This document shows, piece by piece, positions 1-64,000 of a stretch of 64,000 nucleotides of DNA. The DNA comes from a virus. Taxonomy: Duplodnaviria; Caudoviricetes. Below the pieces are notes generated by a model. The model made no database searches, had not been told where the DNA came from, and was given only the letters and a program-made list of their open reading frames with translations. Both the position numbers and the translations under genes were made by a program. Every line of letters begins with the position of its first letter. Within the stretch, counting starts at the first letter, position 1. Where the stretch lies: positions 1-64,000 of the IMG/VR virus record IMGVR_UViG_2561511128_000006. One strand, written 5' to 3'.

Positions 1-1729
1 TGGGATCGCGCATGTCATAACGGACGTTGACCTTTTCACCGTGGAACAGATCAAGCTCCTTGGCGTAATATTCGCGCCCGGCGAGCTTGAACCGGCAGTT
101 TTTGACCGGGCATTCCTTGGTGGGCATGAACAGTTCGTCCCGAACCGTTGAAGGCACCGCCAAAATTTCATAATCGGGATTTTCGGCGAGTTTCATTTCC
201 CAATATTCATTGGGCGAGTAGTTTCGCCGCTTGCCGTTGGCATCCGTAAACTTCGGGAGAGACGTGTGCGGCGTGGCGTTGTACTCCTCAATGCGGTACT
301 GGAGCGCCGCGAGAAGCTGATCAAGCGTAGGCAACTTATCGGATTTTGCGGTCTTTTCGATTTCCTTGCGGGTAAGCAGATAGAACTTTCGAGCCGCGTC
401 CGAGTCCATGTCGTGGTGCGTGCAGGAATCAAAACGCTTGGAGAGAGGGGTACAGATGGTTTTGACCGCTATTTCCATAAGCCCTTTGCCCTGAGGAATG
501 GACGGGATCGAATGCTTGGCGACAATGCCGAGCTGCGTCAAAATACCCGTGCCTTCTCTGGTGAGCATGGCGTTTTTGTAGCCCGGCCCGTTGTCGGTAT
601 AGAAAAACTGCGGAATGCCGTAGCTCACGCAAGCCGCCCGGAGTGCGTCCAGTACGGTGAGGCCGTTTTCTGACGTATCCACGGAAGAGCCGACGCATTT
701 GCGTGTGGCAATATCCAGAATGAGCGTGATTTCCGGTTTGAATGCCCGTTTCTGGTAGGGGTGATAGAACATGGCGTCGAGCGTGGTGCCGTCGCCCGTG
801 AAGCCCTCCACCGGGAGCATGTTTTCCGTCGAGCGGCGCTTGTACGCGCAGAACTTCCGAAAGGCGTTGCCCGTGGTGCGCCCGTGCATCCGTTCCTTTT
901 CCGGTATCTTGTCCAGCCAGCGCCGCACGGCATGAACGGACGGGACGTTTTCCGGGTGTTCGGCTAACTCTTTCAGGATGCCGCTATTGTGAGGCTTTCT
1001 AGCTATTTCTTTGCCGGGAAGAGCCGAAAGCAGTACAGTACCTTCGGGCATACCAGCACCAACCCATTTGATCAGTGTCACAAATTCATTGTATGACTGT
1101 TGTACTGAGGGCTTTTGAGGCTTTTGCCAGAGTTGCAGAAAGACATGGAGCCATGCGGGAGGCGTCATATCCTTTTGCGGATTGATGGGAACCAAACCAA
1201 GGATGCCCTTTGTTTCATATGTCGAACACCAATCATAAAGTCTGGTAATGGAGATCCCGCGTGAAGAGTTGCGACGGGCGTTGGCGACATAGGCCGCATC
1301 CATGAGGTTTTGCGGCAATGTGCCGTTTTTGTATCCTTCAGCCAGAGTGATGATTGCCGTCCGGCGCGTATGTCCTGCCATTTCAAAATTGTATACGGCG
1401 TCAATAAACACCTTGCGTGACAACACGACATCCCGTTCACGGGAAGAAAGATGCGCGAGGGAAACGACGGGGTCTTGAGGGACGGCGGGCGTGGCGGGTT
1501 CAAGGGCGACCGGGAGACTTTCCCGTTCCTCGGCGGAGACGGCCAACGCGATCGCTTCGCGTACGTCGGTGGGGAGCGTGATGGTGGGATATTCGAAGCC
1601 ACCGCCTTGACCGGAGCGAGGGCGGGAAGGCCAGTTTTCACGCTTTGCACGGCTAAGCAAGTTCTTAGGCGCTATGCCCTTAAACTCGGCAAGTTCGCGT
1701 GTCGTGTATGCTTCCTTGATCTCGCTCAT
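1..1729 (-). CDS. Mu-like DDE transposase A (3' end outside window, >576 aa; not in the ORF track)
   Basis: Hand translation from ATG 1729 (RBS GAGGTGAGG). N-terminal Mu HTH MSEIKEAYTTRELAEFKGIAPKNLLSRAKRENW; DDE core FTGDGTTLDA...LILDIATRKCVG...FYTDNGPGY...GKGLME; C-terminal YYAKELDLFHGEKVNVRYDMRDP. The segments I translated are all in the same frame. Confidence 0.92.
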   Translation of the reverse strand, partial: MSEIKEAYTTRELAEFKGIAPKNLLSRAKRENWPSRPRSGQGGGFEYPTITLPTDVREAIALAVSAEERESLPVALEPATPAVPQDPVVSLAHLSSRERDVVLSRKVFIDAVYNFEMAGHTRRTAIITLAEGYKNGTLPQNLMDAAYVANARRNSSRGISITRLYDWCSTYETKGILGLVPINPQKDMTPPAWLHVFLQLWQKPQKPSVQQSYNEFVTLIKWVGAGMPEGTVLLSALPGKEIARKPHNSGILKELAEHPENVPSVHAVRRWLDKIPEKERMHGRTTGNAFRKFCAYKRRSTENMLPVEGFTGDGTTLDAMFYHPYQKRAFKPEITLILDIATRKCVGSSVDTSENGLTVLDALRAACVSYGIPQFFYTDNGPGYKNAMLTREGTGILTQLGIVAKHSIPSIPQGKGLMEIAVKTICTPLSKRFDSCTHHDMDSDAARKFYLLTRKEIEKTAKSDKLPTLDQLLAALQYRIEEYNATPHTSLPKFTDANGKRRNYSPNEYWEMKLAENPDYEILAVPSTVRDELFMPTKECPVKNCRFKLAGREYYAKELDLFHGEKVNVRYDMRDP

Positions 1730-1756
1730 ATCCTCACCTCATAAATATGTCCCGGA

Positions 1757-1951
1757 TTATGCCGCTCCGGGGAGCGTCCCGCGTGGAGGCTCGCGGTATT
1801 CGCCGTTGTGCAGGTTTCGCCGCCCGCCGCATGGCGTAGCAGGCGGCCTACACGGGCGCGGTAGGGTGACCGTGGCGCTCTGGGCGCTCTGCGGCCCCGG
1901 TTTGTAAGGTTCCGCCTTCTCGGTTAGATTGGGCACATCAGAATCAACCAT
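1757..1951 (-). CDS. Small hypothetical Mu early protein
   Basis: ORF with GGGAG RBS, in line with the early operon. Confidence 0.45.
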   Translation of the reverse strand: MVDSDVPNLTEKAEPYKPGPQSAQSATVTLPRPCRPPATPCGGRRNLHNGEYREPPRGTLPGAA

Positions 1952-1994
1952 CTAACTCCCGGACCGTCCGGGAATGCCGAGGAGGCGGAAATGC

Positions 1995-2318
1995 TCAGAT
2001 ACCTTCTGCAAAGCCCCGCTCATAAGCGGCTCTACGTTCCGCAACTTCAAAGGCTTCCTTTTGCCGCCACAGGACGTTTGCCCCTTCAACGATCGGAGCG
2101 GGCGTTTCCGAATCTTTCGGAAGTACCCCAACCAGCACGAAGAGCAGAGCTTTAGGGTTGGTTTTCAGCCCACGCAGACGGTCCCAGTTGGTGAAGCGTC
2201 CCCAGACAGGACCAAGGTTCATCCAGAAATCTTCGCGATCCTGCTCCAGATAGAGGGTCCACGCGTTTCTATGAAAGATGGTACAGGTGATGGGGATTCG
2301 TTCGATAGAGGGGGGCAT
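1995..2318 (-). CDS. Hypothetical Mu early protein
   Basis: AAGGAG RBS before ATG 2318; operon context. Confidence 0.6.
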   Translation of the reverse strand: MPPSIERIPITCTIFHRNAWTLYLEQDREDFWMNLGPVWGRFTNWDRLRGLKTNPKALLFVLVGVLPKDSETPAPIVEGANVLWRQKEAFEVAERRAAYERGFAEGI

Positions 2319-2352
2319 GCCGTTTCTCCTTTCATTGATTGATGTTGCACCG

Positions 2353-2583
2353 CTAGTCGAAGAAATGGATCGGTTCATCGGGGAACAGAAGGCGGTTGAT
2401 TTCCCTTACCCGTTGCCTCCCCGTCTTCCACTCGTCGAGAGCGCGGCGGATCGCCGAAACGGGAAGCCTGTTAAGCCGTGCCAACAGGAGAACCATGTGA
2501 TCCTTAGGCATCCCGCCATTCCGCAGGACACAAACAATGTTCCGCAACTTGTCGGACAGATTGGACTTGTACTGTTGAGTCAT
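2353..2583 (-). CDS. Hypothetical Mu early protein
   Basis: AAGGAG RBS before ATG 2583. Confidence 0.6.
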   Translation of the reverse strand: MTQQYKSNLSDKLRNIVCVLRNGGMPKDHMVLLLARLNRLPVSAIRRALDEWKTGRQRVREINRLLFPDEPIHFFD

Positions 2584-2594
2584 GTTACTTCTCC

Positions 2595-2786
2595 TTACTT
2601 TTTGTTCCTCTTCGGCAAATACCGAAGATGCTTTCTTCCGGGATTGGCCTTTAAAAGGGCTGTGACTCCTTTGATGCACTGGTCGCAGATGTACCTTGTG
2701 CAGTCTTTGTTCTCGATAAGAGCTTTACAACTCTCTTCCTCTTCCTTGACGTCACAGAAGCTACAGACGGGTCCGGTGAATTTCAT
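2595..2786 (-). CDS. Stand-alone ClpX C4-type zinc-finger protein
   Basis: CSFCD...ICDQC pattern matches the ClpX N-domain CSFCG...YICDEC. Confidence 0.75.
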   Translation of the reverse strand: MKFTGPVCSFCDVKEEEESCKALIENKDCTRYICDQCIKGVTALLKANPGRKHLRYLPKRNKK

Positions 2787-2792
2787 ACCGCC

Positions 2793-3008
2793 CTACCTCT
2801 TCGGGATGTAGGTACTGTCCATGCAGCAGTACGGCCCCTTGGTGCTCCACAACGGGACAAGTTCCACCTTGGCTTGGAATCCTCCCTCCACCGTCCGTTC
2901 GTTGACTGCGGAAACCAGCACCGTTACGGCCTGTTCCCATTCAAGGTGGGCTACCTCGGCAAGTACGGCGCTGCGGATTTGTCGATAGGACCGGGATTGT
3001 TCGCTCAT
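2793..3008 (-). CDS. Hypothetical Mu early protein
   Basis: 4-nt overlap with the upstream gene; operon context. Confidence 0.6.
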   Translation of the reverse strand: MSEQSRSYRQIRSAVLAEVAHLEWEQAVTVLVSAVNERTVEGGFQAKVELVPLWSTKGPYCCMDSTYIPKR

Positions 3009-3268
3009 GCCGCTGCCTCCTTTCTTTTTGTGCGTTTACCGCCGCAACTTTCATCCCCGACAGTGCCGTCCTTGAGCCTCAGCAGGACGGCGATCCTATG
3101 GGATTCTCCATAGGTTCCCTTGATCCGTCCCGCCATCACGTCATAGACGGACTTGGGGTTCAGCCCGTGTCGCCGTGCCAGATCGGCGATAGTCTCGCCA
3201 CGCCGTGCAAGCTCCTTCTTGATCTCTTCCGGCGTCCGAAGCCGCCCGGAAGCCTTCTTTTCCGCCAT
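3005..3268 (-). CDS. Ner/BcepMu gp16-like DNA-binding protein
   Basis: LRTPEEIKKELARRGETIADLARRHGLNPKSVYDVMAGRIKGTYGESHRIAVLLRLKDG; divergent from the repressor. Confidence 0.85.
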   Translation of the reverse strand: MAEKKASGRLRTPEEIKKELARRGETIADLARRHGLNPKSVYDVMAGRIKGTYGESHRIAVLLRLKDGTVGDESCGGKRTKRKEAAA

Positions 3269-3403
3269 AATATCCTCCCGTACTTGCGCCCCCTTCCGGT
3301 TCCGTGTAGGGGTTTAGGTGTCGTTTGTTTTCCGTTTTTGTCGTTATTTGATAAAAAGAGTTTAGTCGTTTGTTTAAATTAAGTCAATGAGGTTTTTAAA
3401 CGT

Positions 3404-3796
3404 ATGGATAATTTTGGCCAGCGGCTCAAAAATGAACGTGAACGGCTAGGACTCACACAAAAAGAACTTGCAGAGGCTGTATCTATTTCATATGTCACAC
3501 AATCAAACTACGAGACAGGTAAAAGAAAGCCTGACACGAAATACATTGCATCCATTGCAACTATCGGATTTGATTTAAAATATCTATTTACAGATACAAG
3601 AGAAGAGAACTCTCCGCTCGCACCTGAAGAACGAGTCGTACTTCAGTGTTATAGAGAGGCAAGCCCTGCCATCAGGAAGGCTGCACTTGCGGTATTGGTG
3701 TCAGGAGGAACTGGGAGTGGAGGGCAAAATGTGATGGTAAACGGCAACGTGACAGGGGGTGTCGTCGCTCATACCATCAAAGGGAGCGGGGAATAA
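3404..3796 (+). CDS. Mu-like prophage repressor (XRE HTH)
   Basis: FGQRLKNERERLGLTQKELA...NYETGKRKPD; divergent from the Ner-like gene and nearest the element end. Confidence 0.9.
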   Translation: MDNFGQRLKNERERLGLTQKELAEAVSISYVTQSNYETGKRKPDTKYIASIATIGFDLKYLFTDTREENSPLAPEERVVLQCYREASPAIRKAALAVLVSGGTGSGGQNVMVNGNVTGGVVAHTIKGSGE

Positions 3797-4834
3797 GCCT
3801 TAAAAAGGGTAAAGAATCGTGTTCAAGTCCATTTTTTTGAAAAAAACAACATAGATAAATATATAAGTATGTTATGTGTTAGCAGTCGCGTTCAAGTTAA
3901 TGTTCTAGTTCCAGCGTCGAAGTTGAACTCTCAAGAGAGATGAGGGAAGAGAAACCCAGTATAAAGTTTTTCCGAGTAAGAAAATTTTTATATTAATTTA
4001 TTTCAAATGATTGCATCATTTTTACTGGTATAAAGATAAGTATAAACTTCGGGGTGGGAAGTTTATACTTGAGGAAGTGTGTAGCGAGAAAAACTGTGAA
4101 AGAAGAGAGCCAAGTATATTTTTACAAAAAGAAACTATATGTAATAATATAAATATGTTAAGTAAACATAGACAAGCAAAGCTTCATGCAAAGGTTATGC
4201 AAAACTTCACTTAGCCGCTAAAAGGGTTGGTGAGGTAAAACTTCTTTTTTTCGTAAAAATCATTTTTACTATTAAAAACAATATGATATATTGTTTTGCT
4301 AGGGTAAAGGTTAAGGTAAAAGCTCGGCAATCTAACCTTTACCCCCTGCGAGGCAAAAGCGGTTGTATGTTCCAAAAATAGATATTTTTCTAATATACGG
4401 AAATTAAAAATATTTATACAAAAAAGCAGTTGTAGCTTTGGTTGTAAGTTCTGAGGATAAACCTACAACCTTTCTGGCTGCCGCACTTCCGAGTTCTTCT
4501 TGGAATGAAAAATATTTTTATTCAAATTAACTATATGATTTATATATAGTTAATACTCTTATCAGATTTCGGGATTCATTTCAGACTTGCACTTGGGAAG
4601 AACGAAATTTTTCAGCAAACAGCTTACGAAGACCATAGATTCAAAATAGGGGGCAATTCCGCGTCATAGGCCGCGTTTTATGGAGCGGACGGGAATATAA
4701 GTAGAAAACGAAAAATCGCGGCCTGTTTTTACCGCGAAAAATACATGTGTTTTGGTGTACGTTTTGGCACCAAACAATAAACGGGCGGCTCCGATGAGGA
4801 ACCGCCCGTTTTTGATCATCCTGTGATCATTCCA

Positions 4835-5002
4835 TCCCGAATTGCGCGCTAAAAATACCCCACTGGCGATCAAAAATGAGCAATCTGTTCCGAATCGCGC
4901 GCGAAATTTTCCGCCTCAAAATTTTTCATAACATCCCGTGACGCAAGGCCAATCTACCCATTTCCCGAATTACCCGCATGTCCCGAATTGATCGCTACCC
5001 CA
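4835..5002 (-). repeat. Mu-type end: terminal TG plus repeated putative transposase-binding sites
   Basis: TCCCGAATT at 4835, 4963 and 4981; TTCCGAAT at 4888; TACCCCA at 4856-4862 and 4996-5002. Confidence 0.65.
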
Positions 5003-5805
5003 GTCTTGATGCGCGGCGTGGTGCGCGGATAGGGAAGACCCGTTCCGGGGGCTTCAAAAACGAACCGCTCATTTTCGCGTAAGGCATAGAGACGGAACAG
5101 CACGCTATATAATGTAGGGCTCATGGCAATCGTGCGTGATTCCCGGTTCCCGCCCCGGCGTTTGCTTGTCCACAGCCGGACGGTCCTGTTTTCCAGATCG
5201 ACATCTTCCCACGCCATTTCGCGGATTTCGGAAATGCGCCCCGCCGTATGGAGAAGGCAGAGCAGGAAATCCCGCTCGAACCCTGTAGCGCAGGACATGA
5301 GCTTGGCAACGTCACCTTTCGGTGGAATATATTTCACGGCCTGCACTGTGGCGAAAGGCTCAGTCTGGCGCGCAATATTGACCGGAACGTACCCCTCTCG
5401 TGCGGCCCATGAGTAAAGCGCTGATAACTCGATACGGTACTTGTTCGCGGATTTTGCGCTCACGGCTTCCTTGGCTGCTTCAAGAAAGGCTTCCAGATCG
5501 TTTTTTGTGATAGTTGAGAATTCGGCTTTAGGTCCGATGAACTTATTTAGCTTTCGAAGAACGCTTTTCTTATAGATGAGTGTGTTCTTCTTGCATCTTC
5601 CTTCGCGTTTTTGAAGATAGAGAGCCGAAACCTCATACAAGGCCAAGCGTTTGGGCATAGTTGCGGATTTCTTGACGATTGATTCCCATTCGAGCGCCTT
5701 CATCTTGCTCAAGAATCCGCCCCGGTACGCGATTCTTTGCCCTCCTTCGAACACTTCCGCCGCGTATCGCATACCATTCTTCGTCTTGTATTTCCTGATG
5801 GACAT
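4954..5805 (-). pseudogene. int: Tyrosine integrase truncated by the Mu-like insertion
   Basis: Arm-binding N-terminus and catalytic HTAGRISEI present. No HxxR or catalytic Tyr. The last 15 codons (GVAINSGHAGNSGNG) read through Mu-end sequence. Confidence 0.85.
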
Positions 5806-5968
5806 GAGAAACCTCTTTGAGTGTATCGCTATCCCAAAGGAAGCGGACGGAGCGGAGCGTTTTTCCGCGTCCTACAGGGATATGGGGGTATATTTTCCAA
5901 ATTCTACGGAATGTTTCCCGACTGATGCCGAGCCGTTCGCTCATCTCGTCGGCGGTGAGTGTTTCCAT
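5633..5968 (-). CDS. Excisionase-like HTH protein
   Basis: TLTADEMSERLGISRETFRRIWK wHTH, overlapping the int start. Confidence 0.65.
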   Translation of the reverse strand: METLTADEMSERLGISRETFRRIWKIYPHIPVGRGKTLRSVRFLWDSDTLKEVSHVHQEIQDEEWYAIRGGSVRRRAKNRVPGRILEQDEGARMGINRQEIRNYAQTLGLV

Positions 5969-5978
5969 CTTGTCCTCC

Positions 5979-6473
5979 CTACGCGGCCCGCTCGTACACC
6001 CGCGTCCCGATCTCCGCTATCTGGGGGTCGACCTTTTCGAGCGCATTACACAGCGTGGTCAGCGTTTTGAGCAGATTGTGCCAATGAAGGCCCCGGAAGT
6101 AGGCGGGGCAGGTGTTCCGGCAGTCCTCAAGGAAGGTCAGCCCGGCCCACATCCCGGCGCCCCATTGCGTCCAGCGGGAAGCATCGGCGGCAGACGCCTG
6201 AATATCCCCTACGTGCCCGGCAAGGATATGGAACCGGGCATCCAGATCCCGTTTCGCGCCTGCGGAGAGCCTGCGCTTCTGCGTGTCGTCCGCGCATCGG
6301 TCGATCCAGCGGTTGACCTTCTCGACTTGTCTGCCAAGGTCGCCAAGCTGCGCCAGCATTTCCAGCTTGAGGAGGGATAGCGCCACGGTGATCATGGACA
6401 AGGCCAGAACACAGCGGGTGTGCTGGATGGCCTCGTGCGGGTACGGGATTACGGGGTTGATGGGTCTTCGCAT
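5979..6473 (-). CDS. Hypothetical phage protein
   Basis: GGAGGAG RBS, ATG 6473. Confidence 0.7.
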   Translation of the reverse strand: MRRPINPVIPYPHEAIQHTRCVLALSMITVALSLLKLEMLAQLGDLGRQVEKVNRWIDRCADDTQKRRLSAGAKRDLDARFHILAGHVGDIQASAADASRWTQWGAGMWAGLTFLEDCRNTCPAYFRGLHWHNLLKTLTTLCNALEKVDPQIAEIGTRVYERAA

Positions 6474-6564
6474 GTTCTCCTCCAGAAAAAGGAAAGCCCC
6501 TTTAGGGGCTACTTCGGTTCGCGCTTGGCTTGAGAGTTCCAAACGTCTACAGCGGCGTTATTAA

Positions 6565-7071
6565 CTAGTATTCGCAGAACTTCTTTATTTCTGAAAAAGT
6601 TACTTCGCGCAACCACTTGGGTACCTGTGGCAATTCTTCGTCGAAGGGAATGGGCACGCTAAAGCATATCTTTAGGCTTCGGATGGATACCCTTGGCATG
6701 TAGTGGATATTGTCTTCGCTATACTCTTTACCGAGTCCGATCTTTTCGGCCATGAAGACGTTGGTGTCGAACTGTACGTCTTCGGAAGCCAGCCGGGCAG
6801 CAAGTTGCCTCCCCTCGCGCGTGTTAAGGTTTGGGAAATATCCGTACCCGGGGGCCATCTTCCCGGGGACGCCACGCAGATAGAGTTCGTCGGACGGCTT
6901 GTCGAAAAGGAGGCCCACAGGGGTCTTCTTGTCGTTGAGGAGCAGGCTGTGGGCGCTGTAGTCGTTTATGAGCAGGGTTCTAGCATATCGACACTTTGTC
7001 GCTTTGCTGATGGCAAGTTCGATGAGTTCCACGCATTCCGGGCCTTCTCCGATGTAGTACATCCGTTCCAT
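6565..7071 (-). CDS. Hypothetical phage protein
   Basis: AAGGA RBS, ATG 7071. Confidence 0.7.
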   Translation of the reverse strand: MERMYYIGEGPECVELIELAISKATKCRYARTLLINDYSAHSLLLNDKKTPVGLLFDKPSDELYLRGVPGKMAPGYGYFPNLNTREGRQLAARLASEDVQFDTNVFMAEKIGLGKEYSEDNIHYMPRVSIRSLKICFSVPIPFDEELPQVPKWLREVTFSEIKKFCEY

Positions 7072-7075
7072 GTGG

Positions 7076-7414
7076 CTATTCCTTCGGTTCGCGGGGTTCG
7101 GGGATGGGGCCTGCCCATTGCCAGCCCTCTCTTGTTCTGTCGCATAATTCGGGGAACTTCGTAATCCCAAGGTGTGAAGATGTTTTATACCAATACCATC
7201 CCGGAACCTGAGGCGGGTTATCCGCCCACTCCAGCGCTCGGGGCAGGGCGTTCCATTGTTTGACAGCATATTCCACGTCGACCTTTGGAGCGCAAGGGCC
7301 GCACATCCCGCACGCGGGACAGAATCCGTAGGCTCTCGTATCTACTCTCATGACCACATCGGAAGCCCCACACGCCGGGCACGGTAGCAACGTCAGTTCT
7401 TCGGGCATACTCAC
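7076..7414 (-). CDS. Lar-family restriction alleviation protein
   Basis: LLPCPACGA...FCPACGMCGP...AVKQWN. Confidence 0.75.
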   Translation of the reverse strand: MSMPEELTLLPCPACGASDVVMRVDTRAYGFCPACGMCGPCAPKVDVEYAVKQWNALPRALEWADNPPQVPGWYWYKTSSHLGITKFPELCDRTREGWQWAGPIPEPREPKE

Positions 7415-7647
7415 CTCTTTGCTTTTTCCTCAGCGGCCTGATCCCAACATGAGGTCGTTTTATTGGCGTCCATACAAAGGCACATTCCTTCAACATTTTG
7501 GGTCGTTCTATAATCGCAACTAGCTTTATCCGCTGAAAAAGGACACCATCCAGAAGCGGCACATTGCTGTGCAAGCCAAAGAACTTTCTTTTTTTCCATG
7601 TCCCGTTCTTCGGTACGTGCTTTGAGGTCTTCAAGTAAGTTGTTCAT
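7411..7647 (-). CDS. Hypothetical Cys-rich phage protein
   Basis: 4-nt overlap with the lar-like gene; RBS GGAAGGGAG. Confidence 0.55.
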   Translation of the reverse strand: MNNLLEDLKARTEERDMEKKKVLWLAQQCAASGWCPFSADKASCDYRTTQNVEGMCLCMDANKTTSCWDQAAEEKAKR

Positions 7648-7698
7648 CTCCCTTCCTCCACGGCCTCGCGTGCGGCTTCCATGAGCCGTTCAAGCTCG

Positions 7699-7929
7699 TC
7701 AAGCCATTCCTGTGCGGTCATCTTTCTTCTCCTGCGCGTTGTTCAACACTTCTTCCCAAGCTTGCGGAGTAACGTCTGAGCACCACACCTCTTTCATAGG
7801 GCAATTTTCTGTTTCTTCGCCATGTAGCGGGCATCGAGTATAAACCGATGCACTGATTTTGCACATATACGCCCGCGCAATCGCCTCTTTCGAGCACTTC
7901 ATGATGGATTCAAGGGAGGTGTCACTCAT
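7699..7929 (-). CDS. Hypothetical Cys-rich phage protein
   Basis: Coupled ORF in the early-left operon. Confidence 0.55.
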   Translation of the reverse strand: MSDTSLESIMKCSKEAIARAYMCKISASVYTRCPLHGEETENCPMKEVWCSDVTPQAWEEVLNNAQEKKDDRTGMA

Positions 7930-8254
7930 TGTCCATCTCCTTCTCAGCTTGCAAATGTGCCATTCTCATCCCGTGGGCACATGGTACGTCTTCAATGTCG
8001 AGATGGAGTGCAATTATCTTTGCTCTCGCCTCGAACTCTGCGGCGTCGCGGTAGTCTGGCGGGATCACCATCGCCAAATCACGAATGGGGTATCTAGCTT
8101 TCTGGCAAATCTCACGAAGCACAGGGCTACATGTCTGCCTGCGCTTCTTGCACCGGAAGCACACGTCCTTCCGAAACTCCAGCCACTTCCTTTCCTTATC
8201 CGTCAGCATGCATACATGTTCTCCCATTTCTGTATCCTTTCTCCGATCCACCAC
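7922..8254 (-). CDS. Hypothetical phage protein
   Basis: Coupled ORF; start uncertain. Confidence 0.55.
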   Translation of the reverse strand: MVDRRKDTEMGEHVCMLTDKERKWLEFRKDVCFRCKKRRQTCSPVLREICQKARYPIRDLAMVIPPDYRDAAEFEARAKIIALHLDIEDVPCAHGMRMAHLQAEKEMDNE

Positions 8255-9042
8255 ATAACGGGAACGGCCATGCTGTTTCCGAGAGCTTTGTAGCGCGGAC
8301 TGTCGGCAGCAGGTTTTCCTTTGTAGGGGACAAGCGTGTAATCGTCAGGGAAACCGAAAAGGCGTTCCCACTCTTTGGGCGTGGCTATTCTGACGCCTGT
8401 TTTTTCCAGTACATACGGCGTTCGGTCATCGTAAGCAGTCGCCCCTCTTCGCGTGAGACAAGGGAACACATGCCGCGTTTTCCGTCCCTGCGAAGTATCC
8501 CTGCGCAAGCCTTGGGGCTCAAAAAGTACCGCGACGGGAGGCCGCCAGTCTCCAAAATATCCGACAAGGAAGACTCGACGGCGACACTGGGGAACTCCGA
8601 AGAACTGAGCGTCCAGGATTCTGTAGGCAAGATGATACCCGCATTCAGCCAGCGCCTGGGCAAAGTAACCGAAGTCGATCCCGCCGTTCGTTGACAGGCA
8701 TCCGGGAACGTTTTCCCAAAAAATCCAGCGCGGTGTAATTTCACGAGCCAGGCGGATAAAGTCGAGGGCCAGTCCACTGCGCTCTCCGGAAAGTCCGGCT
8801 CTCTTTCCGGCGACGGAGAAGTCCTGGCAGGGAGTCCCCCCGACCAGAAGGTCAACTGTTCCACGGTATTTTCTCCCGTCGATTTTTGTCATGTCACCGA
8901 GATTGGGCACGTCTGGGTAGTGATGCGCAAGCACGGCACAAGGAAACCGTTCGACCTCTGAAAATGCGACTGGTTTCCATCCGAGCGGCCCCCACGCCAC
9001 TGTCGCGGCTTCAATACCGGAACAAACTGAAAGATATCTCAA
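8203..9042 (-). CDS. DNA (cytosine-5) methyltransferase
   Basis: Motif I SVCSGIEA, IV GGTPCQDFS, VI ENVPG, VIII QCRRRVF, X ALGNSM; probable TTG start at 9042. Confidence 0.93.
   Translation of the reverse strand: MRYLSVCSGIEAATVAWGPLGWKPVAFSEVERFPCAVLAHHYPDVPNLGDMTKIDGRKYRGTVDLLVGGTPCQDFSVAGKRAGLSGERSGLALDFIRLAREITPRWIFWENVPGCLSTNGGIDFGYFAQALAECGYHLAYRILDAQFFGVPQCRRRVFLVGYFGDWRPPVAVLFEPQGLRRDTSQGRKTRHVFPCLTRRGATAYDDRTPYVLEKTGVRIATPKEWERLFGFPDDYTLVPYKGKPAADSPRYKALGNSMAVPVMWWIGERIQKWENMYAC
8385..8864 (-). CDS. Overprinted out-of-frame ORF inside the methyltransferase (beta-subunit-like)
   Basis: Own RBS GGGAGAA and GTG start; SLSDILETGGLPSRYFLSPKACAGILRR motif. Confidence 0.6.
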   Translation of the reverse strand: MEQLTFWSGGLPARTSPSPEREPDFPESAVDWPSTLSAWLVKLHRAGFFGKTFPDACQRTAGSTSVTLPRRWLNAGIILPTESWTLSSSEFPSVAVESSLSDILETGGLPSRYFLSPKACAGILRRDGKRGMCSLVSREEGRLLTMTERRMYWKKQASE

Positions 9043-9215
9043 TACTTCCCCCCACCGCGCGTTGTTCATGCAGCCACGCCCCTGCCGAAGATGTGGACGG
9101 ACGAACGAACTCGTTACTCCCTCCCATTTGTATCACTCCCTTATGGGGCTAGTTGCCCAGATCAGCCAAAGAAAGAAGGCGACCCACATCCACGTGAGCC
9201 GCCTTTCCCATTTTG

Positions 9216-9449
9216 TCATTCCGCCTTTTCCGTCCATTTATCGCAGATTGCCAAAGTACCAGTCTTCCAGCCATTGAGCGTACAGCGGGAACCGTCAAAG
9301 TACGATGTACCGTAGTATCCCTTTTTCTCAATGCGCTCGACATGCTTGCAATTCGCGCAATTCTTTGTCGGCGCATGTTTCTGCCAGTTTACGCTATTTT
9401 TTGTGATTCTTGGCATATCATCCCGCGTGGTGACGGATGCGCGGCCCAC
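9216..9449 (-). CDS. Hypothetical Cys-rich phage protein
   Basis: CANCKH...RCTL...AICDKW. Confidence 0.55.
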   Translation of the reverse strand: MGRASVTTRDDMPRITKNSVNWQKHAPTKNCANCKHVERIEKKGYYGTSYFDGSRCTLNGWKTGTLAICDKWTEKAE

Positions 9450-9497
9450 GGTTTGGGGTATGAAAAGCCCCGCCGGGGGAGGGCGGGGCGTGGGGTG

Positions 9498-10262
9498 CTA
9501 CGCGATGACCTTCACGCCTTCGGGCAGGTTTTCAATCAGCCATGTGCGGATATTGGCGATGGCTTCCAGCTTCCACGCGCCGCCGTCGCATTCGATGAGT
9601 TTGCAGGCCAGCGGGCTGGACTGGAGCCGGAACACGACCTTGTGCGCTGGCTGCGCGACTTCCGCAAAGGTGCTGAACGGGAAGATAACCGCAGGGGACG
9701 GTACGGGCACTTCGGCCTTACGGGCCGCGCCTTGGCGGATGGAAACCTCCTGCGACACGCCGTCGTCCTGTACGCGGACTTCCGAGGTGTCCACAAGATT
9801 GCCGCTGATCTTGATGAGCGCGTCGAGATCGTCCGAGGGGACAAAGCAGGACTGGAGATAGGGGACGAACTCATCAGGCGAGGTCCAGCTTCCAAAACGA
9901 TGGGCAGGGACGACTGCCTCAGCTTGCATGTACGTGTTGCGCTGCTTCCAGCCCCCAAAGGGGATGGACATGACTTTCACGGTCGTCACATCGCAGACGT
10001 GGACAAGGAGCTTTCCGAGGTCCAGCCCGTCTGGGTTCTGGTTGAGGTAATCCACCACGGCCTGCAAGGTGCCAACGCTGAGCGTCTCCTGTCCCGGTTT
10101 ATACAGGGGTTTCCAAGTGTCCCTCTGGTCAGGCTTGTAGAAACATAGCCCGTCTTCCGTGACGTGAACGGGGAGAGCGGCCTTGGCCTTGACGTCAAGG
10201 GATTCGAGTTCCCGGCCTACGCCGATGAGGTGCCTGTCAGCTTCGAGGCGGTTGATTTCCAT
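9498..10262 (-). CDS. Conserved phage protein (DUF2303/YfdQ-like)
   Basis: EFVPYLQSCF...VQDDGVSQEVSIRQG...FPFSTFAEVAQP...LIECDGGAWKLEA. Confidence 0.7.
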   Translation of the reverse strand: MEINRLEADRHLIGVGRELESLDVKAKAALPVHVTEDGLCFYKPDQRDTWKPLYKPGQETLSVGTLQAVVDYLNQNPDGLDLGKLLVHVCDVTTVKVMSIPFGGWKQRNTYMQAEAVVPAHRFGSWTSPDEFVPYLQSCFVPSDDLDALIKISGNLVDTSEVRVQDDGVSQEVSIRQGAARKAEVPVPSPAVIFPFSTFAEVAQPAHKVVFRLQSSPLACKLIECDGGAWKLEAIANIRTWLIENLPEGVKVIA

Positions 10263-10277
10263 GTGATTCTCCTTTGG

Positions 10278-10682
10278 TTACTGGTTGATGGGATGTTCCT
10301 CAGCCTTCTTGAACGGGGTTACGTTCACGGTCACGCTGCCGTTCCCCCTGAGTTCAGAGGGCATGGTGCCGTCAAAGCGGTACTGGTCGGGGTGGTTGTC
10401 GGTGAAGGACTCGAACAGCATGGGCGCGCCGTCGAGCTTGTCGAGCACGACCGGGATGGTCTGCGGCTCCTGCGGCTGGAGGTTGGTCGTCACGACCGCC
10501 TTGGATGCGATCAGCGTCCGGCTCTCGTCGGGCTTGAATGTGATCTTGAGGGTGACGGTACGGGGCTTGTCCGGCGGTGTGTTCACGTCCGCGATGTTGT
10601 CCGCGACCTTGGCAAGCGCGATGTTGACGGCTTCGACCACGCCGCCGTTGTTCATGGTTCGCATGTCGAGAGGGCTGCTCAT
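10278..10682 (-). CDS. Conserved phage protein, usual partner of the DUF2303-like gene
   Basis: GGVVEAVNIALAKVADNIADVNT...RTVTLKITFKPD. Confidence 0.7.
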   Translation of the reverse strand: MSSPLDMRTMNNGGVVEAVNIALAKVADNIADVNTPPDKPRTVTLKITFKPDESRTLIASKAVVTTNLQPQEPQTIPVVLDKLDGAPMLFESFTDNHPDQYRFDGTMPSELRGNGSVTVNVTPFKKAEEHPINQ

Positions 10683-10737
10683 GGTTCTTTCTCCTTATGG
10701 TAAAAGAAAGGCCCGGTGGTGAGCCGGGCCGGGGTGG

Positions 10738-11790
10738 TTATTCGGCCCACGCCGGGCATCCGGCGCGCTGTTCGCAGTCGGAGCACGTCCAGTCGCTGAC
10801 CTGCGTTTCGGTTTTCGGACAGGTGATCATGTTGGCGGCGGGGGCGGGCTGCGCTTCCGGCTGCTCGGATACTTCCGGGACGTCCTGTTGCGCACCGTTC
10901 CGCATGGCTTCGGCGGCAAGTTGCTTGGCCTTTTCGCACTGCGCTGTGGTCCAGTTGCGGGCGTAGGCGTTCACCAGTTTTTCGACGTCCTCAAGAGGGT
11001 TGCCCGTGGCCAGCCATGCGTCCGCGGCTTCTTTGCGTCGGGCTTCCATTTCGGCGTTGGTGGGGCGGCTACGCTTGGACGGGGTATCCCTGTCCTGCGC
11101 TTCTTCCTTCATTTCCTGCACGGATACGCGATATGTCCCGTCTTCGGCGGGTTCGAGATCATACGTGTCCTGCACTTCTTCGGCGGTCTTCAAGCCCATG
11201 GCGATTTCCGGGGCGTAGGCCCGGACGAACCACGACGCCGCCCGGTAACGGAGCATCAGTTCCGGCATGGACTGCCACTTGCTCCCGTTCTTGCCGTACC
11301 ATCCTTCCTTTTTTGCCAGTCCGATAGTGATGAGCGGTCCAGCCAGCTTTTCCCCTGTGGCGAGTTCGGTAGCCACGGCGCGGCATCCCCATTCATCCTT
11401 GCCTTCTTCGCCCTGAAATTCGTAGCGGATGGACGTAAACCGTCCGCACTGGTTGAGGGTGGCGATCAGGAATTGTGCGGACCATGCGGGACGCCCGTGG
11501 ACTACGTAGATGTTTTGCATGACCATAAGCGGATTGGCTCTCATACGAATGGCCATATCCATAGCTATGGTGCAATTCCCGACAGCTTCGTCTTCAGTTC
11601 CACATCCCTTTGCTTGACCTTTTTCGTTTACGTATGGTTTTCTGAATTGATCGGGGGTAATCGGGGACTTTGCAAACATTTTTGCCATCCGCTGCAAGGC
11701 TTCAAAGCCTGCAACCGTGTCGAAACCAACAGCAATGGCAGGAGAGGTTTCAGGTTGGCGAAGGGTGGCTAGAGTAGTTGTCTGGCTCAT
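10738..11790 (-). CDS. recT: RecT-like single-strand annealing protein
   Basis: ANPLMVMQNIYVVHGRPAWSAQF...SKWQSMPELMLRYRAASWFVRAYAPE. Confidence 0.85.
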   Translation of the reverse strand: MSQTTTLATLRQPETSPAIAVGFDTVAGFEALQRMAKMFAKSPITPDQFRKPYVNEKGQAKGCGTEDEAVGNCTIAMDMAIRMRANPLMVMQNIYVVHGRPAWSAQFLIATLNQCGRFTSIRYEFQGEEGKDEWGCRAVATELATGEKLAGPLITIGLAKKEGWYGKNGSKWQSMPELMLRYRAASWFVRAYAPEIAMGLKTAEEVQDTYDLEPAEDGTYRVSVQEMKEEAQDRDTPSKRSRPTNAEMEARRKEAADAWLATGNPLEDVEKLVNAYARNWTTAQCEKAKQLAAEAMRNGAQQDVPEVSEQPEAQPAPAANMITCPKTETQVSDWTCSDCEQRAGCPAWAE

Positions 11791-11793
11791 GGG

Positions 11794-12597
11794 TCATCGT
11801 CTCCATTTGCAGGTGTTGAAGATAGGGCAGTATTTTTCCCCGCACCCGTTGGAGCGGGGATTGCCGTAAAAGTTGCCGCTATGGATGAGGGTTGCGGCCA
11901 TTTCGAGAAGACCGGGAAATTCTTCGTCGCCGATGAGGAGATCCCGCCCGCCGGAAATTGTCCCTGTGGCCACGCGCTGGCCCCTTTCCGTCTTGGCGAC
12001 TTGCAGCCCGATGATCTGGGCCGGGGCTTCGATGCAAATGTCCGTGCTGTGCTCGGCCAGCAGTTCGTAGACGGCGAGTTGGGCGGCATGTCCCTGTGTC
12101 TTGCAGGTTCCGTCCGCGCCGACGGCGGATTTCCCGGTTTTGATGTCGGCAATCCCATAGCCGTCCTCCGTCCGCCTCACGCGGTCCACGGTTCCCGTTA
12201 GAGCGATGCCAAGATCCGCGATGTCCAGCCGTTCGCAGGTGGCCTCGACCGCCGCATAGGTTTGCCGGGGCGCGATGGTGGAGCAGTACAGGCGGTGCAG
12301 GGAGAGGGCGATACGCTCGGCTTCCGTGGGCTGGAGGTCGTCCCAAAGGACTTCTTCATCCGGCTTGTGGATGGCGTCTACAGCCGCGCCCGCCGCTTCG
12401 TCCGGGGTGATGCCCGTTCCGTTCATGCGCGAAGTGTCAAACAGCGCCGTGCTGGTGTGGACGGCGGTTCCGAGCCGTGCGGAACCGCTGGAAGGCGTCC
12501 GTAGTCCGCGGATGTTTTGGGCTTCCCATCGGGCCGGGCATTCAAACAGCCCGGCGAGGCTGGAAGCACGAATCAAAATCGGTTCCTTGATATTCAT
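11794..12597 (-). CDS. PD-(D/E)XK exonuclease (RecB/Cas4-like), partner of RecT
   Basis: RASSL..LFECPARW, GTAVH, LTGTVDRV, IADIKTG, QLAVY, CEKYCP. Confidence 0.85.
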   Translation of the reverse strand: MNIKEPILIRASSLAGLFECPARWEAQNIRGLRTPSSGSARLGTAVHTSTALFDTSRMNGTGITPDEAAGAAVDAIHKPDEEVLWDDLQPTEAERIALSLHRLYCSTIAPRQTYAAVEATCERLDIADLGIALTGTVDRVRRTEDGYGIADIKTGKSAVGADGTCKTQGHAAQLAVYELLAEHSTDICIEAPAQIIGLQVAKTERGQRVATGTISGGRDLLIGDEEFPGLLEMAATLIHSGNFYGNPRSNGCGEKYCPIFNTCKWRR

Positions 12598-12734
12598 CGT
12601 TCCGCCTCCACGCTCAGGGGTGCCATGTTGTTGAAGAGTTTTTGGTCTTCCCATTCGAAATAGCCCACGAGCAGGAAGCAGAGGACGATCAGGGCGACGC
12701 GCCACGCGACGGGGTATTGCTCTATCCACTTCAT
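12594..12734 (-). CDS. Small membrane peptide
   Basis: MKWIEQYPVAWRVALIVLCFLLVGYFEW...; 4-nt overlaps with both neighbours. Confidence 0.55.
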   Translation of the reverse strand: MKWIEQYPVAWRVALIVLCFLLVGYFEWEDQKLFNNMAPLSVEAER

Positions 12735-13024
12735 GCCGCGTCCCTCTTGCGTCCGGCTTCGACAACCGCGTCGAGTCTGGCGGATACGGCGTCAATGGCG
12801 ACGTCGAGAAGTCCGCGGACTGTGGCGGGGTCGAACGTGACGATGTAGTCACGGATGCTTCCGTGAGCACAATGGGCGAGTTCGTTGCCATCGATGTCGT
12901 TCACGAACCCGAGGCCCTGCGGTTCAAAGATTGGAGTGATGCGGCAGGTCGCGGTGCGGAGATGCACCAGCCGGGAAAGTTCCGTTTCTAGCTCACGGGC
13001 GGTCATCCTGTTTAAATGCTTCAT
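12731..13024 (-). CDS. Hypothetical (ead/Ea22-like) protein
   Basis: IVTFDPATVRGLLD motif; RBS GGAGAGAGG. Confidence 0.6.
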   Translation of the reverse strand: MKHLNRMTARELETELSRLVHLRTATCRITPIFEPQGLGFVNDIDGNELAHCAHGSIRDYIVTFDPATVRGLLDVAIDAVSARLDAVVEAGRKRDAA

Positions 13025-13106
13025 GGTTCCTCTCTCCTGCGTTGAAGTTCGGATTGGCGTCCCAATCCCGATGAAAAAGCCCCGATTTCTCGGGGCTTCT
13101 ACGGGG

Positions 13107-13397
13107 CTAGGCGACAGGAGTAGCCCGTTGGCGATGTTCGTTGCAGTATGCATAAATTGCCTTCTTACATGCAGCTTCTACGGATGCAGTGGCACACGAC
13201 CGAGAAACGAGCTGAGCCTTTTCTGTCTCGTCAGTGATTTCGAATCGACTTACCTTGAGAAAGCCTTTGCGTCCCATATCGCAAGCGACATAGACGTTAT
13301 ATCCGGTACGTTGAGACAGCTTGATTCCGTTGATCCGTGCCGCTTTAATGAAGACTTGGTATCCGTAACCAGTATCTCTGATTGCTGTAACTTCCAT
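13107..13397 (-). CDS. Hypothetical phage protein
   Basis: GGAGG RBS; lies between repeat units. Confidence 0.65.
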   Translation of the reverse strand: MEVTAIRDTGYGYQVFIKAARINGIKLSQRTGYNVYVACDMGRKGFLKVSRFEITDETEKAQLVSRSCATASVEAACKKAIYAYCNEHRQRATPVA

Positions 13398-13478
13398 GTG
13401 TCCTCCATAATTGAAATACGATTTGTCCCAATCCCGTTTCCTGCCCCGGATTCCGGGGCAAGTGCGGGGCTAGGCGCT

Positions 13479-13709
13479 TTACCAAGCGGGGTGCAGCGTT
13501 GCGGGGAAGTCGATGCCGGGGAGAACGCCGAAGTCTTCGCGTTCTGGCAAGACTGCGGGAATCTCGGAAATTCTCATGAGTATGGTCGAGGGCATACCCT
13601 CGCTGGCTACAGTCTCCGCGAAGTCTACCGCCTTCGTCTTCGTCTCGAACTCTTCAACTAATGGGCCGCTTTCCGAATGCGAAATTACGATGAACTGCAT
13701 CATGGACAT
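13479..13709 (-). CDS. Hypothetical phage protein
   Basis: GAGGAG RBS; lies between repeat units. Confidence 0.6.
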   Translation of the reverse strand: MSMMQFIVISHSESGPLVEEFETKTKAVDFAETVASEGMPSTILMRISEIPAVLPEREDFGVLPGIDFPATLHPAW

Positions 13710-13827
13710 TCTCCTCTGTTTTGAAATTCGTTCCGCAGTCCCGGAATCAATGAAAAAGCCCGGAGCATGTCCGGGCTTTTCGATGGGGCTAGGCACGAAA
13801 AAAGGCGGCTCCGAAGAACCGCCCTTG

Positions 13828-14175
13828 TTATCTATTACCATTTTTCTTAAAGAAATATGTGGTAGTTACACTCATTAAGAGTCCGACAATAATGGTGAGT
13901 GCTAATTCTTTGAGTTTGGTCAGTTCGTTCTCACAAAGCCAACGGCAAGAACTAGGTCCAATCAAATGCCACATATATACTAACACAACGGAAAAACTTC
14001 CAAAAGCGGAAACAATCAAAAACCCCACACGAACCCAGTAAAACCACACTTCTTCTTTGAAGTGCATAGACCGACGCTTTTTCCCGTACTCATCCGGATC
14101 CGCTGAACTATCAGCGGTTTTTTCTTGTGCGTAACAATTTTCGTCTGTTGTGAGAGGGTCTCGGATGTCATCCAT
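13828..14175 (-). CDS. Putative membrane toxin (PanT-like), 2 TM
   Basis: Two hydrophobic segments; overlaps the Panacea gene by 8 nt. Confidence 0.6.
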   Translation of the reverse strand: MDDIRDPLTTDENCYAQEKTADSSADPDEYGKKRRSMHFKEEVWFYWVRVGFLIVSAFGSFSVVLVYMWHLIGPSSCRWLCENELTKLKELALTIIVGLLMSVTTTYFFKKNGNR

Positions 14176-14641
14176 TCGCGGTAGCCTTGATCACATGTTC
14201 CTTGAAGTATTGTGCAATTAGGTCATCTGGAATGAAGTTATTCATTCCCTTTCCTTCTCCATCAATACAGTTCACCACTGTATCCCAAGGTGAGCCCGGC
14301 TTATGGGTCCAATTAGATAAGGCTACAGCAGTATACTTTCCAAAAACATCAATGACCTTGCTCAAAAAGTTCTTTAAATCGTCATCACAAGAGAAGTTAG
14401 GGCAATAATCTTCAAGACTTCCCTTACCTTTGCTAATAAAGTTGAACACACGAGGATATACAGGGCCATACTGCCAGGCACGAGGATATTCGTCACAAAG
14501 ACGTTCATTCCGGGAAGCAAGAACGCTTCCATAGCAACAATACAGAAGTTTTTGAATTTTTGTATTGTTGTAATAATATCCCTTTTCTCTGCAAAGTTGG
14601 GCAATGAAGGATGCAACATCAAGACTATTATATGGTGCCAT
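14168..14641 (-). CDS. Panacea (DUF4065/SocA-like) antitoxin
   Basis: TKIQKLLY, AWQYGPVYPRVF, LSNWTH..GSPW. Confidence 0.9.
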   Translation of the reverse strand: MAPYNSLDVASFIAQLCREKGYYYNNTKIQKLLYCCYGSVLASRNERLCDEYPRAWQYGPVYPRVFNFISKGKGSLEDYCPNFSCDDDLKNFLSKVIDVFGKYTAVALSNWTHKPGSPWDTVVNCIDGEGKGMNNFIPDDLIAQYFKEHVIKATANG

Positions 14642-14718
14642 GTCCCTTTCCTCCTCCTTTGCAGACTCGACCTAACGGTCTGTTTCGAATCTGTTAAAAT
14701 ATTTTGATTGAGAAATGA

Positions 14719-14747
14719 AATATAACCTAATTTGTTGACTAGTGCAA
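14719..14747 (-). promoter_or_regulatory. Sigma70 promoter of the Panacea operon
   Basis: TTGCAC-17-TATATT. Confidence 0.6.
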
Positions 14748-14773
14748 TGAGATACCTAGGCTGTTTTTTTGTC

Positions 14774-14802
14774 AAAACCCGGCGGGGCCAATCCCCGCCG
14801 GG
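14774..14802 (-). terminator. Intrinsic terminator ending the pL leader
   Basis: CCCGGCGGGG/CCCCGCCGGG stem followed by TTTT. Confidence 0.7.
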
Positions 14803-15239
14803 GTGGAATTTTATCCATGCGGAAACCCGGACGCATGGTTCGGCGCAACGCGCATTGTCGCTGCGCCTCTCATGCGGGGCGGTGAATTGTCAGAAAGTCA
14901 ACTGACCGCCCGGATGTAGAAATTCGTATTTCATCACGTTTCACGGCCCGATCTTTGTGTCGTAACCGTGGGCCCTGTTGGTCGGCTCGGCCCCCGTCGC
15001 TTCGGTGCGCTTTGCGCTTCGGCCTTCTTTTCAGCCGTTTTTCCGTCCCGCCGTCCCTTTGCGGCCTGTCTTCACATCACCAGTCTCACGGGCCTCTTTC
15101 GAGCTTTCCGGGCGGCCTCTTGCTCCGCCCACCGTATCCGCTACGGCCTTCATGCCGCCCAAACCGGCTTCCTTCTCACGGGGCATTCTGGCTACTTTCC
15201 GGCTAGGTGCCTGGCGTGTTCGCCTTCCCCGTTCGTTGT
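14803..15239 (-). ncRNA. Candidate structured pL-leader RNA
   Basis: No credible ORF; many GC hairpins between a promoter and a terminator. Confidence 0.4.
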
Positions 15240-15245
15240 GAAGAC

Positions 15246-15294
15246 AATATATACGTATGCGAATTTTACGTCAATAAAAATTTCATATATGTAT
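15246..15294 (-). promoter_or_regulatory. pL-like promoter with operators
   Basis: TTGACG-17-TATATT (15274-15246); ATACGTAT/ATATGTAT motifs shared with the pR region. Confidence 0.75.
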
Positions 15295-15356
15295 ATATTG
15301 AATCAAAAAATACCGCCGACACCACGAAGGCTCGGCGGTCACGCCCCATAGGGCAC

Positions 15357-15381
15357 AAAAAAGCCCCTCACGAGGAGGGGC
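15357..15381 (-). terminator. Terminator of the cI-protease-small ORF transcript (t-imm equivalent)
   Basis: GCCCCTC/GAGGGGC stem followed by a T6 run. Confidence 0.7.
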
Positions 15382-15395
15382 AAAGGGAGGCTCCG

Positions 15396-15596
15396 TTAAG
15401 GTACTAATGGATTAATATTCATATTAGATAGTTCGGTGATATTTTTATTTGTAAAATCAACTTGTTGAATAGGGTTTGTCTTGATGCCCATATTTTTTAA
15501 AATTAACATCATTTCATGATGATGTTTCAATGCTGGATTGTTTTCTATATTTTTAAGTAATAATGACATTTTATAATGCTTTTTGTCGATTTTCAT
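15396..15596 (-). CDS. 66-aa hypothetical protein coupled to the protease
   Basis: TAATG stop/start overlap; same AT-rich composition. Confidence 0.65.
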   Translation of the reverse strand: MKIDKKHYKMSLLLKNIENNPALKHHHEMMLILKNMGIKTNPIQQVDFTNKNITELSNMNINPLVP

Positions 15597-16477
15597 TAGA
15601 GTAAACTCCCATTAGTCATTTCTCTAGTATGTAAAAATAATTGATAGTTATATTTTGATGAAAAGTCAATCGCAAGTCTATTATATTCTTTTACTAATCT
15701 ATATAATTTAAGGTCGTCTGAATAATCTTCAATCTTTAGCTTTAGATCGTCTTGAAGAGTTTTTATTCCTATATGTCTTCCATGTATATGCCAATGAGCA
15801 TTATCACCTAATATTCTAGCTATTTCTTCAGCTCTATGCTCTTTTTCTTTAAGTGTGACTTCGGTATCTGTTTTACTATGAATTGTCCAGTCTTTAAATT
15901 TATAATTTACGAGCCATTTTTTTAATAGCGTTACGGTTATATTTCGTGCTTGTTGATAAAAATTTAAATCAGCAAGATTTAAATTTAAAGCCATTTGTAA
16001 CTCTACTGGACTTATGGGGTTATTAGAATCTTTATTTAATGATTTTTTACATATTGCATCAAATTGATCTAAATACCCTTGTGCAGGAACCCATTGTCCA
16101 TTAGACAATACTTGAGGATCTATAGGGCCTAATGATGAGGCAAAATTCATATATATTTTGTCGCCAGACATGCAAAGAATAGTACCCGCTGAGTATGCAT
16201 ATTCATGTACAATGAAATATACTTCATCATAGAACCTACGCATCACCTCAACCATTATCTCAGCCATTTCTACACTGCCGCCATTTGTTGTTAAATTGAC
16301 AGCAAGAGATTTATGTTTTTTCTTTCTAGCTAATTTTTCAAATTCAGTGGTAAAGAATGTTCTGTGGTTAGGGTGAATACCACCATAAAACAAAAAAACA
16401 TCAGACTGGAGATGTTCTTCTAGTTTAATACAATAATTATTCAAAGCTTCATATGCAACTTTATCAACTGGACCCAT
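15596..16477 (-). CDS. ClpP/crotonase-class serine protease (SDH_sah-like)
   Basis: TTNGGS, AYSAGTILCMSGD (nucleophile Ser), LGPIDPQ, HGRHI. Confidence 0.85.
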   Translation of the reverse strand: MGPVDKVAYEALNNYCIKLEEHLQSDVFLFYGGIHPNHRTFFTTEFEKLARKKKHKSLAVNLTTNGGSVEMAEIMVEVMRRFYDEVYFIVHEYAYSAGTILCMSGDKIYMNFASSLGPIDPQVLSNGQWVPAQGYLDQFDAICKKSLNKDSNNPISPVELQMALNLNLADLNFYQQARNITVTLLKKWLVNYKFKDWTIHSKTDTEVTLKEKEHRAEEIARILGDNAHWHIHGRHIGIKTLQDDLKLKIEDYSDDLKLYRLVKEYNRLAIDFSSKYNYQLFLHTREMTNGSLL

Positions 16478-16549
16478 TGCATCTCCCTCCTCCCCGCTCC
16501 GGCGGGGATTTTCATTTACAGCTCACGTCACGCCACGCCCACACGGTAA

Positions 16550-17215
16550 CTAAACAAGCTGCCAAGTCCAAACGACTTTCCCAATAATGATGTTGTCGTA
16601 TCCCTCATTAGAAACTTTCTGTGGTTTCCATCTGGGATTGTCTGAATGGAGGATAATATTACCATCCTCATCTTGCATAACTCTTTTAACAACCAAACCA
16701 AATGGGGGACGCTGTACAAGGTAAATGCCGCCGTCCTCTAGTTCGTCGTCAAGAGGGATAACACCTACATAAGCCCCTTTTAAGATTGTAGGTTCCATAC
16801 TGTCGCCAGTAACTTTAACGGCACGAACATCGGGAAGATTATACTGAGGGAGAACAGGGATCATATTTTCTGGAGCGGTAGAAAAAAATTCAGCTGGTAG
16901 TCCGGCACCTGCTTCTTCAAAGACAGGTATCTCATGTAAGTTGTCCCCTGTTACGTTTTCAGTAGGAGAGTGACAGGCCATACGACGCATTACAGGATAC
17001 CTTTCTTCATCCGGGAAAATCACCAATGCCCCCATAGCTGACAATATTTTTGATACCTTATCGAGCCCAAGTTGCTGGGCTTTGACCCCTAAAGCACGCG
17101 ACAAGTTCGCCTGACTGACGCCACATTTTTGAGCAAATGCAGCTATCTGGCGTTGATCTGAAATGTCCCTCAACCGAGCCATGAGTTTTTCTTCTAGTTC
17201 CATACGTTCCTGCAT
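16550..17215 (-). CDS. cI: CI-type repressor (HTH + S24 peptidase)
   Basis: CGVSQANLSRAL HTH; VTGDSMEPTI, LVVKRV; start uncertain (17203/17215). Confidence 0.92.
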   Translation of the reverse strand: MQERMELEEKLMARLRDISDQRQIAAFAQKCGVSQANLSRALGVKAQQLGLDKVSKILSAMGALVIFPDEERYPVMRRMACHSPTENVTGDNLHEIPVFEEAGAGLPAEFFSTAPENMIPVLPQYNLPDVRAVKVTGDSMEPTILKGAYVGVIPLDDELEDGGIYLVQRPPFGLVVKRVMQDEDGNIILHSDNPRWKPQKVSNEGYDNIIIGKVVWTWQLV

Positions 17216-17260
17216 ACGATACTGAGGACAAAAAGTCATCTTTCGTAAATGTAATTTTAC

Positions 17261-17289
17261 TTGCATATAGATACGTATATGTATATACT
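17261..17289 (+). promoter_or_regulatory. pR-like promoter
   Basis: TTGCAT-17-TATACT containing the ATACGTAT palindrome. Confidence 0.75.
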
Positions 17290-17295
17290 TACGCC

Positions 17296-17535
17296 ATGAA
17301 CACCGAACTTTTCAGAACTCACTTGCGCGAAAGAATGCAGATTACCCGGGCAACCCAGATAGAAGTCGAAGAAAAGACTGGAGTTTCTCAGGCGTCGATT
17401 TCGCGTTTTTTGTCAGGGGCAAGGATTAATTCTGACAACTTGTTCAAGTTATGGGAGTTCATTTACGAGGGGCAATTTCCAGCCGCTCCCAGCACTCCCA
17501 CCGAACCCGAAGAGGTGAGTCATGGACTGGCCTGA
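17296..17535 (+). CDS. cro: Cro-like HTH repressor
   Basis: TGVSQASISRFL; divergent from cI. Confidence 0.85.
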   Translation: MNTELFRTHLRERMQITRATQIEVEEKTGVSQASISRFLSGARINSDNLFKLWEFIYEGQFPAAPSTPTEPEEVSHGLA

Positions 17536-17793
17536 TATCGCCGCGAAGGTGGCCTTCTTCGCCCTCATGGGGTTTATTTTCTGGCTTGATCGTGACTAAC
17601 CCCGCCGCGCACCGCCGGGCCACAGCCTCGGGCGTCGGGTACTCCGCGACGCGGTACGCCCTCCAGCGTATCCGGGGATCCCTATGGATCAGGATGCGGA
17701 CACGCCAGACGGCACGGTGGCGAGTGATGAGCAGGTGAACGAAAGATTCCATGCCCCCATTAGAGCATGGGTATACACCAAGGAAAATGATCG

Positions 17794-18237
17794 ATGAATA
17801 CCCAAGATTATAACACGTTGACGGAAGTTATCGAGGCCATGATCGATGAAGGCAAAAAGCCGATCAAGGCCATCGCCGCCGAGATCGGCAAGCCGTATCC
17901 GACTCTCAAGCGTGAGCTGAACCCGGCTGACGACGGCGCGAAGCTCGGAGCGGACGCACTACTCGGCATTATGGCCTCCTGTGGCTCAATCGCGCCCTTG
18001 GAATGGCTGGCGGACAGGCCCGGTTATGTCGTGAAGCCCAAGGAATGGGCAGAGCCAGACAAGCCGACTTGGGAAGGAGAATCCGTGGACGATACCATAT
18101 GCTGCGGGAAGATGGTCATGCTCATGCAGGAAAAAGCGCATCCGTCCATCGTCTCCAAGGCTGCGGAAGAATGGAAGGACGAGATAGACCAGACGAACAC
18201 TCGGTATAGGCGAGATTACAACCAAGCGAGGCAGTAA
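17794..18237 (+). CDS. Phage regulatory CII-family protein
   Basis: IAAEIGKPYPTLKRELNP...APLEWLA. Confidence 0.7.
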   Translation: MNTQDYNTLTEVIEAMIDEGKKPIKAIAAEIGKPYPTLKRELNPADDGAKLGADALLGIMASCGSIAPLEWLADRPGYVVKPKEWAEPDKPTWEGESVDDTICCGKMVMLMQEKAHPSIVSKAAEEWKDEIDQTNTRYRRDYNQARQ

Positions 18238-18238
18238 A

Positions 18239-18637
18239 ATGCCGATCCTGATTTGCCAACAGTGCGGTCGGATGTTTGAAGTGAAACGGTACTTTGCCGA
18301 AACCGCAAAGTACTGCTCAAAAGAGTGCAAGGATAAGGCCGCACAGACGCGAGGGCCTCAAAAGTGCAAGTGCTGCGGAAAAGAATTTCCAGCGAAAGGG
18401 AATGCAGCTTTTTGCGACAAAGTTTGTGGGTATGCTTTCAGAGCCGGGGTGAGCCGCGAAGAATGGCTTGAAGCTCATCCACAGAGCAATCAGTCAACAC
18501 TTTTCAAGCGTAAGTGCCATGACTGCGGGAAGCCCACAAACAACTACAGGTGTTCAGCTTGTTGGGAAAAGCTCCGCAGCGAATCTGAAACGGGTGGTAT
18601 CCCGGAATACCAGGTTATGGGGCAGGCATGGGTATAA
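18239..18637 (+). CDS. Multi-zinc-finger phage protein
   Basis: CQQCG, YCSKEC, CKCCG, FCDKVC, CHDCG...RCSAC. Confidence 0.75.
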   Translation: MPILICQQCGRMFEVKRYFAETAKYCSKECKDKAAQTRGPQKCKCCGKEFPAKGNAAFCDKVCGYAFRAGVSREEWLEAHPQSNQSTLFKRKCHDCGKPTNNYRCSACWEKLRSESETGGIPEYQVMGQAWV

Positions 18638-18837
18638 TAGGCCCGTGCCGTTTGGGTCGGCTTCACCGTGATAGGCGGCGCGTCCTGTGTTTTGCGGACT
18701 GGTCGAAAGAGTACGGAGTCCCGGCGTGGACGTCTCGAAACGGGTTCGTCAAAGACGTGAACTTCTGCCGCCTGTACTGCGAGAAGAGGCCGGATATGGT
18801 AGTTCAACGTTTAACCAAGGAGTTTTTCTATGAATGA
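18628..18837 (+). CDS. Hypothetical phage protein
   Basis: Overlaps both neighbours. Confidence 0.5.
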   Translation: MGIIGPCRLGRLHRDRRRVLCFADWSKEYGVPAWTSRNGFVKDVNFCRLYCEKRPDMVVQRLTKEFFYE

Positions 18838-19078
18838 AGGTTTCATTGAAGCATTGCGTCAGGCGCTTCCCCCTACCTTTTCCCGACAGGTTGCGGCGGA
18901 AGCCCTCAAGGGCATCTACTCTGCCGGGCGGTTGTGTACTCTCGACTCCATGGGGAAGGGGCCGGGCGGGGTGCGGCTTGGGCGTTGTGTGGCTTATGAG
19001 CGCGAATCCTTCCTGTCATGGCTGGAGGGACGGATCAACACGCCTTCCGGCAATAAGCGGCTGGGAGGGTGCGCCTGA
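18830..19078 (+). CDS. Putative wHTH DNA-binding protein
   Basis: GKGPGGVRLGRCVAYERESFLSWL resembles AlpA/Xis wings. Confidence 0.6.
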   Translation: MNEGFIEALRQALPPTFSRQVAAEALKGIYSAGRLCTLDSMGKGPGGVRLGRCVAYERESFLSWLEGRINTPSGNKRLGGCA

Positions 19079-19284
19079 TGCTCAGAAACACGAAAAGCCG
19101 GGGGGTGGAATCCCCGGCTCTCCAGAAAAAGGTATTTGTCTTAGCAGGACAGGAAAACGATAACATCCCCGCCTCTGCCCTGCAAGGTTTTTCGTCCTGA
19201 TGATGGGCGCTAGCCTTGAGGCAAAAGAAAAGGCCCGATGCGGGAACACCGGGCCAAACATAAAACCAACTCAATGGATGAATT

Positions 19285-19479
19285 ATGATGGAATCTTCGC
19301 AGAAAGTCAATGATGAGATTATGGACTCTTTGAGAGAGATAGACAGATTGTGCCGTGTAAGAACGTACCTCATTGAGAGAAATGCCAGCATCTCCAATAT
19401 CGATGACATCAACTCTAGAATTAAGATAGAGCATAACAAAATTGTCGAGTTGGAGGGGGCAAGCCATGAGAGCGCGTGA
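19285..19479 (+). CDS. Hypothetical phage protein
   Basis: Coupled to the replication gene. Confidence 0.5.
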   Translation: MMESSQKVNDEIMDSLREIDRLCRVRTYLIERNASISNIDDINSRIKIEHNKIVELEGASHESA

Positions 19480-20353
19480 TATAAAGCCCGGTTTCTTCAA
19501 GAATGATCAGCTTGCCGATTGTTCTACGGCTGCACGTCTTCTTTTCCCCGGCCTCTGGATGATGGCGGATAGGGAAGGCCGTCTAGAAAATCGCCCCAAG
19601 AAAATCAAAGGCGAAATTTTTCCTTTTGACAATGTAGACGTCGCCTCTCTTCTGGGAGAACTGGAATCTTCGGGACTGATTCGTTTTTACGAGGTGAATG
19701 GGCAGAACCTTATCTGGATTCCTCAGTTCAAGAGACACCAAAGTCCCCACAAAAACGAGAAATGTAGCGAACTTCCCGCACATCCTGACGACTTTGCAGC
19801 GCATGAATCATCACCAAAACACGACAATTACGGTGTTGCTCCCGAAAAGGATCGAAGTGCTCCCGTAATTTCTGGTCAAATCCCCCTGACTCCCTCTTCT
19901 CTGACTCCCTCTTCTCTCTCTCCGAGAGAAGATACTACCCCTGACGGGGTAGTTGTCGACGCCGAAGCCGCCGACGCCTCCCAGCCCGGCGAAAAGCGGC
20001 AGGACCATGCCTCGCCAGCCTGCCCCTATGACGCCATTGTCGGCCTGTATCACGAGGCTTTCCCGGAGCATCCCCGAGTTGCAATCGTGAACGCAAAGCG
20101 CAAGGGGGCAATGAAGGCCAGATGGACAGAGACCGGAGAGAGGCTGCGAATGCTGAACAGGGACACCTCCGCCGCCGAAAGGCTGGATTACTTTCGGCGG
20201 CTGTTTGCAAGGGCTTCCCGGTCTGATTTTCTCACTGGCAAAAAGGCTTTTCGAGATGGGACAGTGTACCGGGTGGATTTCGACAAGCTCATGTCCCCAA
20301 GCGGATTTATGGGCGTGATTGAAGGCAAGTACGACAATCGGGAGGTGGCTTGA
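19467..20353 (+). CDS. Phage replication initiator (lambda O-like)
   Basis: MRARDIKPGFFKNDQLA...LLFPGLWMMADREGRL; precedes DnaB. Confidence 0.85.
19886..19915 (+). repeat. Perfect tandem 15-mer inside the initiator gene (probable ori region)
   Basis: CTGACTCCCTCTTCT x2. Confidence 0.55.
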
Positions 20354-20354
20354 A

Positions 20355-21764
20355 ATGGCAGTTCAGACGCTTGAACGCGGCATCATGGCCCGCAGGCAGA
20401 ACGCTCCCGCGCCAAAGCCCGTCATGGCCTCGGAAGCCCGTGCACAGCTTGAGTCCAGCGTTATTGCCGCGACTCTCTCGGGCATGAACCGGGATACCCA
20501 TTTGCTTGGGGATGTACTCGATATCTGCCCCGCAGGTTGTTTTGTAACGCCAGAAGCTGCGCCGCTTGCCGTGGCTCTCGATTTGCTCCGTCAGTCCGGT
20601 CAACGTCCCAATCTCACCGCGTTGGCAACGCAGATGCAATCGCGTTGGGCGAAAGATCCTGAACTTTGGCCCGCCCCGGATATGGCGCGCATGGCTGAAC
20701 TTTCTACGTCCGCGTGGGGGCTGAAAGGCCATGCCGAGAGTTTGGCCCGAAAGCTTGCCGATGAACATCGCCGGGCGGAACTCCATGCCGGATTGCTCGA
20801 AATTGCTGCGGAAGCATCGGTTTACGGCGTGGACTCCGAATACATCGCTGACCGTGCCCGAAAGCTTGTTGAAGCTTCGGGAGGGATTCAGGAAGCCGTA
20901 ACTATGTCGAACCTCATGGGCCGCATTCGGGCAAAGCTCGATAATCCGCAATCGCTGCGCAAGGTTCAGACTCCGTGGAAAAGCTTGAACAGCGTTTTGC
21001 GTGGGGGATTCATGCCGGGGGAATTGATCGTCCTTGCCGCTCGTCCCGGACTTGGAAAGACGGCTTTAGCCGCAAATGTGGCGTTGGGTGCCGCATGGCG
21101 CGGAATGGGTGTGCTCTTTGTCTCATGCGAGATGAGCGACGAAAGCCTTGGGCATCGTCTCATCTCCCGCGTAGGGCGTATCGACGGACGGTTTTTCCGT
21201 GAAGGGATGGGCGTCACGCCGCAGATCCGTGGAGCCATTGACGCCGCCATAGGGCAGCTTGAAGCCCTTCCCTTGTCCATCGTGGAAAAGTCAACTGTGC
21301 CCATGTGCCCCCGCGAAGTCCGCAGGCTGGCGCGGGGCATCAAGGATTTAGGGCTCATCGTAGTGGACTATCTCCAGCTTTTGCATCCTGACGAGAAAAG
21401 CACCAGCAGAGAACGAGAAGTTGCGGAGATGTCACGCTCCTTTAAGCAAATGGCCCTTGATCTGCAAGTTCCTGTACTCCTGCTTTCTCAGCTTAACCGC
21501 TCAAGCGAAGAAGGCAAGCGGGAACCCCGTGTTTCCGATCTCCGAGAATCTGGAGCGATTGAGCAGGACGCGGACATCATCCTTTTGCTGCACACCCGCG
21601 ATCTGGACAGGGCTAATGCCAGACCAGACGTGAAATGCATAGTCGGGAAATCCCGCAGTACGGGAACAGGCGCATCGTTCTTGCGTTTCGAAAAAGCTTT
21701 TTCTGAGTTTACCGAGGGTGAAGCATGGGCCGGACGTCCTGCGGTACAGGAAAACGATTTGTGA
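20355..21764 (+). CDS. dnaB: DnaB-like replicative helicase
   Basis: AARPGLGKT, SCEM, VVDYLQL, LLSQLNR, DLRESGAIEQDAD. Confidence 0.95.
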   Translation: MAVQTLERGIMARRQNAPAPKPVMASEARAQLESSVIAATLSGMNRDTHLLGDVLDICPAGCFVTPEAAPLAVALDLLRQSGQRPNLTALATQMQSRWAKDPELWPAPDMARMAELSTSAWGLKGHAESLARKLADEHRRAELHAGLLEIAAEASVYGVDSEYIADRARKLVEASGGIQEAVTMSNLMGRIRAKLDNPQSLRKVQTPWKSLNSVLRGGFMPGELIVLAARPGLGKTALAANVALGAAWRGMGVLFVSCEMSDESLGHRLISRVGRIDGRFFREGMGVTPQIRGAIDAAIGQLEALPLSIVEKSTVPMCPREVRRLARGIKDLGLIVVDYLQLLHPDEKSTSREREVAEMSRSFKQMALDLQVPVLLLSQLNRSSEEGKREPRVSDLRESGAIEQDADIILLLHTRDLDRANARPDVKCIVGKSRSTGTGASFLRFEKAFSEFTEGEAWAGRPAVQENDL

Positions 21765-21835
21765 TGTGCCCACGGTACTGTGAAATCTTCGGCCCCGGAG
21801 CGTGTGCAGGGGTGTTTGACGAAAAGGAGTGTGTG

Positions 21836-22255
21836 ATGAGCACGTACAGGGAAGAATCGTTGCCGGAAACACTGCAAGACATGTCCGACCGTTTCGGAAA
21901 GCCCTTTGTCCGGCACATGATTGAACGCTTCGCGGGTATAACTCTTATTATTCCCGCCAAAAGCCGGAAGACGCGGCTAGCTCGGGAATTGTGCACCTTC
22001 TTGGGGCAGGATGCCCTTTCCGACTTTCTGCACACCTATGGCGGTACGAGAATCTATATCCCCACTTTGCGCCGGGCGAAGATCCGCGCACGGGACATGG
22101 ACATCAACGCCGAGCGGGACGAGTTGGCTCGCAAGGGGCTGAGTGAAAGAGCGCTTGTCGCCAGGCTCGCCACGCTGCACGGGCTTTCCGAACGGCAGGT
22201 GTGGCGCATTTTAAAACAGCCGAGAACCTCGGACAACAGGGAGGCGGCGTCATGA
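21836..22255 (+). CDS. Mor/C-family transcription activator 1
   Basis: YGGTRIYIPT...RDMDI...LATLHGLSERQVWRIL. Confidence 0.85.
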   Translation: MSTYREESLPETLQDMSDRFGKPFVRHMIERFAGITLIIPAKSRKTRLARELCTFLGQDALSDFLHTYGGTRIYIPTLRRAKIRARDMDINAERDELARKGLSERALVARLATLHGLSERQVWRILKQPRTSDNREAAS

Positions 22256-22683
22256 CGGTCTTACGCTTCACCTTGTCCTGCACGCCCACGGCACAGGCCC
22301 GAGTCCGCCACGCCGTCCGCTGCGGGCACAGCGTGGCCTACAAGTCCGCCGGGCAGAAGAGCGCGGAAGCCGTGCTTGACGATCTCCTTTCTGCGCGCGC
22401 CCCGAAAAAGCCTCTAGAAGGACCTCTCGTGCTCGAATTTGTCGCGGGGATGCCGATTCCCGCATCGACCCCGAAAAAACAACGAGAGGCTATGTTGCGC
22501 GGCGAAATCGCCCACACGAAGAAACCGGACTTAGACAACATGGCAAAGCAGCTCAAAGACGCCATGTCGCGCACCGGGTTCTGGGGCGACGACAGGCAGG
22601 TGGTGTCCCTGCGTTGCTCGAAATGCTACGCAGCAGTCCCGCATTGGGAGGTAGCCGTGTACACACAGGAGGAAGCGCAATGA
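22252..22683 (+). CDS. rusA: RusA Holliday junction resolvase
   Basis: KKPDLDNMAKQLKDAM...WGDDRQV. Confidence 0.92.
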   Translation: MTVLRFTLSCTPTAQARVRHAVRCGHSVAYKSAGQKSAEAVLDDLLSARAPKKPLEGPLVLEFVAGMPIPASTPKKQREAMLRGEIAHTKKPDLDNMAKQLKDAMSRTGFWGDDRQVVSLRCSKCYAAVPHWEVAVYTQEEAQ

Positions 22684-22862
22684 ATGAACGGAAATTGCTG
22701 CTCGGCTGGAAGGCCATCACAGCCTACACCGGAGTTAGCCGCCTCCTCATGATCCGCTACGCCTACCCCGTCCACGACTGCGACAGGGCAACTCATCACG
22801 GGTACGGCGTCTGTGCCTATACCGACGAGCTTGACGCCCACAAGGAGGCTACCAGTGCATAA
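22680..22862 (+). CDS. Hypothetical phage protein
   Basis: LLLGWKAITAYTG; coupled. Confidence 0.6.
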   Translation: MNERKLLLGWKAITAYTGVSRLLMIRYAYPVHDCDRATHHGYGVCAYTDELDAHKEATSA

Positions 22863-23115
22863 CATCGACATCACGATACTTGGTGAACAGGCTCTTGCGG
22901 CACTCATGCAGCGGCTGTCGGAAGCACGCGGGAAGCACCCTGTTTTCGCGGAGGGCAAATACCATGCGCTCGGCGTTATCGGGGAGGAGTACCGTGAGCT
23001 TGTATACGCCGTTGAGCATGAAACTCCGGAGCGTATCCGCGACGAAGCCCTCGATGTAGCTGTGACCGCACTGCGGCTATGGCTTGGGGAACACAAGGTT
23101 GGTGCTCATGAGTGA
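22855..23115 (+). CDS. MazG-like all-alpha hypothetical protein
   Basis: GVIGEEYREL...IRDEALDVAVTALR. Confidence 0.55.
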   Translation: MHNIDITILGEQALAALMQRLSEARGKHPVFAEGKYHALGVIGEEYRELVYAVEHETPERIRDEALDVAVTALRLWLGEHKVGAHE

Positions 23116-23476
23116 CGTGTGGGTGAGCCAGTTCGAACTGTCAGAGGCCATCGGTGACGTGGGGGCGGTCATCCTCTGCGCACAGTGCGGTGGACGTTCA
23201 TACTTTATCCCCCGGAAGCCCACAGGTTTTCTTCTGGAGTTGCTTGGTCGGCAGCGTATGGCGGCACTCTGTACAGAATTTTGGGGGATGCAGATCGTCG
23301 TGCCCAACCTGCGCCGTGGTGAACCGTTCAAAGGACGTATCCTGTCCCGTCTGGAAGCAGGGGAGAAGCCGGACGCCATCGCCGAAGCCCTTGGCGTGAC
23401 CACCAGGTACGTCCGTCGGCTCAAAAAGCAGCTTTGCGGGAACCCGGAACCACAGCAGCAATATCGGCTGTTGTAG
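23108..23476 (+). CDS. Mor/C-family transcription activator 2
   Basis: CGGRSYFIP...FWGMQIVVP...IAEALGVTTRYVRRL. Confidence 0.8.
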   Translation: MSDVWVSQFELSEAIGDVGAVILCAQCGGRSYFIPRKPTGFLLELLGRQRMAALCTEFWGMQIVVPNLRRGEPFKGRILSRLEAGEKPDAIAEALGVTTRYVRRLKKQLCGNPEPQQQYRLL

Positions 23477-23492
23477 AATCTTGTTCACGGTG
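23476..23492 (+). promoter_or_regulatory. Late-promoter motif copy 1 (lysis operon)
   Basis: GAATCTTGTTCACGGTG. Confidence 0.7.
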
Positions 23493-23541
23493 TCCTCCCC
23501 CTATTCTCTTGTGCGAGAGTGGACGCAGGAGGATATTTTTT

Positions 23542-23928
23542 ATGGCTGTTCTTCCCTTGCGTCACTTCTCCCCGGTCGAGTTCCGCTGCAAGTGCGGGTG
23601 CGGCGCGGGCATGGAGAAGATGGACGCCGATCTGCTCCAGATGCTCGATGAGGCCCGTGATCTGGCGGGTATCCCGTTCCCCCTTTCTTCCGCCTACCGC
23701 TGCCCGAAGCACAACAAGGCGGTCGGCGGCGTGCCCACCTCCGCGCACACTCGCGGCTACGCCGTGGATATCCGCTGCGTGGATTCCCATTCCCGTTTCG
23801 CCATGCTGCAAGCCCTGCTTGAGGCCGGGTTCCGGCGCGTCGAGCTGGCTCCGACGTGGATCCATGTGGACAACGACCCCGACAAGCCGCGCGACGTGGC
23901 CTTTTACCAGCATGGAGGCAAGTACTGA
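23542..23928 (+). CDS. Endolysin, peptidase M15A
   Basis: FRCKCGC, SAYRCPKHN, SAH..GYAVDI, WIHVD. Confidence 0.9.
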   Translation: MAVLPLRHFSPVEFRCKCGCGAGMEKMDADLLQMLDEARDLAGIPFPLSSAYRCPKHNKAVGGVPTSAHTRGYAVDIRCVDSHSRFAMLQALLEAGFRRVELAPTWIHVDNDPDKPRDVAFYQHGGKY

Positions 23929-24218
23929 TGGAAGCGACCGTGATTGATTTCATCCTTTCGACCTTGATGAGCCTTTCCGCGCAGTATCCCGATGCGGCGT
24001 GGCTCGTGACCGCCCTGAGCGTGGTCATGACCGTGTGCGGCCTGTGCGCCGTGGCCACCGCATGGATGCCCGTCCCCAAGGAAAAGAACGGGCTTTATGC
24101 CGTCTTCTACCGCTGGGCCCATGCCCTTGCCGCACACTTCGGGCAGAACAAGGGCGCGGTGGCGGACGGCAAGTCCGAAACCGTGAAGGCCGAAGTCAAG
24201 GCCGTGACGGGGAAGTGA
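23928..24218 (+). CDS. Holin-like membrane protein
   Basis: Hydrophobic segments; coupled to the endolysin. Confidence 0.65.
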   Translation: MEATVIDFILSTLMSLSAQYPDAAWLVTALSVVMTVCGLCAVATAWMPVPKEKNGLYAVFYRWAHALAAHFGQNKGAVADGKSETVKAEVKAVTGK

Positions 24219-24538
24219 TGTGCGGGCCGTCCTTGAGTTCCTTTCATCGCTCGCCGGGATCCTTAAGCTGTGGCTGCGTCAACGGTACGGCGAACGCCGC
24301 GAGGCTGATCGCGCTGCTGTTCGTGATGACGCTGGCGGCGAGTGGGTGCAGCACAGTGGCGGAACCGACCGCCGCGACAAGCCTGGCTCCGCTGACGCCG
24401 GGGGCCGTCGTGACGGGTGAGTGGTCCTACACCTACCGGGGCGAGACGTTCACCGAGCCCGGCGAGTGGGTGCACCTGCCCGCAGGCGAGGCCGGGAACC
24501 TGCTCCTGTGGATCAAGGGCGTTGAGGCTGGAAGCTGA
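24218..24538 (+). CDS. Putative o-spanin lipoprotein (start uncertain)
   Basis: LIALLFVMTLAASG-C lipobox in an overlapping frame. Confidence 0.55.
   Translation: MCGPSLSSFHRSPGSLSCGCVNGTANAARLIALLFVMTLAASGCSTVAEPTAATSLAPLTPGAVVTGEWSYTYRGETFTEPGEWVHLPAGEAGNLLLWIKGVEAGS
24220..24420 (+). CDS. Putative i-spanin
   Basis: N-terminal hydrophobic anchor; overlaps a lipoprotein ORF. Confidence 0.5.
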   Translation: MRAVLEFLSSLAGILKLWLRQRYGERREADRAAVRDDAGGEWVQHSGGTDRRDKPGSADAGGRRDG

Positions 24539-24810
24539 TGGAGCATACACTGGACCATGAATCCCGGCTTTCCCGCATTGAGGCATTGCTCGAAGCGCTC
24601 AACCAGCGGCTTGACGACGCGATACTCACGCAACTCCGCGATCATGGAAAACGCATTCGGGATCTTGAGGATCATATCTCGGTTATGGCCGAGACGTGCG
24701 CGCGGGAACGCGGGGAGCGGCAGGGCAGCAGGGCAACGGCCATCGCCATCATAACCGCCCTCTCGGGAGTTGGCGGTTGCATCGGTGCCATTGTGGGCCG
24801 GATGTTTTGA
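24538..24810 (+). CDS. Coiled-coil protein with C-terminal TM
   Basis: Coupled ORF in the lysis/packaging operon. Confidence 0.65.
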   Translation: MEHTLDHESRLSRIEALLEALNQRLDDAILTQLRDHGKRIRDLEDHISVMAETCARERGERQGSRATAIAIITALSGVGGCIGAIVGRMF

Positions 24811-24827
24811 GAATGCCCTGTGCATGA

Positions 24828-25289
24828 ATGGACACCTATGCGCTCCAGCGTCAGCTTCTTCAGGCAGAACTTCCTCCAACGGAAAAGCTTGTAGGTATGG
24901 TGCTCGCCATACACATGGACAAGCGGACCGGAAAAATCCGCGTGCGGCAGGAAACCGTCGCGCAGGAGTGTGGCGTGTCTGCGCGAACAGTGCGCAGGGC
25001 CATTGCTGCGCTCGTATCCTCCGGAGTGTTCGTCTCCGTGGCAACCGGACGCTCCTCGGTTTTGGTTGCTGGTTCTGGAAAGAGTACTGGAAGAGTGGAC
25101 CGGCCACCGGTGTCCTATCAGACCGGTCACGGGTGTCCGCAATTGAAGCGGAAAAGGGCCCCTTGGGAGTATGATTTGGCGCACAGTACGAGGCCCGAGG
25201 AAGAGGAGAAACGAGGGCATGAAAGTTTTTTGAGAGAACAGGAAGAACGCAGGCCAAACGGGGGGTGCGACGATGGCGGCACGATTTGA
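24828..25289 (+). CDS. HTH-domain protein
   Basis: VRQETVAQECGVSARTVRRAIAAL. Confidence 0.7.
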   Translation: MDTYALQRQLLQAELPPTEKLVGMVLAIHMDKRTGKIRVRQETVAQECGVSARTVRRAIAALVSSGVFVSVATGRSSVLVAGSGKSTGRVDRPPVSYQTGHGCPQLKRKRAPWEYDLAHSTRPEEEEKRGHESFLREQEERRPNGGCDDGGTI

Positions 25290-25812
25290 TTGGGAATCCA
25301 TCCGGGCCGAGTACGAAGTAGGGGCGAGCCAGTCCGATCTGTCCAAGCGGTACGGTGTGAGCCGGACGGCCATCCAAAAGCGCATCCGGGCCGAAGGCTG
25401 GGTGCAGGATATTTCCGGCACCGTGAACCGCATGGCAGAGGCCAAGGTTGCGGGCGTGGTTGCAGGCTGCAACCCTCAAAAAAAGGCCGAAGCCTTGGAC
25501 CGCGCCGCCGAAGCCAAGGCCGCTGTCATCACCCGCCACCAGCGGGAGTGGGATCGGCATCAGTCCATTATGGATGAGGCGTTGTCCGAAGGCAGCTTCG
25601 ACAAGGCCAAGCTCGCCAAGATCACCGCCGAGACGATCAAGATCCGGCAGGAGGGAGAGCGCAAGGCGTGGGGCATCGTGGACAAAGCTGCGTTGGATCA
25701 TACTTCATCCGACGGTTCGCTGTCTCAGCGTCCGGTGGATCTCTCGCATCTCTCTCCGGACGAGTTGCTTCGCCTGACAAAGGAAGCCTTCAAAACGCCG
25801 GATCATGAGTAG
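25273..25812 (+). CDS. terS: Terminase small subunit
   Basis: DWESIRAEY...LSKRYGVSRTAIQKRIRAEGW; directly before terL. Confidence 0.85.
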   Translation: MAARFDWESIRAEYEVGASQSDLSKRYGVSRTAIQKRIRAEGWVQDISGTVNRMAEAKVAGVVAGCNPQKKAEALDRAAEAKAAVITRHQREWDRHQSIMDEALSEGSFDKAKLAKITAETIKIRQEGERKAWGIVDKAALDHTSSDGSLSQRPVDLSHLSPDELLRLTKEAFKTPDHE

Positions 25813-27268
25813 CCCAGCCATCCTTTCCGATATCCGGAAGGCGTTGGCCCGGAGCTGTCTCGCGGCCTTCGTGCGCTACACCATGCCCGGCTACCGCATG
25901 GGATGGGTGCATGAGGAAATCTGTTCCGAGCTAGACGCCTTCCTTGCCGATGTCGTAGCCGGGCGTTCCCCGCGCCTCATGCTGACCATGCCGCCCCGCC
26001 ACGGGAAAAGCGAGCTCGCCTCCCGACGTTTCCCGGCTTACGCCTTGGGCCGTTATCCTGATCTATCCGTCATTTCAACGAGCTACGCCGCCGACCTGTC
26101 CTCGCGCATGAACCGCGACGTCCAGCGTGTCATCGACAGTCCGGAATACCGGGAACTCTTTCCCGGCACGGCGCTGTACGGCAAGAACATCCGCACCGTG
26201 GGGAACGGTTCCTACCTCCGCAATTCAGATATATTCGAGGTAGTGGGGCACGCTGGATGCTACCGTTCCGCTGGCGTGGGCGGCGGCATCACGGGCATGG
26301 GCGGGCATATCGTCATCGTCGACGACCCATTCAAAGACCGGGCATCCGCCGATTCCCCGACCATCCGCCAGAACGTCTGGGACTGGTACACGTCCACGCT
26401 GTACACGCGCCTCGCGCCCGGCGGGGGGGTTCTCATTATCAATACGCGCTGGCACATGGCCGACCTTTCCGGGCGGCTGCTTGAGGCCGCCGCACGGGGG
26501 GAGGGCGACCACTGGCGTGTGGTGGACTTCCCCGCCATCGCCACGGCGGACGAGCCACATCGTAAGGCCGGGGAAGCCCTGCACCCGGAACGTTACCCGC
26601 TGAGCCAGCTCCTTGCCATTAAGAAAGCCCTCGGCACACGCGACTGGGAGGCCCTGTACCAGCAGCGGCCTACGCCCGACGGCGGCGCCATTTTCAAATC
26701 CGAGTGGTTGCGCTTCTGGCTCCCCAAAGATCTGCCAGAGCAGTTCGACCAGCTCCTTATCTCGTGGGATATGACGTTCAAGGACGGCGACGATACCGAC
26801 TTTGTTGTGGGGCAGGTGTGGGGCCGCAAGGGGGCCGACCGCTACCTCCTCGATCAGGTCCGGCGGCGCATGGGATTTACGGATACGGTCGCCGCGTTCC
26901 GGGCGCTCGCCGCTAAATGGCCCGGCGCAGCCCGTAAGCTGGTGGAGGATAAGGCCAACGGCCCGGCGGTTATCGACGCGCTGAAACATGCTGTGCCTGG
27001 TATCATCCCCGTGGAGCCGGACGGCAGCAAGACGGCCCGGGCCCATGCCGTGACCACGTTCTTCGAGGCCGGGAACGTCCTGCTCCCGCACCCTGAGCAT
27101 TGCCCGTGGGCGCGGGAGTACGTCGCGGAACTGACACAGTTCCCCGGTGCGCCCCACGACGACCAAGTGGACGCCACAACACAGGCGCTGCGTGATTTCG
27201 ATACCAAGCGGCCCATGTGCATCAACCCCGCCATCCTCAATCATCCACGTATGGGAAGGAGAATATAA
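25805..27268 (+). CDS. terL: Terminase large subunit
   Basis: MPPRHGKSE (Walker A), IVIVDDP, ISWDMTFK, HDDQVDA. Confidence 0.95.
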   Translation: MSSPAILSDIRKALARSCLAAFVRYTMPGYRMGWVHEEICSELDAFLADVVAGRSPRLMLTMPPRHGKSELASRRFPAYALGRYPDLSVISTSYAADLSSRMNRDVQRVIDSPEYRELFPGTALYGKNIRTVGNGSYLRNSDIFEVVGHAGCYRSAGVGGGITGMGGHIVIVDDPFKDRASADSPTIRQNVWDWYTSTLYTRLAPGGGVLIINTRWHMADLSGRLLEAAARGEGDHWRVVDFPAIATADEPHRKAGEALHPERYPLSQLLAIKKALGTRDWEALYQQRPTPDGGAIFKSEWLRFWLPKDLPEQFDQLLISWDMTFKDGDDTDFVVGQVWGRKGADRYLLDQVRRRMGFTDTVAAFRALAAKWPGAARKLVEDKANGPAVIDALKHAVPGIIPVEPDGSKTARAHAVTTFFEAGNVLLPHPEHCPWAREYVAELTQFPGAPHDDQVDATTQALRDFDTKRPMCINPAILNHPRMGRRI

Positions 27269-27282
27269 ATGAATGTAAAGAG

Positions 27283-28029
27283 TTAGAGTCCTGCTTCTTG
27301 ACATCTTTCCTTCACAAAAGGGTTCTCGTTACCTTGTAGTCTTTCAATACGTCTGGCCCGCGTGCATTCCCACGCATCAACCGGATACATCTTGTCCCAT
27401 GCGTCCATGAGCTGCGTCTGCTGGCGGCTCATGCGGTAGCGCGGGGCATAGGCGTCGGCCATATACTTGTAGGTCCGGGCAATCTGTCCCCTCGCTCTGA
27501 TAGGCGGCTCGGCCCTGCGGTCGGCGATCTTCATCCCGCAGCTTCCGAAGTCCGGCTCCTCGCCCGGCAACATCTGAAAGTTGTAGTTCTGGCGTAGGGC
27601 ATTCACCGCGCCGATGGCCGGATACAGATTGTACAGGTCAGCCTGCATGAGCCTGTATTCCCGGCTGACCTTCTCGGCGCACTTGCGGCCTTTGAACGCC
27701 TTTCCCCTGTTGTCCACGCACTGCGCGTCGCCCTCGCGCCACTCCGCGAACGCCTGCCCGAAGTTCTCGGCGGGGACCACGTGTTCCCATTCCACCTTCC
27801 CGGCCCGCTTCTCGTGCTTCGCGGCAGTAAAACCCTCCGGCAGGGTGACGTTCTTCTTCTCGTCGAACGCCGCCCCGCAGTAGAGCGTGATCCGATGGTC
27901 ATAATAGACCTGCCGTTCCAGCGTCTTCTTGGCCTTGCTGAACGAATCGTTCCATTCGTTGCCCGCGGCCTGCGCCTCGGACGTCATAACCAGCGCGGCC
28001 AGCAGAAACACCATGATGCTTTTGTACAT
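27283..28029 (-). CDS. endA: Secreted endonuclease I (EndA/Dns family) moron
   Basis: Signal peptide; VEWEHVVPA, MQADLYNLYPAIGAVNALRQN, ARGQIARTY, GNENPFV. Confidence 0.92.
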   Translation of the reverse strand: MYKSIMVFLLAALVMTSEAQAAGNEWNDSFSKAKKTLERQVYYDHRITLYCGAAFDEKKNVTLPEGFTAAKHEKRAGKVEWEHVVPAENFGQAFAEWREGDAQCVDNRGKAFKGRKCAEKVSREYRLMQADLYNLYPAIGAVNALRQNYNFQMLPGEEPDFGSCGMKIADRRAEPPIRARGQIARTYKYMADAYAPRYRMSRQQTQLMDAWDKMYPVDAWECTRARRIERLQGNENPFVKERCQEAGL

Positions 28030-28113
28030 GCGGATACCTCCCTAAAGGTATCCATGTATATAGATTAATCTATATTGATACAATATGAAAGGTGTCCCAC
28101 AGCCAAGCCCCCC

Positions 28114-28130
28114 GAACCTTGTTCACGGTG
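28114..28130 (+). promoter_or_regulatory. Late-promoter motif copy 2 (portal/head operon)
   Basis: GAACCTTGTTCACGGTG. Confidence 0.75.
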
Positions 28131-28163
28131 TGTTTTCTTTTTGGCTCGTAGCATTATGGGCAC

Positions 28164-30350
28164 ATGAGCAAGAAGCGCACTTATCGACACGCCACCTCCA
28201 TACCTCAAGTGCAACCGTCGCGCCGTCTGAATCTCTCCCCGGACGTGCGCGGCGGCCTTGCTCAGCCTTTGCCGCCTACGCCCGACGACATCAGCAGGCT
28301 GTACGGCCCAGCGAAGACGCTCGGCGCGCCCGAAGAGGTGCAGCTTGCGATGGATGCGCGGCTTGCGGATTCCGGCGTCTATTCCCTGCTTCAACACTCG
28401 CTTGAGCTCGGATTCGGGATTGCCCCTCAATTCATGGGGTACGGCGTCCTCCAGAATCTTGCCCAGAACGGATTGATCCGTGCCTGTGTCGAGACGGTAT
28501 CGGACGATATGACTCGAGCGTGGATTGAGTTCAAGCGCGAAGGGGAGGGCGGCGACGAATCATTGCTCACCGACCTTGCGCAGGCGTGCAAGAGGTTCGC
28601 ACTGCAACGCCTTTTCCATGAGGCGACCGAGCTTGTGGGGTACGAGGGCGGGGCCTTCCTTTTCATCGACACCGGAGCAGTCGGGGAAGAGCTGGAACGC
28701 CCGCTGAACGTCAGCCCGTATTCCGCCGAACTCAGGCCCGGCGGCGTGCTGCGCTTCGTCGTCATCGACCCCGTGAACGTCTTCCCCGGAGACTACAACA
28801 GCCTTTCGCCGCTTGAGCCGGACTACTTCCGCCCGCGCTGGTGGTGGGTGCTCGGGCAGCGGGTGCACGCCTCGCGCCTCATCCGATTGGTTGCGAACGA
28901 ATGCCCGGTGCTGCTGCGGCCCGCCTACAATTTTTTGGGCATCCCGCAGGCGCAGATCCTCTGGGATTACGTCCTGCATTTTCAGGAATGCCGCGCCGCC
29001 GAAGCCCGGCTACTGACCAAGTTTTCGCTGACCGTCTTCAAGACGAAGATGGAAGACATCCTGTACTCAGCCGGGGGCACCGCTCAGATCGATACCCGCA
29101 TCCGGTACATGATTCAGACCATGACCAATGACGGCGTGCTTGCCGTCGACAAAGAATCGGAAGACGTGGTCAAGCTGGAAACCCCGCTTTCAGGCGTGAC
29201 CGACATCGTGCGCCAGTCCCTTGAAATCCTCGCCGCCCTGAACCGCACTCCGGCGGTCAAGCTGCTTGGCATCAGCCCGTCAGGGTTCAATGCCACGGGC
29301 GAATCGGACATCCGCAACTACTACGACCATATTACGAGCCAGCAGGAGAAAGTCCTGCGCGACGGCATCAAGAAGGCGCTCGACTGTATCCAGCTCTACC
29401 TGCGCGGAACCATCGACCCTTCCGTGACTTTTGACTTCGCGCCCCTCGGCGAAGAGGATAGGGCGGCCCTTGCGACGCTCCAGAAGACCAAGGCCGACAC
29501 CATCGCCGTCTACATGGATCGGGACATCATCTCTCAGGAAGAAGCCCGGCAATCCCTTGCCAGTGACCCGGACAGCGGCTTCTCCGACATCGACCCGGCG
29601 GAAGTGCCGCAGGGCAATGGAATGCCTGATGCCCTGCCGGAAGCCGGGGAAGAGGGCTTGATGCCCGACATCGACGATGTGGACAAGGCCGGGGCCGTCT
29701 ACGACGCCGCGTGGGACGAGGATGTCTGGCGTACCGCCGAGAACGGCAAACGGTATCAGATCGACACTGAAACCGGAGAGATCAAGAAGGGGAACGTGGG
29801 GCAGAAGTCATGGAATTCCGAACAAAAGCAGCACGAACGCAGGGATCGTATGGAAGATGCTCTGCGGGAAATAGCCAATGGGCGTCCGGAATCAACGATA
29901 CCGCATCTCCGAAAGGATCTTGAACGCTATGGGGGCACAAACGACGTCACTATTGTCAAGGGAGATGCAAGGAAAGGTCTTGTCCATATTGCTGACCGAC
30001 ATGGACACGCGGCTGTTGCCCATGTGCTGGAAGCTGTCGCCAACGGGGAAATAGATAGGTTCGTTCCGGGAAAGCAGACTGTACATATCCGCAAAGACGG
30101 CTATGAGGCCGTGCTCTCTCTTGAGGAGAACGGTAGGAAAAAAACATGGTTATTGACTGGATTTGATCTTCCCGGAGCGGGACAAAAAAAGAGGCCCACG
30201 GGTGACAGCGGCAAGGTTTGTACAAGACACGCTTCTACGCAGGCCGGGCCTATTCTTAGTCGTCCCGACATGGGAGCCGTAAGCCTCTTTAAAGACAGGA
30301 TACTCCATCTCATGGAGCAAGTAAAGCCGGTGGAGATCCCGCGTGGCTAA
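28164..30350 (+). CDS. Portal protein (DUF1073) with ~215-aa C-terminal BECR-like extension
   Basis: KLLGISPSGFNATGESDIRNYYD portal motif; extension KGLVHIADRHG...YEAVLS...WLLTGF. Confidence 0.85.
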   Translation: MSKKRTYRHATSIPQVQPSRRLNLSPDVRGGLAQPLPPTPDDISRLYGPAKTLGAPEEVQLAMDARLADSGVYSLLQHSLELGFGIAPQFMGYGVLQNLAQNGLIRACVETVSDDMTRAWIEFKREGEGGDESLLTDLAQACKRFALQRLFHEATELVGYEGGAFLFIDTGAVGEELERPLNVSPYSAELRPGGVLRFVVIDPVNVFPGDYNSLSPLEPDYFRPRWWWVLGQRVHASRLIRLVANECPVLLRPAYNFLGIPQAQILWDYVLHFQECRAAEARLLTKFSLTVFKTKMEDILYSAGGTAQIDTRIRYMIQTMTNDGVLAVDKESEDVVKLETPLSGVTDIVRQSLEILAALNRTPAVKLLGISPSGFNATGESDIRNYYDHITSQQEKVLRDGIKKALDCIQLYLRGTIDPSVTFDFAPLGEEDRAALATLQKTKADTIAVYMDRDIISQEEARQSLASDPDSGFSDIDPAEVPQGNGMPDALPEAGEEGLMPDIDDVDKAGAVYDAAWDEDVWRTAENGKRYQIDTETGEIKKGNVGQKSWNSEQKQHERRDRMEDALREIANGRPESTIPHLRKDLERYGGTNDVTIVKGDARKGLVHIADRHGHAAVAHVLEAVANGEIDRFVPGKQTVHIRKDGYEAVLSLEENGRKKTWLLTGFDLPGAGQKKRPTGDSGKVCTRHASTQAGPILSRPDMGAVSLFKDRILHLMEQVKPVEIPRG

Positions 30351-31125
30351 AACCCTTCGAGCCATCAAGCCCAACGCGGGCATCCGGGCGAAATACCGCA
30401 AACGGCTGGTGTCCCTCCTCGACGAAATGCAGCGTTCCGTCGTGTGGTGGATACGCGCTGAGTATCGGCAGCAGGAAACTCGGATAGCACAAGATGCATC
30501 CCCGGCGAGTGACCTGCAAAACCGCCTCAAGCGCCTGTTCCGGTACTGGACGAAGCGGTGGAGGGAAAGCGCGGAGAGTTTTGCACGGGAGTTCGTGGGC
30601 AGTACGAGGCGGCGCACGGAAGCCAGCATGAGGCAGGCCCTCAAAGATGCGGGCTTCACGGTGAGGATGGAGGGAAGCAGGGCCATGAGCGACGTGGCGC
30701 GGGCCCTCTTCGAGGAAAATGTCAATCTCATCAAATCCATTCCGCAGCACTATTTCACGGAAGTGACGGGGCTAGTACAGCGTTCCGCCAGCATGGGCCG
30801 GGACGTGGAGTTCCTCGCCGACGAACTGCACAAGCGGTACGAGATCACCCGGCGCCGGGCAGAATTCATTGCCCGCGACCAGTCCAATAAGGCGACCGAG
30901 GCCCTTAAGCGGGTACAGGACAAGGAACTCGGCATCACCGAAGGCATCTGGGTACATGTGCCGGGAAAGAAAACGAGCCGCCATACCCACCAGCTCATGA
31001 ATGGGAAAAAGTTCGTCATCACGGAAGGTCTTTACGACTCTGACGTGAAGCGCAAAGTGCTTTGCGGTGAGCTTCCGGGGTGCCAATGCACGTACCGGGC
31101 CGTTATTCCTGAATTTGGAGACTAG
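30343..31125 (+). CDS. Minor head protein (MuF/gp7 family)
   Basis: RAEFIARDQSNK, SRHTH, GELPGCQC. Confidence 0.9.
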   Translation: MAKTLRAIKPNAGIRAKYRKRLVSLLDEMQRSVVWWIRAEYRQQETRIAQDASPASDLQNRLKRLFRYWTKRWRESAESFAREFVGSTRRRTEASMRQALKDAGFTVRMEGSRAMSDVARALFEENVNLIKSIPQHYFTEVTGLVQRSASMGRDVEFLADELHKRYEITRRRAEFIARDQSNKATEALKRVQDKELGITEGIWVHVPGKKTSRHTHQLMNGKKFVITEGLYDSDVKRKVLCGELPGCQCTYRAVIPEFGD

Positions 31126-32841
<1,716 letters not shown>

Positions 32842-32851
32842 GAGGCACACC

Positions 32852-33490
32852 ATGCCTTTGCAGTCCCAAGTCAATCTTTCCGTCGCTCCCGGCGTTGCGG
32901 GCGATAAAGCGACGCCCGACCAGAGCATCTACACCCCGCTCAACCCTCTGGCGGCGGTGGCCCTCCCTGTGGGGCGCTTCGTCTTCCCTGTCGTGGATTC
33001 CGGCGTGATCGACAACACGCGGGCCACCAACGTCGCGGGCACCGCCACAGCCGTGCTCGGCTTCGTGGAGCGCGTCATCAACTACGTGAACTATGAACTG
33101 CTTTCTGACGGCACCCTGACTGTCCCGGCAGGCTCGAACCTCACCGCGGCTGTGAAGGGCGACTATTGGGCCGTTTCAACGACCAAGGCCACGGTGGGGC
33201 AGGCCGTCCTTGCCTCCACCGCTGACGGTTCAATCAGCACCGGGACCCCCGACGGGACGCACCTCGATACGGGGTGGGTCGTCAAGACGCCAGGTGAAAT
33301 CGGGGAACCGATCATCATCAGCAATTGGGGACAGGCCGCAGCGTCGGGATCCGGCGGCGACACCTCGAACCTGATGCAGAAAGATTTCAGCAACGCCACC
33401 GGAGCGCTCGGCGTGGCCAACGGCGGAACTGGCGCAACCACTGCGGAACAGGCCCGCACCAACCTCGGCGCAGCCGCCGCCGGAGCGTAG
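32852..33490 (+). CDS. Head decoration/cement protein
   Basis: Lies between scaffold and capsid; VKGDYWAV. Confidence 0.75.
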   Translation: MPLQSQVNLSVAPGVAGDKATPDQSIYTPLNPLAAVALPVGRFVFPVVDSGVIDNTRATNVAGTATAVLGFVERVINYVNYELLSDGTLTVPAGSNLTAAVKGDYWAVSTTKATVGQAVLASTADGSISTGTPDGTHLDTGWVVKTPGEIGEPIIISNWGQAAASGSGGDTSNLMQKDFSNATGALGVANGGTGATTAEQARTNLGAAAAGA

Positions 33491-33500
33491 GAGGTACTAC

Positions 33501-34514
33501 ATGAATCCGACTTTTGAACAGGCCAAGCGCTACGGCTTTATCTTCCCGGGCGCCCGCATGTGGGCAACCCCGGAGAACCGCGCCCGCATTGCGCAGGACG
33601 CCGCGCTCATCACTACTCCGAACACGACCGTCCCCGCCGAGCTTCTGGCGTATATCGACCCGATGGTCATCGAAATCCTGACCGCGCCCCGGCGCGCCCG
33701 CGAAATCTTCGGCGAAGAGAAGAAGGGCGACTGGACGACCCCGTACATGAAGTGGCGCGTCGACGAAATGACCGGAAAGACCGAGCCGTATTCCGACTAT
33801 GCCAACGGCACGACTTCGGGCGTGAACTCCGAATGGCAGACCCGCGTGCAGTACGTCTTCCAGACGTCCATCACCTACGGCGACTTTGAAGTGGACATGT
33901 CGAGCACGGCGAAAGTCAACCTCGCTGCCTCCAAGCAGCGCGCGGCGGCCAACGTCATCGACATCGACCAGAACCGTTTCTACCTGCTCGGCGTCGCCGG
34001 GAAGGAAATCTACGGTATCCTCAACGATCCGAACCTCCCTGCTGCGATCACCGCAGGGGCCACGGGCACGGGCGGCTCCACGAAATGGGCCGACAAGACC
34101 ACGGTGCAGATCTACAATGACGTCCTCGCCCTGTTCGCGCAGCTTTCCGAGCAGTCCAGCGGCCTCATTGACAAGGACACGCCCCTCAAGCTCTGCCTCT
34201 CCCCCGAACTGGCCGTTCGCCTCGGCGCGGCTACCGATTTCAACGTGTCCGTGCTGGATATGTTGAAGCGGTACTTCACCCGCATTGACATCGTGACCGT
34301 CCCCGAGCTGCACAGCATGACCGCCGGGGAAACCATGTTCCTCATCGCCCCCGAAGTGAACGGGCAGCGATCCGGCACGCTGGCCTTCGGAGAAAAGATG
34401 CGTGCCGGACGCGTCGTGCCCGACCTGTCCAGCTTCCGCCAGAAGTTCGTCGGCACCACCTACGGCGGTATCGTGCTCATGCCCTTTGCCTTTGCCCAAA
34501 TGACTGGAGCCTAG
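33501..34514 (+). CDS. Major capsid protein (DUF2184)
   Basis: VPAELLAYIDPMVIEIL, KKGDW, YGILNDPNL. Confidence 0.9.
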   Translation: MNPTFEQAKRYGFIFPGARMWATPENRARIAQDAALITTPNTTVPAELLAYIDPMVIEILTAPRRAREIFGEEKKGDWTTPYMKWRVDEMTGKTEPYSDYANGTTSGVNSEWQTRVQYVFQTSITYGDFEVDMSSTAKVNLAASKQRAAANVIDIDQNRFYLLGVAGKEIYGILNDPNLPAAITAGATGTGGSTKWADKTTVQIYNDVLALFAQLSEQSSGLIDKDTPLKLCLSPELAVRLGAATDFNVSVLDMLKRYFTRIDIVTVPELHSMTAGETMFLIAPEVNGQRSGTLAFGEKMRAGRVVPDLSSFRQKFVGTTYGGIVLMPFAFAQMTGA

Positions 34515-34536
34515 TCCCATCCTTCCCTCCATGCGA

Positions 34537-34573
34537 AAGCCCCAACCGCCTGTTTAACGGTTGGGGCTTCTTT
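34537..34573 (+). terminator. Terminator after the capsid gene
   Basis: AAGCCCCAACCG/CGGTTGGGGCTT plus T-run. Confidence 0.8.
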
Positions 34574-34731
34574 GCATCTTTGGGCTCTGCTCAGTAATGA
34601 TAACTTCTGTCCTCTACATGCAAAAAGTAAGCAGAAATGCGCCTCGGTGTTCTGATAGTCGTTCTTTGACAAGGGAATAGGGAAAGGATAGAAAACCGCT
34701 GTGGGGCACTCTCCTGAAAGGAGGGTACTCC

Positions 34732-34818
34732 ATGCGACACTTCCTCCGGGACGTCGCTGTCCAAGTGATTGGCGGCGTCATTGTGGCTGTGGTGATTCGG
34801 TTCATGCTGAACCAATAA
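34732..34818 (+). CDS. 28-aa hydrophobic peptide, type I toxin-like (Fst/Ldr-like); not in the ORF track
   Basis: MRHFLRDVAVQVIGGVIVAVVIRFMLNQ; AAGGAGG RBS inside a CTCTCC/GGAGGG hairpin. Confidence 0.6.
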   Translation: MRHFLRDVAVQVIGGVIVAVVIRFMLNQ

Positions 34819-34968
34819 CGCAGTTGCCCCGGTAGGAGGTGCGAACTCCAACCGGGGCGCAAACTTGAGATGATCAATCTCGGGAGGGTGTCCCACGGGG
34901 CGGCAGGTGTGTCACCACTTGCCGCCCTTCCTTTTTTCAATAGCCATTCCCGTGCTCGGGGTCAAGGG

Positions 34969-35895
34969 CTATCCTAGCATCAACCTGTTCGCGGTCTTCG
35001 CGGCACGGATGGCCGCTCTCATTTCCGAGATTCCCGCGTCAATCCACGTCTGGGCGTTGTACGAGTTGGACTGTAGGATGCCGAGAAGCGGATCCTTCGA
35101 GATGTTCTGCTGGGAACATACCCGGTTCAGCAGTTCGGGATAAGTGCTCTCCTTGACGCGCAAGAGCTCGTTGACGAATCGGTGGAGCCGGGAGCGGGTT
35201 TCCCCCGCGAATTCGATCCATTCCTCTTCGAGGCGGTCGAGGGCCGCGATGCGGGCGGCGTAGACGCTGGAGGCGGGAAGCGCAGGGTACGGAATCGCGG
35301 ATTCCGCCGTGGGTATGGCATTGATGGCGCGGACACGGACGGAAAGCAGGAACTCGCGGGCCTCGGGCATAAGCCGGGCCGGGAGCTGACTGTATTCCGC
35401 GATGCGGAAGTGGCGGTTGTGCTTCGCCCATATCTCGGCGCGGGCCTTGCCCTGCACGGCGGCGGGGTATGTCGAGAGCTTGGCGTCTACGATGAGCTTG
35501 AGCTCGGCACGTTCCGCCGCACTGATCAGCTCGTCGTTGAGCGTCACAGGCTGTTCAACGGGCACCCTGTCGCCGTACTGCTCGATGACGTCCAGCACCC
35601 ACTTGCGGAATGCCTTTGCTACCGGAGTCCGGGCGAACATGGCGAGGAGGTGGCAGCCGCGAAGTGAGAAGATGCGGGCGCGACCCTCAGCCCCGTTTTG
35701 GGGCTGTGCGGTAATTTCAACTAGTTGCGTCATGTCTGGCGTGAATTCATCGGCGTTATTTCGGTAAAGACGCGAAACTTGATTTTCGCGTCCATACCCA
35801 AGAGCTCGTGCGAGTTCTGTAGCGCGAATCCAAGGCTGATTGCCGCGAGTTATGGGGGAGAAAGTGAAATCGTTGAAGCAAAGAGAATGAGACAT
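34969..35895 (-). CDS. BRO-N antirepressor
   Basis: PWIRATELARALGY...RIFSLRGCHLLAMFARTPVAKAFRKWVLD. Confidence 0.88.
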   Translation of the reverse strand: MSHSLCFNDFTFSPITRGNQPWIRATELARALGYGRENQVSRLYRNNADEFTPDMTQLVEITAQPQNGAEGRARIFSLRGCHLLAMFARTPVAKAFRKWVLDVIEQYGDRVPVEQPVTLNDELISAAERAELKLIVDAKLSTYPAAVQGKARAEIWAKHNRHFRIAEYSQLPARLMPEAREFLLSVRVRAINAIPTAESAIPYPALPASSVYAARIAALDRLEEEWIEFAGETRSRLHRFVNELLRVKESTYPELLNRVCSQQNISKDPLLGILQSNSYNAQTWIDAGISEMRAAIRAAKTANRLMLG

Positions 35896-35938
35896 AACCA
35901 ACTCCTACTGTTAAGAGTTGGCATCGCCGATGAATGAC

Positions 35939-36020
35939 GATGCCGGGTGTTCATCACCGCCAGTAGGAGCGGCTCCCTGCCTTTAGCTTACGCTTGGACA
36001 TATCAGGGACACCCGGCATC
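35939..36020 (-). ncRNA. C4-like antisense RNA, copy 1
   Basis: 12-bp closing stem GATGCCGGGTGT/ACACCCGGCATC; seeds complementary to the antirepressor RBS region; extended -10 TGcTATACT upstream. Confidence 0.75.
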
Positions 36021-36252
36021 AGGAAGATGCAAGTATAGCAGAAAACCAAAGTCAAAAAGAGTCTTGACTTCGGCAAAAGGGCACAAAAAGAGCCATACTA
36101 TCGGGTGGCGTTGTCCGCCTACTGTTGGTGTGATGAGCACCGTAGAAAAAAGACAGCACAAAACGCGAAAAATGTAAAGAGAAAAGCAGTGGCGTTGCCC
36201 GCATCTGGATGTTCTTCATCTGCATTGGCGGACAACGCCACGTTGGAAAGTT

Positions 36253-37323
36253 TTACTTGTTATCGTATTTCAAGGCCGTAGCCCGGATTCGATCCGCAAA
36301 GGGGATAATATCTTCCAGTTTTTCGATGTCTTCCTTTGCGTCCTTATTCTCCCCATCAAACAGTCCGACCCTCCACTGTTTTCCGTTGAAATACAGGCGG
36401 CACAGAGGCTTGAGCCTGTTGTCGTCAAGAAGGATGGAGCAGTAGCTGATGCTGTCCCGCATGGCTACGCGCCCCGGATCAACGGTGCCCATCAGAAGCG
36501 ATTTGACAAGGTAATACGCCTCTTTTTCTTCCTCGGTGGTGACTATACGCGAATCCTGCTCTTTTCCTTGTGGGGTATCTTCGGACTCTATCTCTACAAT
36601 TTCCGGTTTCTGCTGCGTCATGGCATTTTTCAATCGGTCGTTGATGCGGTCGTTGATGAACTGGTCAAGCGCAGCGGTAAGGATTGGAGTGAAGCGATCC
36701 AGAACGTTTTGCGTGATACGCCCATCATACGTCTGTCCGATGAAAAAGCGTGCGAAATCTTCGTGGGGCGTTTCCATTTGTTCGGACATGAGGCGTTTGA
36801 ACTCTCGGTTGTACTTGAGTTCGTTTGCCGCGCTCATGCAGGCATCCCGATCAAACTTGCCTTTTGCCAACTTGCGCAGTTCCGGGAGCAACATTTCATC
36901 CATATCGTCAAGGACGAACTCCATATAGGGCTTGCTGTCCATTTTGTTGGCTGTTTCAAGATCGGAATAGAACCGGTAACGGTTGCCGTCCGTCAGGATG
37001 GCAATGGGGGCTTCCGTCCCGTGGAAGTAAAGCTGTAGCTGGTTGCAGTGCTTCATGTCGAGAGACGTGCCCAAAGCCTTGCACTCCAGAAGAAGGATAG
37101 GCTTGCCGTCCACAAGAATCGCATAGTCCACGCGGGCGTCCTTATATTCGCCGATGGGGGCTGAAAATTCGGGCACGACTTCCGCAGGGTTGAAAACGTC
37201 GTATCCCAGGGCCGCGATGAAAGGCATCACCAAGGCGTTTTTCGTGGCCTCTTCGGTCTTGAGGCTATCTCCCAGATTCTTTACCTTTTTCGACAATTCA
37301 GCAATTCTTTCCGAAAAATCCAT
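36253..37323 (-). CDS. HsdR_N-like PD-(D/E)XK nuclease moron
   Basis: EEATKNALVMPFI..LGYDVFNP.EV.PE, RVDYAI, LLECK, ILTDGNRYRFY. Confidence 0.85.
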   Translation of the reverse strand: MDFSERIAELSKKVKNLGDSLKTEEATKNALVMPFIAALGYDVFNPAEVVPEFSAPIGEYKDARVDYAILVDGKPILLLECKALGTSLDMKHCNQLQLYFHGTEAPIAILTDGNRYRFYSDLETANKMDSKPYMEFVLDDMDEMLLPELRKLAKGKFDRDACMSAANELKYNREFKRLMSEQMETPHEDFARFFIGQTYDGRITQNVLDRFTPILTAALDQFINDRINDRLKNAMTQQKPEIVEIESEDTPQGKEQDSRIVTTEEEKEAYYLVKSLLMGTVDPGRVAMRDSISYCSILLDDNRLKPLCRLYFNGKQWRVGLFDGENKDAKEDIEKLEDIIPFADRIRATALKYDNK

Positions 37324-37355
37324 TGCACTCCCCCTTAAAAAATCATGTATTGAGG

Positions 37356-38348
37356 TTATTTCTGTAACTCTTTTAGATAATTGGGAACATATTCATGGAC
37401 AGACTCTTTTCCGGGAATTTTCATTGAGATCATATCCCCTTTTTGTCCTTTTCCATAAGCGCGGGCCGTAACAATTTTTACGGCTCCATTCGCATCAAAA
37501 AAGTTTTCCAACGCACGGATACCCGAATTTGAAATTCTGCGGGTATCCATTTCGTTAAGAGGACTGGGGAAAACCAAAGCTATTGCGCACCAATTCTTTG
37601 AATTTTTTTCAAAAACCAGTTTATAGCCCCCAAGTTTGGAGTACGTAGGTAAGGATTTCTTTATGAAAGTCTCAATGTCTTTCTGCGTCCATGTATAATT
37701 GTATTCGGGGGCCTTTGGTCGGCACTCTTCGTGCCCAATGCGCCAGAAGGTATCGGCTTGCTCCCAGTCTTTGACTGTTTTAATTTTTTCACAGTCAGGG
37801 CTTAAGTTTTTTGCTCTATTTGTGGAATTGGTATTTTGGGGCGCGATTCCTTCTGGGTGCCTTGAGTTGAGCCATGCCCCTGCAACTACCAAGCAAACGA
37901 ATAGAACCAGTAATTTTTTTGCTTTGCTTGGCTTTTTTTTGTTTTGCTGTGCAAATGGGGTTGGTTTTCCACGCTCTTGGGCCAATTGTTCATCAAAAAG
38001 GTGTGCGCGGATAACCTCCATCATGGGGCTATTCACCTTTGCCAATGCCTTATTTCCATTTTTGAACTCAATAATGACGGTAGACTCAGTCGTCTTGCCT
38101 CCAGCTACCGCACCCGCAACCGCTCCGATGCCTCCAAGCAAGACGCCGCCGACAAGTGCGCCTCCCAAAGTTCCGCCGAGCTTTTTGACCGATTCTTCAT
38201 TGGCTACTTCGCAAGAGGCAATACTGGAAAGAAAAAGTTCCTTTGCTCCAAACATTTTTGAAGAGCAACGCAACTGGTTTTTATTTTTAATGTAAATATA
38301 TTCTTCTTTCCCGTAGTCCCCTGCCAGAAATTTGATGTAGGTAGCCAT
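37356..38348 (-). CDS. Membrane-anchored moron protein
   Basis: Gly-rich GGALVGGVLLGGIGAVAG segment, central TM, C-terminal extracytoplasmic region. Confidence 0.75.
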   Translation of the reverse strand: MATYIKFLAGDYGKEEYIYIKNKNQLRCSSKMFGAKELFLSSIASCEVANEESVKKLGGTLGGALVGGVLLGGIGAVAGAVAGGKTTESTVIIEFKNGNKALAKVNSPMMEVIRAHLFDEQLAQERGKPTPFAQQNKKKPSKAKKLLVLFVCLVVAGAWLNSRHPEGIAPQNTNSTNRAKNLSPDCEKIKTVKDWEQADTFWRIGHEECRPKAPEYNYTWTQKDIETFIKKSLPTYSKLGGYKLVFEKNSKNWCAIALVFPSPLNEMDTRRISNSGIRALENFFDANGAVKIVTARAYGKGQKGDMISMKIPGKESVHEYVPNYLKELQK

Positions 38349-38452
38349 ACATCATCCCCCTTATTATAGATGAGGCTATCATGGCATAGGCCGTTCCAAA
38401 AATCCACCGCCGCCGCCCTCCGCCCCGAAAGGGGCTTTTCCTTTGCCTGTAC

Positions 38453-38468
38453 GAACCTTGTTCACGGT
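38453..38468 (+). promoter_or_regulatory. Late-promoter motif copy 3
   Basis: GAACCTTGTTCACGGT. Confidence 0.7.
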
Positions 38469-38535
38469 ATCTGCCCCGTTGTCCTGCGGGCTATCCTTTT
38501 TCAATGTGCTGTATTGGCACGTAAGGAGGTAGCGC

Positions 38536-38808
38536 ATGAACGCAATGGAACTGAAAAGGGGATTTCATCTTGCGGTTGAAGATTCCCGCATCATCCCCAC
38601 CGGGAACGGGGTGTTTATCGAATATGACGGTTTCTTGAGCAAAAAGATGGAGGGGCTGAGGGCACTCCTCATTCAATGTTACCCCGACGCGGCAACACGT
38701 TTTCCAGAAGCGTTTGCACATCGCTATTCTCAGGATGAAATTGCAGAGCATAGTCGTCGGTTACGCGAGCAACGAACAGAAAAGACAGGTTTCCGAGAAC
38801 CCTGCTGA
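38536..38808 (+). CDS. Hypothetical protein
   Basis: AAGGAGG RBS; downstream of motif copy 3. Confidence 0.65.
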   Translation: MNAMELKRGFHLAVEDSRIIPTGNGVFIEYDGFLSKKMEGLRALLIQCYPDAATRFPEAFAHRYSQDEIAEHSRRLREQRTEKTGFREPC

Positions 38809-38962
38809 GGTCGCTCTGGATCTGCTGTGCATGAGGCCCGGAGAGGAGCAGAAATAAGCCGGGGCGGATCGGAATATACCCGGCTCCATACATGCGGTTG
38901 AGCTCCTCCCTTTCATTGGAGGCTTCGCCGGGCTGTTTTTCATAAGCTACAAGATAGGACAT
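38669..38962 (-). CDS. Small ferredoxin-fold-like (Cas2/SinR-like) hypothetical protein
   Basis: MSYLVAYE...LFLL...AQQIQSDL...LFVARV pattern; GGGAGG RBS. Confidence 0.5.
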   Translation of the reverse strand: MSYLVAYEKQPGEASNEREELNRMYGAGYIPIRPGLFLLLSGPHAQQIQSDLSRVLGNLSFLFVARVTDDYALQFHPENSDVQTLLENVLPRRGNIE

Positions 38963-39052
38963 ATTCCCCTCCCTGTTTTTCCCAAACCGGCACACAATGG
39001 AGGGGATGTCAAGAATGATTTCAGGGCATCATCCTGAAAAAGGAAGGTCCGC

Positions 39053-39250
39053 ATGTACGTTGAAAATACCAATTATTGGGTTGAGGTTGTGTTGCGGCAG
39101 TTAAAGGGGTTTGTCCCCAAGGGCGAGCCTGTCCATTTTCACATTTGTTTTTCCATGGTGGGGGGGGAACCCACGATAGATTTCACGGCTGTTCAGGTTT
39201 TTGATGAGGAAGATCAACTACAACCTCAAACCGAACCCGCGATGTGCTAG
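39053..39250 (+). CDS. Hypothetical protein
   Basis: AAGGAAGG RBS. Confidence 0.5.
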   Translation: MYVENTNYWVEVVLRQLKGFVPKGEPVHFHICFSMVGGEPTIDFTAVQVFDEEDQLQPQTEPAMC

Positions 39251-39548
39251 AATCGGATGTTTCCCGGTGCCCATCCGCCTTCAGACTCGCGGCAATCACG
39301 GCCACGCCAAAACCGCCTCCAGCCTTGCCAGACTTGCTGGCCGTAATGGCAATATCAAAAGCCACGGTCTGCAATTGGGTTTGGGAATGAAACGCTTCGG
39401 GGTTCTTGATCCGTTCAGGGCCATTTTCTTTAGCATGGTAGTACGGATTAATGAGCGCCCCAGAGCCCCGCAACCGCGTCTGCGCGCCGTGGATGCCCTC
39501 GGCAATCTGGCACAGCGTTTCTTCTACAAAGCTCTTCAAGTCCATCAT
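39183..39548 (-). CDS. Trypco2-like domain protein
   Basis: MDLKSFVEETL.QI..G...VAFDIAITA...SRVRFEV. Confidence 0.7.
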   Translation of the reverse strand: MMDLKSFVEETLCQIAEGIHGAQTRLRGSGALINPYYHAKENGPERIKNPEAFHSQTQLQTVAFDIAITASKSGKAGGGFGVAVIAASLKADGHRETSDSSTSRVRFEVVVDLPHQKPEQP

Positions 39549-39628
39549 TATGGCGGCTCCTTGCTTTCCGAGTAGGACGCCATAACGCATGTCCCATGTC
39601 AAGCGCCAGAGGTGAGAGAGCTTTTCCC

Positions 39629-39645
39629 GAACCTTGTTCACGGTG
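39629..39645 (+). promoter_or_regulatory. Late-promoter motif copy 4
   Basis: GAACCTTGTTCACGGTG. Confidence 0.7.
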
Positions 39646-39698
39646 TGCCCCCACGCCGCCATGCGGCATCATCTCCAAAACACTATGGAGGTGCAGCG

Positions 39699-40487
39699 AT
39701 GGAAAATTCCCCCCTGGCTCTTTTTGAACATGAAAAATTCGGTTCCCTTCGCGTCGTCAGAAGTGATCAGGGGGCCCAGTGGTTCGTGGCGAAAGACGTG
39801 TGCGGGTGTCTCGGGCTGGATACCAGTAACCTTTCAAAAATGTTGGATGAAGACGAGCTTTCGACCTACCCCGTACAGTATACGGATCAGGTCAGGAATC
39901 TTTCCGTCGTATCCGAACCGGGCCTGTATTCCCTCATCCTGCGTTCCCGCAAGCCCGAAGCCAAGGCGTTCAAGCGGTGGGTGACGCATGAGGTCATCCC
40001 CTCCATCCGCAAGACGGGCGGCTACCTGATAGCCAAGCCGGACGATACCCCCGAAGCCATCCTTGCCCGCGCCGTGCTGGTCGCGCAGGACACCATCAGG
40101 CGCATCGAAGCCGAGCGCGACGAGGCAATCCGCACCAAGGCCGAAATTGGTTCACGCCGCGAGGCCACCGCAATGGCAACCGCCTCCGCAGCCGTACGCA
40201 AGGCTGCGGCTCTTGAGAACGAACTTGGGCGGGGCAGGGACTACAAGTCCGTGAAGGGCATCCCGTGGTTCCTTGACGTCTTCGCAGATACGCCAGCCGC
40301 GTACTCCGTCGCAGGACGCAAGCTTTCCGATATGTCCCGCCGTATGGATTACGAAATCCGGGAAATCGAGGACAGCCGTTTCGGGAGCGTGAAGGCGTAC
40401 CACGTCGACGTGATCGAAGCCTTCCGGCTGGCCCTGAAAAACGACCTGAACATGCTGGGCAAGTACCGCCTTCGCCGTGCCGCATAG
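39699..40487 (+). CDS. BRO-N family antirepressor-like protein
   Basis: WFVAKDVC..L, VVSEPGLYSLILRSRKPEAKAFKRWVTHEVIPSIRKTG. Confidence 0.9.
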   Translation: MENSPLALFEHEKFGSLRVVRSDQGAQWFVAKDVCGCLGLDTSNLSKMLDEDELSTYPVQYTDQVRNLSVVSEPGLYSLILRSRKPEAKAFKRWVTHEVIPSIRKTGGYLIAKPDDTPEAILARAVLVAQDTIRRIEAERDEAIRTKAEIGSRREATAMATASAAVRKAAALENELGRGRDYKSVKGIPWFLDVFADTPAAYSVAGRKLSDMSRRMDYEIREIEDSRFGSVKAYHVDVIEAFRLALKNDLNMLGKYRLRRAA

Positions 40488-40489
40488 CC

Positions 40490-40506
40490 GAACTTTGTTC
40501 ACGGTG
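40490..40506 (+). promoter_or_regulatory. Late-promoter motif copy 5 (neck/tail operon)
   Basis: GAACTTTGTTCACGGTG. Confidence 0.75.
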
Positions 40507-40561
40507 ATTTCGTCCCGGCTCTTTTGCCATGATGACCAAAACAACGGAGGGATACAGAGAT

Positions 40562-40975
40562 ATGGCCAGACCCAAAAAGAATACCGCCCCGGAAACAACG
40601 CAGGCGACGAAGACGGATACCGTGATGGTCGCCTTGAACCGGACGACCGGGATCACGTTCCCCATGCCCGACGGACGCAAGGTGCTCATCGAAGGCAACG
40701 CCGCCAGCCTGCGCGGAAAGGAAAAGGGCGTGCTGCCCGTGGGCGCGTTTGGGCTGACGCGGGTGAACGCCGACGATTGGGCATACATTGAAAAGACCTA
40801 TGGTCCGCACATGGAAATCTTCAAGTCCGGGCTCATCTTCGCGCAGGCGCGCAAGGCCGACGCCGTGGACGAGGCCGACGAAAGGGCGGAACTGCGCAAC
40901 GGGCTGGAGCCCGTGGATGTGGAGAACGACCCCAAGGCGCAGACCGAACCGCTCCAGAGCAAGGCGGGGTTCTAA
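40562..40975 (+). CDS. Virion structural/neck-associated protein
   Basis: First gene of the tail operon. Confidence 0.7.
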   Translation: MARPKKNTAPETTQATKTDTVMVALNRTTGITFPMPDGRKVLIEGNAASLRGKEKGVLPVGAFGLTRVNADDWAYIEKTYGPHMEIFKSGLIFAQARKADAVDEADERAELRNGLEPVDVENDPKAQTEPLQSKAGF

Positions 40976-40978
40976 ACC

Positions 40979-41410
40979 GTGGCTGTTGTTGTCTTTGCCC
41001 CGCAGGAGTTCCGGGAGGCCTACCCGTGCTTCGTCGATCCGAAGACCGGGCAGCCCCTCCTGACCGATGCACAGCTTCGGCAGGCATTCGACGTCGCCTG
41101 TCTGCTCTTGGACAACACAAACTCATCCCCGGTTCCTTATGATCCGGCCCACGGCGTCATGATCCGCAAGACGCTGCTGTATCTCCTCGTCTGCCATCTG
41201 GCGACGCTGGCCTTGTGGCCGATGGGGCAGGCCGGGCCAGTGGCCTCGGCGACGGAAGGAACTGTCAGCATCAGCTTCTCCGTGCCCCAGGACACCGGGA
41301 AAGCCTTTTACGCGCAGACGCCGTGCGGACAGACGTTTTGGCAGGCCATCCAGCCCTATGCCGTAGGCGGGCGCTACTATGCCGCCCGGTATTGGCATCC
41401 GTGGGGGTAA
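40979..41410 (+). CDS. Head-tail adaptor (DUF4054)
   Basis: FREAYPCF, LLYLLVCHL, ATEGTVSISF, QTPCGQTFWQ. Confidence 0.85.
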   Translation: MAVVVFAPQEFREAYPCFVDPKTGQPLLTDAQLRQAFDVACLLLDNTNSSPVPYDPAHGVMIRKTLLYLLVCHLATLALWPMGQAGPVASATEGTVSISFSVPQDTGKAFYAQTPCGQTFWQAIQPYAVGGRYYAARYWHPWG

Positions 41411-41973
41411 TGGTGTCCGGAGAACTCGAAAAGCTGCTCAAGCGGTACATTACCCCCGATATCGTCGTGAAGGCCGGGGTGCTCGAAAATGCGACGCGGG
41501 GCGAAGGTGGTACCCCAGTCGCGGAGTATGCGGCGTACAACGAATACGGCGCAACAATCGAAATCCCTGAGCGGACGCAAACCTTGTACTTCAAGCGGAA
41601 GCGTGACGGCAGCGTCGGGAATCGGTTCGTGAAGAAGGGCAAAAGTGATTTTGCGCAGGATGCGTCGGTCAAAGCCCACACCGTCACCATCCCCTCCCGG
41701 CCTTTCCTGCGCTCGACGCTCGATGCCAAGGCAGACGCATGGTGTGATAACCTTGCGGAAGCATTGGAAGCCGGACGGACTCCGAAAGAGGCGATGCGGC
41801 TTGTGGGACGCCGCATGGCAGACGACATTCAGGCAACGATCAAGAGCAATATGCCCCCGGACAACGCCGAATCCACCAAGCGCCGCAAGAACGCCAAGGG
41901 CGCGGGAAAGGGGACGCTCATCGATTCCGGAAGCCTGCTCAAGTCCATCGATTACGAGGTAGTCAAAAGATGA
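41410..41973 (+). CDS. Neck/tail completion protein
   Basis: IPSRPFLR, LIDSGSLLKSIDY. Confidence 0.8.
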   Translation: MVSGELEKLLKRYITPDIVVKAGVLENATRGEGGTPVAEYAAYNEYGATIEIPERTQTLYFKRKRDGSVGNRFVKKGKSDFAQDASVKAHTVTIPSRPFLRSTLDAKADAWCDNLAEALEAGRTPKEAMRLVGRRMADDIQATIKSNMPPDNAESTKRRKNAKGAGKGTLIDSGSLLKSIDYEVVKR

Positions 41974-42401
41974 ATCTCCATGAACTTGTGCGTCCGCTTA
42001 TCGGCATCGTGAACCCTTTTCAGTCGGTCGTGATTCTCGTCTCCACAGGCTTCACCGTAAACGCGCAGTATGAGCAGGTCCCGGCATGGGCCCCTGCCGT
42101 GGAAGTCATGGCGCAGCCGCAGCCTGTCGCCGACAAAACGCTGCAATTCCTCGTGCAGCAGCGCCAGAACACGATCTGGCACGACTTTTATCTTTCAGGG
42201 GACTGGTCGGCCCTTGATCGTCCGGCGGAGCAGGGCGGCGATCTTCTCTACTGGGATGGCGCCGAGTGGCAGGTAGATCAGGTTCTGGAGCGCTGGAATC
42301 CCACGGCGGGCTGGACGAAAATCCGGTGCGTGAAACTCAGGGAAATCGCGCCGCCGGAAGTCGGGGCCACGGAACCGCCCAAAGGGGGAGACGATGAGTG
42401 A
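41970..42401 (+). CDS. Head-closure-like protein
   Basis: Position; GGDLLYWDGAEWQV. Confidence 0.7.
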   Translation: MNLHELVRPLIGIVNPFQSVVILVSTGFTVNAQYEQVPAWAPAVEVMAQPQPVADKTLQFLVQQRQNTIWHDFYLSGDWSALDRPAEQGGDLLYWDGAEWQVDQVLERWNPTAGWTKIRCVKLREIAPPEVGATEPPKGGDDE

Positions 42402-42879
42402 CGGCATCCTCGTGCAGGCCCTCGGCGATTTTTGTAAGCGTTACCTCGGCGATTCCGCCGTCGTGGTGCGCGGCTACGTCAACCGTGTGAGCAAGCCGAA
42501 GACCAAAAGCTACGTGCTCGTCACCCCGATGACCATGACGCGCCTCTCGACGAACCTGCACCAGACCGAGTGCGGCGGGGAGGCCATCGTGCAGCCGCAG
42601 CGCCGCCGTGTCCAGCTTGACGTCTACGGCCCGACCGCCGCCGACCGTGCCCAGACGCTCGCAACGCTCCTGCGCGACGGCGTCGGGTGCCGCTTCCTGC
42701 AAACGTACGGGATTGCCCCCCTGTACGTCGAAGACCCGCAGGACATGACACAGGCGGAGGGGGACGAGCAGTACAACCCCCGCTTCATGCTCAATGTGCT
42801 GATTCAGGCGAACCGCGTTGAACACGTTGAGATGGATACTTTTACCGACGCGGAACTTTCCGTGCATCCGCTGGCATAG
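42394..42879 (+). CDS. Tail terminator-like protein
   Basis: VQLDVYGP.A.D.A..LATLLRD. Confidence 0.75.
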   Translation: MSDGILVQALGDFCKRYLGDSAVVVRGYVNRVSKPKTKSYVLVTPMTMTRLSTNLHQTECGGEAIVQPQRRRVQLDVYGPTAADRAQTLATLLRDGVGCRFLQTYGIAPLYVEDPQDMTQAEGDEQYNPRFMLNVLIQANRVEHVEMDTFTDAELSVHPLA

Positions 42880-42894
42880 CAAAAGGAGGGCGCA

Positions 42895-44400
42895 ATGAGC
42901 GTCAATGCCGACAAACTGGTTCAAATCATCCCCCGCATCATCGAGGGCGGCACGCCGGGCCTGACCTTCGCCGGGCTCCTGCTTTCGCAGTCCGAGCTTT
43001 TGCCCGCAGGCCGGGTCGTGCAGTTCGCCAGCGCGCAGGCTGTGGCGAATTATTTCGGCTCGCTTTCGGAAGAGGCAAGCATGGCTTCCATGTACTTTTC
43101 CGGCTATGTGAACACGACGAGCCTCCCGGACAAGATCTTCTTTGCCCGGTACAACGGCGAGGCCGTGGGCGCATGGCTGCGCGGCGCGAAGTATACGGGC
43201 AATCTCGCCGCGTTGCAGGCCGTCACCAACGGCGCGATGGTTATTTCCATCGACAACACGCCGCACACGCTTTCCTCCGTGGATTTGTCCGCTGCAACCA
43301 GCTTCTCGCAGGTTGCGGAGGCGATCCAGACCGCGCTCACGACGGCGGGCGCGACCGGGGCGAAGGTGACGTACTCCAGCCAGACTGGGGCGTTCCAGAT
43401 CGACAGCCCGACGACCGGGGCAAGTTCCGCCGTGGCCTTTCCGACGCCGCCGGAAGCCGGGACCGACCTCGGCGCACTGCTTCTGCTCACCGAACAGTCC
43501 GGTGCCGTCCAGTCCGTAGGCATGGCTGGCCAGACGCTCCCCGACTGCATGACCAACGTGCTCCTGTACGCCCGCGATTGGGTGACGTTCTCCACGGTAT
43601 GGGAGCCCGAGCTTGACGACAAGATCGCGCTCGCCCAGTGGTGCGCCGGATATGACACCCGTTTCGCCTATGTGATGTGGGATACCGACAACGCCGCGCA
43701 GGTCGCGGGCTCCACCGCCTCGGCGGGGTATCAGATTGCCAAGGTGCTCGAACTCGACGGGACGGTTCCCGTGTTCAACACGCCTGAACTCGCCGCGTGG
43801 GTCATGGGCACGGCGGCCTCCATCAACTTTGAAGAGACGAACGGACGGCTCACCTTCGCATTCAAGCAGGGCGAAGGGCTTGCCGTAACCTGCGACAACG
43901 ACGAGAACTATGATGCGCTGATCGCCAATGGCTACAACTGCTATGCGGACTTCGCCACGGCCTCCAGCCAGTTCAAGTTTTTCCAGAATGGGCAGGTTTC
44001 CGGCAAATGGGGCTGGCTCGACACCTACCTTGACGCCATCGCCATCAAAAACGGCCTCCAGCTTAACCTCCTTGATCTGTTCAAGGCCGTAAAGTGCATC
44101 CCCTACAACGAGAGCGGCTACGGCATGATCCGCACGGCATGTCTCGACACCATCACGCGGTTTCTCGACTTCGGGGCTATCCGCACGGGCGTGACCCTCT
44201 CGAACACCCAAAAGGTGCAGCTCCTCGCGGAAATCGGGCTGGACGTTTCCCAGACGCTCGAAACGCAGGGCTGGTACATGCAGGTCAAGGACCCCGGCGC
44301 GACCGTGCGCGGACAGCGCCAGTCCCCCGAATGCAAATTCTACTACATGGACGGCGGCAGCGTGCAGCAAATCGTCATGCCCGCCACGGCCATTCAGTGA
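42895..44400 (+). CDS. Tail sheath protein (DUF3383)
   Basis: 501 aa; LIANGYNCY, WLDTYL, FYYMDGGSVQQI. Confidence 0.9.
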   Translation: MSVNADKLVQIIPRIIEGGTPGLTFAGLLLSQSELLPAGRVVQFASAQAVANYFGSLSEEASMASMYFSGYVNTTSLPDKIFFARYNGEAVGAWLRGAKYTGNLAALQAVTNGAMVISIDNTPHTLSSVDLSAATSFSQVAEAIQTALTTAGATGAKVTYSSQTGAFQIDSPTTGASSAVAFPTPPEAGTDLGALLLLTEQSGAVQSVGMAGQTLPDCMTNVLLYARDWVTFSTVWEPELDDKIALAQWCAGYDTRFAYVMWDTDNAAQVAGSTASAGYQIAKVLELDGTVPVFNTPELAAWVMGTAASINFEETNGRLTFAFKQGEGLAVTCDNDENYDALIANGYNCYADFATASSQFKFFQNGQVSGKWGWLDTYLDAIAIKNGLQLNLLDLFKAVKCIPYNESGYGMIRTACLDTITRFLDFGAIRTGVTLSNTQKVQLLAEIGLDVSQTLETQGWYMQVKDPGATVRGQRQSPECKFYYMDGGSVQQIVMPATAIQ

Positions 44401-44411
44401 TGAGGTAAAAC

Positions 44412-44861
44412 ATGGCTGACAACTTCGGCAACATGACGATTACAGCGGCAAATTGCACGCTTTTCCTGACGGTTCCCGGGCTCTACGACAGTCCCGTGCA
44501 GATCGAGGGGTTCAGCACCGACGCGATGGTCAGCGTCGCCACGAATACCCCAGTCGTCGCGGAAAAGGGCGTTGACGGGCATACCTCCTTTGGGTGGGTT
44601 CCGACAAACAAGGAAGTCACAATCACTCTCGCGGCGGACAGTCCGAGCCGCCAGATCATGGAAGACTGGGCGACGTATCAGGAAACCGCCCGGGAAGTGA
44701 TGCTCTGCAATGCCGAGTTCGCCATGCCGAGCATCAACCGGAAGATCACCGGAAAACGGGGCGGCCTCACCTCCGTGCAGTCCAGCCCCAACGCCGCTCA
44801 GACCTTGCAGGCGAGCGCCTTCGTCATCACCTTTGACCAGTGGACCGCGAGTCCGCTTTAA
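44412..44861 (+). CDS. Tail tube protein
   Basis: ITAAN, IEGFSTD, ITLAADSPS. Confidence 0.85.
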   Translation: MADNFGNMTITAANCTLFLTVPGLYDSPVQIEGFSTDAMVSVATNTPVVAEKGVDGHTSFGWVPTNKEVTITLAADSPSRQIMEDWATYQETAREVMLCNAEFAMPSINRKITGKRGGLTSVQSSPNAAQTLQASAFVITFDQWTASPL

Positions 44862-44876
44862 ACCGTGGAGGCCGTC

Positions 44877-45374
44877 ATGCTCAACGAAAAGATCATTGCC
44901 ATCGACAAGGGCCGCGACGCCGGGAAGACCTTCAAGGTCAAGGAAATGCCCGTCACCAAGCTGGAAAAATGGGCCGCCCGTGCGCTGCTCGCCGTCTTCG
45001 GTTCCGAGATGCCCGCCGACATCCGAACGCTTTCAGCGTCATCGAACACCGCCGCGCTGCTTTCCGCCGGGCTCCGGGGGCTCTCAGGGCTCCGGTGGGA
45101 ACAGGCCGAACCACTCTATGACGAGCTTCTCGGGCAGATCTACCGCGTCCCGAACCCCCACAAGCCCGATGATGCCATCAGGCTCACCCCGCAAAACCTC
45201 GACGCCCATGTCGAGGATGTGGGCACGATCTACCGCCTGCGTTGGGAGGCTATCGCCGTCTGTCTGGATTTTTTGCATGGCGGCGAGGGCTTGACCTCCC
45301 GCCTGTCGCAGATCCTCAACCTCTCGGGCTCCGGGACTACGCAAACCTCCCCGGATGCGTCGGCATCCCGGTAA
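44877..45374 (+). CDS. Tail assembly chaperone (G)
   Basis: Lies between tube and tape measure; GRDAGKTF. Confidence 0.8.
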   Translation: MLNEKIIAIDKGRDAGKTFKVKEMPVTKLEKWAARALLAVFGSEMPADIRTLSASSNTAALLSAGLRGLSGLRWEQAEPLYDELLGQIYRVPNPHKPDDAIRLTPQNLDAHVEDVGTIYRLRWEAIAVCLDFLHGGEGLTSRLSQILNLSGSGTTQTSPDASASR

Positions 45375-45505
45375 GCCGGAACCTCGCGACGTTGCACGAA
45401 ATGCAAACAGTGTACGGCCTGTCCGATGCCTACGAGCTGATGGAAATCATCGCCGTGGACGGACATAACCAACGCCTCTGGAGCAGATTCAATGAACGCA
45501 GGTGA
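45266..45505 (+). CDS. Frameshifted C-terminal part of the G-T chaperone (-1 frame)
   Basis: GGATTTTTTG slippery site at 45266-45275; -1 frame YANLPG...NLATLHEMQTVYGLSDAY. Confidence 0.65.
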   Translation, partial: GFFAWRRGLDLPPVADPQPLGLRDYANLPGCVGIPVSRNLATLHEMQTVYGLSDAYELMEIIAVDGHNQRLWSRFNERR

Positions 45506-47294
45506 ACTCGTCGTCAGCCTCTTGCTGAAAGCAGGTGATTTTAAAGCGCAGGTGCAGGCCGCACAGGAGCGGCTGGACGGCGTGCAGGCCGCAGCCGTTG
45601 ACGCGGGGCGCGCGACATATGACGCAGGTGCCAAAGGTGCCCAAGGGCTTGACCAGTCTGCCGATGCCGCCTCTTCGTTGCAGGCCGCCTTTGAGGAAGC
45701 CGTGCAAAAAGGCCGCGAAATCAGCGAGGTTACGAAAGAGTATCAGCGGATGCGCGAGGAGCTTATCCGCACCGGAGCGGCAAAAGAACGTCTTGAGGCC
45801 CTTGATGCCGCCGCGAAAAGATTGGGCGTTTCGCTGAAAGACGCAGCGGACACCGGCGCACTCAGCTTTGAAAATCTTAAAGGAACACTCACGAAGGTTC
45901 TTGGGGTGATTGGTGGTGTTGCCTTTATCAAAAGCCAATTCGCGGAGTTTACCGAAGCAGCCCTTGAAGTGGATACGGCGAGCAAGACTCTGGGGATGGA
46001 CATCAAAGAGTTCCAAGGCTGGCAGAATGCAGCGGAAAAAGTCGGGCTTGAGACGCGAGATCTGGTTCAGCTTTTCGGTGACGTCAGCGACCGGATGTAT
46101 GACGCCGTTCTCCATGACTCCGGTCCGTTCAAGGATGCCGTTGACGATATTGGAATCTCGCTCAAAGGCGTTAAAGAAGGGGCCACTTCATCCGCGGATA
46201 TACTTTTGCAATTTGCCAGAGCTGTAGAAAAAATGCCGAAAGACAAAGCGCACGGCCTTCTCACTCAGTACAGCTTCGATCCTGAAAGCATCAAACTCAT
46301 TATGATGGGGGAAAAAGAGCTTGAAAAGCTGATCAAAACGGGAAAGGAGAAAGTTAGGTTTGACAAGCAAGATATTGAGAACGCGAAGAAGCAGAAAGAA
46401 GCCCAGCAGCGTCTCAAAAATGCATGGGAGGCTATCTCAGCTCTTTTTTCCAGTATAGTGTCTCCAGCTATTACGCTCTTGACAGAGTTACTTGGCGACC
46501 TCCTCGGGTGGGTGAAAGAAAACAAGCAGTTCGTGATCCTCTTTTTTACTGGGCTGGCCGGGGTCATCACGACGCTCATGCTCCCGGCCCTGACCGCGAT
46601 GGCGACTGCGGCATGGGCTGCGATTGCCCCGTTTGCGCCGTTGATTGCAATCGTAGGTGCGGTTGCGCTGGTTATCGATGATCTCATCACTTACATCCAA
46701 GGCGGTGAGTCCGCTTTTGGAGATTTTTGGAAGATGTTCGGTGAAGGGGACGAGCTTGGGGCGCGGTTCAAGTCTCTATGGGAAGGCATCAAAAGTATCC
46801 TTGCAAGCGTGGGCGCCGCGCTGAAAGCCGTTGCGAAATTCTTCATCCTTATCTTTTCGTTGACTGGACAGGGTGTCGTCAAGGCAGTCGAAGGAATCTG
46901 GAAAGGTGTCACCAAGCTTTATGATGTACTTAGATCGATGTTAGATTGGGTAGCAAAAAAACTCTACAACCTGCTTCCAGATTGGATCAAAAAATGGCTC
47001 GGCGGTGATGAATCTTCGCGCCCGGAAGAAGAAAAGACAGAGGCCAAGCTCGGCGGCGTTGCCGATTCGATGCGGGTTGGTGATGCGCGTCCGTCTATTC
47101 TGCCGCCGCAGGTGCGCGCGGGTGATGCGCGCCCGGAAAGCGTGAGCAACGTCAACAACTCAAGTCGGCAAACGGTATTCAACAATGATATTGAAATCGT
47201 CACGCAGGCGACGGACGGTCAAGGCCTTGCACAAGAGCTAGACCGGACATGGCGCAATCAAACCGCGCAGGCAGACAGCGCATTCGGGTACTGA
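45492..47294 (+). CDS. Tape measure protein
   Basis: Helical Ala-rich protein with hydrophobic central segments. Confidence 0.88.
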   Translation: MNAGELVVSLLLKAGDFKAQVQAAQERLDGVQAAAVDAGRATYDAGAKGAQGLDQSADAASSLQAAFEEAVQKGREISEVTKEYQRMREELIRTGAAKERLEALDAAAKRLGVSLKDAADTGALSFENLKGTLTKVLGVIGGVAFIKSQFAEFTEAALEVDTASKTLGMDIKEFQGWQNAAEKVGLETRDLVQLFGDVSDRMYDAVLHDSGPFKDAVDDIGISLKGVKEGATSSADILLQFARAVEKMPKDKAHGLLTQYSFDPESIKLIMMGEKELEKLIKTGKEKVRFDKQDIENAKKQKEAQQRLKNAWEAISALFSSIVSPAITLLTELLGDLLGWVKENKQFVILFFTGLAGVITTLMLPALTAMATAAWAAIAPFAPLIAIVGAVALVIDDLITYIQGGESAFGDFWKMFGEGDELGARFKSLWEGIKSILASVGAALKAVAKFFILIFSLTGQGVVKAVEGIWKGVTKLYDVLRSMLDWVAKKLYNLLPDWIKKWLGGDESSRPEEEKTEAKLGGVADSMRVGDARPSILPPQVRAGDARPESVSNVNNSSRQTVFNNDIEIVTQATDGQGLAQELDRTWRNQTAQADSAFGY

Positions 47295-47295
47295 C

Positions 47296-47853
47296 ATGGC
47301 ATTCGGCTCGCTCCCGCCGGGACAGCCCGGAAACTGGTCGATTTTCGATAAAGACGGCGCCAAGGCCCTCGACTTCGACACGTTCTTTTCCTGCTCGATC
47401 AAGTCCGAGAACAAAATCAGCTCCAACCCTGTCGAGAAAGGGAGTTTCGCGGATTACAACAAAATCGCTTCTCCCACGGCGGTGTCGGTCGTGATGGGCC
47501 GCACGGGGAAGAGCGACGAGCTTGCGGCTTTTCTGGAGGCGCTGGACAAGCTGGCGGAAAGCACCGACCTCGTGAGCATCGTCACCCCGGAAAAAACGTT
47601 TCTCGACTACAACCTTGTCTCCTACGACTACGACCGCAAGGCCGAAAACGGTGTGGACAGGCTGCTTGTGGGGATCATGCTGCAAGAGATCCGGCAGGTC
47701 GAGCCGCAGTACAGCAACGAAACCATAAAGCCGATCAGCAAGGCGCAGGCCAAAAATCCGACTGATGCCAGTACGACGGATGCAGGGAAACAGCAGGGGC
47801 AGACGACGCAAAAAAGCACACTGAAAAAGCTGGGCGAGGGGATTTTCGGATGA
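47296..47853 (+). CDS. Baseplate hub/Dit-like protein
   Basis: SSNPVEKGSFADYNK. Confidence 0.8.
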   Translation: MAFGSLPPGQPGNWSIFDKDGAKALDFDTFFSCSIKSENKISSNPVEKGSFADYNKIASPTAVSVVMGRTGKSDELAAFLEALDKLAESTDLVSIVTPEKTFLDYNLVSYDYDRKAENGVDRLLVGIMLQEIRQVEPQYSNETIKPISKAQAKNPTDASTTDAGKQQGQTTQKSTLKKLGEGIFG

Positions 47854-48152
47854 TGACCGTACCGCTCCGGCATGAGCCGAACCAGAGCCTCCAGATTGTG
47901 CTTGGGGAACAGAACTGCACCCTCCGGTTTATCTCCCGAGGCGTGAACCTGTACTGCGACCTTGCCATTGACCAGACGGTCATCTGGTCTGGGTTCATCT
48001 GCCGTAACCTCGTCGGCTTGAAGCTGTACGACTATCTCGCCTTCCGGGGGCAGCTCTACTTTGTCGATATGCAAAAGGAAGAGGATCCGCACTGGTCGGG
48101 CCTCGGCGACCGATTCCAGCTCGTTTATGTCGAAGAAGGGGAAACGCTGTGA
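47850..48152 (+). CDS. Baseplate protein
   Basis: PNQSLQIVL...LGDRFQLVY. Confidence 0.75.
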   Translation: MMTVPLRHEPNQSLQIVLGEQNCTLRFISRGVNLYCDLAIDQTVIWSGFICRNLVGLKLYDYLAFRGQLYFVDMQKEEDPHWSGLGDRFQLVYVEEGETL

Positions 48153-49051
48153 ACACGAGCTTCACCAAAAAGCTGCTTGAAGCGCACATCACGCTCGCCG
48201 AGGGCGGCTTCAACACGGCTACCGGGCAAGGTGCGAATACCAAGATCATCCGGCTCGGAATGGATGTGGACATACAGAAGCCCGGCGGGAAAGAGAAGAA
48301 CAAGGCCAAAGTCCGTATCTTCAACCTGCCCCTTGCCGATATGGAGACGCTGACGACGCTGGCGTTCAAGCCGTTGCAGGCGTCGAAAAACCGCATTGCC
48401 GTGTACGCGGGCGATGAAGAGCACGGGATGTCTCTTGCGTTCTCCGGCGATATCGTGAGCGCCGTTCCGAACTTCAATTCCGCCCCTGATCCCTCTTTCG
48501 ATATTGAGTGCATCACGGGATACGTCGCCAGCATCACGCCCGTGCCGCCGTTGACGGCGCAGGGTGCGCAGGACGTTGCCACGCTCATGCAGGGGCTCGC
48601 GAAGCAAATGGGGCTCGCTTTCGTCAACAGGGGCGTGTCCGTTTCCCTTCGCAATGTCGCCCTCGTCGGGGGTCCGATGGAGCAGGCGCAGCAGCTTGCC
48701 CACGATGCCCGCATCGATCTTATCGTGGACGATGGCGAGATGGTCATCTCCCCTCTTGCGACGCTTCGCAGCGATGACGGCGGCTCGACTCCCGTCTGGT
48801 CCGCGAAAAGTGGCATGATTGGCTATCCGAGCTTCGACAACGAAGGCGTGACGGTGAAAGGCATCTACGAGTCGAAGCTCCAGCTTGGCGGCCCGGTGCG
48901 CATTGAGAGCATCGTCCCCCGAGCTTCCGGCCTCTGGCAGATCGTGAGCCTGAGCCACAAATTGCAGGCCGGCTACCCCGGCGCAACGCAGTGGGTAAGC
49001 CAGATCAAGGCAAGCTATCCCGGCGCGAAGCCGAAGAAGGACAAGAAATAA
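48149..49051 (+). CDS. Baseplate hub protein
   Basis: AKVRIFNL, GMIGYPS. Confidence 0.8.
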   Translation: MNTSFTKKLLEAHITLAEGGFNTATGQGANTKIIRLGMDVDIQKPGGKEKNKAKVRIFNLPLADMETLTTLAFKPLQASKNRIAVYAGDEEHGMSLAFSGDIVSAVPNFNSAPDPSFDIECITGYVASITPVPPLTAQGAQDVATLMQGLAKQMGLAFVNRGVSVSLRNVALVGGPMEQAQQLAHDARIDLIVDDGEMVISPLATLRSDDGGSTPVWSAKSGMIGYPSFDNEGVTVKGIYESKLQLGGPVRIESIVPRASGLWQIVSLSHKLQAGYPGATQWVSQIKASYPGAKPKKDKK

Positions 49052-49773
49052 TGCAGGGACAACGCGGCCTCTCGACAAATTCCAGCGAGTACAACGCGCA
49101 GGACTTCATGATCAGCCAGATGCTCGGGCGCATCGCAACGGCGGAACCCGTGCGCGTGGTCGCCGTATCCGGTCCGGGTGTCTCTCCGGTAGGCTTCGTC
49201 GACGTGCAACCCCTCGTCAACTTGGTGACGGGCGAACAGAAGGCGCAGGAGCAGAGCGTGCTCTTCAAGCTCCCGTACTTGCGTATCCAGGGCGGGAAAA
49301 ACGCTCTCGTCATCGACCCGCAGCCGGGCGACATCGGCCTCGCCGTCTACGCCATGCGTGACACGGAATCGCTCAAAGAGAGCCGGGGAGTGGATGGGAC
49401 CGTCAATCCGGGGTCAGCCCGCGCCATGAACAAAGGCGACGGCTTCTATCTCGGAGGCTTCTTAAACGCCGCGCCGGAACGCTATGTGCTGGTCAACGAC
49501 GAGGGCGTCACCATCGAAGGAGTGGCCAAACTGACGATGCACGGGGAAACTTCCGTCCTGACGGCGGAAAATGGCCTCACCATCAACGCCGACGTGCGCA
49601 TCAACGGATCCTTGACGTGGACGGGCACGGCGCAGGGTGATGGCGGCCCGGCCCGGTTCTCCGGCGGACTCACGAACGCGGGAGGGACGGTTGAGAGCAA
49701 CGGTAAGGTCTTGGAAAACCATGTTCATACCGGGGTCGAGCCCGGTTCCGGCATATCCGGACAACCACAGTAA
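49051..49773 (+). CDS. Baseplate central spike (gp138/GpV-like)
   Basis: VDVQPLV, DPQPGDIGL, LENHVHTGV. Confidence 0.85.
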   Translation: MQGQRGLSTNSSEYNAQDFMISQMLGRIATAEPVRVVAVSGPGVSPVGFVDVQPLVNLVTGEQKAQEQSVLFKLPYLRIQGGKNALVIDPQPGDIGLAVYAMRDTESLKESRGVDGTVNPGSARAMNKGDGFYLGGFLNAAPERYVLVNDEGVTIEGVAKLTMHGETSVLTAENGLTINADVRINGSLTWTGTAQGDGGPARFSGGLTNAGGTVESNGKVLENHVHTGVEPGSGISGQPQ

Positions 49774-50558
49774 TGGAGGGTGTTATGCCTGATTTTCAGT
49801 ACCAGCCCCCGACAGGGCCGCTTTCCGGAAGCGAATTCGAGAGACAATCCACACGGTTCTTTCAGCAAGTGCAGGGAGCCGCAGACACAGCACAGTCTAC
49901 CGCAATAGCTGCACAGATCACTGCAAACGAGGCGATCGAGCGAGCTCAAGCCTCAAACCTTGTCGACGGAAAGACCACGCAGGCCGACACGGGCGGCGTG
50001 ATCACCGTGAAAGATGTGGCGATTGGTGGGGATCTCGGGGATCTGGCGAGCGCGCGGGGACAGATTGGTAATTCCAAAACACAGGGGTCGCACGATTTTT
50101 CATCCGGGATGCTCAGTGAAAAACCGGGCATGTACACAGCAATGAACTTTGGTTCCACAAACGTTCCGTTCACTGGGCCTTTTGCAGAAATGATCTTGGG
50201 GACGCCTACATACAGAGGGTCCCTTTTGATAACTTCTGGACGTCATAGTTTCCCCCGCGCCGCTATCAGTGCTATCGATATGGGAGAGGGGGGAGGATTC
50301 AGCGGATACACTCGCCTTATTACCGAACAGCAAATCGGCGACGGACTCACAAACACCAACGGGATCATCTCCGTGCCTGAGTATGACGGCGCGACGGCAT
50401 CGACCGCCGGAACGTCTGGCCTCGTACCGCCCGCAGCCGCCGGGCAAGCCAACTACGTGCTCTGTGGCGATGGAGAATGGCGGGACATAGCGACGCTTGT
50501 CGCCGCTGCGCAGGCTCGGCTTGCCGAATCTGTAAAAGCGGAAGAAGGGGCTTTATGA
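49773..50558 (+). CDS. Tail-fibre-like accessory protein
   Basis: GATASTAGTSGLVPPAAAGQANYVLCGDGEW fibre-type motif. Confidence 0.6.
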   Translation: MEGVMPDFQYQPPTGPLSGSEFERQSTRFFQQVQGAADTAQSTAIAAQITANEAIERAQASNLVDGKTTQADTGGVITVKDVAIGGDLGDLASARGQIGNSKTQGSHDFSSGMLSEKPGMYTAMNFGSTNVPFTGPFAEMILGTPTYRGSLLITSGRHSFPRAAISAIDMGEGGGFSGYTRLITEQQIGDGLTNTNGIISVPEYDGATASTAGTSGLVPPAAAGQANYVLCGDGEWRDIATLVAAAQARLAESVKAEEGAL

Positions 50559-50989
50559 ATTTCCGAGCGGTTCTGAATATCCGCGCGCTGTCTAATATTC
50601 GTGATGAAGTGCAAGCAACTGCCGAAGTGGTAGATTCGGGGCTCCTATCATTACGTCTTAATGGACAGTGGGATTTGACGCTCTCCGTAGGGGGCAATCT
50701 TGCTTCGGCAGGGGGGACTATGCGCATCGTGCAGGATGTCGCATCGTATGTACACACATTCCAAGGAGAACCGTACTACGCGCAGCAAGACGGAATCCCG
50801 TACTTCATGCGCGAGCTTGGTTCCCTCCCTCCCGCCGAGCTCGTGCGGGCGCGCTCGAATGCCCGTGCGCTTGAAGTCCCCGGCGTAGCGCAGGCTGATA
50901 CGCAGCTTTCTCGGCTTGAAAAACGCATCTTGAGCGGGACGATCCGCATCACCACGGAAACGGGGGAAACCGCAGATGTCGCAGTCTAG
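50555..50989 (+). CDS. Baseplate wedge protein (gp25-like)
   Basis: QDVASYVHTFQGEPYY...GIPYF. Confidence 0.75.
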   Translation: MNFRAVLNIRALSNIRDEVQATAEVVDSGLLSLRLNGQWDLTLSVGGNLASAGGTMRIVQDVASYVHTFQGEPYYAQQDGIPYFMRELGSLPPAELVRARSNARALEVPGVAQADTQLSRLEKRILSGTIRITTETGETADVAV

Positions 50990-52229
50990 CATCGATTTTA
51001 CCGAAAACGGCCCGGTCGTCCCCGATACCGCGACCGTTCGGGACACTGTCGAAACGAATTGGCAGGCGGCATTCGACAATCGGCTGAACCCGGATCCGGC
51101 TACGCCGCAGGGACAGCTCATTGCCTCAGAAACGGCTATCGTGCAGGACAAGAACAGCCAACTTTTGTTCCTCGCGAATATGTTCAACCCCGAGACTGCG
51201 GAGGGTATCTATCAAGACGCGCTCGCCAAAATCTACTTCCTGACCAGGCAGCCTGCACGCTCCACAGTTGTTCCGTGTGTCTGTACGGGGCTTCCCGGTA
51301 CAGTCATTCCCGGCATCGGCAGCGACGCCCCGGCGCTCGCGAAAGATGCGGACGGGAATGTTTTGATCTGCCAGACAGGAGGCACGATCCCGCAGTCCGG
51401 CAGCATCGTTTTGGAGTTCGCCTGTCAGGTTCCGGGGCCGATTGAAATCCGGCAGGGAACCGTGACTACGATTGTACGTACCATCCCCGGGTGGGATACG
51501 ATCACAAACGCCGATGGGATCACCGGACAAAACGTCGAGAGCCGGGCCGCGTTCGAGTCCCGGCGCTACGCCAGCGTCGCGAAGAACGCCCGGAGCGTCG
51601 CCGCCGCCGTCTATGCCAACGTCGGCGATCTGGATGGCGTGCTTGATGTCTGTGTGCGCGAGAACAAAACCAGCGCGCCGCTTGAAGTGCAGGGCGTTAC
51701 GCTCAAGCCGCACTCAATCTATGTGGCGGTCGTCGGCAGCGCGACGGATAGTGATATTGCTGAGGCCATTTACGCCCGTTGTTCAGCCGGATGTGATTAC
51801 AACGGCAACACCAGCGTCACTGTGACCGATCCGGTAACCGGAGCGGTCGAGACGGTACTCTTTGAGCGCCCGGAATCGCTCCCGGTGGGCATTCAGGTGA
51901 CTATCCGCAAAAATGCCTCAATGCCGAGCAACGTCGAAGAACTCATCAAAACCGCCGTTGTCGCCGAATTCTACGGAGAAACCGCTGATGCCTGCGGAAA
52001 TACGGGCCAGCGCGTTCATATCGGGGATACGGTGTATGCAAGCCGCTTTTATTCCGCCGTGCTCGGAACGGGCGTCACCGACTTGGTGAGTATCGAAATC
52101 GCGGCGCCCGTCGGTGAAGGTTCGCCAACGTGGGGCGACTACATCACCATTAATATAGATGAAGCCCCCACGCTCGTCTCCGACAACGTCACGGTGAACA
52201 TTTTTGAGGCGAGGCCAGGCCGTGGATAA
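50976..52229 (+). CDS. Baseplate J/gp47 protein
   Basis: TPQGQLI, GIYQDALAKIYFL.R, LKPHSIYVAV.G. Confidence 0.9.
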   Translation: MSQSSIDFTENGPVVPDTATVRDTVETNWQAAFDNRLNPDPATPQGQLIASETAIVQDKNSQLLFLANMFNPETAEGIYQDALAKIYFLTRQPARSTVVPCVCTGLPGTVIPGIGSDAPALAKDADGNVLICQTGGTIPQSGSIVLEFACQVPGPIEIRQGTVTTIVRTIPGWDTITNADGITGQNVESRAAFESRRYASVAKNARSVAAAVYANVGDLDGVLDVCVRENKTSAPLEVQGVTLKPHSIYVAVVGSATDSDIAEAIYARCSAGCDYNGNTSVTVTDPVTGAVETVLFERPESLPVGIQVTIRKNASMPSNVEELIKTAVVAEFYGETADACGNTGQRVHIGDTVYASRFYSAVLGTGVTDLVSIEIAAPVGEGSPTWGDYITINIDEAPTLVSDNVTVNIFEARPGRG

Positions 52230-52887
52230 CTGGCGCGAAACGATACTTTCGCAGTACGACAACTCTGAACGGTTGCTGGCGCTCATCGAATCGATGAATA
52301 CCGCCATTGAGCCCACGGCTGATATTGCGGCGTTCTATGAGGCCGTCTTTGACCCTGAAACGGCGGTCGGATGGGGGCTTGACGTGTGGGGGCACATCGT
52401 TGCCATTCCGCGCACGATTTCAGTGGATGCAACGGGCATCAAACCGTTCGGTTTTGCGGGGGCAAACCTCAGCAACTTCGGGCACGGCCCGTTTGCATAT
52501 GAGAGCAAATCGAACACGTTCATACTTCAAGATAACGCATATCATCTTTTGATCTGGATGAAAGCAGCTTCGAACATCACCGACGGCAGCCTCCTAGATT
52601 TGAACAAGATCGTTCATTGGCTTTTCTCGGATCGCGGTCATATTGCCGTCGTGCATGTCGGAACGATGAAAATACGCTACGTTATCGGCTTCAAGCTCCA
52701 GCCATACGAGCGTGCGCTTCTCCTGCGCGATGACGTTCCCCCAAAGCCTGCGGGCGTCGGCTATGACGTCTATCAAGTCATCCCGAAACATACCTTCGGT
52801 TTCGCCGGATCCGGCGGTCAGAATTTCAACAACGGCGTTTTTCAGCCGTATGGAGGCCCTGTAGATGCCTATTCCCTCGACTCCTAG
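52222..52887 (+). CDS. Baseplate wedge protein (DUF2612)
   Basis: TILSQYDNS, GWGLDVWG.IV, PKPAGV. Confidence 0.85.
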   Translation: MDNWRETILSQYDNSERLLALIESMNTAIEPTADIAAFYEAVFDPETAVGWGLDVWGHIVAIPRTISVDATGIKPFGFAGANLSNFGHGPFAYESKSNTFILQDNAYHLLIWMKAASNITDGSLLDLNKIVHWLFSDRGHIAVVHVGTMKIRYVIGFKLQPYERALLLRDDVPPKPAGVGYDVYQVIPKHTFGFAGSGGQNFNNGVFQPYGGPVDAYSLDS

Positions 52888-54151
52888 CATCATGCCCAAC
52901 GTCTTGGGATATGCAGCGGATACCGTGCAGATCCCTGAGACGACCCCGACAGGTCAAGGTATTCCTTCTTTCCGGGATCTCTTTCCGTTCATCACGCAGG
53001 TCGACCCGGACGCGGGCGGCGTCATGGTTGAAAGAGCGTGGATGAACGCGCTTTTCAACTTGCTTGGTCAACACGCCTTTTTCCAACAATCCGGATGCGT
53101 CTACCCGTGGCAAGCTACGCTGAACTATATCGCAGGCTCTCATGTTAAAGGAAGTGATGATGTCGAGTACATCGCGTTGCAACCTTCCGGGCCAGATGTA
53201 TCGGGAACTGGAGCAAAAGACCCTGCACAGCAAGCAAACCGCGCGTACTGGGTTTCGCTTGCATCTTTTGTCTCCGGCGACTTTGTTCCAGATTCGCGGC
53301 GGGTCATCGCCGGAACGGGGCTCACTGGCGGCGGGCCGCTCTCCGCTGACGTGACTCTCGCGGCGAAGCTGACCGACAGCGTGAGCTCGACAGATTCGAC
53401 GACGGCTGCATCGGCAACTGCTGTCAAGACTGCATACGATGCCGCACAGTCCAAATTGCCCCTGTCCGGCGGGACGGTGACCGGCAATCTTTCGATCAAG
53501 AATATGCTTGATACCATCGGGACTGCGCCAGCTACGGAGCAAGAACTTGGGCTGTACAATCTCGATAAAAATGGCAATATCATGGGAGGCCATGATTTTG
53601 TACATAGTACGGGGAACCTTAAAGTTTCTCAGATGTATGCTCGAAACAGTAACGGGTTGATCTCTTCGCTTGGCGTTTACGTCTCAGAAGACGGAATGCG
53701 GTATACGTTGTCGTCACACGATTTAGTCTTGACGAGCGATGTCAGAATTAGTCGGTTATTTGCTGATAATGTTAGACTGATAGTCTTTTCCGGAAATGTC
53801 TCCAATGCTGGCTATGCTATGCGTTACTCTCCGGACACCGGAGAACTCTATCTTGACGGTAGGGCGGTTCACGGAAAGGCAGATACTGCTGGGAACGCTG
53901 ATACTGCAAACTATGCAAACAGCGCAGGGTCAGCTCTGATAGCCGCTCCAGCCGTGCAATGGGTCGTCAATCTCTCAGGTCCGCAAATCACCGTGCCGTC
54001 CGGTGGTACATATAATGTCGTGTGTATCTGCTTCAACGACAGTGGCGGCAAAGGCGCTGTGAAGCACTACCCCAATACTGCCGGGGGCACAGTCATCCAG
54101 AACGCACCCACAGACTACATGGTCGCCGGGCTTTGTGCTCGTGTTGCATAA
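52865..54151 (+). CDS. Tail fibre protein
   Basis: IAGTGLTGGGPLSADVTL, AASATAVKTAYD. Confidence 0.85.
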   Translation: MPIPSTPSIMPNVLGYAADTVQIPETTPTGQGIPSFRDLFPFITQVDPDAGGVMVERAWMNALFNLLGQHAFFQQSGCVYPWQATLNYIAGSHVKGSDDVEYIALQPSGPDVSGTGAKDPAQQANRAYWVSLASFVSGDFVPDSRRVIAGTGLTGGGPLSADVTLAAKLTDSVSSTDSTTAASATAVKTAYDAAQSKLPLSGGTVTGNLSIKNMLDTIGTAPATEQELGLYNLDKNGNIMGGHDFVHSTGNLKVSQMYARNSNGLISSLGVYVSEDGMRYTLSSHDLVLTSDVRISRLFADNVRLIVFSGNVSNAGYAMRYSPDTGELYLDGRAVHGKADTAGNADTANYANSAGSALIAAPAVQWVVNLSGPQITVPSGGTYNVVCICFNDSGGKGAVKHYPNTAGGTVIQNAPTDYMVAGLCARVA

Positions 54152-54163
54152 AAAGAGGGTAAA

Positions 54164-54565
54164 ATGATTGATTTTTCGCATATTATCCACCGAACCGTTG
54201 ACGATTCATACGTTATTACAAAGAACGGGAAACTATACCACGTCTATCCCTATGCCGCCGAGTTCGCGGAGGAATGGGACGCCGTGTTCGCCTACGCCGA
54301 GGCGCATCCCGAATGCGTGACTGAGGAACAGCCGTACACGCCGCCCATACCGACGACCGAAGAACTCGCGGCTAGCGTACGCGCCGAGCGTGATAGGCGC
54401 ATTACCGCAACCGATTACCTTGTCATGCTGGACTATCCTCTTGATACTGACAAGCTTGAAGAGATCAAGGTCTATCGGCAAGCGCTCCGCGATTTGCCGC
54501 AACAGCCGGGATTTCCGTGGAATGGGCCGGATGATCCGGCGTGTCCGTGGCCTGTAGAGCCGTGA
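54164..54565 (+). CDS. Tail fibre assembly chaperone
   Basis: VRAERDRRI..TDY...YRQALRDLPQQ.GFP. Confidence 0.85.
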   Translation: MIDFSHIIHRTVDDSYVITKNGKLYHVYPYAAEFAEEWDAVFAYAEAHPECVTEEQPYTPPIPTTEELAASVRAERDRRITATDYLVMLDYPLDTDKLEEIKVYRQALRDLPQQPGFPWNGPDDPACPWPVEP

Positions 54566-54617
54566 TTTGCAAAAATCGTAGGCATGGCTAGACTCTTTAG
54601 AAACAAGGAGGAAGGTC

Positions 54618-54848
54618 ATGCCACTACCCATGCCCGAAGAAGAGGAAAACTTGCGTTGCCCACACGGTGAGCGCGTTCAAGCCCTGATGCTGTGTTCTCT
54701 GGATTGTGCCGTGTCGGGGGCACATCCCGACAGAAAGGCAAAAGCCGATGGTCGGTTCATCATCACGCCGTGGTGGTGCCTGAACAAATGCAGGTGGCTG
54801 CCTGAGCACCGGGATGAGATCCGATTCGTGGCGAAAAAGCCGGATTGA
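54618..54848 (+). CDS. Small Cys-rich moron protein
   Basis: AAGGAGG RBS, upstream TTGCAA..TAGACT, downstream hairpin 54857-54912. Confidence 0.65.
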   Translation: MPLPMPEEEENLRCPHGERVQALMLCSLDCAVSGAHPDRKAKADGRFIITPWWCLNKCRWLPEHRDEIRFVAKKPD

Positions 54849-54910
54849 AGACACAAAAAATCCCCCTCCCATGTTCTGCCCCTGATGAGGCATATTATGA
54901 GAGGGGGATT

Positions 54911-54936
54911 TTCTATACGTGATTCTATGCGTGATT
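54911..54936 (+). repeat. Tandem 12-mers, putative integrase arm sites
   Basis: TTCTAT(A/G)CGTGA x2, ~90 bp from the att core. Confidence 0.55.
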
Positions 54937-55026
54937 TACTTTGTGTAGATGTTTGGTGTATACCAGTTTGTACCGTAATATCCTTTGTTTTTAGCTAAAT
55001 GCGTATGTATAGATACCCATGCACAA

Positions 55027-55085
55027 GATTGGAAATCGTGTGTACTCAAAAGGTACCGGGAGTTCGAATCTCCCCCTCTCCGCCA
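55027..55085 (+). tRNA. 3' half of tRNA-Ser(GGA) only (att duplication, not an intact gene)
   Basis: GA-TTGGAAA-TCGTG anticodon arm, long variable arm, GGGAG-TTCGAAT-CTCCC, CCTCTCC-GCCA; no GGAGAGG 5' acceptor strand upstream. Confidence 0.88.
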
Positions 55086-55212
55086 TTAGAAGTAATTTCA
55101 AGTGCCGCCAAGCATCATTAAGTGCTTGGCGGCACTTCTTTTTTGCCCCTTTCAGGGGCTTTTTTCGTGTTGCCGAATGCCGTTGAGTGAAGTTGACAGC
55201 CGCGATTTTTTT

Positions 55213-55259
55213 GGGGCAACAATAGGGGCAACTATCTACTATACCCATGGAGTTGCCCC
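55213..55259 (+). repeat. Putative arm-type sites of the P4-like integrase
   Basis: GGGGCAAC at 55213 and 55225; inverted GTTGCCCC at 55252. Confidence 0.6.
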
Positions 55260-55260
55260 A

Positions 55261-56439
55261 ATGCCTCTGACAGATACGCGGATCAAAGCAGCCAAGCCCA
55301 CGGATAAGGTCTACAAGATTTATGATGCCGAAGGGTTGTACATTGAAGTCCCGCCGAACGGCAGCAAGCGGTGGCGGTTCAAATACAGGATAAACGGCAA
55401 AGAAAAACGGATCAGCCTCGGTATCTATCCCGAGATTGGTTTAAAGGATGCGCGGGAAAAACGTGATGAAGCCCGAAGGCAGGTTGCGGCGGGCCGGGAC
55501 CCCAGCGTCATAAAAAACAAGACTGCATATGCGGAGAAAACCTTTCAGCACATAGCCGACGAATGGGTTGCGCTTCATCGGGCAACATGGGCTCCGCGTC
55601 ATACGGAAACGGTCGAGCAAAGGCTGAGAAGCTACATTTATCCGGAACTTGGCAATGTCCCTTTGAAGGACATTACCCCGATTGAAGTCCTGAGCGTGAT
55701 CAAGGCGATTGAAAAGAGGGGAGCTTTGGAGGCGGCCCGCAGGACACTCGCGATCTGCTCGCAGGTTTTTCGATATGGAGTCGCTTCGGCACTTATCCCC
55801 AGTGACCCCTGTCGGGACCTTAGGGGAGCACTTGCGCCACGGGAAGAGGGGCATTTTCCGGCATTGGTGGATCGGGATGGCGCAACGGCAGTGATGCGGG
55901 CGATCCATCATTATAAAGGATCGGCTGTTGTCCGATTGGCGTTGCGTGTGCAGGCTCTGACCTTCGTACGCCCCGGCGAGTTGCGGTGGGCGAAGTGGCC
56001 GGAGTTCGATATGGCGGGTGCGCTCTGGGTGATTCCCGCAGAGCGCATGAAGATGAAGCGGGAACACTGGGTTCCCTTGTCAAGGCAGGTATTGGAGATT
56101 CTGGAGGAGCTGCATGAGATCACAGGTCATCGGGAGTACCTGTTCCCGTCGATGCGGGCGAGAAAGGATGTGCCCATTTCTGAGAACACGCTCAACGCAG
56201 CACTCAAGAGTTTGGGCTTTGACGGCATCCATGTGGCGCACGGTTTTCGGGCGATGGCTTCAAGCCTTCTGAATGAAATGGGCTGGCGCCCGGATGTCAT
56301 CGAGCGCCAGCTTTCGCATGTTGAAGAAAACAAGGTGCGTGCAGCGTACAACCGGGCGGAGTACATTACCGAGCGCCGCCAAATGATGCAGGCTTGGTCT
56401 GATTTTCTCGTTGGGTTGGCTTCCACTTCCCCGCAATAA
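55261..56439 (+). CDS. int: P4-family tyrosine integrase, intact
   Basis: MPLTDTRIKAAKP arm domain, FVRPGEL, HGFRAMAS, IERQLSH, RAAYNR. Confidence 0.95.
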   Translation: MPLTDTRIKAAKPTDKVYKIYDAEGLYIEVPPNGSKRWRFKYRINGKEKRISLGIYPEIGLKDAREKRDEARRQVAAGRDPSVIKNKTAYAEKTFQHIADEWVALHRATWAPRHTETVEQRLRSYIYPELGNVPLKDITPIEVLSVIKAIEKRGALEAARRTLAICSQVFRYGVASALIPSDPCRDLRGALAPREEGHFPALVDRDGATAVMRAIHHYKGSAVVRLALRVQALTFVRPGELRWAKWPEFDMAGALWVIPAERMKMKREHWVPLSRQVLEILEELHEITGHREYLFPSMRARKDVPISENTLNAALKSLGFDGIHVAHGFRAMASSLLNEMGWRPDVIERQLSHVEENKVRAAYNRAEYITERRQMMQAWSDFLVGLASTSPQ

Positions 56440-56593
56440 AAGCGTTGATGTCAGATTCCCTCCAGAACCGGCACCGCCCCTTCTTTTGGGATTGCGGTGC
56501 CCTTCCTTCCTGTGACCACTTCCGCCACGTTGAGGAAACCACGCCTACACGACCGATGAAATCCTTGAGCTTCAAAAGGCGATCTTCTGCCAT
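56366..56593 (-). CDS. alpA: AlpA-family excisionase/regulator
   Basis: RLLKLKD...FWRESDINAFI. Confidence 0.8.
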   Translation of the reverse strand: MAEDRLLKLKDFIGRVGVVSSTWRKWSQEGRAPQSQKKGRCRFWRESDINAFIAGKWKPTQRENQTKPASFGGAR

Positions 56594-56667
56594 ATCAAGT
56601 CGTCTCCAGATGAAGCAAGCTCATGCACGCTCCGTCTTGTGAAGGTAAAAGAGGGCATGAACTCCAA

Positions 56668-57060
56668 TTACAGCCCCATGACACCGGGAACGCCGACCCG
56701 GTGGAAGGTATTCATGAGCAGAGCATCCATCACGTCCGCGACATCTCCGGCGTCGACGTCGGTTGAACATTGGCCAGCTGCGTGCATGATGCTTTTGAAC
56801 GATACCAGAGGGGAAAGGGCTCCTTCCAGTTCGTCCCGCCGCATGGATACAGTATCCGCCGCCGCTTTTTGCAGGTTCGCGATCCGGCGCGCTTCGTTGC
56901 CAGCGGCATAGGCGACATTCCATGCAGGGGATTCTCCTGGGATGGCATTGGGCTTTTCCATTTTTAGCGCATCCATCTCTTCATCAGCGAGCCGTTCGGC
57001 CATCGTCACGATCCGGCTTGCTCCGTCAAGGGAATGGGTTTCCAGAGTGCTTTTGTGCAT
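56668..57060 (-). CDS. Hypothetical protein
   Basis: AAGGA RBS; first gene after the pL-like site. Confidence 0.65.
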   Translation of the reverse strand: MHKSTLETHSLDGASRIVTMAERLADEEMDALKMEKPNAIPGESPAWNVAYAAGNEARRIANLQKAAADTVSMRRDELEGALSPLVSFKSIMHAAGQCSTDVDAGDVADVMDALLMNTFHRVGVPGVMGL

Positions 57061-57258
57061 GGCGGCTGTCCTTTGCTTGAGTGGTGAAAATCGTCAATCC
57101 CTGACCTCATTCCCTGCCGTCGCTTGCTTTCCCGCTCCCGTGGGCTTGCGGCTTGCCGTGCTTGGTACTTGTTGAGGCTGCGTTTGCGGCACTTCAAGGC
57201 TACTATTCCGGTCCGGGGACGCGTACTTTTCGACTCGTGCCGTTTGGCAAAATCAATA

Positions 57259-57272
57259 TTGCCAAATGTCAA
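57259..57272 (-). promoter_or_regulatory. Operator/pL-like site of element 3
   Basis: TTGCCAAATGTCAA, 1 mismatch to TTGAC-N4-GTCAA; contains TTGACA on the minus strand. Confidence 0.6.
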
Positions 57273-57347
57273 AATTAAAAGCAAGTAAAAATTGACAAAA
57301 AGAAAAATTACACAGAATCCTCACCTTGCAATATTGACAAACAGCAC

Positions 57348-57390
57348 AAACGAAAGGGCCTGAAACCGGAAGGTATCGGCCCTTTCGTTT
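57348..57390 (-). terminator. Terminator after BRO-Rha
   Basis: AAACGAAAGGGCC/GGCCCTTTCGTTT, 13-bp inverted repeat. Confidence 0.75.
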
Positions 57391-57396
57391 TAACGG

Positions 57397-58281
57397 TTAT
57401 GCGAGCTTGCGCAGTGCGAGCGCGGCCTGGAGCGATGACTGCGCCAGCCCGAGGCTGTACCAGGCGGCGTTGATGTGGTGTTTGATGGCCTTCTCGACTT
57501 CAAACGGAACCGAGCCGATGCCGCTCAGTTCCCTGCGCACGGTGATATGCGTCCAGTTTTCAGTACCGTCGAGGGCGAAGAGGGCTTTTTCGATGTCGGC
57601 GAACAGGCGTTCCGTGGCGGGGAGGCCGGGGAGCCTTTGGGGAACGGGGCGGCGGGTGACGACTTCCGGCACGGTGGACAGGGTGTCCAGAATGTTCCGC
57701 CATGCGTCCGTCTGGCGGGCAGCGTAGCTCTGGGAGAGGAAGATGATCCCCTCGCGGGAAACCATATACTGCGGGCAGCGCTGGCCCTTGGCGTCTACAT
57801 AGTTCCCCCTGACGAAAGCGTCCCGTTGCGGGCAGACGGCGGCGGCGCGGCTTATGGCGTCGAGCACGGTGGAGTGGCGCTTATGCAGCTCTCCGGCGAT
57901 GGTGCGGGAGGAGATGCGGGAGAGGGTGCCTGTGGGTGGCGTCTGGGCATCGACGGGCACCCTGTCGCCGTACCGTTCGATGACGTCGAGAACCCACTTG
58001 CGGAACGCCTTGGCGACGGGTGTCCGGGCGAACATGGCGAGGAGGTGGCAGCCGCGGAGGGAGAAGATGCGGGTCATGACGGGAATTCCCGTGGTACTCG
58101 AATTGATGACCACGCTCATATCATTGGAAAATTCATCTTCATTGCGGCGGTAAATATTGGCAACCGCCTTTTCGGAAGAATATCCCAAGGCACGGGCAAG
58201 TTCAGAAGACTTGAACCAAGGCTGGTTGTCGCGGGTGACGGGGGAGAAGGTGAACTCATTGAAGCAGAGGGCTTGTGACAT
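57397..58281 (-). CDS. BRO-N + Rha domain antirepressor
   Basis: N-terminus paralogous to 34969-35895; ISSRTIAGELHKRHSTVLDAI...YVDAKGQRCPQY (Rha). Confidence 0.88.
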   Translation of the reverse strand: MSQALCFNEFTFSPVTRDNQPWFKSSELARALGYSSEKAVANIYRRNEDEFSNDMSVVINSSTTGIPVMTRIFSLRGCHLLAMFARTPVAKAFRKWVLDVIERYGDRVPVDAQTPPTGTLSRISSRTIAGELHKRHSTVLDAISRAAAVCPQRDAFVRGNYVDAKGQRCPQYMVSREGIIFLSQSYAARQTDAWRNILDTLSTVPEVVTRRPVPQRLPGLPATERLFADIEKALFALDGTENWTHITVRRELSGIGSVPFEVEKAIKHHINAAWYSLGLAQSSLQAALALRKLA

Positions 58282-58331
58282 GATGCAACTCCTACGGATA
58301 AAAAAGAGTTGGCATCGCCTACGAATAGCGA

Positions 58332-58411
58332 ATGCCGGGTGTTCGTAACCGCCCGTAGGTGCGGCTCCCTGCCTTTAGCTTACGCTTGGACATATCAGGG
58401 ACACCCGGCAT
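58332..58411 (-). ncRNA. C4-like antisense RNA, copy 2
   Basis: Same stems as copy 1, different seeds. Confidence 0.75.
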
Positions 58412-58582
58412 CAAGAGGATGCAAGTATAGCAGGAAACCAAAGTCAAAAAGAATCTTGACTTTGTCAAAAAGGCACAAAAAGAGCCATACTATCGGGTGG
58501 CGTTGTCCGCCTACGGGAAAAGGTGTTACGAGCACCGTAACCAGACAACGCCACAAAAATGGGGTAATGTCAAGGGTAAATA

Positions 58583-59479
58583 TCAACTGCAATATGGAAT
58601 AGAAGATCTGGATACAGTTATCTTGTCTAGATTGAATCCATTGTGCACAAGAAAATATTTAAGTTCATCTTCTTTTATTGTACAACATGGTCCTAGTATA
58701 ATTTCATGGATAGATTCTTCTAGGTACTTAAATTCAAAATATGGAATTAAATTATCTTGAGTTGCATAGAATTTCAAATCTCCTATTTCTTGATATGTAT
58801 CACTATGTTCTTCGTCAGCCCATGTACAATTTTTGTAATTATTTATATCATTTTTGTATGTATCATTTATTATTTTATTAATACTTGTTCCGTATTTCAT
58901 ACTTTTAATACCTAGCGGTATAAATACTATTCTTGATTCTTCTTCCTCTATGAATCCATTGTGTTTTAATAGCGATGCTTCTTTTATTATATTTATTATA
59001 TTTATGTAATATGATTCTAATATTGTTGGTTTAGAAAAATTTTTATATATATCATTAATTATAACATTGATATCATGTTTATTTTTGTCAATATAGCTTT
59101 CATTGTCATAACAAACTTTTTCATAGAATAAATTATGGTATTTTAAATTAAATTTAAATCCTATTGATATGCCTCTTCCATCGTTACCGTATGCTCTCCA
59201 TTGACTAAGCTTATCTCCTTTTTTAGAAAAACAAGATATAAAAACATCTGTTTTTAAAAAATAATCAATTACAATATTTTTATTTATTCTCTTTATATTT
59301 GTTTGTTTAGTGTCTTCCTTGTATAAAATATCTATTTTTTTCTCTATATAATCTAATAATAATTTCAATTCTTTTTTGTCATTCTGGTGATAGGCTGATG
59401 TAAGGCGTAGTTTTTTACTTTCGATAATTTTTTGAAAAACATCAATACTTCTATACTGATACATAGTTTCATTTTTCAT
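58583..59479 (-). CDS. DUF2971-family protein, very AT-rich
   Basis: YQYRS, FISCFS...LSQWRAYG...GISIGF, EEEESR, IILGP. Confidence 0.85.
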   Translation of the reverse strand: MKNETMYQYRSIDVFQKIIESKKLRLTSAYHQNDKKELKLLLDYIEKKIDILYKEDTKQTNIKRINKNIVIDYFLKTDVFISCFSKKGDKLSQWRAYGNDGRGISIGFKFNLKYHNLFYEKVCYDNESYIDKNKHDINVIINDIYKNFSKPTILESYYINIINIIKEASLLKHNGFIEEEESRIVFIPLGIKSMKYGTSINKIINDTYKNDINNYKNCTWADEEHSDTYQEIGDLKFYATQDNLIPYFEFKYLEESIHEIILGPCCTIKEDELKYFLVHNGFNLDKITVSRSSIPYCS

Positions 59480-59495
59480 TTTACTTACTCAATGT

Positions 59496-59756
59496 TTAAT
59501 AATGATACCGACATTGCAACACGATCAACGTGTCACTTCGCTCATCCAGTTTATAGGCGAGGCGCTCTTCCTGATTGATACGGCGCGACCAGCATCCGGC
59601 AAGATCGAAGCGTAGCGGCTCCGGCTTGCCGAGTCCTTTAAAAGGGGAACACAGCGCGTCATGCAAAAGTTCGTTGATGCGTTTTACCGTGCGCTTGTCG
59701 ATATGTTGCCAGTATAGATAGTCTTCCCACGCCTGCGGCGTCCATGTGAGCCGCAT
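59496..59756 (-). CDS. yoeB: YoeB/Txe toxin
   Basis: AWEDYLYWQ, GLGKPEPL, WSRRINQEERL.Y, C-terminal CRYHY. Confidence 0.95.
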   Translation of the reverse strand: MRLTWTPQAWEDYLYWQHIDKRTVKRINELLHDALCSPFKGLGKPEPLRFDLAGCWSRRINQEERLAYKLDERSDTLIVLQCRYHY

Positions 59757-60010
59757 CAGTCCACCATCTCATGCGCCGTAGTTGCGCCGGTATTGGCGGC
59801 GCTCAGAGAGTCCCGCAGGCGAGAGGCATTGGCTGGCGAGCGCAACAGATAGGCGGTTTCCATGATGCTGTTGTAATCCTCCAGAGACATCATGACCACG
59901 GAAGGCGACTTCTGGCGGGTGATGATGACCGCTTCGTGATGGTCGCAGACTCGGTTCATAGTGTCTGCAAGGTTCTGGCGGGCTTTGGAATAGGTAATGG
60001 CCTGAGACAT
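59756..60010 (-). CDS. yefM: YefM/Phd antitoxin
   Basis: ITYSKARQNLA, MMSLEDYNSIMETAYLLRSPANA; TGTACA/TGTACG operator pair at 60027 and 60039. Confidence 0.95.
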   Translation of the reverse strand: MSQAITYSKARQNLADTMNRVCDHHEAVIITRQKSPSVVMMSLEDYNSIMETAYLLRSPANASRLRDSLSAANTGATTAHEMVD

Positions 60011-60210
60011 GGCAATCTCCTATTTTTGTACAAATATATGTACGTAACAAGGGCAGGTCAAGCCAAATAAAAGGCGATAGGGTAGTGGGAAAGTCAAGGC
60101 GGCGGGGGACGAAAAAGCCACTCACGGTGGAAGGGCTTGGGGGAGTTTTCAAATTTGAAGTATACGGATACTCTGTTTTTAAGACAAAACTTATAGAAGA
60201 GGGATTGAAC

Positions 60211-61770
60211 ATGGATTTACATTCGTTGGTAAAAGATTTCAGTACCACGCCATTCCTCTTTGTGGGGTCTGGTTTTTCACGGAGATATTACGATCTTCCC
60301 GACTGGGAAGGGCTTTTGAAGATTTTTGTCCAAAGATTAAGTGGTGATGAATTCGCCTTCAACAAGTATACAAGTACGGCTGAAAGCCTCATCAACTCCG
60401 GAAGAGAAGGAGTTCGACTTGCCGTTGTAGCAGGACTTGTCATGCAGGATTTTGACAAACGCTGGTATGAGGAGCCATCTTTCAGACAGGTGAAAGATGA
60501 CTATAAGCCGTTTGTAAAGAACGGTCAGTCACCATTCAAGGTGGAGATAGCCCAATATATTGATGAGCATTCAATTCCTGTGGAGAACATGCGTGATGAG
60601 TTGGCAAAACTAAAGGAACTTTCCAACCGTAGTTTGGCTGGTATCATTACCACGAATTATGATCGCCTTCTTGAGGTGGAAACGGAAGGCTATAAATCCT
60701 TTGTAGGGCAAGAAGAACTTATTTTTTCGGCACTTCAGGGTTGGGCGGAAATATACAAAATACATGGTTCCGTTACCGATCCAAGCACTATTCTTATTAC
60801 TGACAAAGATTATAGAGAATTTAAGGAGTTCAGCCCTTATCTTACAGCAAAACTCATGACGATATTTATGGAATATCCTATCATATTTATGGGGTATTCC
60901 TTGACTGATCCCAATATCCGCATCATATTGGAAGATCTCGGAAAATGCTTATCAAAGAAAAATCTCGAAAAGCTTCAGAGTCGTTTTATTTATGTTGAGC
61001 ATAAAAGGGGACAGGAGGATGTGGAGCTTTTTGAACATTCTGTAGCAATCGGTGATGACCATATCCATATGACTGGAATCAGAACAGATAATTTTATGGC
61101 GATTTATGAAGCCCTTGGGGATAAGCGGGCTTCTCTTCCTGCCAAGCTTATTCGTATGTTCAAGCAAGAATTCTACACTTTTGCATTAACTAATGAACCT
61201 ACGGCTAGAATGCGTGTGGCTGCTATTGATGACGAAAGGGTAGGGGATGAAGAACTTGTACTTGGAATTGGAAAGTCTTCAGAGTTTGCCTTAAAGGGGC
61301 TGTCCGGAATGACGTCAAGAGAATGGTATCAACATGTCGTTCTGCATGATCTGGAGTTTACTGCCGATGATATTTTAACATATGCTTTCCCGTCCCTATA
61401 TAGAGCTAATAATGTATTACCATTGAATATGTTGCTAAAAGAAGCTGCGGGAAATTATCCAGAGTGTATAGAATGTAGATGTACAAATTTTGATGATATA
61501 ATTAATGGAAGACATAAAAAAAATAGAAATAGAAAACATATACCTGCAAGAAGTGTTAACGGAATTGTTGAAACATTCCATAATGATACGCATAAAATTA
61601 TATACGAAATACCTTATCTCAATGAATCTGAAATAGATGTGGATGAGTTAGAGAACTACCTGATAAACTTTTTCCGCCAAAGGGGGGCTTACGACAACCT
61701 AAACAGCAATGAAAGATCGGATATGAATAGGTTGGTGCGGATATTCGATTACTTGAAATATGGCAGATGA
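60211..61770 (+). CDS. SIR2-like (SIR2_2) domain protein, putative NADase defence effector
   Basis: LFVGSGFS, IITTNYDRLLE, YKIHGSV, IIFMGYSLTDPNI. Confidence 0.88.
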   Translation: MDLHSLVKDFSTTPFLFVGSGFSRRYYDLPDWEGLLKIFVQRLSGDEFAFNKYTSTAESLINSGREGVRLAVVAGLVMQDFDKRWYEEPSFRQVKDDYKPFVKNGQSPFKVEIAQYIDEHSIPVENMRDELAKLKELSNRSLAGIITTNYDRLLEVETEGYKSFVGQEELIFSALQGWAEIYKIHGSVTDPSTILITDKDYREFKEFSPYLTAKLMTIFMEYPIIFMGYSLTDPNIRIILEDLGKCLSKKNLEKLQSRFIYVEHKRGQEDVELFEHSVAIGDDHIHMTGIRTDNFMAIYEALGDKRASLPAKLIRMFKQEFYTFALTNEPTARMRVAAIDDERVGDEELVLGIGKSSEFALKGLSGMTSREWYQHVVLHDLEFTADDILTYAFPSLYRANNVLPLNMLLKEAAGNYPECIECRCTNFDDIINGRHKKNRNRKHIPARSVNGIVETFHNDTHKIIYEIPYLNESEIDVDELENYLINFFRQRGAYDNLNSNERSDMNRLVRIFDYLKYGR

Positions 61771-61771
61771 A

Positions 61772-61828
61772 ACAAAAAGCCTTGGCTTAGTGGATAATTA
61801 TTATCCACAAAGAGCCAAGGCTTTTTGT
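61772..61828. terminator. Long nested hairpin between SIR2 and cI (likely bidirectional terminator)
   Basis: 16-bp perfect outer inverted repeat plus 9-bp inner inverted repeat. Confidence 0.7.
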
Positions 61829-62015
61829 ATAAAAAAGCGGGGCATTTGGGGTACAACAAATACGCAGTCCACTCTGACAGCAGACACCTCGTAACGCGTA
61901 CCTTTTTGAATAGAATAGATGGAAATGGAGTTTTGTCAACTGCGGGCGCTGATGCCGATAGTGGTAATCTCTTTGAATAGTTATTTTTATTGTGTTGTCA
62001 TGAGGTGCACTGTTT

Positions 62016-62654
62016 CTATAGCACCCTTCCAAACCACCGCACCCGTCCGTAGACACGGAAAGCTTCAAGGTCGGGACCTTCCACCGCTACGTCCGCGAAA
62101 TCGCGGTTTTCCGAGCGCAGAAGCCAGCCGCGGGCCGTGCGCTGGAGACGCTTGACCAAAAGCTCCTCACCGAGGCCAACGAGAAAGATTTTGCCGTCGC
62201 TCGGTTCCTTGACCGACTGATCCACGAGTATGGTGTCCTTGTGGCGGATGAGCGGTTCCATGCTGTTGCCTATGACGTCGAGCATGACGGATTCCTTGGA
62301 GTGGATGCCCACGCGGTTCAGGAAGTCGCGGCGGAAGGCGTAATACCCGAGTACTTCGTCGGACGTGATCAGGGACGAACCCGCTCCGGCCCGTGCGGTC
62401 ACCTTCGGAACCATGTCATACCCCTCGAGACGTTCACCATGTTCCGGGACGTCAATTCCCATGAGATCAAGGGCTTTTCCCAGTTCGTTGAGCGTAGGTG
62501 TGCGATCCCCGAGAAGCCAGCGGCGCAGCGTGTGCGGGTTGATGCCAAAGTAGGATCCGGCAGCCGTTACATTGCCGTTGAACTCGCGTTCGACGTAATT
62601 TTTCAAAATGTGGAGGATTTTTTCTGCGTACATGGGATAATTGTATGGAAACAA
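62016..62654 (-). CDS. cI: CI-type repressor (HTH + S24)
   Basis: VIGNSMEPLI, LLVKRL, VYGRVRW. Confidence 0.92.
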   Translation of the reverse strand: MFPYNYPMYAEKILHILKNYVEREFNGNVTAAGSYFGINPHTLRRWLLGDRTPTLNELGKALDLMGIDVPEHGERLEGYDMVPKVTARAGAGSSLITSDEVLGYYAFRRDFLNRVGIHSKESVMLDVIGNSMEPLIRHKDTILVDQSVKEPSDGKIFLVGLGEELLVKRLQRTARGWLLRSENRDFADVAVEGPDLEAFRVYGRVRWFGRVL

Positions 62655-62716
62655 TTGACATATGTCAATTTGACTAAGAGAGATTTTTGTCTTGCATTTA
62701 GTTTGACAATAGTCAA
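62655..62716. promoter_or_regulatory. Operators of element 3
   Basis: TTGACATATGTCAA at 62655 and TTGACAATAGTCAA at 62703. Confidence 0.75.
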
Positions 62717-62728
62717 TAATCTTGACTT

Positions 62729-62959
62729 ATGAACACACTCGCATTGCTCATCAATCAGATGGGGCTGACCCCGGCGGAAGCCGCCAGGCGGACGGGCATC
62801 GCTTATGCCACCGTGTGGCGGCACTGTAACGGGACACGCGCCATCTCGGCTGAGGACGCCGTCAGGTACGAGCGGGGGCTTGGCATCAGCCGCCATTTGC
62901 TCCGGCCGGATCTGTGGGCCACTCCGGTGTCGTCCGTAAACGCAGGAGGGCACCCATGA
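62729..62959 (+). CDS. cro: Cro/YdaS-like HTH protein
   Basis: AARRTGIAYATVWRH...LRPDLW. Confidence 0.85.
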   Translation: MNTLALLINQMGLTPAEAARRTGIAYATVWRHCNGTRAISAEDAVRYERGLGISRHLLRPDLWATPVSSVNAGGHP

Positions 62960-63795
62960 ACGGTTTTCGCATCATTACCGCCGATGAGCGGATGGAGGAG
63001 CAGGGCGGCATCAAGGGCGTCATCTTCGGCCCGGCGAAGATCGGCAAGACTTCCCTTTTGTGGACGCTTGACCCGGAGACGACGCTGTTCCTCGACCTTG
63101 AGGCGGGCGGGCTGTCCGTACGGGGCTGGGGCGGCGACTCGCTCGAAATCCGGGACTGGGAGACGGCTCGGGACGTGGCCTGTTTTCTCGGCGGGCCAAA
63201 CCCCGCCATGCGTCCGGACCAGCCGTATAGTCAGGCTCATTACGATTATGTGCTTGGGCAGTATGGCGATCCCGCCACGACGGAAAAATACCGGACTCTC
63301 TTCATCGACTCCATCACCGTGGCCTCGAGGCTGTGTTTCCAGTGGGCATCGGGCCAGCCGGAAGCTTTCAGCGAGAAGACGGGAAAGCCGGATTCCCGCG
63401 GGGCGTACGGACTGCTCGGAAAGGAGATGATCCGTTGGGTGACGCAGCTTCAGTATATCCGTGGGCGCAACGTCTGGTTCGTAGGCCTGCTGGACGCCAA
63501 ACGGGACGACTTCAACCGTGAGTTTTTCGAACCGCAGATTGAGGGAGCCAAGACCGGACTGGAACTCCCCGGCATTGTGGATCAAGTCGTCACCATGACC
63601 GAATTGAGGACGGACGACGGGGCGCCGTACAGGGCGTTTGTCTGTTCCCGGCCCAACCCGTGGAACTATCCGGCCGGAGACCGGTCCGGCAAACTGGACA
63701 TGATCGAACAGCCTCACCTTGGCGGGCTGATGGAGAAAATCCACCGGGGCGAACGCAAGGCTATTTCTTCTTACACCTATAATCTGAAAGGATAA
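62956..63795 (+). CDS. Sak4-like/AAA_24 phage ATPase
   Basis: GPAKIGKTSL, LDLEAG, LFIDSIT, AGDRSGKL. Confidence 0.88.
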   Translation: MNGFRIITADERMEEQGGIKGVIFGPAKIGKTSLLWTLDPETTLFLDLEAGGLSVRGWGGDSLEIRDWETARDVACFLGGPNPAMRPDQPYSQAHYDYVLGQYGDPATTEKYRTLFIDSITVASRLCFQWASGQPEAFSEKTGKPDSRGAYGLLGKEMIRWVTQLQYIRGRNVWFVGLLDAKRDDFNREFFEPQIEGAKTGLELPGIVDQVVTMTELRTDDGAPYRAFVCSRPNPWNYPAGDRSGKLDMIEQPHLGGLMEKIHRGERKAISSYTYNLKG

Positions 63796-63798
63796 GTC

Positions 63799-64000
63799 AT
63801 GAGCTACGATTTCAACGGCGCCGACAGGCAGTCTTCTGGTTTCGACCCGATCCCCGCGGGCACCATCGTCCCGTTGACCATGAGCATCCGGCCCGGTGGC
63901 GCCGGCGATGGAGGCTGGTTCAAGCAATCGCAGTCGTCCGACGCGCTGATGCTGGACTGTGAATTCGTCGTTTCCGAGGGTCCGTACGCCAAGCGGAAGA
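63799..64000 (+). CDS. SSB-like (DUF669-type) protein, partial
   Basis: MSYDFNGAD...FDPIPAGT...LDCEFVVSEGPYAKRK; runs off the edge. Confidence 0.7.
   Translation, partial: MSYDFNGADRQSSGFDPIPAGTIVPLTMSIRPGGAGDGGWFKQSQSSDALMLDCEFVVSEGPYAKRK

Follow-up and report, generated by a model that had tools for sequence, protein, structure and literature searches.

The window analysed here is a stretch of 64,000 nucleotides from a Caudoviricetes record (IMGVR_UViG_2561511128_000006), and it carries two copies of a short module, each ahead of a prophage antirepressor gene. This raises the question of what the repeated stretch encodes and why its copies differ in short, mutually complementary segments. 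We read copy 2 as a cassette like c4 in the immI region of P1/P7, guarding the antirepressor of the second prophage by pairing with its Shine-Dalgarno (SD) sequence, and we give this reading a probability of about 0.8.

Layout of the modules and compensatory changes

A base-by-base coordinate check placed the copy 2 module at 58285-58555 on the minus strand, with the same layout as copy 1 at 35899-36144. The features of copy 2 are listed here from upstream to downstream, with its antirepressor gene, followed by the corresponding features of prophage A.

58497-58553, minus strand: upstream decoy/target region, inverted repeat GUGGCGUUGUCUGG / GCGGACAACGCCAC around the first target pair
58522-58536, minus strand: mini-hairpin GGUG-CUCGUAA-CACC, whose 7-nt loop (58526-58532) is linker target 1 (a1 in P1)
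58510-58517, minus strand: loop target 1, CCCGUAGG (b1 in P1), 8-nt complement of the hairpin 2 loop, with CCGUAGG core at 58510-58516
58472-58502, minus strand: hairpin GCCA..UGGC followed by UCUUUUU, weak and terminator-like, after the decoy region, as read from the sequence
58442-58461, minus strand: palindrome AGUCAA-N8-UUGACU, candidate protein operator and/or -35 region
58424-58432, minus strand: putative promoter with the extended -10-like element TGCTATACT, which ends some 14 nt short of the scaffold
58334-58409, minus strand: scaffold RNA, comprising closing stem GCCGGGUGU/ACACCCGGC, hairpin 1, hairpin 2 and a single-stranded linker
58367-58400, minus strand: hairpin 1, inner stem GNRA-capped
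58348-58365, minus strand: hairpin 2, whose loop carries the loop seed
58353-58359, minus strand: loop seed CCUACGG (b' in P1), within the hairpin 2 loop
58342-58348, minus strand: linker seed UUACGAA (a' in P1), between hairpin 2 and the closing stem
58311-58336, minus strand: leader hairpin GGCAUUCGC/GCGAUGCC, whose loop contains linker target 2, UUCGUA, 58320-58325 (a2 in P1)
58298-58310, minus strand: AACUCUUUUUUAU, directly after the leader hairpin
58289-58297, minus strand: loop target 2, CCGUAGGAG (b2 in P1), overlapping the SD sequence GGAG, with CCGUAGG core at 58291-58297
57397-58281, minus strand: antirepressor gene of prophage B, downstream of copy 2, 294 aa with Bro-N and Rha domains
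35899-36144, minus strand: copy 1 module of prophage A, scaffold about 35942-36017, loop seed CUCCUACUG, linker seed GUGAUGAA
34969-35895, minus strand: antirepressor gene of prophage A, downstream of copy 1, 308 aa with a Bro-N domain

A preliminary description of this DNA had labelled the two seeds the other way round from P1, where a' is the linker seed and b' the loop seed. The scaffold lies 52 nt from the ATG of the Bro-N/Rha gene (58279-58281), and the CCGUAGG of loop target 2 runs into GGAG, 7 nt ahead of that ATG. The encoded product matches Pfam Bro-N (2.9e-13), Phage_pRha (7e-07) and the PHROG anti-repressor Ant (1.2e-35). Two prophages lie in tandem in the window, and each has an integrase and an S24 repressor of its own, so that the copies do belong to separate co-resident elements, as had been supposed. 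Placement of both copies in one prophage was disfavoured because the DNA beyond 55 kb has a P4-type integrase as well as another S24 repressor and another replication module, although relatives of prophage A can hold two cassettes in a single genome.

Identity between the copies is 94% over 183 nt (88% over 254 nt), and hairpin 1 is without differences; the near-identical repeat with an identical middle stem-loop described earlier is confirmed to the base. The copies differ in 34 columns from 58282 to 58540, and 11 of these columns fall within the 47 seed/target positions. The 76-nt scaffold has four differences, all in the exposed seeds (P ~0.0014, by position alone), and three of the four are met by an exact complementary change at both targets: G>U at 58354 with C>A at 58296 and 58515, U>G at 58347 with A>C at 58320 and 58527, and C>U at 58345 with G>A at 58322 and 58529. 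This compensation is far beyond chance, and the observation that both seeds (CCUACGG and UUACGAA) and all four targets had changed stands. The linker targets are found at the positions first assigned to them, with their pairing lengths corrected: UCGUAAC (7 nt) for the upstream one, and no more than UUCGUA (6 nt) for the downstream one. Loop target 1 alters together with the loop seed between the copies, and the GGUGC..ACACC frame of the mini-hairpin is conserved, whereas in every intact module its loop varies in step with the linker seed.

The upstream region at 58497-58553 folds with -32.6 kcal/mol (z -4.98). The left arm of its inverted repeat is absent from copy 1 and from about half of the relatives, so the long upstream stem is optional, and the long repeat was rejected as a conserved structure. 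The upstream target pair itself (the equivalents of a1 and b1) is present in each of the 30 intact modules from viral contigs and in the majority of genome matches. At the position of the hairpin at 58472-58502 relatives have a GGCG..CGCC stem and a U-run; a terminator scan did not call this hairpin, nor any intrinsic terminator on the minus strand. Relatives also show TGCTATACT or GCTATAAT at the -10-like position, and the element at 58424-58432 may be the promoter of the scaffold RNA; a simple sigma-70 scan of the minus strand gave no -35/-10 pair and no canonical promoter. The palindrome (AGTCAA-N8-TTGACT in DNA) is located at this promoter-like region, has an expectation of 0 by chance and occurs in the 64-kb window only in the two modules. 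With no further copy in the window, S24 repressor neighbourhoods included, the idea that the modules and the cI regions have this operator in common was unsupported. In the P1 class the promoter is under the main prophage repressor, through the operator Oc4.

Scaffold fold and relation to known RNAs

The minimum free energy fold of the copy 2 scaffold is the consensus fold (-39.2 kcal/mol, z -4.35). In the scaffold family alignment 99.6% of cells are paired and five pairs show compensatory change, and the covariance model that we built (R1) scores 93.4 bits on copy 2 and 94.1 bits on copy 1. Could the modules instead be a feature of the DNA, with operators or recombination sites duplicated along with the antirepressor gene and the "seeds" being binding-site variants? 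The palindrome at 58442-58461, a repeated GGCGGACAACGCCAC motif within the modules and the movement of the cassette between loci would suit such sites, but the covariation is antiparallel Watson-Crick with G-U tolerated, the folds are strand-specific (z about -4), and there are full-length matches to an RNA family model. The closing pair is an invariant G-U, which favours RNA over DNA, and we regard the DNA-level explanation as hardly credible.

The c4 antisense RNA of P1/P7 immI is described by Citron and Schuster 1990, as cited in passages of PMC7313666 and PMC2864571. Point for point, the copy 2 layout is that of the annotated P1 immI leader, which upholds the initial C4-like reading; order and topology are the same as annotated and as aligned to the Rfam C4 and c4-a1b1 models. 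In both systems the leader of an antirepressor operon encodes the RNA on the operon's own strand, and the RNA has a closing stem, two hairpins and a single-stranded linker, with the seeds in the hairpin 2 loop and the linker. A linker target and then a loop target precede the RNA, and the same pair in the same order follows it; the first upstream target is displayed by a hairpin loop, the last loop target covers the ribosome-binding site, and a hairpin with a U-run (in P1, a match to the isrK model) separates the upstream pair from the RNA. Variants differ in one or two bases per seed, compensated at all four targets. The P1/P7 alignment that we made has 2 + 2 differing seed bases and eight compensating target changes. 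The pattern behind the proposed RNA immunity-group system is thus the same in P1/P7, and the idea is not new, being classic P1/P7 heteroimmunity.

Several features set the two systems apart. Copy 2 has a long hairpin 1 that contains an internal loop and a capped inner stem, and c4 has a conserved CCACC tail after the closing stem where AUU or AUC is found here. Control of ant in the P1 class passes through translation of a small ORF, icd, whereas the copy 2 family is without an icd-like ORF (none fits in the 41-58 nt between scaffold and regulated gene in most members) and its RNA would pair with the antirepressor gene's own SD. Here a promoter-like element separates the RNA from the upstream targets; in P1 both promoters precede a1. 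P1-type phages are plasmid prophages, whereas the present cassettes sit in integrated prophages with S24 repressors. Neither copy matched Rfam C4 (RF01695; cut-off 45 bits) even at E<=10, with a P1 control at 68.8 bits, or c4-a1b1 (RF03163; cut-off 46.7 bits) at E<=10, with P1 at 51 bits; R1 in turn did not match P1 immI. As the C4 models and R1 miss each other's sequences, the comparison supports copy 2 as c4-like in layout and functional class, not as a demonstrated homologue of c4.

At gathering scores the whole window had no Rfam matches. Below the 53-bit cut-off, sRNA-Xcc1 (RF02221) aligned to copy 2 over the full model length (30.7 bits, E 0.0018) and did not match copy 1; three other loci of the genome pass RF02221 at 59.9, 59.3 and 56.8 bits. 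Those members share with copy 2 a GGUG-loop-CACC upstream hairpin, the seed/target logic and Rha-type genes downstream, and the copy 2 scaffold has the four-part topology of sRNA-Xcc1; they differ in the hairpin 1 interior, which is GAUAUGUCCAAG..AAAGGC here and AAUACAA..GGGGAA there. R1 detects true RF02221 members, sub-threshold matches are reciprocal, and related genomes contain graded intermediates. These similarities suggest that the copy 2 scaffold is a below-threshold sister group of sRNA-Xcc1, an RNA of a Xanthomonas campestris integron cassette (PMC2996969; Chen et al. 2011) that has been treated as a free-standing, trans-acting, virulence-linked sRNA and not as an antirepressor guard (PMC12189769; PMC7313666).

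Other phage RNAs share part of this arrangement. On P1, the model of IsrK (RF01394, Salmonella Gifsy-1) spans the a1/b1 hairpins and terminator, which correspond to the upstream decoy part here, and an antirepressor-type gene follows the decoy-like region; isrK itself did not match the window or either copy at E<=10, and its published role is that of a short activating RNA. The CI RNA of satellite P4 and phiR73 is processed from the leader of the operon under its control, with complementary boxes upstream and downstream that set immunity specificity. Copy 2 resembles it as a leader-derived small RNA with target boxes on either side that would set specificity, but the CI RNA works by premature transcription termination, with one seed and on replication genes, whereas SD covering, two seeds and an antirepressor are proposed here. 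The sar RNA of P22 immI limits antirepressor synthesis in a temperate phage, as proposed for copy 2; unlike the present RNA, which is on the same strand and has short seeds, sar is cis-antisense, on the opposite strand across the ant start.

A family of seed and target combinations

Searches of related viral contigs gave 66 loci. Among them are 30 distinct intact modules, which fall into 26 seed classes, and each of the 26 seed combinations has matching targets. There are 23 different loop seeds and 14 different linker seeds, and the two reassort combinatorially across the family. Within the scaffold, variability is highest in the seeds, at ~1.0 bit compared with 0.05-0.07 in the closing stem and the hairpin 1 interior. 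Cognate Watson-Crick matches among the viral-contig modules run to 13-16 nt against a non-cognate mean of 8.5, and duplex energies are -22.4 and -13.4 kcal/mol, respectively. Both-side changes occur in 6 of 7 pairs of the helix between the loop seed and loop target 2 at the SD, and in 4 of 6 pairs of the other intermolecular helix; 91% of cells are paired, compared with 40-51% when the partners are slid, and none of 500 shuffles equalled the observed covariation of these helices. With the shuffle and slide controls passed, the proposed two-seed address code is supported by 26 classes among 30 distinct modules, in which the seeds co-vary with both target pairs.

Downstream genes were assigned for 52 family members, with Bro-N in 20, Rha in 13, ORF6N in four and AntA in one. 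The distance from scaffold to start codon is 41-58 nt in most members (46-58 nt in the viral-contig modules). In another subfamily linker target 2 lies in the loop of a GAAC/GUUC hairpin, with compensatory change in both stems (helices 6 and 7). The module was found in 25 of 151 genomes searched, all in one bacterial family; blastn against cultured-phage records matched only the Bro-N coding part and did not find the RNA.

Mode of action and immunity specificity

In the P1/P7 class, RNase P trims c4 out of the operon transcript to ~77 nt, and the RNA is a trans repressor. For copy 2 we infer the start, ends and processing of an RNA of ~80 nt that would be made from the gene's own strand, probably via the extended -10 promoter just upstream. 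Its closing stem would hold the two hairpins and leave the CCUACGG loop and the UUACGAA linker exposed. The antirepressor mRNA has a leader of 50 nt in which the exposed seeds would find two partners, UUCGUA in the hairpin loop and CCGUAGGAG at the SD, and pairing at the SD would block the translation start and keep the antirepressor silent in the lysogen. The upstream target pair, together with the weak terminator-like hairpin, would probably serve as decoy or processing partner, as a1/b1 do in P1. The copy 2 RNA is predicted to act in trans, and would repress rather than activate and confer an immunity phenotype. The opposite effect, in which pairing opens a leader hairpin that hides the ribosome-binding site and so turns the antirepressor on, seems very improbable to us. 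The predicted leader folds of both copies put part of the SD in a hairpin (for copy 2 AACUC/GAGUU, for copy 1 a stem of 10 bp), but the partner of the loop seed is the SD itself, through CUCC:GGAG in most members, so that pairing would occlude the ribosome, and the P1 precedent is repression.

A rival that deserves more weight is a purely cis-acting two-state leader, in which the seeds pair with the upstream or downstream targets of their own transcript, antirepressor translation is set by where transcription began, and the RNA has no role in trans or in immunity. A stretch of 270 nt takes in all six elements on a single strand, with one target on either side of each seed, as a two-state switch needs. 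The covariation fits cis pairing as well as trans pairing, and by itself cannot separate the two. What argues against a purely internal switch is the pattern of variation: seeds and targets are hypervariable next to nearly constant helices, seeds reassort combinatorially, and near-identical phages carry different cassettes at one locus, a pattern that one would expect if recognition between genomes were under diversifying selection, but not for an internal helix. For example, a relative of prophage A has a copy-2-type cassette at the copy 1 locus, with flanks 93% identical to prophage A and a cassette 96% identical to copy 2. Moreover, P1 has the same layout, and its c4 is annotated as an antisense RNA on the icd-ant mRNA and reportedly acts in trans. 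We consider the cis-only leader unlikely, and cis and trans action of the copy 2 RNA are not mutually exclusive.

For the trans-acting c4-like RNA, specificity would be set by ~4-6 variable bases per seed, so that a phage with other seeds would escape the resident RNA (heteroimmunity) and co-resident prophages would each govern only their own antirepressor. The copy 1 and copy 2 circuits are predicted to be mutually orthogonal, which agrees with the suggestion that cross-silencing is avoided, but with two qualifications. RNA 1 retains a predicted 7 bp at the SD of leader 2 (-18.6 compared with -24.5 kcal/mol for the cognate pair), and the third copy in the same genome, which lies on another contig (C29) and has a third loop seed with matching targets, has the same linker seed as copy 1.

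While RNA-set heteroimmunity is known from P1/P7, the present modules follow its logic with another scaffold, and they do so in ordinary integrated prophages whose repressors are LexA-like. To our knowledge, immunity set by an RNA has so far been special to P1/P7 and P4, and the modules described here would add dozens of natural specificities, common in one bacterial family. We would give even odds to a broader proposal, in which the window RNA, sRNA-Xcc1 and P1 c4 all branch from a single, widespread class of "address" RNAs with two seeds, placed by mobile elements ahead of antirepressor-type genes, sRNA-Xcc1 guards an antirepressor instead of being a free-standing virulence sRNA, and superinfection conflicts drive seed diversity in a natural library of mutually selective pairs. 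If so, there would be a ready library of repressor-target pairs on one scaffold, with at least 26 combinations and independently reassorting loop and linker seeds, and conflicts among prophages, seven of which share this genome, would be the source of that diversity. Re-reading of loci annotated as sRNA-Xcc1 as antirepressor control cassettes is suggested. The family also allows a comparison of natural variants to learn how few bases are enough for RNA-RNA specificity in vivo, its compact natural scaffold with two seeds could serve the study of selective translational repressors in laboratory strains, and seed comparison may help to predict mutual induction among co-resident and incoming prophages.

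The copy-2 module and its proposed action

Copy 2 (58285-58555) is a real and clean c4-type antirepressor switch, with a new scaffold and natural specificity alleles. The concept is already established from P1 and P7; the new elements are the scaffold family, how widely it occurs and how it connects to sRNA-Xcc1. Reading the sequence at copy 2 places the module transcript on the minus strand, with the following elements.

Elements of copy 2, 5′ to 3′ (basis in parentheses)
58497-58553, minus: inverted repeat around a mini-hairpin (sequence)
58526-58532, minus: linker target 1, CUCGUAA, loop of the mini-hairpin GGUG-CUCGUAA-CACC (sequence)
58510-58516, minus: loop target 1, CCGUAGG / CCCGUAGG, 3′ of the mini-hairpin (sequence)
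58472-58502, minus: short hairpin and U-run (sequence)
58442-58461, minus: palindrome AGUCAA-N8-UUGACU (sequence)
58424-58432, minus: extended -10-like TGCTATACT, candidate promoter (sequence)
58334-58409, minus: scaffold RNA, with putative ends (fold)
58353-58359, minus: loop seed CCUACGG (sequence)
58342-58348, minus: linker seed UUACGAA (sequence)
58311-58336, minus: hairpin with linker target 2, UUCGUA (58320-58325), in its loop (sequence)
58289-58297, minus: loop target 2, CCGUAGG (58291-58297), covering the Shine-Dalgarno (SD) sequence (sequence)
57397-58281, minus: regulated gene, Bro-N + Rha antirepressor (domain and profile searches)

A 9-bp stem closes the scaffold. Within it, hairpin 1 is interrupted by an internal loop and its inner stem is GNRA-capped, hairpin 2 carries the loop seed as its loop, and the single-stranded linker is the second seed. 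In isolation, the scaffolds adopt the predicted shape at -39.2 (copy 2) and -37.3 kcal/mol (copy 1), with z of -4.35 and -3.75. The palindrome was confined to the two modules in a search of the window.

Loop target 2 continues into the SD GGAG, 7 nt 5′ of the ATG (58279-58281), and the loop seed most likely pairs with the SD and so blocks the translation start of the antirepressor. The linker seed would probably make the first contact, with its target shown in a hairpin loop, and the upstream target pair may be a decoy on longer transcripts or a processing partner. Since the SD itself is covered by the seed, it is unlikely that the RNA activates by opening a hairpin that hides the SD. The RNA presumably acts in trans and may confer an immunity phenotype.

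Covariation of seeds and targets

The preliminary description held that the two modules are nearly identical, that their seeds differ and that the targets change along with them. Reading both copies recovered every seed and target box at its proposed position. Copy 2 is 94% identical to 35940-36122 over 183 nt (repeat finder) and 88% identical to copy 1 (35899-36144, minus strand) over 254 nt (BLAST), with 34 differing columns within 58282-58540. The 76-nt scaffold holds four differences, all within the two seeds (P ~0.0014 by position alone). For three of these four, the exact complementary substitution is present at both target copies; the fourth (A>U, 58360) extends SD pairing in copy 1 only. 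The description is confirmed.

Across 21 aligned sequences spanning the scaffold and the leader, changes on both sides were found in 6 of 7 pairs of the loop-seed/SD helix and 4 of 6 pairs of the linker helix. About 91% of cells were paired, against 40-51% with the partner slid by 1-3 columns, and none of 500 shuffles matched the observed covariation scores. Seeds were among the most variable columns (~1.0 bit, against 0.05-0.07 bit in the closing stem and hairpin-1 interior), and the scaffold helices were paired in 99.6% of cells, with compensatory change in five pairs and an invariant G-U closing pair. A feature acting as DNA instead of RNA is at odds with the G-U pairs and with folds that are strand-specific.

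Among the viral-contig modules described below, cognate partners share 13-16 nt of Watson-Crick matches in total (non-cognate mean 8.5), with summed duplex energies of -22.4 versus -13.4 kcal/mol. A third copy on contig C29 of the same genome, preceding a Rha-type gene, has loop seed CUCCUAGUU with matching targets, and its linker seed is identical to that of copy 1. In the RNA-by-leader matrix of the three copies, the diagonal is -26.6, -24.5 and -25.0 kcal/mol and off-diagonal values range from -11.6 to -20.0. Selectivity is predicted to be good but not absolute: RNA 1 can still form 7 bp with the leader-2 SD, and the linker seed is common to copies 1 and 3.

Relation to P1 c4 and sRNA-Xcc1

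The annotated P1 immI leader runs Oc4, two promoters, a1, b1, the 77-nt C4 RNA, a2, b2, icd and ant1. Aligned to P1, Rfam C4 has a closing stem around a UUCG-capped hairpin and a second hairpin whose loop is 12 nt long, followed by 7 single-stranded nt before the stem closes. With c4-a1b1, a1 falls in the loop of a hairpin, and isrK spans a1/b1 and a terminator. Topology and element order equal those of the window modules, with the P1 linker corresponding to a′ and the loop to b′, so that the seed labels first proposed were reversed relative to P1 nomenclature. In our P1-P7 alignment (97% identical background) the loop and linker seeds carry two changes each, all compensated at both targets, the same pattern as between copies 1 and 2.

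The family nevertheless lacks icd and the CCACC tail of c4, and its promoter-like element follows the upstream target pair and precedes the RNA, whereas both P1 promoters precede a1. Rfam C4 and c4-a1b1 gave no match at E ≤ 10 on either copy, and R1, a covariance model built from family scaffolds, gave none on P1 c4. The C4-like reading therefore stands for topology, order and seed/target pattern, but not for membership of Rfam C4.

The nearest Rfam family is sRNA-Xcc1 (RF02221), with a full-length alignment to copy 2 that scores 30.7 bits (cut-off 53). R1 recovers true sRNA-Xcc1 members, and related genomes contain graded intermediates. In the literature sRNA-Xcc1 is a trans-acting, virulence-linked sRNA (PMC12189769, PMC7313666). 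Three loci in this genome exceed the RF02221 cut-off, and those loci that we read have the upstream GGUG-loop-CACC hairpin and the seed/target logic of the family. Two lie 610 nt apart on C29 (L146), each with its own seeds and targets and preceding its own Rha-type gene.

RF02221 modules on C29
39092-39175: first module
39702-39789: second module

With all types counted, there are seven c4-like modules in the genome, and no two share a loop seed. R1 matched 25 of 151 genomes (21 of 72 genera) of the window's own family; the 147 genomes searched from other families in the phylum gave no match. Genes directly 3′ of family members (n=52) include Bro-N (20), Rha (13), ORF6N (4) and AntA (1).

Specificity alleles and prophage context

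Searching viral contigs with a 22-nt degenerate hairpin-1 pattern gave 66 loci and, after removal of chance matches and duplicates, 30 distinct intact modules. All 30 have the loop target at the SD, the linker target a few bases 5′ of it, and both targets repeated upstream of the RNA. They represent 26 seed combinations drawn from 23 loop and 14 linker seeds, which reassort (CCUAGUU with GAUGAA or UACGAA; CCUACUG with GAUGAA or UAGAGA), and with matching targets this catalogue upholds the proposed modular two-seed code. Two members are odd: L083 (827-990) has an a1/b1-like region 3′ instead of 5′ of the scaffold, and L080 (1610-1691), whose scaffold lacks matching loop targets, may be decayed.

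In L007, a relative of prophage A whose sequence surrounding the copy-1 locus is 93% identical to the window, the cassette at that locus is 96% identical to copy 2, and the specificities therefore behave as exchangeable alleles. A purely cis-acting two-state leader would also be consistent with the covariation, but it accounts poorly for hypervariability restricted to seeds and targets and for allele exchange among near-identical phages, and we regard it as improbable.

In close relatives of prophage A, further c4-like antirepressor cassettes (loci L084, L101 and L090) are found at other sites, either between terminase and portal or 3′ of the tail-fibre genes, and two viral contigs have two cassettes each. 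The window interval concerned is 27229-27309, and between terminase and portal the window has a 248-aa minus-strand ORF.

The window comprises two adjacent prophages, A then B, each with its own integrase and S24 repressor, and the description of co-resident prophages is therefore correct.

Prophage features
~4.9 kb to 54.9 kb: prophage A (gene content)
4954-5805: prophage A integrase
16550-17266: prophage A S24 repressor
55102-56439: P4-type integrase, first gene of prophage B
62016-62654: prophage B S24 repressor

Prophage A also encodes a DnaB-like helicase, terminase, portal, protease, tape measure, baseplate and tail fibre, with copy 1 among morons in its late region. Its integrase is short (283 aa) and matches the catalytic domain profile in part, and may be truncated. 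In prophage B the integrase is followed by copy 2, a low-GC block and the S24 repressor, and past the window end by a helicase, an HNH protein and a primase-helicase. The block (58583-61770; GC 0.38-0.41) encodes a DUF2971 protein, a YoeB toxin preceded by a small ORF, and a SIR2-like (SIR2_2) protein, and looks like a defence island.

Just 5′ of copy 1, a hairpin of two inverted GGCGGACAACGCCAC copies followed by a U-run (36189-36241) resembles a terminator for the endonuclease-like gene before it (36253-37323), suggesting reuse of this module motif. GAACCTTGTTCACGGTG occurs five times on a single strand (23476-23500, 28114-28138, 38453-38477, 39629-39653 and 40490-40514), at starts of late-region gene blocks; one occurrence is where a third antirepressor-type gene (39612-40487, plus strand) begins. 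These copies may serve as late promoters or as sites for a regulator.
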